This document shows, piece by piece, positions 1-64,000 of a DNA stretch of 64,000 nt. How positions within the stretch are numbered: position 1 is the stretch's first letter; every line of letters begins with the position of its first letter. This stretch comes from Heterodontus francisci (taxonomy: Eukaryota), in NCBI RefSeq assembly GCF_036365525.1, contig NC_090415.1, positions 8,680,001 to 8,744,000 of the forward strand, read 5' to 3'. The notes beneath the pieces are model-generated. The model did no database searches. It saw only the letters and a program-made list of their open reading frames with translations, and was not told where the DNA came from. Made by a program: the position numbers and the translations under genes.

Positions 1-2248
1 GTTGAGCCTAGGTAGGTGAACTCTTGAACCACTTCCAGAGCGTGGTCGCCAATATTGATGGATGGAGCATTTCTGACATCCTGCCCCATGATGTTCGTTT
101 TCTTGAGGCTGATGGTTAGGCCAAATTCATTGCAGGCAGACGCAAACCTGTCGATGAGACTCTGCAGGCATTCTTCAGTGTGAGATGTTAAAGCAGCATC
201 GTCAGCAAAGAGGAGTTCTCTGATGAGGACTTTCCGTACTTTGGACTTCGCTCTTAGACGGGCAAAGTTGAACAACCTGCCCCCTGATCTTGTGTGGAGG
301 AAAATTCCTTCTTCAGAGGATTTGAACGCATGTGAAAGCAGCAGGGAGAAGAAAATCCCAAAAAGTGTGGGTGCGAGAACACAGCCCTGTTTCACACCAC
401 TCAGGATAGGAAAGGGCTCTGATGAGGAGCCACCATGTTGAATTGTGCCTTTCATATTGTCATGGAATGAGGTGATGATACTTAGTAGCTTTGGTGGACA
501 TCCGATCTTTTCTAGTAGTCTGAAGAGACCACGTCTGCTGACGAGGTCAAAGGCTTTGGTGAGATCAATGAAAGCAATGTAGAGGGGCATCTGTTGTTCA
601 CGGCATTTCTCCTGTATCTGACGAAGGGAGAACAGCATGTCAATGGTCGATCTCTCTGCACGAAAGCCACACTGTGCCTCAGGGTAGATGCGCTCGGCCA
701 GCTTCTGGAGCCTGTTCAGAGCGACTCGAGCAAAGACTTTCCCCACTATGCTGAGCAGGGAGATTCCACGGTAGTTGTTGCAGTCACCGCGGTCACCTTT
801 GTTTTTATAGAGGGTGATGATGTTGGCATCGCGCATGTCCTGGGGTACTGCTCCCTCGTCCCAGCACAGGCATAGCAGTTCATGTAGTGCTGAGAGTATA
901 GCAGGCTTGGCACTCTTGATTATTTCAGGGGTAATGCTGTCCTTCCCAGGGGCTTTTCCGCTGGCTAGAGAATCAATGGCATCACTGAGTTCCGATTTGG
1001 TTGGCTATATGTCCAGCTCATCCATGACTGGTAGAGGCTGGGCTGCATTGAGGGCAGTCTCAGTGACAGCATTCTCCCTGGAGTACAGTTCTAGGTAGTG
1101 CTCAACCCAGCGGTCCATCTGTTTGCGTTGGTCAGTGATTATGTCCCCCGATTTAGATTTGAGGGGGGGGCGATCTTCTTGATGGTTGGCCCAAGAGCTC
1201 TCTTCATGCCATCATACATTCCTCTGATGTTTCCGGTGTCTGAGGCCAGCTGAATATGACTGCATAGGTGTTGCCAGTAGTCGTTTGCGCAACGCCTAGC
1301 TGTTCTTTGTGCAGTACTTCTGGCTGCTTTAAGTGCTGCGGATGTTAAATCACTGGGGGCTTTCTTGTAGTTCAACAGTGCAATGCGCTTAGCGGCTATG
1401 ACAGGTTCCAGCTCTTCATTATGAGATTGAAACCAGTCTGCATTTCTCTTCGCACTTTTGCCGTAGGTGGTCAAAGCTGACTCATAGATGGCGTCTCTGA
1501 TGTGGGCCCACTTGGTCTCAGCATCCCCTGTGGGAGTGTTTTGAAGGGCTGTTACAAGTGAATTTAGAAATTTTTGTAACAGCTGTGGGTGAGAAATTCT
1601 GCTCGTGTTGATGCGCGGGTGGCCCTTCTGCTTGGAATGATGCAACTTCTTTGGTCTGAGTCTAACCTTGCTGCACACCAGGGAGTGGTCGGTGTCACAG
1701 TCTGCACTGTGGAAGCTGCGTGTGATTTGAACACTGTTTAAGGTGGGTCGCCTTGTGACAATGAGGTCTAGCTGGTGCCAACTACGTGATCTTGGGTGCC
1801 TCCATGAAACCTGGTGACAGGGTTTAGTGTGAAAGAACGAGTTGGTGATGCAGAGGTTATGATAGGTACACAACTCAAGCAGTCTCTGCCCGTTCTCATT
1901 CATCCTTCCAATGCCATAGCGCCCAAGGCAGGAGGGCCATGAGTCATGGTCGGCCCCAACCCTGGCATTAAAGTCCCCCAGCAGGAATAGGTATTCGGTG
2001 TTGGGGATGCTGCTAATGATGTTATGGAGTTGTTCATAGAACTGGTCTTTAGCTTCATGTGCGGAGCAGAGTGTTGGAGCATAGATGCTGAGTAGGTGTA
2101 CTGGACCAGAGGTGGTGAGCAGTCGGATGGACAGTATGCGTTCTGAGCCATTTGAGGGAGGCTCTATCATGCTGAGCAAGGAGTTTCTGATGGCGAAGCC
2201 CACTCCATGCTGTCTTGGTTCTTCAGGATCCCTGCCCTGACAGAAGAA
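1..2248 (-). mobile_element. RTE-clade (BovB-like) LINE, 5'-truncated; APE endonuclease and RT, runs off the window start
   Basis: ORF 1139..2311 has APE motifs (HGVGFAI, SIYAPT, LLGDFNARVG, DTDHSLV). RT continues to the left after a frameshift at the G-run near 1165. Closely similar to the copy at 44.9-48.2 kb. Confidence 0.92.
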
Positions 2249-2469
2249 GAGAAAAAAAATAGTGTTAATAAAAGAAACGTTTCCAAATGTCACCCCAGAT
2301 TCTTTTGCCAATCCCTTTAAATCTGTGCACTCTGGTTACCGGAAATTGTGTCACCAGAAACAGTTTTTCCTTAGTTTCTTTATTCAATCCACGCATGTTT
2401 TGGATACATCAATTAAATCCTGGGTCCCACATCATGGCTCCGTCCCAGTAATTCGAAGCTTTTAGATCA

Positions 2470-3600
2470 TAGAAATCTAGAATCATAGAAAAGCACAGCG
2501 CGCAAGTGGGCCACGTGTCAAGTATCCTGAGTGAAAATTATCCCCATGAATCACGTCTAAATTTCTACTTCTGAACTAAATCTATGCCACCTAGTTATGC
2601 ACCTCTCAACAAAGAGGAATGGGCTCTTCCTATCCACTAAATCTAGACTCCTTATAATTTTCCCACTTCAATTAGGACGTCCCGCAACCCACTCTGTTCC
2701 AAAGAAAACAAGCCCAGCCTATCCAATCTTTTCTCATAACTAAACCTCTCCTGTCCAGGCAACATCCTCGTAAATCCCCTCTGTACGCTCTCTAGTGCAA
2801 TCACATATTTCCTATTGTATAGTGACCAGAACTGCATGCAGTGCTCCAGATGTGGTCTAACTAGCGTTTTATACAGTTCCAGCATAACCTCTCAGCTCCT
2901 ATATTCTATGGCTCGGCTAATAAAAACAATTATCCCATCTGCCTTCTTGGCAACCTTATCTACCTGCACAGCAACTTTCAGAGATCTGTGGACAAGCCGT
3001 CCAACGTCTCTCTGTTTCTCTACAAATCTTTAAGGGCATTTAAGTGGTCATTGGATAGACATATGGATGAAAATGGAATACTGTATGGATGGTTTCACAG
3101 ATCGGCGCAACATCGAGGGCCGAAGGGCCTGTACTGCGCTGTAATGTTCTAATTCTAATTCTCAGTATCCCACCATTGATTTTACATTCCCTTCCCTTCT
3201 TAGCCTTCCCTAAATGCATTATGCACAGGTCTACGGATTGCACTCCCTTTTTCACTGTTCAACCCACCTGACTAGCCCATTGACTTCTTCCTGTAGTCTA
3301 CCTTGTCTGCAAACAGCGTGATCATAGCCGAAGGCATAGACGGATATGGAAATAATGCAGGCAGGTGGGATTAGTATAGATAAATGGTCGGCATGGACGC
3401 GGTGGGCCGAAGGGCCTGTTTCCATGCTGTAGGACTCTATAAGTCCAAATTCAAGTCCAAGTCATTGATATATGCCACAGAGAGCAACGGGCCCTGCGGA
3501 GCCCTCTGGAAACAGTCTTCCAGTCACAAAAACAGCTATCGACCCTTACAATTTGCTTCCTGCCCCGAAGCCAATTTAAAATGGAACTTGCCAGTTTGCC
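2470..3600. mobile_element. Nested CR1 LINE fragments: minus-strand RT C-terminus with two plus-strand CR1 3' tails (about 3033-3162 and 3335-3445)
   Basis: LYKTLVRPHLEHCMQFWS motif; GGCCGAAGGGCCTGT tail motif. Confidence 0.8.
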
Positions 3601-3760
3601 TTGCCTTTTGTTTTTTTTTCTTGCAAGGATAGAAATAATATGAAGAATATCAAGTGAGGGTGATAAAAGTTCGTAGTGGGTGGTGGCATATTTCAAGCAA
3701 AAATCTTTAGTTTTTTTTTCTGTCATGGAGCGCTCTTCGTGCAACTATATCAGGTTAGCG

Positions 3761-4222
3761 GTTCTGCAGTGTCCCCTGCTGACGAGATGTAATTGTAGCC
3801 GGACTGCAGCGCCCGCTGCTGCCACTGTATCGGTTTAGCAGTCTCGCAGCGCCCCCTGGTGACGCTATGTCAGCTTAGCAGTCTCGCAGCGCCCCCTGGT
3901 GACGCTGTGTCAGTTTAGCGTTCTCGCAGCGCCCCCTGGTGACGCTGTGTCAGTTTAGCGTTCTCGCAGCGCCCCCTGGTGACGCTGTGTCAGTTTAGCA
4001 GTCTCGCAGCGCCCCCTGGTGACGCTATGTCAGTTTAGCAGTCTCGCAGCGCCCCCTGGTGACGCTATGTCAGTTTAGCGTTCTTGCAGCGCTCCCAGGT
4101 GACGCTTTGTCAGTGCAACGGTCATCGACCATCGCCCGGTGACGCTACGTCAGTTTAGTTGTCCTGGGGCGTCCTCTGGTGAATCTATGCCAGTTGAGCT
4201 TCCGTGCAGTGCCCCTTGGTGA
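3761..4222. repeat. 40-bp tandem repeat, about 12 units (6 near-identical), each carrying a CTCF-like motif
   Basis: Unit GTCTCGCAGCGCCCCCTGGTGACGCTATGTCAGTTTAGCA starts at 3841, 3881, 3921, 3961, 4001 and 4041. Degenerate in-phase units at 3761, 3801 and 4081-4201. Confidence 0.95.
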
Positions 4223-4749
4223 GGTTGATCCCAGAAGTGCTGCGAGTGAGGATATTATAGCTCCAGTCAATGTCACGTCCTTCAAAGTAACCAAAACGCA
4301 CTGGAATTTGCTTTCTTTTGTTATTTGATGTGTTCCATTCATAGCCTATTTGACTTACAAAACTATGCCTATTGACTGCGTTAGACATCTGTTTTATTCT
4401 GCCTCCCTTGAGTTTATAGTGTCACCCAAACATGGCTAACTGCCTGACAGACAAACATGCCCCAAAGCATGACATACAAACATTTTCGACGACATGTCAC
4501 TCAAATGCGGCCGGTGTCACGTCACACAAACATTGTCCGACGCCTGTCACAAACTGCAGCTTGATGTCACACAGACGGCAGACCGACGTCACTCAGACTG
4601 CATGGTGACACGAGGGGGTCATGGGAGTGGGGCAGTGGCAAAACCAGAACGGAATACCTAAAATAAAAACAACGTTTAGAAAAAAAGTGCCCACTTTTTC
4701 CAGAGCCCAATGCTCGAATCAGGTATCTGCCGCTGCCACAGTACCAAAG

Positions 4750-5150
4750 TGCCTGTTGTGAAAGTCACAAATATTATCCCATGTGACTGTGTTTTCAAAT
4801 CCCTCCAACAGCTGAGCCCTCCCTACCTCTGAAATCTCCTCTAACCACAAAGAAAAAAAGAGCTGTGTTCCTTTAATTCTGGCCTGTTGAGCATCACCGA
4901 TTTTAATCGCTCCATCATTGGGGGCCATGCTGTCTGGTGCCAAATTCCAAAGATCTGGTATTCCTTCCCCAAACCTCCAGACCTCTCTACCATGCTTTCT
5001 TCCTTATTGATGCTCCTTAAAGCCTTCTCCTTTGACCCCAAGCACTCGTCCATCCGCGCTAAGATTCCCTTTTTTTCTTCGGTGTCATCTATTTGTTCGC
5101 AAATCTTCTATGACACGCCTTTGGATATTTTATGATAAAAGTTCTAAATA
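4750..5150 (+). mobile_element. Old L2-type LINE 3' fragment
   Basis: Resembles an L2 3' end (ccatcattgg...tctggtattccttccccaaacc...ctccttaaagcc...ctttgacc). Confidence 0.55.
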
Positions 5151-5452
5151 AAAATCGGTTGCGTTTGTTGTTTATAAAATAAGACTGATTGCGTGAAGGG
5201 AAGAATTGAGCCATGTACCTGTGCAACAGTGAGACTGAGTACAAAGGGAGATAGAAAGAGAAGCCGACACAGGCAAATAGATAAAGCTGTGGCTGGTCTG
5301 TCAATGATACACAACGGGCTGAGCGAGATATAGGTGAGAATGAGGACATAGACGGATGCAAAAAGAAACAAACAGGAGGAGAAAGATAAAGGTGTCCATT
5401 GATTAAAAAAAAATAAAGTCACAGAAAAGGAACAGTTTAAAAAGGGTTGTAC

Positions 5453-6140
5453 TTCCATAGATCACTGAAGGCTGCAGCACAGGTAGATAAGGTGGTTAGG
5501 AAGACATATGGGATGCTTGCCTTTATTAGCCGAGGCATAGAATATAAGAGCAGGGAGATTATGATGGAGCTGTATAAAATGCTAGTTAGGCCACAGCTGG
5601 AGTACTGTGTACAGTTCTGGGCACCACACTATAGGAAGGATGTGATTGCACTGGAGAGGGTGCAGAGGGGATTCACCAGGATGTTGCCTGGGCTGGAGCA
5701 TTTCAGCTATGAAGAGAGACTGAAAAGGCTGGAGTTGTTTTCCTTAGAGCAGAGAAGGCTGAGGGGGGACCTGATTGAGGTATACAATATTATGAGGGGC
5801 ATGGATAGATTAGATAGGAAGAAACTTTTTCCCTTAGCAGAGGGCTCACTAACCAGGGGGCATAGATTTAAGGCAGGGGGCAGGAGAATTACAGGGGATT
5901 TGGGGGGGAAAAAAATCACCCAGAGGGTAGTTGGAATCTGGAACGCACTGCATGAAGAGGTGGCAGAGGGAGGCACCATCACAACAATTAAGAAGTATTT
6001 AGATGAGCACTTGAAACACCATCGCACACAAGGCTGTGGGCCAAGTGCTGGAGAATGGGATTAGGATAGGTAGGTGCTTGATGGCCGGCACAGACACGAT
6101 GGGCTGAAGGGCCTGTTTCTGCACTGTATGTCTCTATGAT
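5453..6140 (+). mobile_element. CR1 LINE 3' fragment
   Basis: ORF 5447..6064 (LVRPQLEYCVQFWAPHY, RRLRGDLIEVY) plus a CR1 3' tail. Confidence 0.93.
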
Positions 6141-6834
6141 AATTGCCTCTTTAGGGTTCCCCGTGAATCTATACCGTGGGGTAAAAAGAATCTGCACTGT
6201 TCTTTGTACTACACATGAACAATGGGGGTGGGCGGTGGTGGTTGATTAAACGCAGCCTGACTGGGGTAGCATAGCTCACATAGACACCTAGCGAGAGCGT
6301 GAAGCTCAGGGACATACACAGACTGCAGCGTATCACCAGGGCACAAGGGAATGGTGGTATCTGAAGTTACAGGTTTTAGCAAGGTACAAGTCAAGATGAG
6401 TGAGGCCCCACAGTGGATCAGCCCAGCGTCTGTGTGCTTTGTGAACGCTAGCAAACAGAGGGAGGTATAGAAGTTTGAGACTGAGATCGATGACAAAGAG
6501 GAACAGATGCAGATCTGAGCAATGACCCTGAACTAGTGAGTAATTCTCCCCACAGTGGAGCAGTCCTAGCCCTGTCTGCCATCAGTGCTTAAAGATCTGA
6601 ACAACATTGTTGTGCAGGTGAATGATCCCTTTACTCCTTGCCCCCAATCACCGACAGTGGAGCAGCCCTGTGCCTGGCTGTATACTTCGCAAGAGCTGGC
6701 GAGGAGATAGCAAAAATATTGGCACAGCGTTTGTTGTAAAGAGGAACACCAAAAAAATGAGAACAATAAAGGTGTGATTGAATATAGGGAGAGATAGAGA
6801 GCTAAACCAATGCAGAGTGGCAGATAAAACTGAG

Positions 6835-7332
6835 GTTTTTTTTATTCGTTCATGGGATGTGGGTGTTGCTGGCGAGGCCAGCATTTATTGCCCATCCATA
6901 ATTGCCCTTGAGAAGGTGGTGGTGAGCTGCCTTCTTGAATCACTGCTTTCCATAAGGTGTAGATATAACCACAGTGCAGTTAGGAAAGGATTTCCAGGAT
7001 TTTGACCCAACGACAGTGAAGGAACGGCGATATAGTTCCATGTCAGGATGGTGTGTGGCCTCGAGGGGAACTTGCAGGTGGTGCTGTTCCCACGCATCTG
7101 CTGCCCTTGCCCTTCTAGGTGGTAGAGGTCACGGGTTTGGGAGGTGCTGTCTAAGGAGCCTTGGTGCATTGTTGAAGTGCATCTTATAGATGGTATACAC
7201 TGCTGCCACTGTGAATCGGTCGTGAATGGAGTGAATGCTTGTAGATGGGGTGCCAATCAAGTGGTCTGCTTTGCCCTATATGGTGTCGAGCTTCTTGAGT
7301 GTTGTTGGAGTTTCACTCTTCCAGGCAAGTAG
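6835..7332 (-). mobile_element. 3' fragment of a third LINE family (CR1/L2 group)
   Basis: Near-identical to the 3' end of the element at 27.8-31.0 kb. Confidence 0.85.
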
Positions 7333-8189
7333 TGAGCGACACACAACAGCAGGATATAAATACAGGTGAGGCTGTGTACATGCTGTGATACAGAATGAAA
7401 TGCACAAGAGGGCGATAAATAAAGAGTACTTATAACACAGAGTACTTACAACGTGTAAAAGTCACAGGGTGGGAACAGTTTATTAAGGTTTGCGCTGCCT
7501 ATTCCCGCATTAGAATGATCCCTGAACCAGGCAGTGTTGTAAATGGATCTGCATTCTTCTGTGTAATACAAATGGACAGTAAGAGAGCTGATTACTCAAT
7601 GGCTGACTGAGCTTGAGTGACTTACATGGTGACAGAATGCGAGAGTCTAATATCATCTCAAGATCACAAATACAGGCTGCAGGGTCTCACTGGGAGTGGG
7701 GAAATCTGGGGGTTTTAAAGGGGTATGTGAGAGATGAGGAGAAACCAACAGAACAGTTTGGGGAGGGAGGGTCATTAGAAAGAGAGTTTTAAAATAAAAC
7801 AGATGGGTAACAAATAAAGTAAAAACAAACTGTGCATTAAAATCAAACAAATAAATTTATGAAATAGGACAATTCAAGTGATTGAATGAAATGGAAATAT
7901 GAGCAATGTCCCTGTATAGGTAAGTGAGGCACCCCAGGATCTATCAGCCAATATGTACCCAATGGTTAACGACCTGAGCAATGTATCTTGCAGGTGAGTG
8001 AAGCCCCCTAGAGTGGATCAGCCCAGCACCTGTCTTTACAATTTTCCAGAGCTATGCAACAGAGGGAGAATGCTGAAGGTGTGGTTGAATACAGGGAGTG
8101 ACACAGGGAGAAACCAGTAGAGAGAGGGAGATAAATGCATGTGCTTATGTCACTGAAAAAGCAAGTCTGTGCAGATTGCTTTCCCCTAC

Positions 8190-8952
8190 ACAGAATCGTT
8201 ACAATGCAGAAAGAGGCCATTCGGCCCATCATGTCCGCACTGGCTCTCTGAAATAGCAGTTTCCTCAGTTCCATTCCCCCAACTTATTCCCTATAACCCT
8301 GTACATCCTTCCTTTTCATATAACTGTCTAATTGCCTTTCGAATGCTTCACCTGCCTCCACCATACTTTCAGGCAAAGCATTCCAGACCTTAACCACTCG
8401 CTGCGTGAAAAAGTTTTCCTCATGTCACTTTTGCTTATCTTACCAAATATTTTCTATCTGTGCCATTTCATTCTCGATCCTTTCACCAGTGAGAACAGGT
8501 TCTCTCTATCTACTCTGTCCAGACCCCTCATGATTTTGAATACCTCTATCAAATCACCTCTCAGCCTTCTCTTCTCCAAGGAAAACAGTCCTAATTTCTC
8601 CAGTCTATCTACATAACTGAAGATCTTCATTCCTGGAACCAGTCTCGTGAATCTTTTCTGTACTCTCTCCAATGCCCTCATGTCTTTCCGAAAGTGCGGT
8701 GTCCAAAACTGGATGCAATACTCCAGCTAAGGCCAAATTAGTGTCTTATACAACTTCAACATAACTTCCTTGCTCTTGTACTCTATGGCCCTATTAATAA
8801 AGCCCAAAATACCCTATGCTTTATTAACCGCTCTCTCAACCTGTCCTTCTGCCTTCAATGACGTATATACATATACAGCTAGGTCCCTCTACTCCTATAC
8901 CCCCATTAGAATTGTACCCTTTATTTTATATTGTTTCTCCATGTTCTTTCTA
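8190..8952 (-). mobile_element. CR1 LINE 3' fragment
   Basis: ALERVQKRFTRLVPG...RRLRGDLIEVFKIM. Confidence 0.9.
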
Positions 8953-9454
8953 ACCTTGGGATGACGCGTGAACTGTGCAGTGCGGTAAAGGAATCTGTAC
9001 AGTTATATGTAATTTAAATGTTCAGGAAAGAGCTGATTAAATGCAGCTTGACTGAGGTGTGGTGACTCACACGGATACCGAGTGAGAGAGTCTAATGCTC
9101 ACTGAAGCTCAGGGGCAAACACAGACGGCAGATTTCAGGTGGCACCAGAGTACATGGGAATGGGGGAATCTGGCAATTATAAAATGAATGGTGTAGGTGA
9201 GTTGAAGCAAACATAACAGATGAGGTGAGAGTCTAGGAAAGAGAGAGAAACAAATGGGTTTAGAATAAACAATGGAAATTAAGAAATAGGAAATGCATGT
9301 GATTGAATAACAGGAAGATCTGAGCAATGGCTCTGAACAGGTGATTAAGGTTCCCCATGGTGGATCTGTCCTGGCACTGTCTGCTGTCAGTGGTTAAAGA
9401 TCTGAGCAATTTTCGACTGCAGGTAAGTAACAGAGGATAAAGATAACATACAAA

Positions 9455-9605
9455 TTAGGAGCAGGAGTAGACCACTTGGCCCTTCGAGCCTGCCCCACCA
9501 TTCAATAAGTTCATGACTTAACTGATTACTCCACATTTCCACCTACCCCCGATAACCTTCCACCTCCTTACTTATCAAGAATTTATCTTCCTCTGCCTTA
9601 AAAAT
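9455..9605 (-). mobile_element. CR1 3' end
   Basis: Reverse complement of the CR1 3' UTR seen at 38750-38825 (ggagcaggagtag...ccattcaataag). Confidence 0.75.
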
Positions 9606-9835
9606 GAGAGTGTCATTGAGGACATTGAGCGATCCAGAGAGAAACCAACAGAGGAAGATAACTAAGAGTGTGAGTGAGTAAAGTGATACAGAGAGAAATC
9701 AATACAAGGAGAGAGATAAAGCTGTGATTAGGCAGACAGTGAGATACAAAAGAGGGAGTGAGATATCGGTGAGACAGTGGACACAGAGTGATACAGAGAA
9801 AAGAAATGAGAAACATTGACAAATCTGTGTATTTA

Positions 9836-10097
9836 TGGGTTTCCTCCGGGTGCTCCGGTTTCCTCCACAGCCAAAAGACTTGCAGGTTGATAGGTAAATT
9901 GGCCATTATACATTGCCCCTAGTATAGGTAGGTGGTAGAGGAATATAGGGACAGGCAAGGATGTGGTAGGAATATGGGATTAGTATAGGATTAGTACAAA
10001 TGGGTGGTTGATGGTCGGCACAGACTCAGTGGGCCGAAGGGCCTGTTTCAGTGCTGTATCTCTAAATCTAAATCTAAAATCTAAAACCTGAATCTAA
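9836..10097 (+). mobile_element. HE1/V-SINE-type SINE, 5'-truncated
   Basis: Body matches the full copies; CR1-derived tail ending in (CTAAA)n-like repeats. Confidence 0.9.
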
Positions 10098-11059
10098 AAA
10101 AAGTTACAGAAAGGGAACAGTTTCATAAGGGTTGCACTGACGATTCCCTTAGTCGAATCACACCCTGCACCCAACCAGTGCAGTGGGGGAAAAGGATCTG
10201 CACTGTTCTGTGTAATATAAATAAACAGTGAGTTATCCGATTAAACACAGCCTAAGTGAGGTCGTGTGACTAACATGGATACAGAATGAGAGAGTCTAAT
10301 ACTGAGTGAAGCTCAGTGCACACACACACACAGCAGACTACACACTGTCACCATTGACAGCATGTACAGCTCTGGCATTGTAAAGGGAATGGGAGAGATG
10401 TAACAAGCAGAAAAGATGAGGGGAAATCATCAGAAAATGAAAGTATAAATAAAACAGAGAGTAAGCAAAAAAGCAGGTTAAAATAAAACAAAATAATTGA
10501 AATAGGGCATTGCAACTGATTTAATAAAAAGGGAAATCTGAGCAATGTACAGCTAAATGAGGCTCCCCATGGTGGATCAGCACAGTGCCTCTTGGCACTC
10601 AATGGTTAAAGATCTGATCAATATAAGTGTGCATGTGAGTGCCACCCCCACACTCCCCCATGGCACATTGGTTCAATACCTGCTTATACTGAATGGGCAA
10701 CGGTTTGAGCAATGTACCTATGTCGGTAACCCTTGGTGAATCAGCTCCGTGCCTGCGTGTAACCAATTTGTACAGATCTATACAGTGCAGCTGTGCAGAT
10801 TAGTGAGGGCTCCCATGCTTGGTCAATTCAATTCCTGTCTGTACTTAATCGGTAAAAGATTAATCCCAGGTAACAGACCTTAAACCTGGATCCCAGCAGG
10901 AGAGTTGTCATAAAGCCTTAGATGCAACCATTGGTGACACTGCCACAGGGTAACATGTCCACAGTCACCACTGCACACCCTCCCCACCCCTCCCCCAGAT
11001 ACAGATAGACACATCTTCGAATCTCTCACCCCTGGGGGCTAGGACGAACTTCCTCACAC

Positions 11060-13075
11060 TTTATTACATTTCTAATTTTTTTGTCATCTGCAAATTTTGA
11101 AATTGTGCCCTGTACCCCTAGCACAATCCATCAATGTATATTAAAGTAGTAGTGTTCCTAGTACTGAACCATGTGGAATTCAACTGTATATCACCATCTA
11201 GTAAGAAAAAAACCCATCAAAATACTCAGCTTCCTATGCCTTAGCCAATATTATACCCATGCTTCTTCTGTGCTTTTATCTCATAGGCTTCAATTGTTCT
11301 GAAAAACCTAATATGTGTTACTTGGTCAAAACCTTTTGAAAGAACAGCGATGCAATATCAACTGCATTGCACTCAACCAGCCTTTGTTAAATCATCCAGA
11401 AACTCAGTCAAGTTAGTCAAACACAATTTGTCTTCAACAAATCTGTGCAGGCTCTCCTTTATTAGTCCATACTTGGCCGAGTGGTAGTTAATATTCTCCA
11501 GGATGATGCATTCTTAAAGCTTCTTACTGTTTCCACTGGCAGAGAGGTCAGTAACTGTGGGACACCGATTTAAGATAATAAGCAACTAAAAACTACGGGA
11601 GAAATTAGGAACTTTAAAAAAAAAATCTGAACATGTTGTTGTGAGCTGGAATGCATTTACTAAATGTGTGTTGAAACTGAATCGAAAGTAATGTTCAAAA
11701 TGTTATTGGATACCTAATTAAAAAGGAATAAAAAACCAAGGAATCTGTGCCCCCTGGTAATTGAGCCATCTGCTCGGGGAAACAGGTCCTTCCAGTCTAC
11801 TCTATCTAGGCCCCTCATAATTTTGTACACCTCAATCTTGTACCCTCAGCCTCTTCTGTTCTAAGGAAAACAACCCTAGCCTATCCAATCTTTCCTCATA
11901 GCTGCAACTTTCAAGCCCTGGCAACATTCTTGTAAATCTCCTCTGCACTCTCTCCACAGCAACTAGTGTGGCTGGCCTTTTTTCATTATTTCTGTGCTCA
12001 AACCAAATGGCCTCATTTGATGATTCATTTAGTATATCATCACTCCTCACAGCTGTAATCAATAATTCTACACCCCCTCCTTCAGTCACTGCAATGGAAC
12101 TGAATACCCAGCGTTTGATATAACTCGCAGCCGATCCTACACGGCTCGTTTTGCACCACTTCCAAGACAAATTTCTAGCCCATTATATTTGTTCTACTGT
12201 GGCTCAGTTTCAGGATATTTTAACTCAGCTTTATTATATATCAGTGTGATTCAGAATTTTGAACCCATGCTTTGTTTTAGTTCAATGTGAGGTCGATAAG
12301 GTATTTGTTTTCTGCTGCAGGTCAATGTGAGATGGATAGTGTATCTGTGCCCTGTGGTAGAACAGTGTGACATGGTTATTGATTCGATCTGTACTCTCGC
12401 ATTTGATGGTGTAATTATTACAAATTGTTATTCCTGTAATTAATAATGCACATGCTGTGTGCAATGACCTTAGCCCATATGTTCTTGCTTTGTCTTACTG
12501 TAATTCTGATTATGGTGGGAACCACAATCTTGTCATATCTTAGGGACGGGTCGAACATCATGCAATCTTATAATGATACAGCACCGGTGGAGTCCATTCA
12601 GCCCTTTGTACTTGTACTGGGTCTTCAAAAATCGCTTTTGCTTGCTCTTTCCCTATAGACATGTGTTTCACCCCTTTATCCATATCTCTTTTAAAAGTTG
12701 TTATTGATTCTACCTCCAACCACACAATGCATTCCAGATAACAATAACTCTCTGTGTTAAAGTATTTTCCCCATGTCACCTCCAGTTTTTTTTTTGCCTA
12801 TCAACTTAAATCTGAATCCTTTGCAACACTTCTGCCACTGGAAACAATAGCACTTCAATTATTCCATCGAACCGCCCATGATTTTGAACACCTCTGTGAA
12901 ATCCTCTCTTAACCTTCTCTGATCTAAGGAGAACCACATCAGCTTCTCCTGTCTCTCAATGCAACTGCAGTCCCTCATCTCTGATACCATTCTTGTAAAT
13001 GTTTTCTGCACCCGCCTTCCCATAGTCTGGTATTCAGAATGGAACAAAATATTCTAACTGAGGACCAACCAGTAT
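11060..13075. mobile_element. Cluster of old CR1 fragments (mostly minus strand) with unassigned sequence between them
   Basis: VERVQRRFTRMLPG and RRLREDFTEVFKIM motifs; APE-region relic near 11960-12120. Confidence 0.7.
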
Positions 13076-13121
13076 GTCTCAATTGGTAGGAGAGCGGAGG
13101 AACAACAAAGGAAAATTATCT

Positions 13122-13823
13122 CTGCTCAGTCCGCAAGCAGGACCCTGAGCTTCCGGTTGCTTGCCATTTCAACACTCCCCCCTGCTCTCATGCTCACATC
13201 TCTGTCCTGGGATTGCTGCAGTGTTCCAGTGAACATCAACGCAAGCTCGAGGAACAGCATCTCATTTACCGATTAGGCACACTACAGCCTGCCGGACTGA
13301 ACATTGAGTTCAATAATTTCAGAGCATGACAGCCCCCCATTTTACTTTCATTTTTAGTTATTTTTTCTTCCTTTTTTTAACATTCTTTTTTACATTTTTT
13401 ACAATCTTTTTTTTGCATTTATTTCATTTCATCTTTGTTTGTTCAGTTTGCTTACCCACTGTTTTTTTTTCAGGTTTGCACTTGCTGCTGGTCAATATTC
13501 AGTGTATTTACACCTAATCTGTACTAATGCTTTGTCTTTCAATACACCATTAACATATTGTTTGCCTTTGCTCCGTGACCTTTTGGTCAGCTATGTGGCC
13601 CGGTCCAATCTAGATCTCCTTTGTTATCTCTTGCCCCACCCCCACCTCACTTGCTTATAACCTGTGACTTTTCTAATATTTGTCAGTTCCGATGAAGGGT
13701 CACTGACCCGAAATGTTAACTCTGCTTCTCTTTCCACAGATGCTGCCAGACCTGCCGAGTGATTCCAGCATTTCTTGTTTTTATTTCAGATTTCCAGCAT
13801 CCGCAGTATTTTGCTTTTATTTT
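13122..13823 (+). mobile_element. Penelope-like element 3' fragment (GIY-YIG C-terminus plus terminal repeat)
   Basis: Translates as ...PVACHFN...RKLEEQHLIYRLGTLQPAGLN..., typical of a PLE endonuclease end. Followed by the terminal motif ccgatgaagggtcactgacccgaaa...gatgctgccagacctg...ccagcatccgcagta. Confidence 0.85.
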
Positions 13824-14224
13824 AAGGAAAATTATCTTACTATCTTAAAGCTATGCAAAGAGTGGATTGCCTGAGATACTGGATGATTTTTTTCCTGCCA
13901 ACTAATGCCAACCAGTCGTTATTTTGATTCGCTTACACAACTAATTTGTGTTTACAGTTCTGAGCCGAGGATTTCACAGGCATATATAAGGAGTGTGTAC
14001 ATTTTAATTTCAGTTGGATGTAAGCATCTAACCAGATGACACAATTAGACCCCCGGTATACCTCAGAACAATGATGGTGGACAGTGGAATGCGACTGTGG
14101 ACAATTAGCTTTATCGCTGCACAAAAAGAAAACACAATATTTTCAGACATATTTGCTTAAAATGTAAAACGTGAACACCTTCCTTCCCCAATTTCTTCAC
14201 TGTCTATGTCAATCATAATTTAAT

Positions 14225-14810
14225 GGGTAGCACTCTGCCTATCAGGCAAATCCGAAGACTTAAACACAAATTCCAGACTGCTGCTTCAATGCAGCACTGA
14301 GGGACTGCGACACCATCAGTGGTGCCATCTTGTGGATGAATTGCTGAACTGACGCCCTTCTGTTCTCTCAAGTGAATGAATGATATCCAGTGTTTTTGAA
14401 GGAGAGTCCTCCCATGGCGGCCAAACAACATCAGGAAAAGAGATTAACTAGTAATCTATAAGAACATATGTACAGACAAAATAGGAGCAGGCCATACAGC
14501 CCCTCGACTCTGCTCTGCCATTCAGTAAAATCATGGTTGCTCTTCCACCCTCACACCAGCTTTCCACTCTATCCCCATATCCTATTCTGGCTCAACAACA
14601 GGAAATGTTGGAAATACTCGGCAGGTCAGGCAGCATCTGTGGACAGAAAAAAAAACAGAGCTAACATTTTAAATCTGGCTTGTAGAGGCTCGCTGTGCTC
14701 ATATTAGCTGCCACGTTTCATACTTTACAACACTTTGAGAATACTTAATTGGTTGTAAAGCACAATTGGACGTCCTGGGGACATAAAAGTTGCTATATAG
14801 CCCTTCATTC
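14225..14810 (+). mobile_element. Old SacSINE1/DeuSINE-like SINE, interrupted by a CR1 tail and a PLE end (about 14460-14675)
   Basis: Recognised blocks tgcagcactgaggga...ggtgccatctt...ggatga and gctgccacgtttc...ttggttgtaaagc...ggacgtcctg...gctatata. Confidence 0.6.
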
Positions 14811-15379
14811 CTTCTTAACAGATAGATCATTTGACCAAGCTTTTGGTCACTGCCCTAATGTCTTTTCTATCCAACTCAGAGTCAATTTTGCCTCTGTTGA
14901 CATTTGTTTGAAGGACGTTGGGACTATGTTAAAAATGCTACATAAATGCAAATGCTACAACAATACTAACTTCTCTACGCTGTTCACTAACAAGAGTCAG
15001 CTCATTGAAGCCTTACGAATGACATTCCCCACTGGTCTCAGGAGCAATTTCCAGGATGATTCACAATGGCAGGATTGTTCCCATTCTGTTTCACTTTTCG
15101 CTGTCCACACTCTGCCCGAGAATGGCCTCTCCCTTCCCTCCCATTCTGTCCATGCTCCCCTGAAAATTGTTACACGTTAAAATGTCGATCTCTGTGCCCA
15201 GCTGTAGACACCATCCCAAAGCCACGTGCTGCTGTAAGCAGGATGCCCCTTATACTGGGGTGTGTTAGCCTGGAGTGGGCATTGAATCCCAGACCTTCTA
15301 ACCAGAGGTGAGAGACCGAAACACTAAGCTGCATTGCATACCGAGAGACGTTTTAAAACATTTGGCTAAAGATTGCAAC

Positions 15380-15815
15380 AGCAGAATGTTACCAGGGCTG
15401 CGAGGGATAGGTAATAAGGAGAGATTGCAGAAACTAGATTTGCATTCCTTGGAATATAGAAGGTTGGGATATTATTTGATTGAAGTTTCTATGATTTGTA
15501 AAGTAATTGATAAACTAGATAGTGAGACACTTTCTTTGGCTGTTGGGGGAGTCTAGGACAACAGGACATCATCGTAAAATCAGAAGCAGGACATTCAGGA
15601 GACAAGTAAGGACAAACCTCCTCATAGTGAGACAGATGTGTTGAAATCAAGCAAAAAATGAAATAACAGATGCTGGATCAAGTAATAATTTTAAATCTGA
15701 CATTGATTGATTTTTTGCTAGCCAAGTTTCTAAATGGATATGGGGCCAAGGTGATTGGATGGAATTAGTATACACATCAGCCAAAATCTCAAGGTGTTGA
15801 ATGGTCTACTGCTGT
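15380..15815 (+). mobile_element. Old CR1 3' fragment
   Basis: RMLPGL...ERLQKLDLHSLEYRRL. Confidence 0.8.
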
Positions 15816-15819
15816 TTGT

Positions 15820-17050
15820 ATTGTGCATTCCTTTGTACAGAATGTGAATGTGGGATCTGTTTTGTCTCTGTTCATGTCTGGTACTGTATGTGAGTAAGAT
15901 TCTTTTTGTACCTCTCAATTCCTGCTCTGTGCATGTGCGCGAGATTTGTTCTAAATCTATCTGTGTCTAATATTACACTGGTGTGTGAGGTTCATTCCGT
16001 GTTGGACAGTCTCTGGTATTATATCTGTCTTTGTGAAAGACATCCTGTATCCATCATTCTGTGTTACCGAATGTGAATGTGCTACTAATTATGTGTTCAA
16101 TGTTCTCTGCTTTTGAATGTGCACATGTGAGATTCCTTTTAGTCTCTGGACATTTATGTTGCTTTGAGATGAATTCTGTGCTAGATATGTAGGGTGAATG
16201 TGCAATTGGTTCTGAATCTGCCTTACTATGGTGATGAGTGTATTCCTAATTCTCTATCTGTCAGTCTGTTACTTTACATGCATGGAAGATTCATTCGGTA
16301 GCTGTTACTTTGAGTGTGAAATTCACTATGGAACATCATTGTGTCTGAGTGTTGGAGTCATAATGTAGCTACCTGTCTCAGCAGCTGTGTAGGAGTTTGG
16401 GATGCATTCTGCATCCATCATTACCTTCGCCAAAATGTCAGTGTGATTCGCTCTGAGTCACTCAGTCACAGGTAACTGTGAGTGATTTTCAATATATCAT
16501 CCACTGTTTCTTAGTGTATTGCTTTGAGCCTCTCAATCTCTGCTCCGGTTTGTGATTGTGGCACTGATTATTCATCTGTTAGACTAGAAATGTATGTGAC
16601 TGTGAGATTCATTATGCAATGTAAATCCCTTGTCTTATTCTTTCTCTGCATCACTGTTGAATTCTGTTCCTTCTCTGCCTTCCCTACGCCATGCCAGTGC
16701 GAGTTTATCTGTGACTTTCACAGGAGGAGATGTGGTTTAGTCCATTAGAGCCATTTCTCTGTCCTTGATCATCTGTGTTGACTGCCACTCTATTAGTGCT
16801 TATCAGTTTGTGTGGGTAAGGGAGTGAAAGTGGATTTGCCTGTCAAAGCGATAGGTTTGGACATGGAAACAACATCTGATTCTATTGCTTTATGTGACTG
16901 TCTAACACTGGACCTTCATATCTACATGGGACTGATGGTTTCTGCTGTCTGTGACATTCTGTGGGAGATAGTGTACTTAAACGAGTGTGAGAAGGACCTG
17001 TCTTCACTGTTCCTTTCATTGTGTGGAGGAAAGGGTACATCTACACAAGT
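15820..17050 (+). repeat. Highly degenerate TG-rich ~41-bp satellite block
   Basis: Recurrent tgtgaatgtg / gattcattc / ctgtcagt, same orientation as the blocks at 31-42 kb. Confidence 0.5.
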
Positions 17051-17155
17051 TCATGGAAGTATTCTGCTATAAGTATAATGATAGAAGAACATTATTAGTC
17101 CTAACATAGGAGTAGATGCAGCGAGGAGCATAACGATAAAGTTATAATTAATATA

Positions 17156-17507
17156 TTTAGTTTAGTTTAGAGATACAGCACTGAAACAGGCCCTTTGGCT
17201 CACCGAGTCTGTGCCGACCATCAACCACCCATTTATACTAATCCTACACTAATTCCATATTCCTACCACATCCCCACCTGTCCCTATATTTCCCTACCAC
17301 CTACCTATACTAGGGGAAATTTATAATGGCCAATTTACCTATCAACCTGCAAGTCTTTTGGCTGTGGGAGGAAACCGGAGCACCCGGAGGAAACCCAAGC
17401 AGACACAGGGAGAACTTGCAAACTCCACACAGGCAGTACCCAGAATTGAACCCGGGTCGCTGGAGCTGTGAGGCTGTGGTGCTAACCACTGCGCCACTGT
17501 GCCGCCC
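17156..17507 (-). mobile_element. Full-length HE1/V-SINE-type SINE
   Basis: tRNA-like head with A box TGGCGCAGTGG and B box GGTTCAATTC; CR1-type tail (CTAAA)n. Confidence 0.93.
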
Positions 17508-17769
17508 CAATTTATTTGTTTCATATAAATTAAAATATCGGAAGAGAGGAAACCATGATACAAACAGTCATTATCTGATCACACTGCAGTCCAGCAACAT
17601 TCAGATTTTCCATTTCAAGTGTGTGCAGGATGGTTGTAATTTGTCAGCATACAGACAAAACCCAAACCCGGTACTTATTAATAAAACTACTGAATTCAGC
17701 AATGACCTAGTTGCTGTCCAGGTCCTTCGAACTCAACAACAGCACAGTTCTGGAGAATCAGAAAAATGT

Positions 17770-18710
17770 TTATGGCACAGAAAGAGGCCATTTGGTCCAT
17801 CGTGTCTGTGCCGGCCTAAAATAAAAAGCCACCCAGCCTATTCACACTTTCCTGCATTTTACGGTGCTTCAGGTGCACACCCAGGCACCTTTTAAATGAC
17901 ATGAGGTTTCTTTGCATCCACCATTTCAGGCAGTGGGCTATAGAGCCCTACCACCCTCTGGCTGAAATAAAAGTTCCTCATCTCCCCGCGAGTACCTCTA
18001 CCAATCACTTTATATCTATGCCCCATGTCATTGACCACTCTGCTCAGGTAAATAGCCAGTTCCCCCCTACTCTACCCAGGCCCCGCATAATTTCGTACAT
18101 CTCAATCAAATCTCCCCCCAGCCTCCTCCGTTCCAAGGAAAACACCCCAGCCTATCTAATTTTTCCTCATAGCTGCAATTTTCCAGTCCTGGCAATATCC
18201 TCAAATCTCCTCAGTACCTTTTCTGGTGCAATTACATCCTTTCTGTAATGAGGTGACCAGAACTGCACACAGCACTCATGTGGTGGCCTTACAAACCAAT
18301 TATACAGTTCCAGAATAACCTCCCTGCTCTTATATTCTCTACCTCGGCTAATGAAGGAAAGGATTCCATATGACTTCTTAACCACCCCCTTGTCGACCTG
18401 TTCTGCTACCTTAAGGGATCGGTGGGCATACACTCCAAGGTCCCTCACTTCATCTACACCTCTCAGCATCCTCCCCTTTATTGTGTATTCCTTTGCCTTG
18501 TTTGACTTTCCCAAATGCATTACCTTACACTTCTCCCGGTGGAATTCCATTTGCCACTTTTCTTCCCACATGGCCAGTCCATTGATATCTACCTGCAGTC
18601 TACAGCTATTCTCCTCGCTATCAACCACACGGCTAATATTTGTGTCGTCTGCAAACTTCTTGATCATCCCCCACACCACCCCCCCTGCATTTATGTCCAA
18701 ATCGTTCATA
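17770..18710 (-). mobile_element. CR1 LINE 3' fragment
   Basis: KFADDT, WQMEF, VRPPHECCVQFWSPHY. Confidence 0.9.
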
Positions 18711-19059
18711 CCACAAAAAGCAGGGGATCTGGAACTGAGCTACTGGAAACAGCCCTCCGGTCACAAAAACAAACTCAGCGCAGGGAACCAAAGGAACCCA
18801 ATCTTTGAAATGAGGTGACTCACACTCGTCGCCTGGTGTCTGCAGTGGGGCCTCTTTGTGAACCTCCTCAGATCCTGCTGTCTGGCTCCGTTTGAGTAAT
18901 TCACTGTCCAACGTAAAACACGGTGAGCTAGGGACTGAGCTCGGAATATTCCTCAATGACTTGAAGAAAGAATGCAACAATGATTTGAAAGATCGAGGTG
19001 ATTTACCGTCTAAGTTACCCTACAATGTACACACAGCCCGAGTATGACCTCGCCCTTCC

Positions 19060-19350
19060 CCCACTCACTCCATTTTCCGGAACCAGATCCTGCTCCACTC
19101 CGCTTCTTAAAACAGCCGTTGGTTTTACCCTGATTCAAAGGCCATTTGCGCGCACAGGCGCTGCTCTCCAGGAAGCTGCTTTTACTCTCTCCGCTCCCTG
19201 ATGCGTTCAAACCGTGATCAGCCGAGCACAGAGGAAAAGACATCCGCTGGCAAAACTGGGGACGGTGGGAGGGAGGGGGGTGCTGAACGTGCATGCGCAT
19301 TTCCTGTTACTTTAAACCTGCAGGCCTCTCTTCCTGACCAATCAGATCAA
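19060..19350. promoter_or_regulatory. Candidate CpG-containing promoter (NRF1-, ETS-, YY1- and CCAAT-like motifs)
   Basis: GTGCATGCGCA at 19289-19299, TTCCGGAA, GGCCATTT, ACCAATCAG; CpGs retained. Confidence 0.4.
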
Positions 19351-19373
19351 AGAGCGGAACAACTTGAATTTAG

Positions 19374-19709
19374 TTTCAGTTTAGTTCAGAGATACAGCAC
19401 TGAAACAGGCCCTTCGGCCCACCGAGTCTGTGCCGACCATCAACCAACCATTTATACTAATCCTACACTAATCCCATATTCCTACCACATCCCCAACTGT
19501 CTCTGTATTTCCCTACCACCTACCTATACTAGGGGCAATTTTATAATCGACCTACCAACAAGTCTTTTGGCTGTGGGAGGAAACCGGAGCACCCGGAGGA
19601 AACCCACGCAGACACATGGAGAACTTGCAAACTCCACACAGGCAGTACCCAGAATTGAACCCGGGTCGCTGGAGCCGTGAGGCTGCGGTGCTAACCACTG
19701 CGCCACTGT
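19374..19709 (-). mobile_element. HE1/V-SINE-type SINE
   Basis: Same family as 17156-17507. Confidence 0.92.
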
Positions 19710-19809
19710 GTATCGGCTTCTTAAAGGAATATATCGACCCAAAGTCCTTCAAAGGAGTGTTATCAGACAAAATTGGCATGTAAAGACATAGAATCATATT
19801 ACAATTACA

Positions 19810-20730
19810 ATCACAATTACAGCACAGAAGGAGGCCATTCGGCCCGTCGTGTCCGTCCCGGCTCTCTGCAACAACAACTCCCCGAGTCCCAATTCCCGGT
19901 CTTTTGCACTTCTTTCCCCCTCTTCAGATAAATGCCTTTTTGAAAGACAGGACGGAATCTGCCTTCACCACACTCCCAGGCTGTGCATTCTAGATCCCAA
20001 CCAAACGTCTCGTAAAGTATGTTTACTCTTTGCCATTCACCTTAAATCGGTGTCCTTTGGTTCTCAGCCCTTCCGCCAATGGGAATAGTTTCACGCTATC
20101 GACTCAGTACTGGCGCCTCGTGATTCTGAACGCCTCGATCAAATCTCCTCTGAAATTTCTCTTCTCTAAGAACAATAGCCCAGCTTCTCCAATCTATCAA
20201 CGTAACTGAAGTCCCTCATCCCAGGAAACGGTCTTGTAACTCTTTTTTGCATCCTTTCTCCTGCCTTTGCACTCTTTCTAAATTGGTCCCTGGGTGCAGA
20301 GCGTGGTCCTTTGATGAGAGGCTGCGTAAACTGAGCCTGTATTCTCTGGAGTTTAGAAGAATGAGAGGTGATTTTATTAAGACATACAAGATTCTGAAAG
20401 GGCTGGGCAGGGTAGAAGCTGAGAGAATAAAAGCAAAATACTGCGGATGCTGGAAATCTGAAACAAAAACAAGAAATGCTGGATTCACTCAGCAGGTCTG
20501 GCAGCATCTGTGGAAAGAGAAGCAGAGTTAACGTTTCGGGTCAGTGACCCTTCTTCGGAACTGAGAGATTGTTTCCACTGGTCTGGAAGTCGAGAAGGCA
20601 CAGTCTGTGGATAAGGGGCTAATTATTCAGGACTGAGATGAGGAGAAATTACTAAACTCAAGGGGTTGTGGTGAATCTTTGGAATTCTCTACCCCTGAGG
20701 CTTGCGGATGCTCCATCATTGAATACTGGG
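19810..20730. mobile_element. Two CR1 3' fragments in opposite orientation; the plus copy carries a PLE-end insertion
   Basis: YVDRLEKLG (minus strand) and SLEFRRMRGDFIKTYKIL (plus strand). Confidence 0.82.
20428..20563 (-). mobile_element. Penelope-like terminal fragment with a possible target-site duplication CTGAGAGA
   Basis: Reverse complement of 13685-13822; CTGAGAGA on both sides within the CR1. Confidence 0.75.
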
Positions 20731-20791
20731 CCGGAAGATGATCAAGCCTCCGCAAGCTGGAACACTGGGGCGGGCGAGAGCCACTGTCCAC

Positions 20792-21222
20792 TGTGTTTGT
20801 GTGCTCGGTTTCAAAGCAGCATTTCCGTGTCTCCTCTCTCCAGAATAAGTAGGTTTTCCTGCCGCAGGAGAGCACTGATGTTCTGCTGAATCTCCAAGTG
20901 GGAATTTGAGGGAAAATGTGCATTTCGATGACAGATTTTGATCAAAAAGCGGAGAAAACGTCAGCGAGCTGCTGAGGGAGGGCGAGCGGTGCGGCAATGG
21001 AACGGGTTTAACTCGCAAAAAGTCCTTTTAATTCGGGTGAAACTTTGCTCGCGGCAAGTGTTCCGATCATGGAGACAGGACGGGCCTCTTCTGGGGCTTT
21101 GGAATGTCCGATTGTCATCGGGATTGAAGAGTTTAGGAGGCAAGAGAAACACAGAACAGCCACACAGGCAGGGAGCTGAGAGCAGGCGGTCTCCGCCCAC
21201 GTCCGCTCCAGGCCTTTAAATA
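20792..21222 (+). promoter_or_regulatory. H1 promoter: TG box, AC (H1) box, GC box, HINFP-like site, TATA-like element
   Basis: TGTGTTT 20792, AAACACA 21147, CTCCGCCC 21191, ACGTCCGC ~21199, TTTAAATA ~21215. Confidence 0.8.
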
Positions 21223-21298
21223 GCGCTGTGTCGCCGCCTCTTGCTTCATTTCAGATCTAGCTCTGACAGTAAAGAGAGAAGAGAGAGACTCAGACAGG

Positions 21299-21976
21299 AT
21301 GGATACTGCTGCCAGCGAAACGGCTCCGCCTGCCGCTCAGGTCAAAGTTGCCAAGAAAAAGAAGACCGCATCCCGGTCTAAGGCAACCGGACCCACGCTG
21401 GCCGAGGTGATCTGCCAGGTTGTGGCGGCTAACCGCGATAGCAAGGGGATGTCCGCGCCCGCCATAAAGAAGGCTCTGGGCAGCAAAGGCTTTGATGGGA
21501 AGACGTTCGGCCGCCGGATCAATGTATCGATCAGGAGGCACGTGGATAAAGGCACCCTGGTGCAGACCAAGGGTAAAGGGGCTTCGGGCTCCTTTAAACT
21601 GCCGAAGGAGAAAGCTGGGGGAAAAGTGACCAAGGCGGGAAAGAAGCCAACAGCCAAAAAACCGGCAGTTAAGAAACCGGCCAAGCAATCTCCCGCCAAG
21701 AAACCGGCCAAGCAATCACCCGCCAAGAAACCGGCCAAGAAATCTCCCGCCAAGAAACTGGCCAGGAATTCTCCCGCCAAGAAAGTGAAGGGCTCGGCGG
21801 GCCCCAAAAAGGCCAAGAAAGCGGCCGCCGGTCAGAAAAAGGTTCCTGCCACGAAGGCTCGGAGCCTCAAGAAGACGAAAGCTGTCGTGAAGTCGGGGGC
21901 GGGCAAAGCGAAAGGGCCTCGCCAGCTGAAAACTCCCAAGGCAAAGAAAGCATTCAAGAAATCCCAGAAGAAGTAA
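21299..21976 (+). CDS. H1: Linker histone H1 (225 aa), replication-dependent
   Basis: ETAPPAA N-terminus, globular domain with LVQTKGKGASGSFKL, Lys/Ala/Pro-rich tail, intronless, 3' stem-loop. Confidence 0.96.
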   Translation: MDTAASETAPPAAQVKVAKKKKTASRSKATGPTLAEVICQVVAANRDSKGMSAPAIKKALGSKGFDGKTFGRRINVSIRRHVDKGTLVQTKGKGASGSFKLPKEKAGGKVTKAGKKPTAKKPAVKKPAKQSPAKKPAKQSPAKKPAKKSPAKKLARNSPAKKVKGSAGPKKAKKAAAGQKKVPATKARSLKKTKAVVKSGAGKAKGPRQLKTPKAKKAFKKSQKK

Positions 21977-22011
21977 ATCAAAGGCGCACCTTGAAAACAT
22001 CCGAACCCAAA

Positions 22012-22053
22012 GGCTCTTCTCAGAGCCACCCACCTTTCTCTAAAAAAAGAGCT
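22012..22053 (+). terminator. Histone 3' stem-loop and HDE
   Basis: GGCTCT-TCTC-AGAGCC, then ACCCA, then AAAGAGCTG. Confidence 0.93.
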
Positions 22054-22948
22054 GAGTCCGCAACTAAATGCCCCGCGTCCGGGTTATAATCTCATAGAAA
22101 TCATGCGGGATAAACAATCGTTGTACCCGTGATTTTTTATAATATAATGAAGAATTACTGCCGAGGTCCCTGTTGGACTCGGGCCCCTTCTGCCAAATAC
22201 AACCTTCAGAACAACCTTTAGTGAGGGAGCAGCGTCTTGATAGCTGTTCGGTTGTTCTAGTACACAATTGTACTGAATACTGGGGAGAGAGCGGCGGCGG
22301 TTAAACTGAGTAGAGAGTATTGAAGTAGAAGGGATGACCTAATGGACGGTTTGACGATAACAACACAATTGAAACAATGTCCTCTGGTTGTGTCGTCCAG
22401 GCAAGGAGATGTTCATTTAAGAGCCATTTGATGCCGTGAGTCGCGGGGAGGCAGAATGTATGGGAGAGGCAGAATGGCCTCGAACTTTTTGCTTTACATG
22501 TTGGAAAGCAAATCGATTCGGTCGGCACAGAAATTGGCGGTCTTTTTGAAAATGAAGCGCCATCCCAGCTCGGCCAATCGTAGTTTACACCCTATCGTTC
22601 AAGCGTCAGTGATTGGTTGGCACCCAGTCGCCCAACCAATCACTGCCCTGACCACAGTTCAAACGGCGAACTCGACAGCCACGTTCGCATTCAGAGTTCC
22701 TGCAGCTTCGATTCCTTCCGAAGATTCGGTTTTATTTAATCTTTGCGCACTTTGCTAATTTGAAATTGGCGGGCTTTTTGAAATTGATGAAATTTACACC
22801 AATCAGGGCCCAGCAATTCCCGCCGCCCTTTCACTTCCCAGAGCTCCTTTCAAACTGAAATGAAGGAAAGGGGCTGCATCCAGTCACAACACTAGGGCGG
22901 TCCCTCAACTGTCTTAAATAGGCAGTCCCTGAGCAGCCTCCGCATTAA

Positions 22949-23380
<432 letters not shown>

Positions 23381-23423
23381 ACTGACCCTGCCCTGAACTG
23401 AGTTCGGCATCAAATACCACAAC

Positions 23424-23464
23424 GGCTCTTTTAAGAGCCACCAAATCGACAAAAGAAAGAGTTG
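23424..23464 (+). terminator. Histone 3' stem-loop and HDE
   Basis: GGCTCTTTTAAGAGCC, then AAAGAGTTG. Confidence 0.95.
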
Positions 23465-23774
23465 TGATCTCTTGTTCATTCCAGCACATAGACGTCTCAG
23501 AAGGATTTGACCACTTTTTTACTGTGTTATGTGGGCGACCCAGAATTCAGGACCTTGCAGTTTTCAGTCGTGTACAGCTCATATTATAGCGGCGATCATT
23601 CTCGAACTGAAGACACGCTTTAGTTGTACATAAACGGTAAGCCTTACAAATATGGCAAGAGAAAATTAAAATGCATTCCATCTGATGAGCAGATAAATGC
23701 TTGACTCCAGTACAATTCATACCAACACAAAATAACTCGAACAGTATAACATTACCGTCTCTCAGACAGTAACC

Positions 23775-23814
23775 AGCCCTTTCACAGATAAAGTGGGTGG
23801 CTCTGAAAAGAGCC
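23775..23814 (-). terminator. Histone 3' stem-loop and HDE (H2A)
   Basis: Minus strand GGCTCTTTTCAGAGCC-ACCCA, then GAAAGGGCTG. Confidence 0.93.
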
Positions 23815-23844
23815 TTTGGGTTGACAAATTCAGGTCTGGCAGCT

Positions 23845-24234
23845 TCACTTGCCCTTCGTGCTCGGAGCGCTGGCTTTCTTGGGCAGCAGCACGGCCTGGA
23901 TATTAGGCAGCACCCCGCCTTGTGCGATGGTCACCCCTCCCAGCAGCCTGTTGAGCTCCTCGTCGTTGCGGACGGCCAGCTGCAGGTGTCTGGGAATGAT
24001 ACGACTCTTCTTGTTGTCCCGGGCCGCGTTGCCGGCCAGCTCGAGAATTTCAGCTGTCAGATACTCGAGCACAGCAGCCAGATAGACCGGGGCTCCGGCA
24101 CCCACCCGCTCAGCATAGTTGCCCTTTTTAAGGAACCTGTGAACACGGCCCACCGGGAACTGCAGTCCAGCTCGGGAGGAGCGGGACTTGGCCTTGGACC
24201 GAGCTTTACCACTGGTCTTCCCTCTTCCAGACAT
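23845..24234 (-). CDS. H2A: Histone H2A (129 aa)
   Basis: MSGRGK...[13 protein letters not shown]...VLLPKK. True ATG at 24234. Confidence 0.97.
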
Positions 24235-24604
24235 TTCCACAATCTCACAAGCACTTTCACGAAGAATGTTGAGATCCGCCCACATTCCTCCTCCTTGTAC
24301 CTTCTGGAGGAATGGTGTTGGGGACACTGCTGATTGGTCAGTCAGCACTCGGTGTCATTGTGCTGTACATGTTACCAATCAGAGAGCGACTAAATTCATC
24401 AATCAGGAGACGCCAAGAAGATGAGGGTGGAAAATAACGGCGCTAAATTGTCAGACTGCAAAGGATTTGAAAAGCCCGCCAATATATTTGTAAAATATGG
24501 AGCAGCTTCAGTATAGAATATCGCATTTATAGGTAATTTGTACAGTAAAAACAAAATAAAATATTTTTCATATTGTGTTATTCTACATTTGGCAGAATGT
24601 AGAT

Positions 24605-24917
24605 GGGCGGCACAGTGGCGCAGTGGTTAGCACCGCAGCCTCACAGCTCCAGGGACCCGGGTTCAATTCTGGGTACTGCCTGTGTGGAGTTTGCAAGTTC
24701 TCCCTGTGTCTGCGTGGGTTTTCGCCGGGTGCTCCGGTTTCCTCCCACATCCAAAAGACTTGCAGGTGATAGGTAAATTGGCTGTTGTAAATTGCCCCTA
24801 GTGTTGGGAGGTGATATTGGATTACTGTAGGGTTAGTATAAATGGGTGGTTGTTGGTCGGCACAGACTTGGTGGGTCGAAGGGCCTGTTTCAGTGCTGTA
24901 ACTCTAAATAAAATAAA
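24605..24917 (+). mobile_element. Full-length HE1/V-SINE-type SINE, absent from the paralogous site in unit 2
   Basis: A/B boxes and CR1 tail; the flanks align to 56590-56640 without it. Confidence 0.9.
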
Positions 24918-25561
24918 AGCTCCAGTTTCGCTTTGTCATTCTGGCATCGATTCGTGTTTACGCTGCCTTTTTTGATCCATTCTGTAACCAGGGGGAAGAA
25001 AGCCTCTTTCACAGCATTCTCCAACCGGGCACATTTCATGTCAATTTTCATAATAATACCGCATCACTGATGAAAGATTGTTTGTTATTCGTGGGAGACA
25101 ACAGCGGAGTGTAGATTTTCAGTGTCAGGTGTCAGCGTGTGAGACGAAGGGTTCCGACACCACCGGGGGTTCTAGATAATGTAATTATTAATTTCTGAGG
25201 TCAAACTTGAACTAGGGAAATAAGTGACTGCGAACTGATGTATGTGCGTTAAATCAGCTTTTATTGTCGAAATACAAAGAAGGAGCCGAATATGAACACG
25301 TCCAAGAACAAACCTCACAAATGGTCAGTGGTCAGTAATTTATGTACGCGACATTATTAGTTAGAGACAGAAAGATCGCACGGGCAGTGAAACTGCATTA
25401 ACCAGAATCTATGGGAGTAAAACAGAGATCACAAAGGCAAGGACACTTGATATATAAATCAATATAAGTCGACACTACACAGACAATGTTGTAGCTTTTT
25501 CAGAGAAGTTGTCGGTGGCTCCTCTTTGGGTTTTCGGTGTTTTTCAGTCCATGGTGGATAT

Positions 25562-25942
25562 TTACTTGGAGCTGGTGTACTTGGTGACCGCCTTTGTACC
25601 TTCCGACACGGCGTGTTTGGCCAGCTCCCCGGGCAGCAGCAGGCGCACGGCGGTCTGGATCTCCCGGGAGCTGATGGTGCTGCGTTTGTTGTAATGGGCC
25701 AGGCGGGAAGCCTCACCCGCGATTCGCTCGAAAATATCATTCACAAACGAATTCATGATGCTCATGGCCTTGGAGGAGATGCCGGTGTCAGGGTGAACCT
25801 GCTTCATCACTTTGTACACGTAGATGGAGTAACTTTCTTTCCTGGGTCTTCTCCGTTTCTTGTTACCCTTCGTTGGCGCCTTCTTCAGAGCTTTCTTGCC
25901 ACCCTTCTTGGGAGGTGCTGCTGTTTTCTTGTCGTCAACCAT
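25562..25942 (-). CDS. H2B: Histone H2B (126 aa); ORF intact but 3' stem-loop disrupted
   Basis: [27 protein letters not shown]...[12 protein letters not shown] at 25942, downstream of TATA. Confidence 0.93.
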
Positions 25943-25993
25943 AGTTACGATCAACTCTCCACACGGAATAACCGAAACTTTGCGCGGAGCTCC

Positions 25994-26126
25994 CTTTTTA
26001 TAGACATCCCCAAAGCCGTATGCTAATGAAGGATGGGAGAAAACCATGTTCATGATTGGCTGGTTTACAATGATGTCATTGCCTGATGTTCTGATTCTAT
26101 CTGATTGGTTACTTTAGATACCCAAT
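25994..26126 (-). promoter_or_regulatory. H2B promoter: TATA, variant octamer, CCAAT boxes, CRE-like site
   Basis: TATAAAAA (minus, ~25994-26001), ATTAGCAT (minus, 26020-26027), ATTGG at ~26056 and ~26104, TGATGTCA 26071. Confidence 0.8.
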
Positions 26127-26589
26127 CACATTTTGTGCTTCTCACAGCCCCAAACTGTCGCAGCAGTCAGATCGTCCAAACCCCTTTGCCCGCCCTTATC
26201 CACCGACATCCCTGACTTTCTGAGTCCCTCTTCCTCGTCAACCATTTCTATTTTTCTGGTCCGAGAACGTCTCTTTTTTCATACTGTACGTATAAATTGC
26301 TCCACATGTTCCCTTCCTCATCAGGAAGTAGCGCCCCTCTGCACTTCCGTCCATTCACCAGGACGTAGCCGTCCAGTACAGTCCTTAAATACATGTAGCG
26401 TACCAAATAAGGTTGGTCAGCTGCAGCCACCAGACGCCACATTCCAGACTTCTTTAGTGGCAATTACATAATTCTGGCTGAAACAAGGGGAGGCATGGGA
26501 ACTTAGTATTTCTCACTATAAATATTCAGGAAAGATAGGTCTGAAAAATTATGGAGGGTTGTGGAGTGGAAATAATTGATCAAATATAG

Positions 26590-27395
26590 AACAAAAAAAC
26601 AAAGAACAAAGATAATTACAGCACAGGAACAGGCCCTTCGGCCCTCCAAGCCTGCGCCGATCCAGATCCTCTCTCTAAACATGTCGCCTATTTTCTAAGG
26701 TTCTGTATCTCTTTTCTTCCTGCCCATTCATGTATCTGTCTAGATACATCTTAAATGACTCCATCGTGCCCGCGTCTACCACCTCCGCTGGCAAAGCGTT
26801 CCAGGTGCCCACCACCCTCTGCGTAAAGAACTTTCCACGCATATCCCCCCTAAACATTTCCCCTTTCACTTTGAACTCGTGTCCTCTCGTAATTGAAACC
26901 CCCACTCTGGGAAAAAGCCTCTTGCTGTCCACCCTGTCTATACCTCTCATGATTTTGTACACCTCAATCAGGTCCCCCCTCAACCTCCGTCTTTCTAATG
27001 AAAATAATCCTAATCTACTCAACCTCTCTTCATAGCTAGCGCCCTCCATACCAGGCAACATCCTGGTGAACCTCCTCTGCACCCTCTCCAAAGCATCCAC
27101 ATCCTTTTGATAATGTGGCGACCAGAACTGTACGCAGTATTCCAAATGTGGCCGAACCAAAGTCCTATACAACTGTAACATGACCTGCCAACTCTTGTAC
27201 TCAATGCCCCGTCCGATGAAGGAAAGCATGCCGTATGCCTTCTTGACCACTCTATTTACCTGCGTTGCCACCTTCAGGGAACAGTGGACCTGAACACCCA
27301 AATCTCTCTGGACATCAATTTTCCCCAGGACTTTTCCATTTACTGTATAGTTCACTCTTGAATTGGATCTTCCAAAATGCATCACCTCGCATTTG
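26590..27395 (-). mobile_element. Young CR1 LINE 3' fragment
   Basis: Uninterrupted 236-aa ORF 26675..27385 of the CR1 ORF2 C-terminus plus 3' tail. Confidence 0.95.
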
Positions 27396-27799
27396 CAAAA
27401 TATAATATAACATTGGTAGGGATGACGTTTTTAAGGGGTTAAAAACAGAATCTATTTGGTCATATATACGGAACAAAGCAAAAGGAAATGCATGGACGGT
27501 GTGGGTCGCCAAATATTTCTCCTTCCCTGCAGGGCATATGAATGTGGGATTCATTCTGTGCCCATCAGTATGTTGTATTTAACCGGGGCATTTATTCCGT
27601 ATCTGTCAGTCTATGGTCAATGATTATGCGATTTAATTCAAAATTTTCAATATTCAATCGGTGATTCCGCTATTTTTTTTCTTCTCTCCGTGACATTCAA
27701 TTTCTAAGTGGGTGATTATAGGCTTTATTCTGTACCGATTAGCTTCTGCTCAGTGATTGAGAGTTTTACTATATATCTGTTAGTCTCTGCTTTTGGAGT

Positions 27800-30700
27800 T
27801 TTTTTTAATTAATTCGTGGGATGTGGGTGTCGCTGGCTAGGCCAGCATTTATTGCCCATCCCTAATTGCCCTTGAGAAGGTGGTGGTGAGCTGCCTTCTT
27901 GAACCGCTGCAGTCCGTGTGTGGTAGGTACACCCACAGTGCTGTTAGGAAGGGAGTTCCAGGATTTTGACCCAGCGACAGTGAAGGAACGGCGATATAGT
28001 TCCAAGTCAGGATGGTGTGTGACTTGGAGGGGAACTTGCAGGTGGTGGTGTTCCCATGTATTTGCTGCCCTTGTCCTTCTAGTTGGTAGAGGTCGCGGGT
28101 TTGGAAGGTGCTGTCTAAGGAGCCTTGGTGCATTGCTGCAGTGCATCTTGTAGATGGTACACACTGCTGCCACTGTGCGTCGGTGGTGGAGGGAGTGAAT
28201 GTTTGTACATGGGGTGCCAATCAAGCGGGCTGCTTTGTCCTGGATGATGTTGAGCTTCTTGAGTGTTGTTGGAGCTGCACCCATCCAGGCAGCTGCACCC
28301 ATCCTGACTAGTGCCTTGTAGATGGTGGACAGGCTTTGGGGAGTCAGGAGGTGAGTTACTCGCCTCAGGATTCTGAGCCTCTGATCTGCTCTTGTAGCCA
28401 CAGTATTTATATGACTACTCCAGTTCAGTTTCTGGTCAATGGTAGTCGCTAGGATGTTGATAGTGGGGATTCAACGATGGTAATGCCGTTGAATGTCAAG
28501 GGGAGATGGGCAGATTCTCTCTTGTTGGAGATTGTTATTGCCTGCCACTTGTGTGGCGCGAATGTTACTTGCCACTTATCAACCCAAGCCTGGATATTGT
28601 CCAGGTCTTGCTGCATTTCTACATGGACTGCTTCAGTATCTGAGGAGTCACGAATGGTGCTGAACATTGTGCAATCATCAGCGAACATCCCCACTTCTGA
28701 CCTTATGATTGAAGGAAGGTCATCGATGAAGCAGCTGAAGATGGTTGGGCCTAGGACGCTACCCTGAGGAACACCTGCAGTGATGTCCTGGAGCTCAGAT
28801 GATCGACCTCCAAAAACCACAACCATCTTCCTTTGTGCTAGGTATGACTAGGCCAGCGAAGGGTTTTCCCCCTGATTCCCATTGACCTCAGTTTTGATGG
28901 GGTTCCTTGATGCCACACTCGGTCAAATGCTGCCTTGATGTCAAGGGCAGTCAATCTCGCCTCACCTCTTGAGTACAGCTCTTTTGTCCATGTTTGAACC
29001 AAGGCTGTAATGAGGTCAGGAGCTGAGGTGCTCTGGCGGAATCCAAACTGAGCGTCACTAGCAATATATTGTTAAGCAAGTGCCACTAGATGGAAATGTC
29101 GATGACACCTTCCATCACTTTACTGATGATCGAGACTTGATTGAAGGGGTGGTAATTGGCCGGTTGGACTTGCCCTGCTTTTTCTGTACAGGTCATACCT
29201 GGGCAATTTTCCACATTGCTGGGTAGATAGCAGTGTTGTAGCTGCACTGGAACAACTTGTCTGGTGTGGCAAGTACTGGAGCACAGGTCCTCAGTACTAT
29301 TGCCAGAATATTGTCAGGTCCCATAGCCTTTTCAGTATCCAGTGCCTTCTGTCATTTCTTGATATCATGTGGAGTGAATCGAGTCTGCAGAAGTCTGGCA
29401 TCTGTGATGCTGGGGCCTTCAGGGGGAGGCCGAGATGAGTCATCAACTTGGCACTTCTGGCTGAAGATTGTTGCAAATGTTTTGGCCTTATCTTTCGCAC
29501 TGATGTGCTGGGCTCCCCCATCATTGAGGATGGGGATATTTGTGGAGCCACCTCCTCCAGTTAGTCGTTTAATTGTCCACCACCATTCATGGCTGGATGT
29601 GGCAGGACTGCAAACCTGAGCTCTGATCTAATGGTTACGGGATCTCTTATCTCTTTCCATCACATGCTGCTGACTGGCATGAAAGATGTCCTGTGTTGTA
29701 GCTTCAGCAGGTTGACACTTCATTTTGAGGTATGCCTGGTGCTGCCTCTGGCATGCCCTCCTGCACTCTTCATTGAATTGTGGTTGGTCTCTTGGCTTGA
29801 TGGTAATGATAGAGTGGGGGATATGCTGGGCCATGTGGTTACAGATTCTGGTTGAGTACAGTTCTGCAGCTGCTGATGGCCCACAGTGCCTCATGGATAC
29901 GCAGAATGGCATTGCTAGATGTGTTCAAAATCTATCCCATTTAGCATGGTGGTAGTGCCACACAACAGCTCCAGCAACCCGGGTTCAATTCAGGGTACTG
30001 CCTGTGTGGAGTTTGCAAGTTCTCCCTGTGTCTGCGTGGGTTTCCTCCGGGTGCTTCGGTTTCCTCCCACATGCCAAAGACTTGCAGGTTGATAGGTTAA
30101 TTGGCCATTATAAATTGCCCCTAGTATAGGTAGGTGGTAGGGAAATATAGGGACAGGTGGGGATGTGGTAGTAATGTGGAATTAGTGTAGGATTAGTATA
30201 AATGGGTGGTTGATGGTCGGCACAGACTCGGTGGGCCGAAGGGCCTGTTTCAGTGCTGTATCTCTAAACTAAACACGATGGAGGGTATCCTCAATGTGCA
30301 GGTGGGACATTGTCTCCACAACGACTGTGCGGTGGTCACTCCGTTCAATACTGTCATGGACAGATCCATTTGCTGCAGGCAGTTTTGTGTGGATGAGGTG
30401 AAGTATGTTTTTCCCTCTTGTTGGTTCCCTCACCACCTTCTGCATACCCAATCTAGCAGCTGTGTCCATTAGAACTCGGCCAGCTCAGTCAGTAGTGGAG
30501 CTACTGAGCCATTCTTGGTGATGGACATTGAAGTCCCCCACCCAGAGTACATTCGGTGCCTTTGCCACCCTCAGTGCTTCCTCCATGTGGTGTTCAACAT
30601 GGAGGAGTACTGACCCATCAGCTGAGGGAGGTCGGTAGGTGGTAATCAGCAGGACGTTTATTTGCCCATGTTTGACCTGATGCCATGAGATTTCATGGGG

Positions 30701-31030
30701 TCCGGATTTGATGTTGAGAACACCCAGGGCAACTCCCTCCCTACTGTATACCACTGTGCCCCCACCTCTGCTGGGTCTGTCCTGCCGGTGGGACAGGACA
30801 TACCCAGGGATGCTGATGGCAGTGTCTGGGACATTGTCTGTAATGTATGATTCCATGAGTATGACTATGTCAGGCTGTTGCATGACTAGTCTGTGGGACA
30901 GTTCTCCCAACTTTGGCACGAGCCCCCAGATGTAAGCAAGGAGGACTTTGCTGGATCAACAGGGCTGGGTTTGCTATTGTCGTTTCCAGTGCATAGGTCG
31001 ATGGCAGGTGGTCTGTCTGGTTTCATTTTT
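27800..31030 (-). mobile_element. Near-complete decayed ORF2 of the third LINE family (CR1/L2 group), with an internal SINE
   Basis: APE (VLWVGDFNVHH, SDH) at 30.3-30.9 kb; RT ([14 protein letters not shown]) at 28.4-28.8 kb; 3' end at 27.8 kb. Confidence 0.9.
29967..30273 (+). mobile_element. HE1/V-SINE-type SINE inserted in a LINE
   Basis: Family match; slightly 5'-truncated. Confidence 0.9.
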
Positions 31031-31409
31031 TTTAATTACGATTGTACATCTGACTCTCTGCTGTATGATTGTGGATGTTCACCTGTACAAGTTACTTTCT
31101 GGTACGGGCGTGTGAATTTTATTCTGTATGCCAGTTTCTGGTATGAGAATGTGTGTTTTTTTCTGTCCTGTCAGTTTCTGTTGAACTGCATGGTGGTTTT
31201 GCTTTGGATCTGTCAATTTCTGCTATGTGAATGTTGGTTTTCCTTTGTATTTGTTAGTTTCTGGTATGTAATAAAGGTCTTTACTCTGTACCTGCTATTC
31301 CCTGGCAAGTGATTGTGGGATCACTCCATATCTGTCAGAGTCTCATACGTTGCTTCAGGTGTCAAGTTTCGGACGTGTGAATATGGATTTTCCTCTGTTC
31401 CAGTCAGAT

Positions 31410-31965
31410 AGCAATAATATCATATTCCCATGTGTTAATCAATGCCCTCAATTCATTACTAGTAAGACTCCTTGCATTAAAATAGACACAAGCCAGCCTA
31501 GCATTGTTCGCTTTTGCCTGAACAGCTCAATTTTTGCTCTGCCTTCCAGACTGACACAGTTTCTCTTCTATATTTGACTGTGCATCACCCCTTACTGTAC
31601 CTCCCCTCTGTATCCCACCCTCCTGCCAAATTAGTTTACAACCACCCCACCCCCCCCCAACCCCGAACAGCAGAAGCAAGCCTCCCAGCAAGGATGTTGG
31701 TCGTGCTCCCGTTCAGGCAACGAGTCCAACTTGTACAGGTCCCACCTTCGCCAGAAACAAACCCAGTGATCCAAGAAACTAAACCCCTCCCTCCTGTATC
31801 ATCTCTTCAGCCACGCATTGATCTGCTCTATCCTCCCATTTCTATACTCACTAGCACGTGGCACTGGGAGTAATCCAGAGATTATAACTTTTGAGGTCCT
31901 CCTTTTTAATCTGCTACCTAGCTCCCTAAATTCTTGTTGCATGACCTCATCCCTATTTCTACCTG
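31410..31965 (-). mobile_element. CR1 ORF1 (SGNH esterase) / ORF2-start fragment
   Basis: FRELGSRLKRRTSKVIISGLLPVPRA...INAWL. Confidence 0.8.
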
Positions 31966-32709
31966 TAATTTTCCGGTATGGGATAAAGGTCTTTACTCTG
32001 TACCTGCTAGTTGCTGGCAAGTGATTGTGACATCAATCCATATCTGTCAGAGTGTGATGTTACTTCAGATTTTACTCTTCAGCTGTCAGTTTCTGACATG
32101 TGAATATGGATTTTCCTCATTCTGGTCACTTACTGCAATGTAAGTCACTCCTTTATTCTGTGCCTGTCAGTTTCAGGTCTGGAAGAAAGATTTTTTTCAT
32201 TACCTTTTATAATCTGGCAAGTGAATGTGAGATCACCCTGTTTCTGTCTGTCTGTAACATGTTCCTGTCGTTTTTACTCATCACCTGTCAGTTTCTGATA
32301 CATGAATTTGGATTTTATTCTTTACCTGTCAGTTAATACAATGCAAGTATGTATTTTATTATGTACCTGTTGTTTTCTTTTAATTGATTGTAGCTTTTAC
32401 TCTTGATCTGTCACTCTCTGGAATGTGAATGTGGCTATTACTCTGTGTCTGTCTGTGTTGGATTTGCCAGCAAGTGTTTTCCTTTGCCTTTCTGTTCCTG
32501 ACATGTGAATGTGAATTTTACTTTGTACCTCTCAGTTACTGGTATGTGATTGTGGGTTTTATTCTGTATCCATGAGCCTATGATTGTGGCTTGTGTCCTA
32601 GGCATGTCAGTATCTTGTTTGCATTTGCCCATTATTATGTGCATGTTGCTTTATGGGTAAGGACTGCAGGATTTACTCTTTTTTCTGCCATATTACTACT
32701 ATCGCTTCA

Positions 32710-33300
32710 ACAGCTGGTCAGAGGCTGGGAATTCTGTGATGAATCGCACATGTCCTAACTCCCCAAACTCATTCCACCACCTACAAGCCATAAGTCAGAA
32801 TTCTGACGAATTACTCTCCACTTGCTTGGATGAGTGCAGCCCAAACAACACTGAAGAAGCTCGATACCATCCAGGACAAAGCAACGGGCTTGACTGGATT
32901 AACAGTCACCAGCTTAAGCATTTACTCCCTCCACCAGCAGTGCACAGTGTGTACCATCTACAAGATGGACTGCATCAACCTGAGGAAGCACCGTGCAACA
33001 GCACCTTACAAAGCCGCGACAGCTGCTACCGAGTAGAACATGGGCAGCAAGCTTATGAGAACATTACCACCTGCAATTTCATCTTCAGTTCACACGTCAT
33101 TCTGATGAGAAAATATAACGCCATTCCTTCATCATCACTCAGCCCAAATACTGGAACTCCCTACCTAACACCACTGTTGGTGTACCTACACTACAAAGAC
33201 CAGAGGGTGAAAGAAGTCTGTTGAACACCATCTTCCAAAGACAATAAGGGATGGACAACAATAACTGGCCATTCTAGAGGTGCTGACATCCCATGAACAT
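32710..33300 (+). mobile_element. Old 3' fragment of the third LINE family
   Basis: TTLKKLDTIQDKA...CTIYKM. Confidence 0.8.
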
Positions 33301-33849
33301 TTACTACAAATAATCATAAAGGTGTGTATATGAATGATATTCGTTCGGTGTCTGTTCATCACTGGTACACTATGAGTGTGGAAGTCATTCTGCATCTGTT
33401 ACTCTGAAAGACAGGATCTGTTTGTTTACAATTAAGGAACAATGAAGGAGCTCTTACACAGCTCGATCTCCAAATATCTGTCCCTCTTTGTGTGGTATGT
33501 GAGTGAGGGATTCATTCTTTATCTCTGAATGTGGAATGTGACTGTTGGTATTACTATGTACCTGCCAGCTTATGATATGTAACTAGGGCTCTTTCTCTGT
33601 ATCTGCCACATACTGATAAGTGCATGTGTTCTTTCCATTCTACCTGCCAGCTTCTGATGTGAGTGTGGGTTTTATTATGCACTTATCAGCCTCTGGCATG
33701 CATGTGTTTCTTTTATACTGTACCTGTCAATTTCTGCTGAATTGAACGGGGGTTTTGATTTGAATCTGTTACTTTCTGTTATGTCAATGTGAGTGTTCCT
33801 TTGTACTTGTCAATTTCTCGTCCTGAAGAAAGGTGTTTAAACTGCAACT

Positions 33850-34095
33850 AATACAAAGCAACAGACTGTGAATGCTGGAGATGTGAAATTAAAACAGAAA
33901 ATGCTGCAAATACTCAGCAGGCCTGCCAGCATCTGTGGAGACAGAAACAGAGATAACCATTCAGGTCAATGGCCTTTCATCAGAAAGGTCTGTTCTGATC
34001 GAAGGTCATTGACCTGAAATGTTAACACACTTTCTCTCTCCACAGGTGCTGCCAGACTCGCAGATTATTTCCAACATTTTCTGTTTTCATTTCCA
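33850..34095. mobile_element. Inverted pair of Penelope-like terminal repeats (fold-back)
   Basis: Left arm is the reverse-complement PLE end, right arm the forward PLE end; centre ttcatcagaa-aggtctg-ttctgatcgaa. Confidence 0.75.
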
Positions 34096-34777
34096 CTGTA
34101 CATCGTATATTCTGGCAAATGAATGTGGGATCAATCTTTAACCTTTGGTTTCTGATATGCAAATGTGGATTTTACCTAGCATGTTGTCAGTTACTGCAAT
34201 GCAAATATCTGTTTTATTCTGTAACATTTTGTTTGTGGTAATTGATTGTGGGTTTTACGCTGCATCTGCCAGTCTCTGTAATGTGAATGTGGCTTTTGTC
34301 TGTGCATGATTTGTGAGTATGTGTTTTACTTTCCCTGTATGTTTCTCAATGTGGATTTTGCTATGTACCTCAGTTACTTTATGTGTATATGTTGTATTCT
34401 GTTTCTGTGCATCTATGGTGAGTGTAACATTTCCCCTGTATCTATCAGAATCACTCTTGTGAGGATGGTCATTATTCTGTACATGTTGGTTTATGGTAGT
34501 GCTTGATTTACACTTTTATGGTCACTCTCTAATATGCTACTATACAGTTTACTCTGCACTTGTCAGATTCTGCTGTGTGATATTGTCTTTTATCTATCTG
34601 TCTGTGTCTGGTATCCTATTGCAAGTTTTACTGTATACCCATCAGCTTCTGGTATTTAAGTATGAGGTTCACATTGTATCTTTCATGTTGTACTGTGTGA
34701 ATCTGCTTCTGCCTTGAACTGACAGTTTCTGCTCTGTGAGTGTACATTTGAAGGGTGCTTGTTAACTTCTGCTCTGT

Positions 34778-35106
34778 TTTAGATTAGAGATACAGCACTG
34801 AAACAGGCCCTTCGGCCCACCGAGTCTGTGCCGAACATCAACCACCCATTTATACTAATCCCATATTCCTACCAAACATCCCCACCTGTCCCTATATTTC
34901 CCTACCACCTACCTACACTCGTGACAATTTATAATGGCCAATTTACCTATCAACCTGCAAGTCTTTTGGCTTGTGGGAGGAAACCGGAGCACCCGGAGAA
35001 AACCCACGCAGACACAGGGAGAACTTGCAAACTCCACACAGGCAGTACCTGGAATCGAACCCGGGTCCCTGGAGCTGTGAGGCTGCGGTGCTAACCACTG
35101 CGCCAC
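34778..35106 (-). mobile_element. HE1/V-SINE-type SINE
   Basis: Family match. Confidence 0.92.
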
Positions 35107-35859
35107 TTTTACTCTGTGCATGTCAGTCACTGCAATGGGAAGTTGGGATTCATGCTGTATCTGCCATTTGATTTATCTTGATGGTATACTTAATTACATT
35201 CTTGTCAGTCTGTGTGAAAAAAAGTATTTTTTATCTCGGTATCTTTCAGCCTCTGAAGTGCAAGTGTGGGATTTCCTTTGTGCCTGTAAGTTTCTATTAT
35301 GAATGAGAGGTTTTTAATTCTGTAAATGGCAATTCCTGATACATTAGTGTGAGTTTTACTCTGTAACCCTCATTCTCTGGTATTTGAGTTTGTGTATTCT
35401 TCTGGTTAGCTGTCTGTTTCTGAAACGTTGGTTTGAATTTTACTTTGTACCAGTCAGATTCTGTTATCTGAATGTGGGGTATACTGTGCATCTCGCAGTT
35501 TCTGTTTTGTGATTGAGTTATACAACAGTCAGTCTCTGGTATGTGCACTAAGGTTTTACTCTGTGCCAGTATGTCTCAGAAATGTAAGTTTTGGTTTTAA
35601 ACTTTTTTTCCTTTGTACTTTGCAGTATTGAACTATACTTGTCACGTTCTGGTATGTGTGTGTAGCCTATGGTTCATGACTGTCAGTTTCTGGTATGTAT
35701 TTGTGTGCGTAGTGGGGGGGGGGGGGGGGGGGGGGGGTGGTATTGTGGGCGTTTACTTTATGCCTGTCAGTTTCTAGTATGTTAGTGCAGTTGTTTTCAT
35801 TTTTTTTAGCAGGTGAATGTTGATTTCTCTATTTTTGTTACATCATTCAGTTTCTTGCA

Positions 35860-36322
35860 TGCAGAAGTAGGCCATTCGTCACCTCCCCCCCCCCCCCACC
35901 TCACCACCACCCTCCCCCCCCCCCCACCTCACCACCACCCTCCCCCCCCCCCCACCTCACCACCCCCCTCCCCCCAACCCCCCGAGCTTGCTATGCCATT
36001 CAATAAGATCATGCCTGATCAGTTTCTGACTTGAATTCCACACTCCTATCTACTCCCAATAATCTATGATTCCCTTGCCTATCAAGATTCTATCTACCCC
36101 TGCCTTAAAAATATTCAATGATCCCGCCTCCCCACCTTCTAAGGCACAGAATTCCAAAGTCACACAATCTTCTGAGGGGAAAAAAGCTCCGCATCTCTGT
36201 CCTAAAAGTGTGAACCCTAATTTTAAAACAGCGCCCCCGAGTTCTGAACTCATCCACAACAGGAAACATCCTTTCCCCATCCACCTTGTCAAGAACATTC
36301 AGGATCTTATATACTACAATCA
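35860..36322 (-). mobile_element. CR1 3' fragment containing a C-rich expansion
   Basis: YKILNVLDKVDGERMFP; CR1 3' UTR. Confidence 0.75.
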
Positions 36323-36324
36323 AG

Positions 36325-38830
36325 TAAAAATGGTACAGCAATTATCATGGGGGATTTTAATCTACATGTAGATTGGTCGAACCAGCTCAGTCAGGGTAGC
36401 CTTGAGGAGGAGTTCGTTGAGTGTATCCGTGATAGTTTTCTTGAACAGTATGTAATGGAACCGACAAGGGAGCAAGCTATCCGAGATCTAGTCCTGTGTA
36501 ATGAGACAGGAATAATTAATGACCTCATAGTTAGGGATCCTCTTGGAAGGAGTGATCACAGTATGGTTGAATTTAGAATACAGATGGAGTGTGTGAAGAT
36601 AAATTCCAATACCAGGGTCCTGTGCTTGAACAAGGGGGACTACAATAGAATGAGGGAGGACTTGACTAAAATAGACTGGAAACAAAGATTTTATGGTGGG
36701 ACAGTTGACGAGCAGTGGAGGACTTTCAAAGCAATTTTTCAAAGTGCTCAGCAAAAGTATATTTCAGTGAAAAGGAAGGACTGGAAGAAAATGGGTAATC
36801 TGCCATGGGTGTCTAAGGAAATAAGGGAGGCTATCAAATTGAAAGAGAAGGCATACAAAGTGGCCAAAAGCAGCATGAAACTAGAAGATTGGGAAAACTT
36901 TAAAGGTCAACAGAAAGCTACAAAAAGAGCTATAAAGAAAAGTAAGATAGAACATGAGAAAAAACTAGCACAGAATATAAAGACAGATAGCAAAAGTTTT
37001 TATAAATATATAAAACGAAAAAGAGTGGCTAAAGTAAACGTTGGTCCTTTAGAGGATGAGAAGGGGAATTTAGTTATGGGATATGATGAAATGGCCGAGG
37101 CATTGAACAGGTATTTTGTATCAGTCTTCTCAGTGGAGGACATTAATAACATGCCAGTAAATGACAAAGAGACGAACGTAGGTGAGGACCTGGGAACAAT
37201 CATTATTACGGAAGAGGTAGTGTTGGGCAAGCTAATGGAGCTGAGGATTGATAAGTCTCCTGGCCCTGATGGAATGCATCCCAGGGTACTAAAAGAGATG
37301 GCGGGAGAAATAGCAGGTGCACTGACGGTAATTTCCCAAAATTCGCTGGACTCTGGGGTAGTCCCAGCTGATTGGAAAACAGCAGATGTGACGCCACTGT
37401 TTAAAAAGGGAGGTAGACAAAAGATGGGGAATTATAGACCGGTTAGCTTAACCTCTGTAGTGGGGAAGATGCTTGAGTCTATTATCAAGGAAGAAATAGC
37501 AGGGCATCTCGATAGAAATTGTCCCGTTGGGCAGACGCAGCATGGGTTCATGAAGGGCAGGTCATGCTTGACAAATCTTTTGGAATTCTATGATGACATT
37601 ATGAGCAAGGTGGACAATGGGGACCCAGTGGATGTGGTGTACCTAGATTTCCAAAAGGCCTTCGACAAGGTTCCGCACAAGAGGCTGCTGCATAAGATAA
37701 GGATGCATGGCGTTAGGGGTAAAGTATTAGCATGGATAGAGGATTGGTTGACTAACAGGAAGCAGAAAGTGGGGATAAATGAGTGCTATTTTGGGTGGCA
37801 ATCAGTCACTAGTGGTGTGCCTCAGGGATCGGTGTTGGGACTGCAATTATTTACAATTTATATCGATGATTTGGAGTTGGGGACCACGTGTAGGGTGTCA
37901 AAGTTTGCAGATGACACTAAGATGAGTGGCAGAGCAAAGTGACTGTGAAACTTTGCAGAGGAACATAGATACATTGAGTGAGTGGGCAAAGGTCTGGCAG
38001 ATGGAATACAATGTTAATAAATGTGAAGTCATTCATTTCGGTAGGAGACACAGTAAAAAGGATTATTACTTGAATGGTAAAAAGTTGCAGCATGCTGCTA
38101 TGCAGAGGGACCTGGGTATCCTTGTACATGAATCGCAAAAGGTTGGTCTGCAGGTACAGCAAGTAATTAGGAAGGCAAATGGAATTTTGTCCTTCATTGC
38201 TAAAGGGATCGAGTTTGAAAGCAGAGAGGTTATGTTGCAGCTGTATAAGGTACTGGTGAGGCCACACCTGGAGTACTGTGTGCAGTTTTGGTCTCCTTAC
38301 TTGAGAAAGGATATACTGGCACTGGAGAGGGTGCAGAGGAGGTTCACTAGGTTGATTCCGGAGTTGAGGGGGTTGGCTTATGAGGAGAGACTGAGTAGAT
38401 TGGGATTATATTCATTGGAGTTCAGAAGAATGAGGGGGGATCTTATAGAAACATATAAAATCATGAAGGGAATAGATAAGATACAAGTAGAGAGGATGTT
38501 TCCACTGGCAGGTGAAGCTAGGACAAGAGGGCATAGCCTCAAGATTAGAGGGAGCAGATTTAAGACTGAATTAAGAAGGAACTTCTTCACCCAGTGGGTT
38601 GTTAATCTATGGAATTCCTTGCCCAGTGAAGTAGTTGACGCTTCTTCAGTAAACGTTTTTAAAGCTAAGGTAGATATCTTTTTGAACAATAAAGGAATTA
38701 AGGGATATAGTGGGAGCGCGGGTAAGTGGATCTGAGTCCACGAAAAGAGCAGCCATGATCTTATTGAATGGCGGAGCAGGCTCGAGGGGCCGGACAGCCT
38801 ACTCCTGCTCCTAGTTCTTATGATCTTATA
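36325..38830 (+). mobile_element. Relatively young CR1 LINE, 5'-truncated ORF2 (APE C-half and RT), one frameshift near 37940
   Basis: ORFs 36347..37942 and 37926..38735: [32 protein letters not shown]; 3' UTR with (tcttat)n. Confidence 0.96.
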
Positions 38831-40520
38831 AGTCTCCCCTCACTCTTCTAAACTCCAGTGAAAACTAGTCCAGTCTGTCCAACCTTTCCTCATAAGACAT
38901 CCACTCATTCCAGGTATCAATCTAATAAACCTCTTGTGAAACACCTCCAACACATTTACTTCCTTCCTTAAATATGGAGAACAAAACTGCACACAGTATT
39001 CGAGATGGGGTCTCACCAAAGCCCCGTATAACTGAAGCATAACATCCTTAGTTTTATTTCAATTCCTGTCAAAATGAAGGATAACTTTCCAATTGCCTTC
39101 TTTGTGATTTGCCATACCTGCATACTAACATTTTGAGACTCAAGCACAAGAACACCTAGATCCCTCTGCACCTCGGAATTCTGCAGTCATTCTCCATTTA
39201 AGTAATACTCTTTTTTTTTTTGAGTCTTCCTGACAAAGTGAAAACTTCACAATATCTCACCTTGTACTCCATCTGCCAGATTTCTGCCCACTCACTCAAC
39301 CTATCTATGTCGGTCTGCAACCTCCTTATGTCCTCTTCACTACATACTTTCCTACCTATCTTTGTTTCATCTGCACATTTAGCTTCCATGCCATCGCTCC
39401 CCTCATCTAAGCCGTTGATATAAATTGTAAAAAGTTGAGGCCCCAGTACAGATGCCTACAAGTCTCCACTCGTCACTTCCTGCCAATCAGAAAAGGAGCC
39501 CTTTATGCATTCTCCCTTTTTATCACCATCCAGCCAAAATTCTATCCATGCTGACGCCCTACTCCATGAGCCCTACTTTGCACAATAATCTTTTATGTGG
39601 CATCTTGTCAAATGTATTCTGGAAATCCAAGGACTGTATGTCAATGGGCTCCCCTTTATCCAGCGGGCATAATACTTCTTCAAAGAACTCCAATAAATTG
39701 GTTAAACATGATATCCCTTTCACAAAACCATGCTGACTATTCTTGATGACCTTGTGTTTTTCTAAACGCCCAGCTTGAGCCTGCTTATTGATCACTTCCA
39801 ACACAGTGGCGCAGTGGTTAGCACCACAGCCTCACAGCTCCAGCAACCCGGGTTCAATTCTGGGTACTGCCTGTGTGGAGTTTGCAAGTTCTCCCTGTGT
39901 CTGCGTGGGTTTCCTCCGGGTGCTCCGGTTTCCTCCCACATGCCAAAGACTTGCAGGTTGATAGGTAAATTGGCCATTAGCAATTGCCCCTAGTATAGGT
40001 AGGTGGTAGGGAAATATAGGGACTGGTGGGGATGTGGTAGGAATATGGAATTAGTGTAGGATTAGTATAAATGGGTGGTTGATGGTCGGCACAGACTCGG
40101 TGGGCCGAAGGGCCTGTTTCAGTGCTGTATCTCTAAACTAAACTAAAACTTAAACGTTCCTCATGACAGGGGTCAAGCTAACTGGCCTATAGTTAGTCTT
40201 TCTCTGCCTCCCTGCCTTCTTGAATAGATGGGTTTTATTTGCTACTTTCCAGTCCAATGGAACCTTTCCAGAATCTAGCGAATCTTGAAAAATTAACATG
40301 AACGAATCTACTGCATCAGTAGCCACCAATCTAAAGACCCTAGGATGAAGCCCATCAGGATCCAAGGACTGTCAGCCAGCAGCTCTATCAGTTTACTCAA
40401 TACCACTTTCCTGGTGATTGTAATTTCACCAACTTCTTCTCTTCCTTCCACCTCCTGATTTATAGCTCTTACTGGAATGTTTTTGCATCATCTATAGTCA
40501 AGAAAGAAGGGAAATATGAG
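38830..40520 (-). mobile_element. Decayed CR1 ORF2 with a SINE insertion
   Basis: LVRPHLEYCVQF, QHGFVKG.SCLTNLLEFFE, PDGLHPRV. Confidence 0.88.
39801..40149 (+). mobile_element. HE1/V-SINE-type SINE
   Basis: A/B boxes and (CTAAA)n tail. Confidence 0.93.
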
Positions 40521-40559
40521 TTGGAGTTCAGATTTTGATTGTCTAGTATGCCAATTTAA

Positions 40560-42210
40560 GCTTTAGCTTGCGCCCTTAAATTTCTAAGGTGCAGGTGTGG
40601 TTTTCTAATCTGTGTCTGTCATTGTCTTGTATCGGAGTAAGAGTTTCAATCTGTTATTTGAGTGTGGGTTTTACACCACATCGCTACATTGCGTCGGATG
40701 TGAATGTGAGTTTTAATCTGTACATGCCAGTTTCTGACATGCGGCTCTGAGGTTTACTTTGTACATTGTCATTCTCTGATATGTGACTGACAATTTTATT
40801 CTGTACCTGTCAGTTTCTTTTCTGTGTATGTGAGTTTTAGTCTGTATCTGTCAGTATGTGGTATATGAGTCTTAATTATATGTGTGTGTTGCTCGGCATC
40901 TGTCAGCGTCTGAAATGCAATTGTTAGGTTTTCTTTGTACCTGTCACTGTCTGTTATGGATGAGAGACTTTCAAATCTAACTGTAAATTTCTTGCAATTC
41001 ATTATGGATTTCACTCTGTGTCTGTCAGTCTCTGGTAGTTAAGTGTGGCATTTATACTGTATCTCTTAATTTCTGATATGTGAAAAGAGATTTTAATGTG
41101 TACTTGTCGGTTTCTAGAATGCAAGTCTGGGTTTCAATGTATATCTGCCAGTTTCTCTTATGTGAGGGTGGCATTTATTCTGTACCTGTTACTTTGTGAA
41201 ATGTGAGAAAGTTTTAATTTTCCCTGTCAGTTGCTGGTATGTGATCATGGACTTTGCTTTGTACTCATTTGTTTCTCTGAATGCAATGTGGGTTCTGTTC
41301 CTGTCAGATTCTGGTATGTGAATGTGGGTTTATTCTGGATCTTTCACTCTTTGGAATTTGAGTATGTGCTTTACCCTATACCTTTTAATTTCTGTTATAT
41401 GAATGAAGGATTAAATCTGTACCTATCGACTGATAGTAAATGAATGTGGTTTGCAGTCTGTACCTGTCAGTTCATGGAAAATGAGGTGGTTTTATTTCTC
41501 CAGCTGCCAGATTCTGATATGTGTGTGTTGTCTTATTCTGAACCTGTTATTTTCTGGGATGTGGTTCTGGTTTTTGATCTGTACCTGTCAGTTTCTGTTT
41601 GTTGAATGAGTTTTATTTTGCACCAGTTGTGTTCTAGTATGTGAGTGTCAGTTTGAAGCTGGACCTGTAAAGTTAAGCGATGATAGTGTGGGTTTATTCT
41701 GTATCTTTGAAACTGGAGTCTGTGACGTGCTTTTTTTTCTCTGAATTTGTCGATTTCTGCTCTGTAACTGTGTTTTAATCTGCAGCTTACAGTTCCTGAT
41801 GGGTGTGTGAGCACATTTTCTATTTTTTTTTCTGCTGCGATCAACGTCTACTACATGAGTATGTGTGTTATGCCTATCTTTCAATTTCTGTTATTGAAGA
41901 ATTGAATTTCATTTGTACTTCTACAGTCTCTGGTATGTGTCCATGGGTTTTACTGGTAACTGTCTGTCTCAGTTCAGTGACTCTGGTGTTATTCTCTATC
42001 TGACAGTCTCTTGCCTGTGAATGGTTTTATTTTCTTCTCTGTAACTGTCAGTTTCCCTTCTGTGGCTGGAGATTTTAATCTTTACTTAAACTCTTTAATA
42101 ATTTGTAAATGGGAATTTCACTCTGTGTCTGACTTTTTACAGTACACGTGTGTGTTTATTTTAATTTTGTAATGATCAGTTTCAGGTATATGAGGGTGAG
42201 ATTCACTGTC
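40560..42210 (+). repeat. Degenerate ~41-bp satellite block
   Basis: ctgtacctgtcag at 40801 and ctgtatctgtcag at 40842 (41-bp period), repeated through the block. Confidence 0.78.
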
Positions 42211-42949
42211 TGTAGAATGCCTCCCTCTTGTGAGATTAATAGAGTGCCTTTCAATGTGATAGTCTGAGTGCTTTTGAACTTTACCGAACTTTCAGCAGTG
42301 TAGTGTTGGAATGGATAGGATACAATGTCTGTCTCTTCTGCTCTGTTTAATTGCTGGGTTGAAAATGTGTCTCTGAACTTGGGATCAGTGAGTGTTTGAC
42401 TACATCTGCTCCTTGTGATTATGGAATGAACCGATGTCCTTTGGGAGTGCTACTGTACCTAGTTTGTGATGGAAGGAGCTGACTGCACCTTTCCTTGTGC
42501 CTGTGAATCATCACATTCATTCAGGTCACTGACCTGAAACGTTAACGCTGCTTCACTCACCACAGATGCTGCCAGACCTGCTGAATATTTCCAGCATCTC
42601 TTGTTTTTATATCACATTCATTCTGCTCCCTTGAAGTATTTGCCTACAGAAAAGAAGAAAACTATGCCTTGTAAAACACGATCAGTTGAGGTGGAAGCTA
42701 GAAAAGAGATTAATGTAACATTCCAATTAATAATCATTATGACTAATTACAAATGCTAACCAGATATACAAAGAGTGTCACTGTCTGATTCCACTACAGC
42801 GCTCAGCATCTTGGCAGTTTCACAACAATTTTGGGACATCCAGAAACAAGCCAACATCTGCACTGCTCCAAGATTGGGACTACATGATGGAGCAGGGATA
42901 TTTGTGCAGGTTAGGTTTCTACTTCCATCTGTCATTGTAATATAATAAC

Positions 42950-43445
42950 CTAAGAACTAGGAGCTGGAGTCAGCCATTCAGCCTCTCGAGCCTGATCCAT
43001 CATTCAATAAGATCATGTCTGATTTGGTCTTGGCTTCAGCTCCATTATCCTGCCTGGCCAATATCCCATTACTCCCTTGTAGATAAAAAATGTAAATCAT
43101 CCTTGAACACATTTCATAATCCAGCCTCCACTACTCTCAGGTGTACAGAATTCCATAGATTAATGACGCTTTGAGAGAAGAAATTCTTCCTTACCTCCGT
43201 CTAAAATGGGAGACCCCTTATTCTGAAACTGTGCGGCGTGATTCTTGATTCCCTCAAGTGGGGAAATATCTTCTCAGCATCCTCCCAGTCAAGACCCTCA
43301 GAATCTTACACTTTTCAATAAGATTTACTCTGATTATTACAAACTCCAATGAGTGTAACACAACCTGCTCAACCTTATGCTCATAACGCAACCTCTTCAT
43401 CGCAGGAATCAACCGAACGAAACCTGCCTGAACTGCATCTGCCAA
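42950..43445 (-). mobile_element. Old CR1 3' fragment
   Basis: CR1 3' UTR and HSLEF..IRVNLIE relic. Confidence 0.75.
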
Positions 43446-43559
43446 CAATCCGGCTCTGTTTTCACTATTCACTTTTCAATAACAACAAACAGCTTGAAAC
43501 CGGAACTAAACCACGAACAAGCATTAAAGGTTTGAAAATGGAGAACAGCCATTATTTTC

Positions 43560-43965
43560 AATAGCAGCTTCTTCACGTTTTGTCTCACCTGCACACTGCA
43601 CCCGCAGCCGGAGAAAAGGTCTCTCTGCCTTCCGCCGCTAACTTCATGTTACCGGATCACTTCCTGACTCACGCTGTCTCTTGCAAACATCTCCCGACTC
43701 CCCTTGAACTTGCCCCAAAGTCAATGATGATCTCTGAGCCAGATTGCGGACAAGTGCCCCAAATCAAAGTGCTGCTGGAAGGAGAATGCTGTTTGCTGAC
43801 TTCCCCCGATACTGTAATAACTCTATTCTCTCCGTTAAAACAAACGCTTTCCGCTCTCTCAGTAAATGCTCTTCAACAGCCCTTGCTGGCACAGGGGAGC
43901 GCATGCGCTCGATCGGTCATCAACACAGCGGTGTGGGCGGGGCTGTACCGCGCATGCGCTTGTTT
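43560..43965. promoter_or_regulatory. Candidate promoter with two perfect NRF1 palindromes, a GC box and an ETS site
   Basis: GCGCATGCGC at 43899 and 43950; GGGCGGGG 43935; CACTTCCTG ~43658; CpGs retained. Confidence 0.6.
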
Positions 43966-44231
43966 CGACAACTGTTTGGGAAACAAAAACAAATCAATTG
44001 GAACTTTATCCAGTTCAGTTTTATCACATTTTAAACAATGGAACCGGGGCTGTGGTTAAGATAGAGAAGGTTCCTACCTGGGAGGTTACCCCTTTATGAA
44101 GTTCAAATTGAGATGATTCTCTGAAGTATGTTTGCTGTTCCTCAGCCCGGATTCTCAAAGCAATCCTCCGAGGGAGACGGTGTGTTTGCTCGGATCGCGC
44201 AGGAGTTAATATCTGACAGTAACAGTCCTAG

Positions 44232-44609
44232 TTAATGACCATATTCGGCGGCGGCAACGAGGGGATCGTGGACGAGCTGCAGGTCGATAACACAGTCACA
44301 AACCAGTGGTTCATCCCTGCAGTTCAGGGGGATTTCCCACCAGGCTGTGCAGCCTATGGCTTCATCTGTGATGGCACCAGGATTCTGGTATTTGGAGGAG
44401 TGGTAAAATATGGAAAATATAGCAATGACCTGTATGAACTGCAGGCAAGCAGATGGGAATGGAAGAAACTAAAACCAAAACCTCCCAAAAATGGTCCGCA
44501 GCCCTGTCCCCGCCTTGGTCATACCTTGTGTCTTGTTGGGACTAAGTGTTATTTGTTTGGTGTTCTGGCTAATGACAGTGAAGACCCAAAGAATAATATT
44601 CCAAGATAC
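44232..44609 (+). pseudogene. HCFC1: Processed (intronless) HCFC1 fragment, Kelch region, about residues 44-169
   Basis: [12 protein letters not shown]...[24 protein letters not shown]...[18 protein letters not shown]...PCPRLGH...[21 protein letters not shown]. Residues favour HCFC1 over HCFC2. No introns. Confidence 0.9.
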
Positions 44610-44879
44610 TCCTCTTGTGTCTCTGATAGTAATTTGTATTGTTATACTGCAATACCTGGTGCAAAATAATGTCAGTTAATCATTGGCAGTTGCATTATTG
44701 ACCTAGAATGCGCATTATATCCCTGCACCCCCTCCCCTACCCCTCTGCAGGCCCCTTCCCATCTCCCCCTCGCACCCCCTTCCCTCCACCCCTTCCCACC
44801 GCACCCCTCCCGCTCGCACTCACTAGCCCACCCCGCACCCCCTTCCCTCCACCTCCTCTCAGCGGTATCCACCTACCTC

Positions 44880-47800
44880 TGAGCAGAGGCCCTAACAATC
44901 CCACTGCCTTGTGGGCGTCTCGGGAGAGACCAAGGTTAAGGGAGTAAACCCAAACGGAAAATCCAGAGCGGAATCCCAAAGGCAGTCATGTGTCACCTTT
45001 TGCATGTTTCCGGCAGTTCCTGCAGCCATACCGGTGTCAAACGTCGTGCTCTGCACTCCTTTGGGCCCCACCAGGAAGGCCGAGAGGGGGGTTTCGACAC
45101 TTGGGCAACTCACAACCTCCATACATCCGCCCAGGCATGTGTCATGGAGAGGTCACTCCGTAGTCGCCTCACAGCGACCAAAACAACACGGAAGGCAGCA
45201 GTTATGGGTTATAAGTCCAGCTCAAGTGGGGTAGAGATTGGGCGCCACGGTCGGTGGGAGAGGTCATCGCATCTTACTGGACAGCTACCACCCGCCTCAA
45301 ACCGGGCAGCCCCCAGTCAGTAAGTTTCTGTCCTGACACAGTCCACCTGCTTCAATGGGTGCTTGGAGCTCAGGGTCATTGCCCGACAAGTGGACTATAA
45401 CACTGCACCAAACAGTACGACAAAGAAAGCAAAGAAGGTACCAGCCCTTCGTTTTGCAATCTGGAATGTCAGAACTATGTTTCCTGGCCTGTCAGAAGAC
45501 CTTACACAAATCAACGATTCTCGGAAGACCGCCATCATTAACAACGAGCTCAGTAGACTCAATGTGGACATCGCAACACTTCAGGAGACACACCTCACTG
45601 CGAGCAGATCTCTAAGAGAGCAAGACTACACCTTCTTCTGGCAGGGCAGGGATCCTGTAGAACCAAGACAGCATGGAGTGGGCTTCGCCATCAGAAACTC
45701 TTTGCTCAGCATGATCGAGCCAGCCTCAAACGTCTCTGAATGCATACTGTCCATCCGACAGTTCACCGCCTCTGGTCCAGTACACCTACTCAGCATCTAT
45801 GTTCCAACACTCTGATCCCCACCTGAAGCTAAAGACCAGTTCTACGAGGAACTCCATATTATCATTAGTAGCATCCCAATACCGAACACCTGTTCCTGCT
45901 GGGGGACTTTAATGCCAGTGTTGGGGCCGACCATGACTCATGGCCCTCCTGCCTTGGGCGCTATGGCATTGGAAGGATGAATGAGAATGGACAGAGACTG
46001 CTTGAGTTGTGTACCTATCATAACCTCTGCATCACCAACTCATTCTTTCACACTAAACCCTGTCACCAGGTTTCTTGGAATTACCCAAGATCACGTTGTT
46101 GGCACCAGCTGGACCTCATCATCAGAAGGCGAGCCTCTTTAAACAGCGTTCAAATCACACGCAGCTTCCACAGTGCAGACTGTGACACCGACCACTCCCT
46201 GGTGTGCAGCAAGTTTAGACTCAAACCAAAAAATCTACATCACTCCAAGCAAATGGGCTGCCTGCGTATCAACACTAGCAGAATTTCTCTTCCATAGCTG
46301 TTACATAAGTTTCTAAATTCACTTGAAAAAGCCCTTCAAAACACTCCTACAGGGGATGCAGAGTCGATTTGGGCCCACATCAGAGATGCCATATATGACT
46401 CAGCAATGACCACCTATGGCAAACGTGTGAAGAAAAATGCAGACTGGTTTCAATCTCACTTTGATGAGCTGGAACCTGTCATAGCCACTAAGCTCATTGC
46501 ACTGCTGAACTACAAGAAAGCCCCCAGCGAGTTAACATCTGTAACACTTAAAGCAGCCAGAAGCACTGCACAAAGAACAGACAGGCGCTGCGCAAATGAC
46601 TACTGGCAACATCTATGCAGTCATATTCAGCTGGCCTCTGACACCGGAAACATCAGAGGAATGCATGATGTCATTAAGAGAGCTTTTGGGCCAACGATCA
46701 AGAAGACGCCCCCCTCAAATCTAAATCAGGGGACACAATCACTGACCAATGCAAGCAAATGAACCGCTGGGTGGAGCACTACCTAGAACTGTACTCCAGG
46801 GAAAATGTTGTCACTGAGACCGCTCACAATGCAGCCCAGTCTCTGCCAGTCATGGATGAGCTGGACGTACAGCCAACAAAATGGGAACTCAGTGATGCCA
46901 TTGATTCTCTAACCAGCAGAAAAGCCCCTGGGAAGGATGGTATTACCCCTGAAATTTTCAAGAGTGCCAAGTCTGCTATACTTTCAGCTCTGCACGAACT
47001 GCTTTGCTTGTGCTGGGATGAGGGAGCAGTACCACAGGACATGCGCGATGCCAATATCATCACCCTCTATAAGAACAAGGGTGACCAAAGTGACTGCAAC
47101 AACTACCGTGGAATCTCCCTGCTCAGCATAGTGGAAAAAGTCTTCACTCGAGTCACTTTAAGCAGGCTCCAGAAGGTGACTGAGCGTGTATACCCTGAGG
47201 CACAGTTTCGAGCAGAGAGATCCACCATTGACATGCTGTTCTCCCTTCACCAGCTACAGGAGAAATGCTGGGAACAACAGATGCCCCTCTACGTTGCTTT
47301 CATTAATCTCACCAAAGCCCTTGACCTCGTCAGCAGACGTGGTCTCTTCAGACTACTGGAAAAGATCGGATGTCAAACAAAGCTACTAAGTATCATCACC
47401 TCATTCCATGACAATATGAAAGGCACAATTCAGCATAGCGGTGCCTCATCAGACCCCTTTCCTATCCTGAGTGGCGTGAAACAGCGCTGTGTTCTCGCAC
47501 TTACACTGTTTGGTATCTTCTTCTCCTTGCTGCTCTCACATGCGTTCAAGTCTTCAGAAGAAGCAATTTTCCTCCACACAAGATCAGGTGGCAGGTTGTT
47601 CAACCTTGCCCGTCTAAGAGTGAAGACCAAAGCATGGAAAGTCCTCATCAGGGAACTCCTCTTTGATGACAATGATGCATTAATATCTCACACTGAAGAG
47701 TATCTGCAGAGTCTCATCGACAGGATTGTGCCTGCCTGCAATGAATTTGGCCTACCATCAGCCTCAAGAAAACATACATCTTGGGACAGGACGTCAGAAA

Positions 47801-48227
47801 TGTTCCATCTATCAATATCGGCGACCACACTCTGGAAGTGATTCATGAGTTCACCTATCTGGGCTCAACTATCACCAGCAACCTGTCTCTCGATGCAGAA
47901 ATCAACAAACACATGGGAAAGGCTTCCACTGCTATGTCCAGAATGGCCACAAGAGTGTGGTAAAATGGCGCACTGAAACGGAACAGAAAAGTCCGAGTGT
48001 ATCAAGCCTGTGTCCTCAGTAACTTGCTCTACAGCAGTGAGGCCCAGACAATGCATGTCTGCCGAGAGCGACATCACAATTCATTCCATCTTCGCTGTCT
48101 CCGGAGAATCCTTGACATTAGGTGGCAGGACCGTATCTCCAATAGAGAAGTCCTCAAGGCGGCCAACATCCCCAGCATATACACCCTACTGAGCCAGCGG
48201 CGCTTGAGATGGCTTGGCCATGTGAGC
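44880..48227 (+). mobile_element. RTE-clade (BovB-like) LINE with 5' UTR, decayed APE-RT ORF, 3' end missing
   Basis: FAIWNVRT, LQET, NYRGISLL, GVKQ, FTYLGS, RRLRWLGHV; several stops and frameshifts. Confidence 0.92.
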
Positions 48228-49402
48228 CTTGGTTCAAACATGGATAAAAGCTTTGACCTCAAGAAGTGAGGAGAAACTGACTGCCCTTGACATCAAGGCA
48301 ACATGTGACCGACTATGGCATCAAGGAACCCGAGCAAAACTGAGGTCAATGGGAATCAGTGGGAAAACTCTCTGCTGGTTGGAGTCATACCTAGTGCAAA
48401 GGAAGATGGTTGTGGTTGTTCGAGGTCAATCATCTCAGCTCCAGGACATCACTGCAGGAGTTCATCAGTGTAGTGTCCGAGGCCTAACTATCTTCAGCTG
48501 CTTCATCAATGAACTTCCTTCAATCATAAGGTCAGAAGTTGGGATGTTCACTGAAGATTGCACAATGTTCAGCACGATTCGTGACTCCTCAGCTACTGAC
48601 AGTCTGTGTAGCAATGTAGCAAAACCTGGACAATATCCAGGCTTGTGCTGATAAGTGGCAAGTAACATTCACGCCACACAAGTGCCAGGCAACTACCATC
48701 TCCAACAAGAGGGAATCTAACCATCTCTTCTTTACATTCAATGGCATTAGCATCGCTGGACTCCCGACTGTCAATATCCTGGGCTCTACCATTGACCAGA
48801 AACTGAACTGGAGTAGCCATATAAATACCGTGGCTACAAGAGCGGGTCAGAGGATAGGAATCCTGCGACGAGCAAATAACCTGCTTACGCCCCAAAGCCT
48901 GCCCACCATTTACAATGCGGGAGTCAGGAGTGTGATGGAATACTCTCCACTTGCCTGGATGCCTGCAGCTCCAAAAACTCTCAAGAAGCTCAACACCATC
49001 CAGCACAAAGCTGCCCACTTGATTGCCACCCCATGCACAAACATTCACTCCCTCCACCACCGACTCACAGCAGCAGCTCTGTGTACCATCTACAAGATGC
49101 ACTGCAGCAACGCACCAAGGCTCTTTAGACAGCAGCTTCCAAACCCGCGACCTCTACCAACTTGAAGCACAAGGGCAGCAGATGCATGGGAACACCACCA
49201 CCTGCAAGTTCCCCTCCAAGTCACACACCATCCTGACTTAGATCTATACTGTCGTTCCTTCACTGTCACTGTGTCAAAATCACGGAACTCCCTTCCTAAC
49301 AGCACTGTGGGTGTACCGACCTCATATGGACTGCAGCAGCTCAAGAAGCCATCTCACCACAACCTTCTCAAGGGCAATTCGGGATGTGCAATAAATGCTG
49401 GT
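48228..49402 (+). mobile_element. RT and 3' part of the third LINE family, joined directly to the RTE copy
   Basis: ALDIKA, ATRAGQRIGILRR...SVMEYSPLAWM. Confidence 0.88.
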
Positions 49403-50606
49403 AGTTGAGGCAGAAACCTTCAACTCATTCAAAAGAAGTCTGGGTATGCATCTCAAGTGCCGTAATCTGCAGGGTTCGGGATCAAAATGTTGGCAGGTGG
49501 GATTAGAATGGGTGGATATCATTTGGCTGGCACAGATACGATGGGCCAAATGGCTTCTTTCTGTGACATAGACTTCCAATGTTTCTATGATTCGAAGTGA
49601 TTTTATTTCTCTCTATCTCAAAATCCCCCAAGCCCCTCACCCAATCCTGATCTTTCTCTCTCTCTCTCTGTTTTTTTCTCGTTATTGATACGGTGTCTCT
49701 CCCTTTGCCTTTGGCGCTGTATCTATGTTGGCGATACCGTTAGTGAGTGTTATGTGTATGCATTCTATTGTAGTACTGATAGTCTCTCTCTCTCTCTGAT
49801 GATACAGGTGAAGGTGAAATACTGTTGTTCAGTGTGATATGGACACACAGTTGGAAATTCTAAGTCTGATACAGTCTGTCTCTCTACTTCTCTCACCACC
49901 ACTCTCTCTACCCTTTCCCACCTCTCTCTCTTTATCTCTGCCTCTCTTGGTCCCTCTGTTTTGGTATATGAAAGGGAAAAGGTGTTATTGAGCGAGTTAT
50001 GGACACGCTGAACAGACGTGCAACACTGGAACAGTGAACTCTCCTCCGGTGCTGCGGGTGAGACGGTCACTGTCACTTCTCCGCTCGGTACGTTCTGATC
50101 TGACGGTGCATTTATCTGTCTTCAGTCCTGAATGGAAGGACGGACAGAACCAGCCTGTCACTGCCTGGAACAAAAAAAAAAATCACAGCGTCTGAATGTG
50201 GGATTATTCTGTAACTGGACATCTCTCCTTGTTGACAATGGGATGGCTAGGACAACAAGAAAATATGGATAGACTATAGGAAGAGACAGTCGATAATTTG
50301 TATTTTCACCGTCAGGAAACATGTTTATGTGTGCGATCACTATAATAACATCAAAGCCGACATTGGTTTGAACACATTCAAAGCTGTGATGGGCTCTTTC
50401 CGCCGAATCTGGTCTCAGAGTGTTTAACACTCACTGAGTCTAGAAAATACAAATACCCACCGTGAATCCGCAGCACAGGCCGAGCGGAGGGGAAATCCTG
50501 TCCTGGAAACGCTAAATTTAACGAACAGTTCGGCCTGAGATTGTGTGGATGTGAATATTGTGTAAGAGAGTGTATTAAAGGGGCGGGCGCGTTAGTCTAA
50601 TGCCAC

Positions 50607-51035
50607 TGTGTTTGTGGGTCTGGTCTCATCGCCGGATTTCCGAGTCCCTCTTGTGTAAAATAACAAGATTTTCCAGTTAAAGAAGCACTTTGCTCCCCTT
50701 CTAATCCTCAAAGTGGGAATTCAGTGTTGTTTGTTTGTTGATTTCAAGATTTTAATCGAAAAGTATGGAACATGTCAGCGATCGGCTGAGAGAGAGTCAT
50801 CAGTGCAGCAATGAAACGGGTTTCAGTCGAAAATGGAGTCTTTACTTCAAGCGAAACCTTTGTGACAGCAAACATTCTGATGTCAGAGACAGGAAGGATC
50901 TAGCCTGGGACTCTGGAATACCCGAATTTCAGTGGAATTGGAGAGTTTAGGACCAGAGAGAAACACAGAGAGGCAGCAGGAGCCGGGAGCTGACAGCAGG
51001 TTGTCTCCGCCCCGTCCGCTCGCTGCCTTTAAGTT
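50607..51035 (+). promoter_or_regulatory. H1 promoter: TG box, AC box, GC box, HINFP-like site
   Basis: TGTGTTT 50607, AAACACA 50961, CTCCGCCCCGTCCGC ~51005-51019, TTTAAG ~51028. Confidence 0.78.
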
Positions 51036-51111
51036 GCTCAGTGCCGCCACCACCAGCTTCATTTCTCACCCAGTTCTGACTGACAGAGAGACTTTGTGCA
51101 GAGTCCTGGAC

Positions 51112-51825
51112 ATGACCGATACTGCAGCCGCCGAAACGGCTCCTCCAGCCGCCGCCGCTCAAGTCAAGACTCCCAAGAAGAAGAAGGCGGCTCCCCGGAA
51201 GGGGTCAGGCGGTCCCAAGTTGGGCGAGCTGATCCTCAAGACTGTGGCGGAATGCAGTGTCCGCGGTGGGATGTCACTGCAGGCAATAAAGAAGGCTCTG
51301 CGTGTTAAAGGTGTCGATGTGGAGAAGAGCAAGTTCCCAATCAAGCAAAGTATCAAGCGGCTTGTGGCGAAAGACTTCCTGGTGCAGACGAAGGGCACGG
51401 GGGCCTCCGGCACCTTCAAAATCGCGAAACAGGAAAAGAAGGGAAATGTGGTGAAGAAGATTAAGACAGGAGCAGCCAAGAGATCTTTAGTGAAGAAAAC
51501 AGCTGCCAAGAAACAGATCACAAAGAAAACAGCCAAGAAATCCCCAGGGAAGAAAATAGTCGCCAAGAAAGTGAGCAGCAAGAAGACAGCAGCCAAGAAA
51601 GTGAGCACCAAGAAGACAGCAGCCAAGAAAGTGACCAGCAAGAAGACAGCAACGCCAAAGAAGGCGGTAAAGAAAGCAACGCTTCCAAAAAAATCTCCAG
51701 CGAAGAATGCTAATAAAGCCAAGAGGGCCACGGGCGGAAAGCCGCCCAAGAAAGTCCAATCATCAAGGGGCGGGAAGAAGCCGAAAGCAGCAAAGGCTCA
51801 GAAAGCAGCCCCTGGAAAGAAGTGA
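51112..51825 (+). CDS. H1: Linker histone H1 (237 aa), replication-dependent
   Basis: MTDTAAAETAPP; globular domain with LVQTKGTGASGTFK; basic tail; stem-loop. True ATG at 51112. Confidence 0.96.
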   Translation: MTDTAAAETAPPAAAAQVKTPKKKKAAPRKGSGGPKLGELILKTVAECSVRGGMSLQAIKKALRVKGVDVEKSKFPIKQSIKRLVAKDFLVQTKGTGASGTFKIAKQEKKGNVVKKIKTGAAKRSLVKKTAAKKQITKKTAKKSPGKKIVAKKVSSKKTAAKKVSTKKTAAKKVTSKKTATPKKAVKKATLPKKSPAKNANKAKRATGGKPPKKVQSSRGGKKPKAAKAQKAAPGKK

Positions 51826-51861
51826 AACAGCACGGGAAACTTGTAGACATCTGAACCCAAA

Positions 51862-51902
51862 GGCTCTTTTCAGAGCCACCCACGTCTCTCAGGAAAGAGC
51901 TG
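51862..51902 (+). terminator. Histone 3' stem-loop and HDE
   Basis: GGCTCTTTTCAGAGCC-ACCCA, then GAAAGAGCTG. Confidence 0.95.
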
Positions 51903-52581
51903 ATCCCCGATCAAATGATCCCTGTCCCGCAGTCGTGTACACATTTCACCTAGAAATGATTTGAAGTAAATCCAGGTTCCCTGGTGACTCTCAACCCAGC
52001 CCTTCCTCACTCTCTGCAACAAATCAGGGATGTCCGGGCCTCACTGTACCCGGGTATATGTTCGGTGAAGTCTCAGTTCATGCTCGTTTCAGGGCGACAG
52101 CCTGTAACACAGTAACACGGGCGAGATACCCCGCGTCACATCTCAAACTCCAATACATGATTTTGTATAATTCAGCTGGGGTTAGGTTTCAGTAAACTGC
52201 TCAATCCGTCTGGGAGGAGAGGTGTGCCGAAACAGGTTGACTTGTGATCGGAAGCACTGCACTTAGGCGGGTGTATTACGAACTTTTATTTGTTACAGAT
52301 CCGTATTTAGACCGCCGGTTTTTGTTATCAGTGACTATCAATGCCGAATCTCCAGGTTTTATGCTGAGCTCTCATGTCGAGAACTGTTTTTTCTTGAATT
52401 GGCGGTTCGAGCAAGTGGGAGGCGGAGCAAGAGGATCAAAGACATTTCTCTGCTCTGTCTGTCACTCAGTTTCCTTCAGACCCGCCTCTGGCTCTCTGAC
52501 TCTTTCTCAGTCAGGTCGGGGCAGGCTGTATAAAAAGGCAGCAGAAGCTGCTCGTTTTTCATTCAGAATCGGTTTGTCTAA

Positions 52582-52902
<321 letters not shown>

Positions 52903-52932
52903 GCAAATCGACCCTGTCTACCAAAAACAAAA

Positions 52933-52948
52933 GGCTCTTATAAGAGCC
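52933..52948 (+). terminator. Histone 3' stem-loop (H4)
   Basis: GGCTCT-TATA-AGAGCC-ACCCA; HDE weak. Confidence 0.88.
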
Positions 52949-53452
52949 ACCCAAAACCTCACATTGAGATAAGTGACCTTGAAACTGCAGCGGGGATGTC
53001 TTGGGATGTGAAATTGTTGGAGCTCATCCAATGTTATGTGGACTTTATCAGATCAGTATTGCATTCTCTTATAGTCACTTTACGTCTCGCACATTTTTTC
53101 ACTGTCTTCTTCTGTTCCATGTTTAATAACCGCGTCATGAATTAAAAGGTTGCAGTTGATAATGTCCATTGCCGACCTGAACTGCCGGTAAAGATGTAGA
53201 AAAGGATTTACTCCCGTTAGAGGAAGAAATGGCCGGAGCTTTATTCCCGCCAGAGACCGAACAGGGAATGAACCCCTATTCAAACCGTGTTGGAAGACAC
53301 AGAGGGGGATCGAGGGCGGAAAAAAATGACGCTAAAAGCAATGAGATTTTATAATCGCTTCCGCCAAATTAGGTTTTCTTTCATCTTTGCGTCGTTTACA
53401 ATGTGAAAATGGCGGGCTTTTTGAAATTGATTCAATTTCAGTTGCAGTTCAA

Positions 53453-54432
53453 CCGGATGTTGCCGGGACTGGAAAAAAATGCAGCTATGAGGAAAGACTG
53501 AATAGGCCGTGGTTGTTTTCTGTGGCACAGAGAATGCTGAGGAGAGATCTGATTGAATTGGATAACATTTTGAGAGGCCTGGATAGAGTGTAGGTGAAGG
53601 GCCAATTTACCTTAATACAGAGGTCACTGACTAGGGGTCAAAGACTTAAAGCGTTTGGTGGAATGATTAGAGGGAAGATGAGGACAAGGTTTTTTTCCCT
53701 CTCATCTACAGGATGGTGGGGGTCTGGAACTCAATGCCTGAAAGGGTAGTTGAGGCAGAAATCTTCAAATCATTCAAAAGAAGTCTGGATATGCACCTCA
53801 AGTGCATATTCTACAGGATTACAGACCAAATGGTAGCAGGTGGGATTAGAATGGGTGGAGAGCTTTCCGGCTGGCACAGACACGATGGTCCAAGTGGCTT
53901 CTTTCTGTGCCATAAACTTTCAATTATTTTCAGAAAAGAGAAGGCTGAGGGGGGACATGATTGAGGGATCCAAAATTATGAAGGTCATTGATAGGTTAGA
54001 CAGGAGGAAACTTTTTGTTTTCCCTCAGCGAACGGATCGATCAGTCGGCAAGGGGCAGGAGGTTTAATGGAGATGTGAGGGGGGAAAAAACACTCATCAT
54101 GTGGTTCGAATCTGGAACACACTGCCTGAATAGGTGGCAGAGGCAGGAACCCTCAGAACATTTAAGAGGTATTTAGATGAGCACTTGAAACGCCATCGCA
54201 TACAAGAATACATGCCAAGTGCTGGAAAATGGGATTAGAATAGTTAGATGCTTGAAGAAATACTTGCAGGTTTATAGGTCAATTGCCCCTAGTGTAGGTA
54301 GATGTTAGGAGAATGGTGGGGATGCCGTAGGGAATATGGGATGAATGGAGGATCAGTATAAATGGGTGTTTGTTGGACGGCACAGACTCGGTGGGCCGAA
54401 GGGCCTGTTTCTGTGCTGTTTAAATCCATGAC
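53453..54432 (+). mobile_element. Two CR1 3' fragments followed by a SINE 3' half
   Basis: SYEERL, KRRLRGDMIE; GGCCGAAGGGCCTGT tail. Confidence 0.82.
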
Positions 54433-54930
54433 TCTATGTTTCGTTATCGCGTCATGAATTAAACGGTTGCATTTGATAATGTCCATTGACGACCTGAACT
54501 GCCGGTGAAGATGATGGATTTATTCCCGTTCGAGTAAGCAATGACCGGAGCTTTATTCCCGCCTGAGACCCAACAAGGAATGAACCCCAATTCAAACCGT
54601 GTTGGAAGAAACGGAGGTGGAATCGAGGGCCGAAAGATGAAGCTCCAAGCAGTGAGATTTTATAATTGTTCCCGCCGAATTAGGTTTTATTTAATCTTTG
54701 AGTAGTTTGCTAATTTGAAATTGGCGGGCTTTTTGAAATTGATGAAATTTCAGTTGCAGTTCAACCAATCAGGGAGCAGCAATTCCCACCGCTCTTTTCC
54801 ATCGTTTCAAATTGGATGATGGACGGGGTTTCATCCAATCACAACATTAGGGCGGTCCTTCGACTGTCTTAAATAGGCAGTCCCTGAGCAGCTTCACCAT
54901 TAAAGCCGACATTGTGTAAGGACTCCGTAG

Positions 54931-55344
<414 letters not shown>

Positions 55345-55387
55345 ACTGACCCTGCCCGGAACTGAGTTCGGCATCAAATACCACAAC

Positions 55388-55428
55388 GGCTCTTTTAAGA
55401 GCCACCAAATCGACAAAAGAAAGTTGTG
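55388..55428 (+). terminator. Histone 3' stem-loop and HDE
   Basis: GGCTCTTTTAAGAGCC, then AAAGAAAGTTG. Confidence 0.93.
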
Positions 55429-55795
55429 ATCTCATGTTCATTCCAGCACATAAACGTCTTAGAAGGTTTTGACCACTTATATACTCAAAGCCGGGAGACA
55501 TAAATACTTTTGTCTGCATCCGGCAGCTGGAGATTTCATGACGTGTCAGTTGTAAGATCTAGAGTAGCGATCCCAATGTGCACAGCGCATTTTAATAGAT
55601 CGGCGATCGTTTTAGGACTGAACAAATGTTTGTGGTACAAAAAGGGTAGAATGGTAAAAGTGCCTTTCCAATAGGGTCTGAGGGAATTAGAATGCATTTC
55701 ATCTGATGAGCAACTAAATGCCAAAATCCAGTACACTTCATTCCAACACAAAACAACGATAACAGTACAATATTACAGTCTTTCAGACAGTAACC

Positions 55796-55835
55796 AGCCC
55801 TTTCACAGATAAAGTGGGTGGCTCTGAAAAGAGCC
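55796..55835 (-). terminator. Histone 3' stem-loop and HDE (H2A)
   Basis: Minus strand GGCTCTTTTCAGAGCC-ACCCA. Confidence 0.93.
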
Positions 55836-55865
55836 TTTGGGTTCACAGATTCAAGTCAGGCCGCT

Positions 55866-56375
<510 letters not shown>

Positions 56376-56989
56376 TCATTGTGCTGTACATGTTACCAAT
56401 CAGAGAGCTGCTCAATTCACCAATCACAAGAAGACAGTGAGTTGAGAGCGGAAAATAAGAGCGCGAAATGGTCAGGCTCCCAACGATATTTCACATTTGA
56501 AAAGCCCGCCAATATATTTGTAAAAAAGGGGGCGGCTTCAATGTTGAATATTACATTTATAGGTCATATTGTTTTGCAGAAAACATTGTAAAAACTTTTT
56601 ATTTTTTTTATTCCACATTTTGTCCCCGATTGTTCCAGATTCGCTTTTGTAATCCGCCATGTATTCTGCTTTATTCTTTTCTTTTTATGATACTGTCTGT
56701 AACCAGCGGCTGAAAGCCTCATTCACAGTATCCTGCAACCGGACACATTTCAGGTCAATTTTCATAATAATTCTACATCACTGATTATAGATTGATCCCT
56801 TTTCGTGGAGGACAAAAGAGGAGTAGAGATATTCTGTGTTATGTGCCAAAAAACCTATCTGCCGACATCCCTGACCTTCTGACTCCCTCTGTTACTGTCT
56901 CTTCAATTACTTCCATTTTGTTGGAACTGGACCGTTACTTTTTCATTCTCTACCTATCATTCCACCGCACATCTATTTAGGCCCAGGCA

Positions 56990-57071
56990 GACTAGGTGGT
57001 CGGGTGGTTAACGCGATTGACAACTAATTCATTGAGCTCTGCCTGCGTGGCTTCAAATCGTTTGTCTGTGA
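56990..57071 (+). pseudogene. tRNA-Ser(GCT) pseudogene
   Basis: gactaggtggtcgggtggttaacgcgattgacaactaattcattgagctctgcctgcgtggcttcaaatc aligns without gaps to vertebrate tRNA-Ser-GCT (GACGAGGTGGCCGAGTGGTTAAGGCGATGGACTGCTAATCCATTGTGCTCTGC...). Anticodon loop, B box and acceptor stem are mutated. Confidence 0.8.
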
Positions 57072-57149
57072 AATGTTTCTCTTAGCTGGTTGTCACTGAA
57101 GAGCACCGACTTCAGATGTCTTTTTAAGAATGTGCTGGGTCTTTCATGC

Positions 57150-58040
57150 TGAACAAGAACAAAGAACAGTACAGCACAAGAACAGGCCATTCGGCCCTCC
57201 AAGCCTGCGCCGATCTTGATGCCTGCCTAAACTAAAACCTTCTGCACTGCCGGGGTCCGTATCCCTCTATTCCCATCCTATTCATGTATTTGTCAAGTTG
57301 CCTCTAAAACGTCTCTATGGTACCTGCTTCCACCACCTCCCCCGGCAACAAGTTCCAGGCACTCACAACCGTCTGTGTAAGGATCTTGCCTCGCACATCC
57401 CCTCGAAACTTTGCCCCTCTCACCTTAAACCTATGTCCCCAGGAAATTGACTCTTCCACCCTGGGGAAAAATCTTCTGATTATCCACTCTGTCCATGCCA
57501 CTCATAACTTTGTCAACCTCTATCATGTCGCCCCTCTACCTCCGTCGTTCCAGTGAAAACAATCCGAGTTTATCCAACCTCTACTCATAGCTAATGTCCT
57601 CCAGACCAGGCTACATCCTGGTAAACCTCTTCTGTAACCACTCCAAAGCCTCCACGGCCAACTGGTAGTGTGGCGACCAGAATTGCACGTGTGGCCTAAC
57701 TAAAGTTCTGTACAGCTGCAGCGTGACTTGCCAATATTTATACTGCAAAATGCATTACCTCACATTTGACTGGACTAAATTCCATCTGCCACGATGGAAT
57801 ACGAGAAAGAACTTTTTATGTACTGAATGGTAATGACCTGGAACTCACTGACCACAAGGGTGGAAGAAGCTGAGGCAGTTAATGACGTCAAGAGGATATT
57901 GGGATGGCATCTGAAGGAAATAAACTTGCAGAGCTACAAGGATCGTGTGGGGAAATGAGTGTGACTGGATTCATCTATGGAGAGCTGGCATGGAGTCGAT
58001 GGGCCCAATGGCTTCCTTCTGTGCTGGAAATATCTGTATG
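57150..58040. mobile_element. CR1 3' fragments (minus 57150-57790, plus about 57800-58040)
   Basis: GHRFKVRGAKFRGDVRGK; CR1 tails. Confidence 0.85.
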
Positions 58041-58244
58041 TTTACTATTTGTTTGAGACTGTAACCTGATTATTTTAAAGGCTTTTTCAATATATAGTAG
58101 CCATAAAAAGAAACCACAGGTCTATTTTATGTGAGAACTGCATGGATGATGAGAATTTTATCAATTGCTCTGACATTTTTAGATAGTTTAATTCAAGTTC
58201 CAGAATTAAAGCCTGACATTCAACAGGGCAATAAAGATGGTCAT

Positions 58245-58316
58245 TGTGATGGCCAGGAATCAAAACTAACTCAACTGCTTGGAAAGCAGCTTTGCTCACC
58301 AATATAACAAGATTGT
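58245..58316 (-). pseudogene. tRNA-Gly(TCC) pseudogene
   Basis: tggccaggaatc...tcaactgcttggaaagcagctttgctcacca matches the reverse complement of vertebrate tRNA-Gly-TCC (...GTCAACTGCTTGGAAGGCAGCTATGCTCACCA...). Confidence 0.8.
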
Positions 58317-58429
58317 TTCTGGAAACAGGCCCCTCAGGCTTCATTTATAGAGCAACTACACACAATAGCCTTCTGATTAATCAAATGCTTTGCAAGCATT
58401 TTAATCTGAAACTTTTAGTTTATGTTCAT

Positions 58430-58590
58430 CAAAAACAAAATACTGCGGATGCTGGAAATCTGAAATAAAAACAGAAAGTACTGTAAATACTCTGATGTAA
58501 GATCACAGACCTGAAACGTTAAATCTGTTGCTCTCTCCGCAGATATTGCTAGTCCTGATGGGTATATCCAGCACTTTGTTTTCATTACCA
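58430..58590. mobile_element. Partial inverted pair of Penelope-like ends
   Basis: aaatactgcggatgctggaaatctg followed by gacctgaaacgttaa...ccagcactttg. Confidence 0.65.
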
Positions 58591-58939
58591 CGTTTATGTT
58601 ACCATTGAAGGGTAGAATCATTGAATGGTTGCATCACAGAAAGAGGACATTCGGCCCATTCTGTCTGGGCCAGGTTTCTGCAGAGCAGCTGACCTAGTCC
58701 CACTCCCCGGCCTTTTCTCCAGTGCTTGGTAATTTTGATTTACTCTTCATATCATTATCCAATTCTCTTTGGAAGGGCTCTATTGAATGCGTCTCCACCA
58801 CACTCTGTTATTTCTCTCCAATTAAAATAGTTACAAATGAATGGTTCTCTCGTTGCACGACTCACTTTCGGCCAGAAGATGGCACCAGCCACAATCATTT
58901 GCTCCTTCCGGTTTTTGTTTGCACGTCTCTTTTGTGATG

Positions 58940-59077
58940 GGCCTGTTGCTGCCTGGGGAGCTTGCCAAGCCCACCATGTCGAAAGGGACAAAGGCAGTGA
59001 CCAAGCACAACAGCTCCTTGTAGATCTCCACAATGTACAGAAATAAAGCACCAAGCACAACGGCTCTTTTAAGATCC
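58940..59077 (+). pseudogene. H2B: H2B pseudogene, C-terminal fragment with decayed stem-loop
   Basis: [26 protein letters not shown] versus [26 protein letters not shown]; GGCTCTTTTAAGATCC at 59062-59077. Confidence 0.88.
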
Positions 59078-59249
59078 ACTGACAGCCTCTCTGAAATAAT
59101 CGATTTACTGCAGAGATTTCAATACCAACTGTTCAAATTTCAGCCAAGTTAACTTTGAGTTCTCAAACAAGCACGTTCACCAACCGGTTCAAACATTGTG
59201 TCACTTATTAATTCCCTGCCCTACAAACTAAATATCGTCCAATGATCGC

Positions 59250-59780
59250 CATTGTACCTGACAGTTTCTGGTACGGGAGCATTGATTTAGTCTGTATCTG
59301 TCAGTTTTTGGAGTATGATGTGGGGTTTACACTGTACCTGTCATTCTGTGGTGTGTGAATGTTGGTTTTATTTTCTGGTATTTAAATATGTATTCTGTTC
59401 TGTACCTGTCAGTTTCTGGTATGTGTGTAGTTTTCACTTCGTGTTTGTCAGTTTCTGCTATGGGAGTATGGGATTTACTCGATATTTGTCTGCCACTGAA
59501 ATGTGAGTGTGCTTTTGAACCTTTAATTCCTTTGTGCCTTACAGTATTGGTCTTTACCTATCAGTTTCTGCAGTGTGTGTGGGGGTTGCTTCATGCTTCT
59601 CTGTTTCTGGTATGTTTGTATAATTTTACTCTGCTCTCACAGGTGAGTGTTGTTTTCTTGTCTATTTTGCTGTATCATTCAGGTTCTGGTATGTAAATGT
59701 AAGTTTCACTCTATATCTCTCAATCCCTAACCTGTAATTTGTCTGTATCTGATTGTAAGTGCAGGTTTTTTTTCTGCTCC
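59250..59780 (+). repeat. Degenerate ~40-41-bp satellite block
   Basis: tgta(c/t)ctg at 59253, 59293 and 59333. Confidence 0.72.
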
Positions 59781-59784
59781 TGTC

Positions 59785-61450
59785 TGTTACAGGTAATGCA
59801 GAGTTTATAGAAAGGGAGGAACTTAAAACAATCATCATCACTAGGAAAAAGATACTCGGCAAACCATTAGGACTGAAGGTAGACAAGTCCCCAGGTCATG
59901 ATAGCCTTCATTCTGGGGTCTTAAAGGAAGTTGCAGCAAGATAGTGGATCCATTGGTTATAATATTTCAAAATTCCCTGGATGCAGGAAAGGTTCCAGTG
60001 GATTGGAAAAAGCAAATATAACGCCCTTCTTCAAAAAGGGAGGAAGGCAGAAAGTAGGAAACTATAGACCAGTTAGTTTCACATCCATCTATATTGGGAA
60101 ATTGTTAGAATCCATTATTAAGAATGTAATAACAGGTCATTTGGAAAGTCAAAACGCAATACATCTGAGTCAGCATGGTTTTATGAAGGGTAAATCGTGT
60201 TTGACTAATTTGCTAGAGTTCTTCGAACATGTAACAAGCAAAGTGGATAATGGGGATCCTGTAGATGTAGTATATCTGGACTTTACGAAGGCATTGGATA
60301 AGGTGCCGCACAAAAGGAAAGATCACATGTGGTTAGGGCCAATTTATGGGCTTGGATAGAGGATTGGCTAACCAACAGAAAACAGAGGTTCAGTATAAAT
60401 GGGTCTTTTTCTGGTTGGCAAGATATAACTAGTGGAGTGTCACAGGGTTCGGTCCTTGGGACCCAACTATTTACAATCTATATTAATGACTTGGATGCAG
60501 GGACAGAAGGCACTATAGCCAAATTTGCTGATGACATGAAAACAGGTTGGATAGTAAGTTGCAATAAAGAAATAAGAAATTTACAAATGGATATGGATAG
60601 GTGAAGTGAATGGGCCAAAATGTGGCAGATGGAGTTTAACGTGGATAAGTGTGAGGTTATCCATTTTGGTCAGAAGAATAGAAAGTCAAGTTATAATCAA
60701 AATGGAGAGAAACGTCAGAGTGCTTTGGAACAGAGGCATGTTGGCATTCTCGTGCGTGAATTGCAGAAAACTGGTATGCAGATGCAGCAGGTATTAAGGA
60801 ACCCAAATGGAATTTTGGCATTCATTGCGAAAGGAAAAGAGTATAGAAGTGGGGAAGTGTTGCTGCAACTGTACAAGGTATTAGTGAGACAGCACTTGGA
60901 GTATTAAGTACAGTTTTGGTCCTCTTACTTGAGGAGGGATGTAGTTGCATTGGAGGCAATTCAGAGGAGGTTCACTAGACTGATTCCAGAGATGAGGGGT
61001 TTGTCTTATCAAGAAAGATTGAGCAGTTTAGGCCTTTGCTCTTTAGTGCTTAGAAGAATGAGGGGAAATCTAACTGAGGTATATAAGATGATTCAGGGGA
61101 TTGACAAAGTAGACAGAGAGGATGTTTCCTCTTGTGAGACAATCTAGAACGAGAGGTCATAGTTTCAGAATAAGGGGTAGCAGATTTAAAACAGAAATGA
61201 GGAGAAAATACTTCTCTCAAAGGGTCGTGAGACTGTGGAATTCACTACCCCAGAGTGTGGTGGATGACGGGACGTTGAGTAAATTTAAGGAGCGGATGGT
61301 CAGATTTTCAATTAATATTGGGTTGAACGGTTATGGAGAACGGGCAGGAAAGTGGAGTTGAGGCCGAAATGAGATCAGCCATGATCGTATTGAATGGCGG
61401 AGCAGGTTTGAGGGGCTGAATTGCCTACTCCTGCTCTTAGTTCTTACGTT
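59785..61450 (+). mobile_element. Decayed CR1 ORF2 RT and 3' UTR
   Basis: NYRPVS, QHGFMKGKSCLTNLLEFF, FADD, WQMEFN. Confidence 0.92.
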
Positions 61451-61836
61451 CTTTTATGTGAGAAACATCTTAATCTGTATTTTGAAGCCTCAGATATATC
61501 TGCGTGTCGCTTGAACTCTGTCCTTGTCAGTTTCTGGTCTGTGAGTCTATCATTGTCGTTTCAATCATTACCCAGAGCTCAGTTTAACTGGTGAAACTTA
61601 CAGGCTCCTTTTTATTTTTTTGCTCTATTTAACAAAGATCTTTGCCATTGTTTCTGACTGAGAACTCATTTATCAGTTTAAAGACTGCTTTGGTTAACAA
61701 AGTTCTCATTGAAAGAAAACTGAAGCTGAGCTATATGGGAGCTGCACATGGATGATGAGAGTATTTTGTCAATTTTATTCTTGAAATTGCATTAACAATT
61801 AAGGTATCAATGCAGCTGGATGGTATTAGAATTGAT

Positions 61837-61908
61837 ACCTGACCTGCAGGAAGGAACCGAGGTCAACAGCTTGGAAGGCAGCTTTGGTCAGCATTAAACC
61901 ACCATCAC
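61837..61908 (-). pseudogene. Second tRNA-Gly(TCC) pseudogene
   Basis: ggtcaacagcttggaaggcagctttggtcagcattaaaccacca matches the reverse complement of tRNA-Gly-TCC; flank (catggatgatgag...) shared with 58140. Confidence 0.75.
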
Positions 61909-62499
61909 TCAATGAGTTTGACATATGTAAATGTGTACTTTATTCAGTAACATTTATTTTCTATTTTGTGATTACATCTGGTTCCAATTCATCATTTCAG
62001 GCTCCAGTACTCTGTGTGAGGTGGGATTAATGTGGTGTATGTCAGTTTCTGCTACTCCCTGTGAGTATGAATATACTTATGTACCAATCAGTCTCTCAAA
62101 CTGAATATGTGTACGGATAAATTCATTTTTCATCAGTAACTGGCACTGACAGTGAGCCTGAGATTCATTCAATATCTCTGTCTCTGGTATTGTATGTGAA
62201 TTTGTTGTTTATTCTGTGGCTCTCATTGTGCTTTTTATTCTCCACTGCTCTTTGTCAATGAAATTTGCCCTGTGTCCATCAGTTTCATGTACTGTAATTG
62301 AGTATGGGATGCATTATATAGCTGTCATTCTCTGATCTGCCTGACAGATTTTTGATCTACAATGGAAAAAAGGGTTATGGGGGAAGCCAAGAAATTGAAG
62401 TTAAGACCACAATCAGATCAGCCATAATTTTAATGAATGGAAAGCAGGCAGGGGGGTCAAAAGGCCTAGTCTTGCTCCTGTTTCTTATGTTATTTATTT

Positions 62500-63708
62500 C
62501 AGAACCTAAGAACATAAGAAATAGGAGAAAGAGCAGGCCATTCGGCCCCTCAAGCCTGCCCCGAATTTCAATAAAATCATGGCTGATCTGCCTCAGACCT
62601 CAACTCCTCTTTCATGCCAGCTCCTCATAACCCTCAAATCCCCAACATTTCAAAAATCCATCTACCTCCTCTTTAAATACTTTCAGTAATCTCACCTCCA
62701 CAACTCTCTGGGGGAGGGAATTCCAGACACTCACGACACTCTGAGAGAAGAAATTCCTTTGCATCTCAGTTTAAAATGAGTGTCCCCTTATTCTGCAATT
62801 ATGTCCCCCAGTTCGAGATTCCCCCACTCGTGGAAGCATCTACCCTGTCAAGCCCTCTCAGAATCTTATACCTTTCAATAAGATCACCCCTCATTCTTCT
62901 ATACTGTAATGAATAAAGGGCTAACCTGTGTAGCCGTTCTTGATAAGTCAACCCCTTCATCTCAGGTATAAGCTGAGTGAATATCTTTTGAACTGCCTCC
63001 AATGCTTGGATATCCTTTCTTAAATACAGGGATGAAAACTGTACACAGTACTCCATGTGCGGCCTCACCAACACCCTGTACAGTTGTAACAAGACGACCC
63101 TATTTTTAAACTCCAACCCCCTCGCAATAAAGGCCAAAATTCCATTTGTCTTTTTAATTGCTTGCTGCACCTGCATACTAACTTTTGTGCTTCAAGGACA
63201 AGAACCCAGATCCCTCTGTGCTGCACTTTTTTGGAGTCTCTCTCCATTTAAATAATCATCTGCCTTTTGATTCTTCCTGTCAAAGTACATGACCTCACAC
63301 TTTCCTACATTAAACTTCATCTGCCAAGGTTTTGCCCACTGACTCAACCCATCTATATCCTTTGCAGATTCCTTACGTCGTCATGACAACATGTCCTCCC
63401 ACCTATTTTTGGATAGTCATCAAATGTGGATATATTACATCTGTCCCCTCCTCCAAGTCATTAATATAGATAGTAAATAATTGAGGGCCTAGGACTGATC
63501 CTTGTGGCACTCCACTAGTTAAATCTTTCCAACCTGAAAAAGACCCATTAATCCAAAATCTCTGCCTTCTGTGTGTCAACCCATCCTCAATCCATGCTAA
63601 TACATTACCCCCAATACCACATGAGCTCCTGTCTTGTGCTATAATCATTAATGTAGCTCTTTATCGAATGCTTTCCGGAAATTCAAATACACCACAGCAC
63701 CCGGTACC
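62500..63708 (-). mobile_element. Decayed CR1 ORF2 3' half
   Basis: [32 protein letters not shown]. Confidence 0.92.
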
Positions 63709-64000
63709 AGTTTAGTTTAGTTTAGAGATACAGCACTGAAACAGGCCCTTCAGCCAATCGAGTCTGTGCCGACCATCAACCACCCATTTATACTAACCCT
63801 ACACTAATCCCATATTCCTACCACGTCGCCACCTGTCTCTATATTTCCCAACCACCTACCTATACTCGGGGCAATTTATAATGGCCAATTTACCTACCAA
63901 CCTGCAAGTCTTTTGGCTTGTGGGAGGAAACCAGAGCACCCGGAGAAAACCCACGCAGACACAAGGGAGAACTTGCAAACTCCACACAGACAGTACCCAG
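63709..64000 (-). mobile_element. HE1/V-SINE-type SINE, cut by the window end
   Basis: Family match. Confidence 0.92.

What the first reader, a model, noticed from the sequence alone, without database searches (positions are those of the whole stretch)
3761..4222. Phased 40-bp tandem array of CTCF motifs about 17 kb upstream of the histone cluster: candidate multi-site insulator
Seen: six near-identical 40-bp units each read, on the minus strand, GTCACCAGGGGGCGCTGC. About six more diverged units stay exactly in phase, and several still keep a CTCF-like core (minus strand TCAGCAGGGGACACTGCA, TCACCAAGGGGCACTGCA). All point the same way, and CpGs are retained in an otherwise CpG-poor region. Established: the CTCF core consensus is CCASYAGRKGGCRS, matched here with one mismatch, and same-orientation CTCF clusters make strong loop-extrusion barriers. 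Inference: a minisatellite-built boundary for this domain. The homogeneous centre with old edges suggests continuing copy-number turnover.
Basis: partly seen in the sequence, partly recalled or inferred. Interest (0 to 1): 0.75.

Follow-up and report, generated by a model that had tools for sequence, protein, structure and literature searches.

The report
Shark minisatellite made of CTCF sites
A 40-base DNA unit repeated 13 times near histone genes in a shark-type genome carries the docking motif of the genome-folding protein CTCF and likely binds it, which would make a chromatin barrier facing away from those genes, but its outer copies decay like ordinary repeat DNA and related units occur elsewhere in the genome, so it is likely incidental rather than a dedicated histone boundary.

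Summary
The array is real: 13 in-phase 40-bp units (3727-4246), six nearly identical. Nine of 13 score p<1e-4 for CTCF (recalled matrix), all on the minus strand. Each unit is about one two-part CTCF site long. The six central sites likely bind CTCF and would stop cohesin arriving from the left.

The case for a selected histone boundary is weak:
- Diverged units lose core and spacer bases equally (22/95 vs 25/105).
- Their CpGs decay as in neighbouring transposons, not as in the histone genes.
- The second histone unit has no such array.
- Genome-run contigs show related units at other loci, one with a damaged core.
- The motifs face away from the histone genes, and only 3.7 kb of DNA to the left is visible.

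No ChIP, ATAC or Hi-C data were found. CTCF-site minisatellites are known (mouse DXPas34, human SLC6A4 VNTRs), and this scan has already noted several in other shark windows. Verdict: a new member of a known kind, probably a real but incidental barrier.

The parts
3727..4246 (-). Whole 40-bp minisatellite, 13 units in phase, no indels; one CTCF-like core per unit on the minus strand
3847..4086 (-). Six homogeneous centre units. Identical 19-bp core (18.6 bits, p=3.4e-7, recalled matrix). All five polymorphic columns lie outside the core. TGC (3 units) or CGC (3 units) sits 15 nt before the core start, near the upstream-module position
   Evidence: spacing compared with sites printed in PMC11194110
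3727..3846 (-). Three diverged left-edge units (core scores -21.7, 15.4, 10.0)
4087..4246 (-). Four diverged right-edge units (core scores 6.6, -0.2, 10.8, 6.9); the last keeps mainly the core half
4423..4620 (.). Adjacent older 22-25-bp tandem repeat, CpG-rich (o/e 0.88 over 4451-4720), single-copy; link to the array unknown
14320..14338 (-). Context: single strong CTCF match, same direction as the array, inside an old SINE-like repeat (family label recalled)
21299..25942 (.). Context: histone unit A (H1, H3, H2A, H2B; no H4 found)
51112..59017 (.). Context: histone unit B (H1, H4, H3, H2A, H2B remnant); no 40-bp array near it
58869..58887 (+). Context: strongest single CTCF match in the window (21.5 bits), pointing right, so divergent from the array across the histone genes

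Best explanation
This is a minisatellite of 13 in-phase 40-bp units, likely made by tandem copying of one two-part CTCF site, whose six central units likely bind CTCF and would stall cohesin arriving from the left, but which is likely an incidental barrier rather than a boundary selected for the histone genes. Shown: the array, its motif scores and orientation, single-copy flanks, equal decay of core and spacer in the edge units, and related units at other loci. Inferred, step by step: (1) The unit length (40 bp) just exceeds a core plus upstream module (about 34 bp), so the founder was probably a real site. (2) Unequal exchange or slippage homogenises the centre and leaves the edges to decay, which renews six intact cores without needing selection. 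(3) The core has no CpG at position C2, the position whose methylation dominates inhibition, so CTCF could bind even if the array is methylated. (4) With 21-bp linkers, three to six sites could be occupied at once. (5) Left-pointing sites would anchor the domain to the left and partly shield the histone side, but would not anchor a loop over the histone genes.
For: Motif strength and one direction; chance 1.2e-4 per shuffled unit. GC of the upstream module at the same offset in 10 of 13 units, full TGC in 4 of 13 (reference sites in PMC11194110 have TGC at 14 nt, here 15). The two-part motif holds across vertebrates (PMC5504073 passages). Skate TADs carry inward-facing CTCF motifs (PMC10115646 passages). 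C2 methylation dominates inhibition (PMC10325916 passages). Neutral-looking decay: core 22/95 vs upstream 25/105 substitutions in 5 full edge units (p=1.0), and 38/133 vs 44/147 in all 7; high-information columns not spared (8/35 vs 39/165); summed score retention p=0.06-0.57 across 12 simulations. CpG decay 13/34 vs control 10/47. Related units elsewhere: of 11 contigs laid from run X2, 8 are under 95% alike. One is a 3,796-bp single-copy contig matching 77 bp ungapped at 82% across two units, with changes in the core; another is a 345-bp contig matching 35 bp at 91%.
Against: No binding data exist here, and the matrix is recalled. The first core C is a T (about 4% in the recalled matrix) and the upstream module is a poor match beyond TGC, so affinity may be modest. 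[quoted passage not shown] Double footprints were shown for 30-40-bp linkers (PMC4562119 passages), not 21. Against 'incidental': all 5 polymorphic centre columns avoid the core (about 4 events, p near 0.07, my arithmetic). Also 5 of 7 edge units keep a score of 6.5 or more (p=0.014-0.20 by model; threshold chosen after seeing the data). The selection test has low power. The divergent layout with the site at 58869 fits real boundaries (PMC7422557).
Confidence: 0.55

Rival explanations
1. A selected, minisatellite-built boundary that closes the neighbouring domain and shields the histone locus.
For: Six strong co-oriented sites. Left-pointing clusters lie just left of boundaries (PMC11828424; PMC7422557). 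Insulation can be orientation-independent (PMC7087399). A divergent partner sits at 58869, 55 kb away. Centre polymorphisms avoid the core, and there is a weak trend for edge units to keep scores. No coding exon was detected between array and H1 (of 140 ORFs in 1-21300, 2 had Pfam hits, both LINE).
Against: No sparing of the core in edge units; CpG decay; absent at histone unit B; relatives at other loci, one with a damaged core. Unchecked earlier notes place histone genes 4 Mb beyond this window, and the left side is unseen, so the array may lie inside the locus.
Confidence: 0.17
2. An inert, methylated GC-rich minisatellite whose unit only resembles a CTCF site and is not occupied.
For: CpG decay like transposons. 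T at the first core C and a weak upstream module. The same 13-mer occurs in tandem in 3 GC-rich metagenome contigs with no homology beyond the motif region, two of them apparently bacterial coding repeats, so such matches arise without CTCF.
Against: A score of 18.6 bits is rare by chance; six copies give several chances to bind; no CpG at C2; the unit length fits one full site.
Confidence: 0.2
3. A promoter-side clustered CTCF/CTCFL element that opens a start site (for example a germline non-coding RNA) in the adjacent CpG-rich repeat.
For: Clustered sites act as BORIS-driven promoters in mammals (PMC10832218; PMC4562119). Sharks have a testis-biased CTCFL (PMC7471279 abstract). A CpG-rich stretch lies at 4451-4720. 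Unchecked earlier notes put similar arrays at shark promoters.
Against: No gene or exon found nearby. The motifs point left, into high-copy repeat debris. The CpG-rich stretch has no match elsewhere in the window.
Confidence: 0.08

Closest known systems
Mouse DXPas34 minisatellite beside the Tsix promoter (PMC3149622, passages)
   Same: Short (30-34 bp) CpG-rich monomers, each with a CTCF site; copy number and site content vary between species, and one vole lacks the sites.
   Different: DXPas34 abuts a known promoter and has a described regulatory role; this array has no gene within 17 kb on the side that can be seen, and no binding data. No sequence homology was tested.
Human SLC6A4 LPR and Stin2 VNTRs (PMC2848977, abstract and opening text)
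   Same: Minisatellites bound by CTCF in ChIP.
   Different: Units of 16-23 bp, shorter than a full site; polymorphic and gene-linked; copy-number variation is not shown here.
Clustered CTCF sites, 2xCTS (PMC4562119, PMC10832218; passages)
   Same: Several motifs under one peak, same strand.
   Different: Mapped examples have 30-40-bp linkers and lie at active promoters or enhancers; here linkers are 21 bp, edge CpGs decay, and no promoter is shown.
Tandem CTCF arrays at Pcdh and Igh (PMC7087399, passages); DXZ4/ICCE repeats (search listing only)
   Same: Co-oriented arrays that act as permeable, additive barriers.
   Different: Those sites are spaced far wider (recalled: hundreds of bases to kilobases) and were tested by ChIP or deletion.
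Sea urchin sns5 insulator in the early histone cluster (PMC3784565, passages)
   Same: An insulator associated with a histone cluster.
   Different: sns5 lies between H2A and H1 inside the cluster and is CTCF-independent; this array is absent from the second histone unit.

Membership tests
CTCF-site minisatellite (DXPas34-like kind) | Head-to-tail short units | tested here: met
   13 units of 40 bp in phase
CTCF-site minisatellite (DXPas34-like kind) | A CTCF motif in most units, one direction | tested here: met
   9 of 13 at p<1e-4, all minus strand; recalled matrix
CTCF-site minisatellite (DXPas34-like kind) | CTCF occupancy in vivo | not testable with these tools
   None of 12 listed runs is labelled ChIP or ATAC; 8 have no library record
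CTCF-site minisatellite (DXPas34-like kind) | Copy-number variation between individuals | tested here: inconclusive
   Other individuals' runs gave no usable cover (X9-X11: 0 reads; X8: under 1x). Three centre variants are absent from contigs, which fits either bubble removal or another allele
Two-part (core plus upstream) vertebrate CTCF site | Core motif | tested here: met
Two-part (core plus upstream) vertebrate CTCF site | Upstream module at the right spacing | tested here: inconclusive
   TGC 15 nt before the core in 4 of 13 units, GC in 10 of 13; the rest matches poorly; no upstream matrix was available. The 6-bp spacer class is recalled
Selected domain boundary of the histone locus | Motif conserved above spacer | tested here: not met
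   22/95 vs 25/105 substitutions; simulations p=0.06-0.57 for summed score; low power
Selected domain boundary of the histone locus | Protected, unmethylated CpGs | tested here: inconclusive
   Indirect only: decay ratio 1.8, like 3 of 5 transposon pairs (1.6-2.0; the other two 0.9 and 1.3), unlike histone pairs (0.9, 1.2); Fisher p=0.045 and 0.073
Selected domain boundary of the histone locus | Position at the cluster edge, conserved in other sharks | not testable with these tools
   No whole genome held; only one organism label holds the stretch
Selected domain boundary of the histone locus | Hi-C insulation minimum | not testable with these tools
   No such data on hand
High-copy transposon fragment | High genomic copy number of array and flanks | tested here: not met
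   Depth about 6 on the array's edges and flanks against up to 1e5-1e6 on neighbouring repeats; relatives exist only at tens of copies

The most novel reading that the evidence does not exclude
Shark genomes repeatedly amplify whole two-part CTCF sites into 33-41-bp minisatellites, so that boundaries are born, tuned by copy number and lost through tandem turnover rather than by transposon spread. This array would be a live example that partitions a megabase histone locus, with allele length setting insulation strength.
Probability: 0.15. Interest if true: 0.65.

Novelty: new member of a known kind. Interest (0 to 1): 0.25.

Why it matters
As a single locus it matters little: CTCF-bearing minisatellites are known in mammals, and nothing ties this one to histone control. 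It gains value as one of a recurring class in sharks (unchecked earlier notes). If such arrays are bound and vary in length, they are natural dose series for how site number and very tight spacing (40 bp) set insulation. They would also be a route for CTCF-site birth distinct from the transposon spread described for mammals and lamprey (PMC5504073). Two searches found no paper on this in sharks ('CTCF, tandem repeat, elasmobranch'; 'shark, histone, gene cluster, minisatellite'), in a library that lacks most subscription journals.

Tried and rejected
Genome-wide search: no whole genome is held, so none was possible. Earlier-finding look-ups by sequence, by relatives and nearby found no homologous stretch.

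Expression and other individuals: no RNA holder is listed on record. A guessed-RNA run (X5) holds 5% of the words and shows depth up to 3.5 only around 4265-4717 among the single-copy bins; this is too weak to use either way. RAD runs X9-X11 laid 0 reads and the capture run X8 under 1x on the array, so they test nothing.

Copy number: a long collapsed array of the centre unit is unlikely. The two perfect-match loop contigs have depth 13.2 and 23.8 against 7.3 single-copy; expected values are 8.9/20.2 for the assembled allele and 14.6/21.9 for three identical units. Allele difference is not decidable, because contigs drop variants.

Other collections: the metagenome scan gave 3 loci with no homology beyond the motif region; the viral scan gave 0.

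Other features: no tRNA and no Rfam family at the array. Kinship with the 41-bp satellite between histone units was rejected: it shares only a 9-10-base word, and a profile of the 13 units finds nothing outside the array (best E 1.1). A coding role was rejected: no Pfam hit among ORFs near the array.

Papers: PMC9410893 gave no passage for my terms; PMC3902912 passages were read and not used. No supplements were opened; the motif matrices there could refine the scores.

Full report
Observation. The array is as described and slightly longer. Thirteen 40-bp units run in phase from 3727 to 4246 without indels. Identity to unit 3847 is 36-40 of 40 in the six centre units and 19-32 in the seven edge units, against 6-13 in six flanking 40-mers. 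With a recalled JASPAR MA0139.1 matrix, the six centre cores score 18.6 bits (p=3.4e-7), three edge units pass p<1e-4, two narrowly miss and two fail; all are on the minus strand. The window holds 28 sites at p<1e-4 and 8 at p<1e-6, six of them here. Of 200,000 shuffles of the unit, 0.012% score as well. A genome has many minisatellites, so rarity per unit does not prove function.

Anatomy of the unit. Read on the motif strand, each unit is 21 bases of upstream sequence plus the 19-base core. CTCF sites printed in PMC11194110 start their upstream module with TGC 14 bases before the core. Here TGC sits 15 bases before it in 4 of 13 units and the GC in 10 of 13. A second spacer class one base longer is recalled, not checked. 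The rest of the module matches poorly. The unit is therefore about one two-part site long, a form shared from lamprey to human (PMC5504073 passages). The core has a CpG at C12 but not at C2; C2 methylation dominates inhibition (PMC10325916 passages). Binding is thus likely but untested.

Surroundings. The window holds two histone units: H1, H3, H2A, H2B at 21.3-25.9 kb, and H1, H4, H3, H2A with an H2B remnant at 51.1-59.0 kb, with six histone stem-loops. Of 140 ORFs in 1-21300, 2 have Pfam hits, both from one LINE. I scanned 68 of 167 ORFs in the rest; the hits were LINE, histone and one host-cell-factor kelch fragment. The two histone units share sequence over 20.8-25.1 kb and 50.6-56.8 kb, and a profile of the array finds no second copy in the window. 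So the array is not a per-unit element. 'Shark' rests on earlier notes for this genome and on recalled repeat types. One unchecked note places histone genes 4.05 Mb beyond the window end. Only 3.7 kb lies left of the array, so an edge position is not shown.

Orientation. Reverse motifs lie on the left of boundaries and face the domain to their left (PMC7422557 passages; PMC11828424 section 12); skates follow the same code (PMC10115646 passages). The array would therefore anchor the left neighbour. It could still shield the histone side, since insulation can be orientation-independent (PMC7087399 passages), and a strong right-pointing site at 58869 makes a divergent pair around the histone genes. 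One such site in 64 kb is thin support.

Selection. In the five full edge units, substitutions fall on the core at 22/95 and upstream at 25/105; in all seven, at 38/133 and 44/147. High-information columns are not spared (8/35 vs 39/165). Simulated random decay with CpG rates of 1x, 5x and 10x reaches the observed summed score with p=0.06-0.57. Results leaning the other way: 5 of 7 edge units keep 6.5 bits or more (p=0.014-0.20, threshold set after the fact), and all five polymorphic centre columns avoid the core. The test is weak, but it gives no firm sign of selection.

CpG. The array is CpG-rich (0.87 vs 0.45), but recent copying alone would keep CpGs in the centre. Edge-versus-centre comparisons show CG to TG/CA in 13 of 34 cases against 10 of 47 for a GC control (ratio 1.8). 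Five transposon pairs give ratios of 2.0, 2.0, 1.6, 0.9 and 1.3; two histone-region pairs give 0.9 and 1.2. Fisher tests on CpG versus other C/G sites give p=0.045 and 0.073. This leans towards germline methylation at least in the past. Numbers are small, and one of these changes is tolerated by CTCF.

Copy number and relatives. Five of 12 listed runs hold the stretch, all from one sample and one organism label; none is labelled ChIP or ATAC. Contigs give depth about 6 on the array's edges and flanks, and up to 1e5-1e6 on nearby repeats, so this is no high-copy transposon. In run X2, 11 contigs were laid on 3625-4560; 3 are perfect and 8 are under 95% alike. One 3,796-bp contig at single-copy depth matches 77 bases ungapped at 82% across two units, with three changes in a core. 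A 345-bp contig matches 35 bases at 91%, and its adjoining letters repeat the unit junction. Three short contigs with 4-9 differences have depth 9-29. Three unlisted contigs account for about 8,850 depth-bases; if they are 31-35 bases long, that is roughly 35-40 single-copy equivalents (my estimate). The simplest reading is a small family of related units at other loci; an unassembled allele is not excluded. The perfect contigs form a closed loop at two to three times single-copy depth, so the centre is not a long collapsed satellite. The 94 of 748 words missing from them match the 0.88 share held, and fit either bubble removal or a different allele.

Mechanism. Most likely (0.55) a CTCF site was tandemly copied, and turnover keeps six cores intact while the edges decay. 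CTCF occupies some of them and forms a left-facing, permeable barrier that is incidental to the histone genes. Rivals: unoccupied repeat (0.20), selected histone boundary (0.17), CTCF/CTCFL promoter element (0.08; PMC10832218 and PMC4562119 passages; PMC7471279 abstract). How many sites 40 bp apart can be filled at once is unknown; published double footprints had 30-40-bp linkers.

Comparison and novelty. It works like mouse DXPas34 (PMC3149622 passages; the lead came from earlier notes) and the SLC6A4 VNTRs (PMC2848977 abstract). It meets the sequence features of that kind; occupancy is untested. It fails the one boundary feature I could test directly. The scan has noted similar arrays near shark immune genes and promoters, with no sequence look-alike to this one; those notes are leads only. 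Two literature searches found nothing for sharks. New member of a known kind; interest 0.25.

Noticed in passing
window 4423-4620: Decayed 22-25-bp tandem repeat, CpG-rich and single-copy, about 180 bp right of the array; a guessed-RNA run shows faint depth around it.
   Followed up: partly
window 31.0-32.6 kb, 33.5-34.3 kb, 35.1-35.6 kb, 40.7-42.1 kb, 59.3-59.5 kb, faintly 15.9 kb: Old TG-rich 41-bp satellite between histone units; apparently the kind earlier notes link to spliced RNAs in this genome's histone locus. Shares only a 9-10-base word with the CTCF unit.
   Followed up: partly
window 44232-44666 (+): Host cell factor kelch fragment (Pfam Kelch_HCF, E=2.5e-73) in one open frame; likely a retrocopy.
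   Followed up: partly
window 21299-25942 and 51112-59017: Unit A has no H4; unit B has only an H2B remnant (58943-59017); the two H1 proteins are only about 47-50% identical.
   Followed up: no
window 14320-14338 (-) and 58869-58887 (+): Two single strong CTCF matches, divergent around the histone genes; the first lies in an old SINE-like repeat (label recalled), the second beside the H2B remnant.
   Followed up: partly
window 1-2249 and 45632-47869: Two copies of one LINE, 90% identical, in opposite orientation.
   Followed up: no
L002 1467-1556: A GC-rich metagenome contig has a perfect 43-bp tandem duplication holding the same CTCF-like 13-mer; source organism not determined.
   Followed up: no
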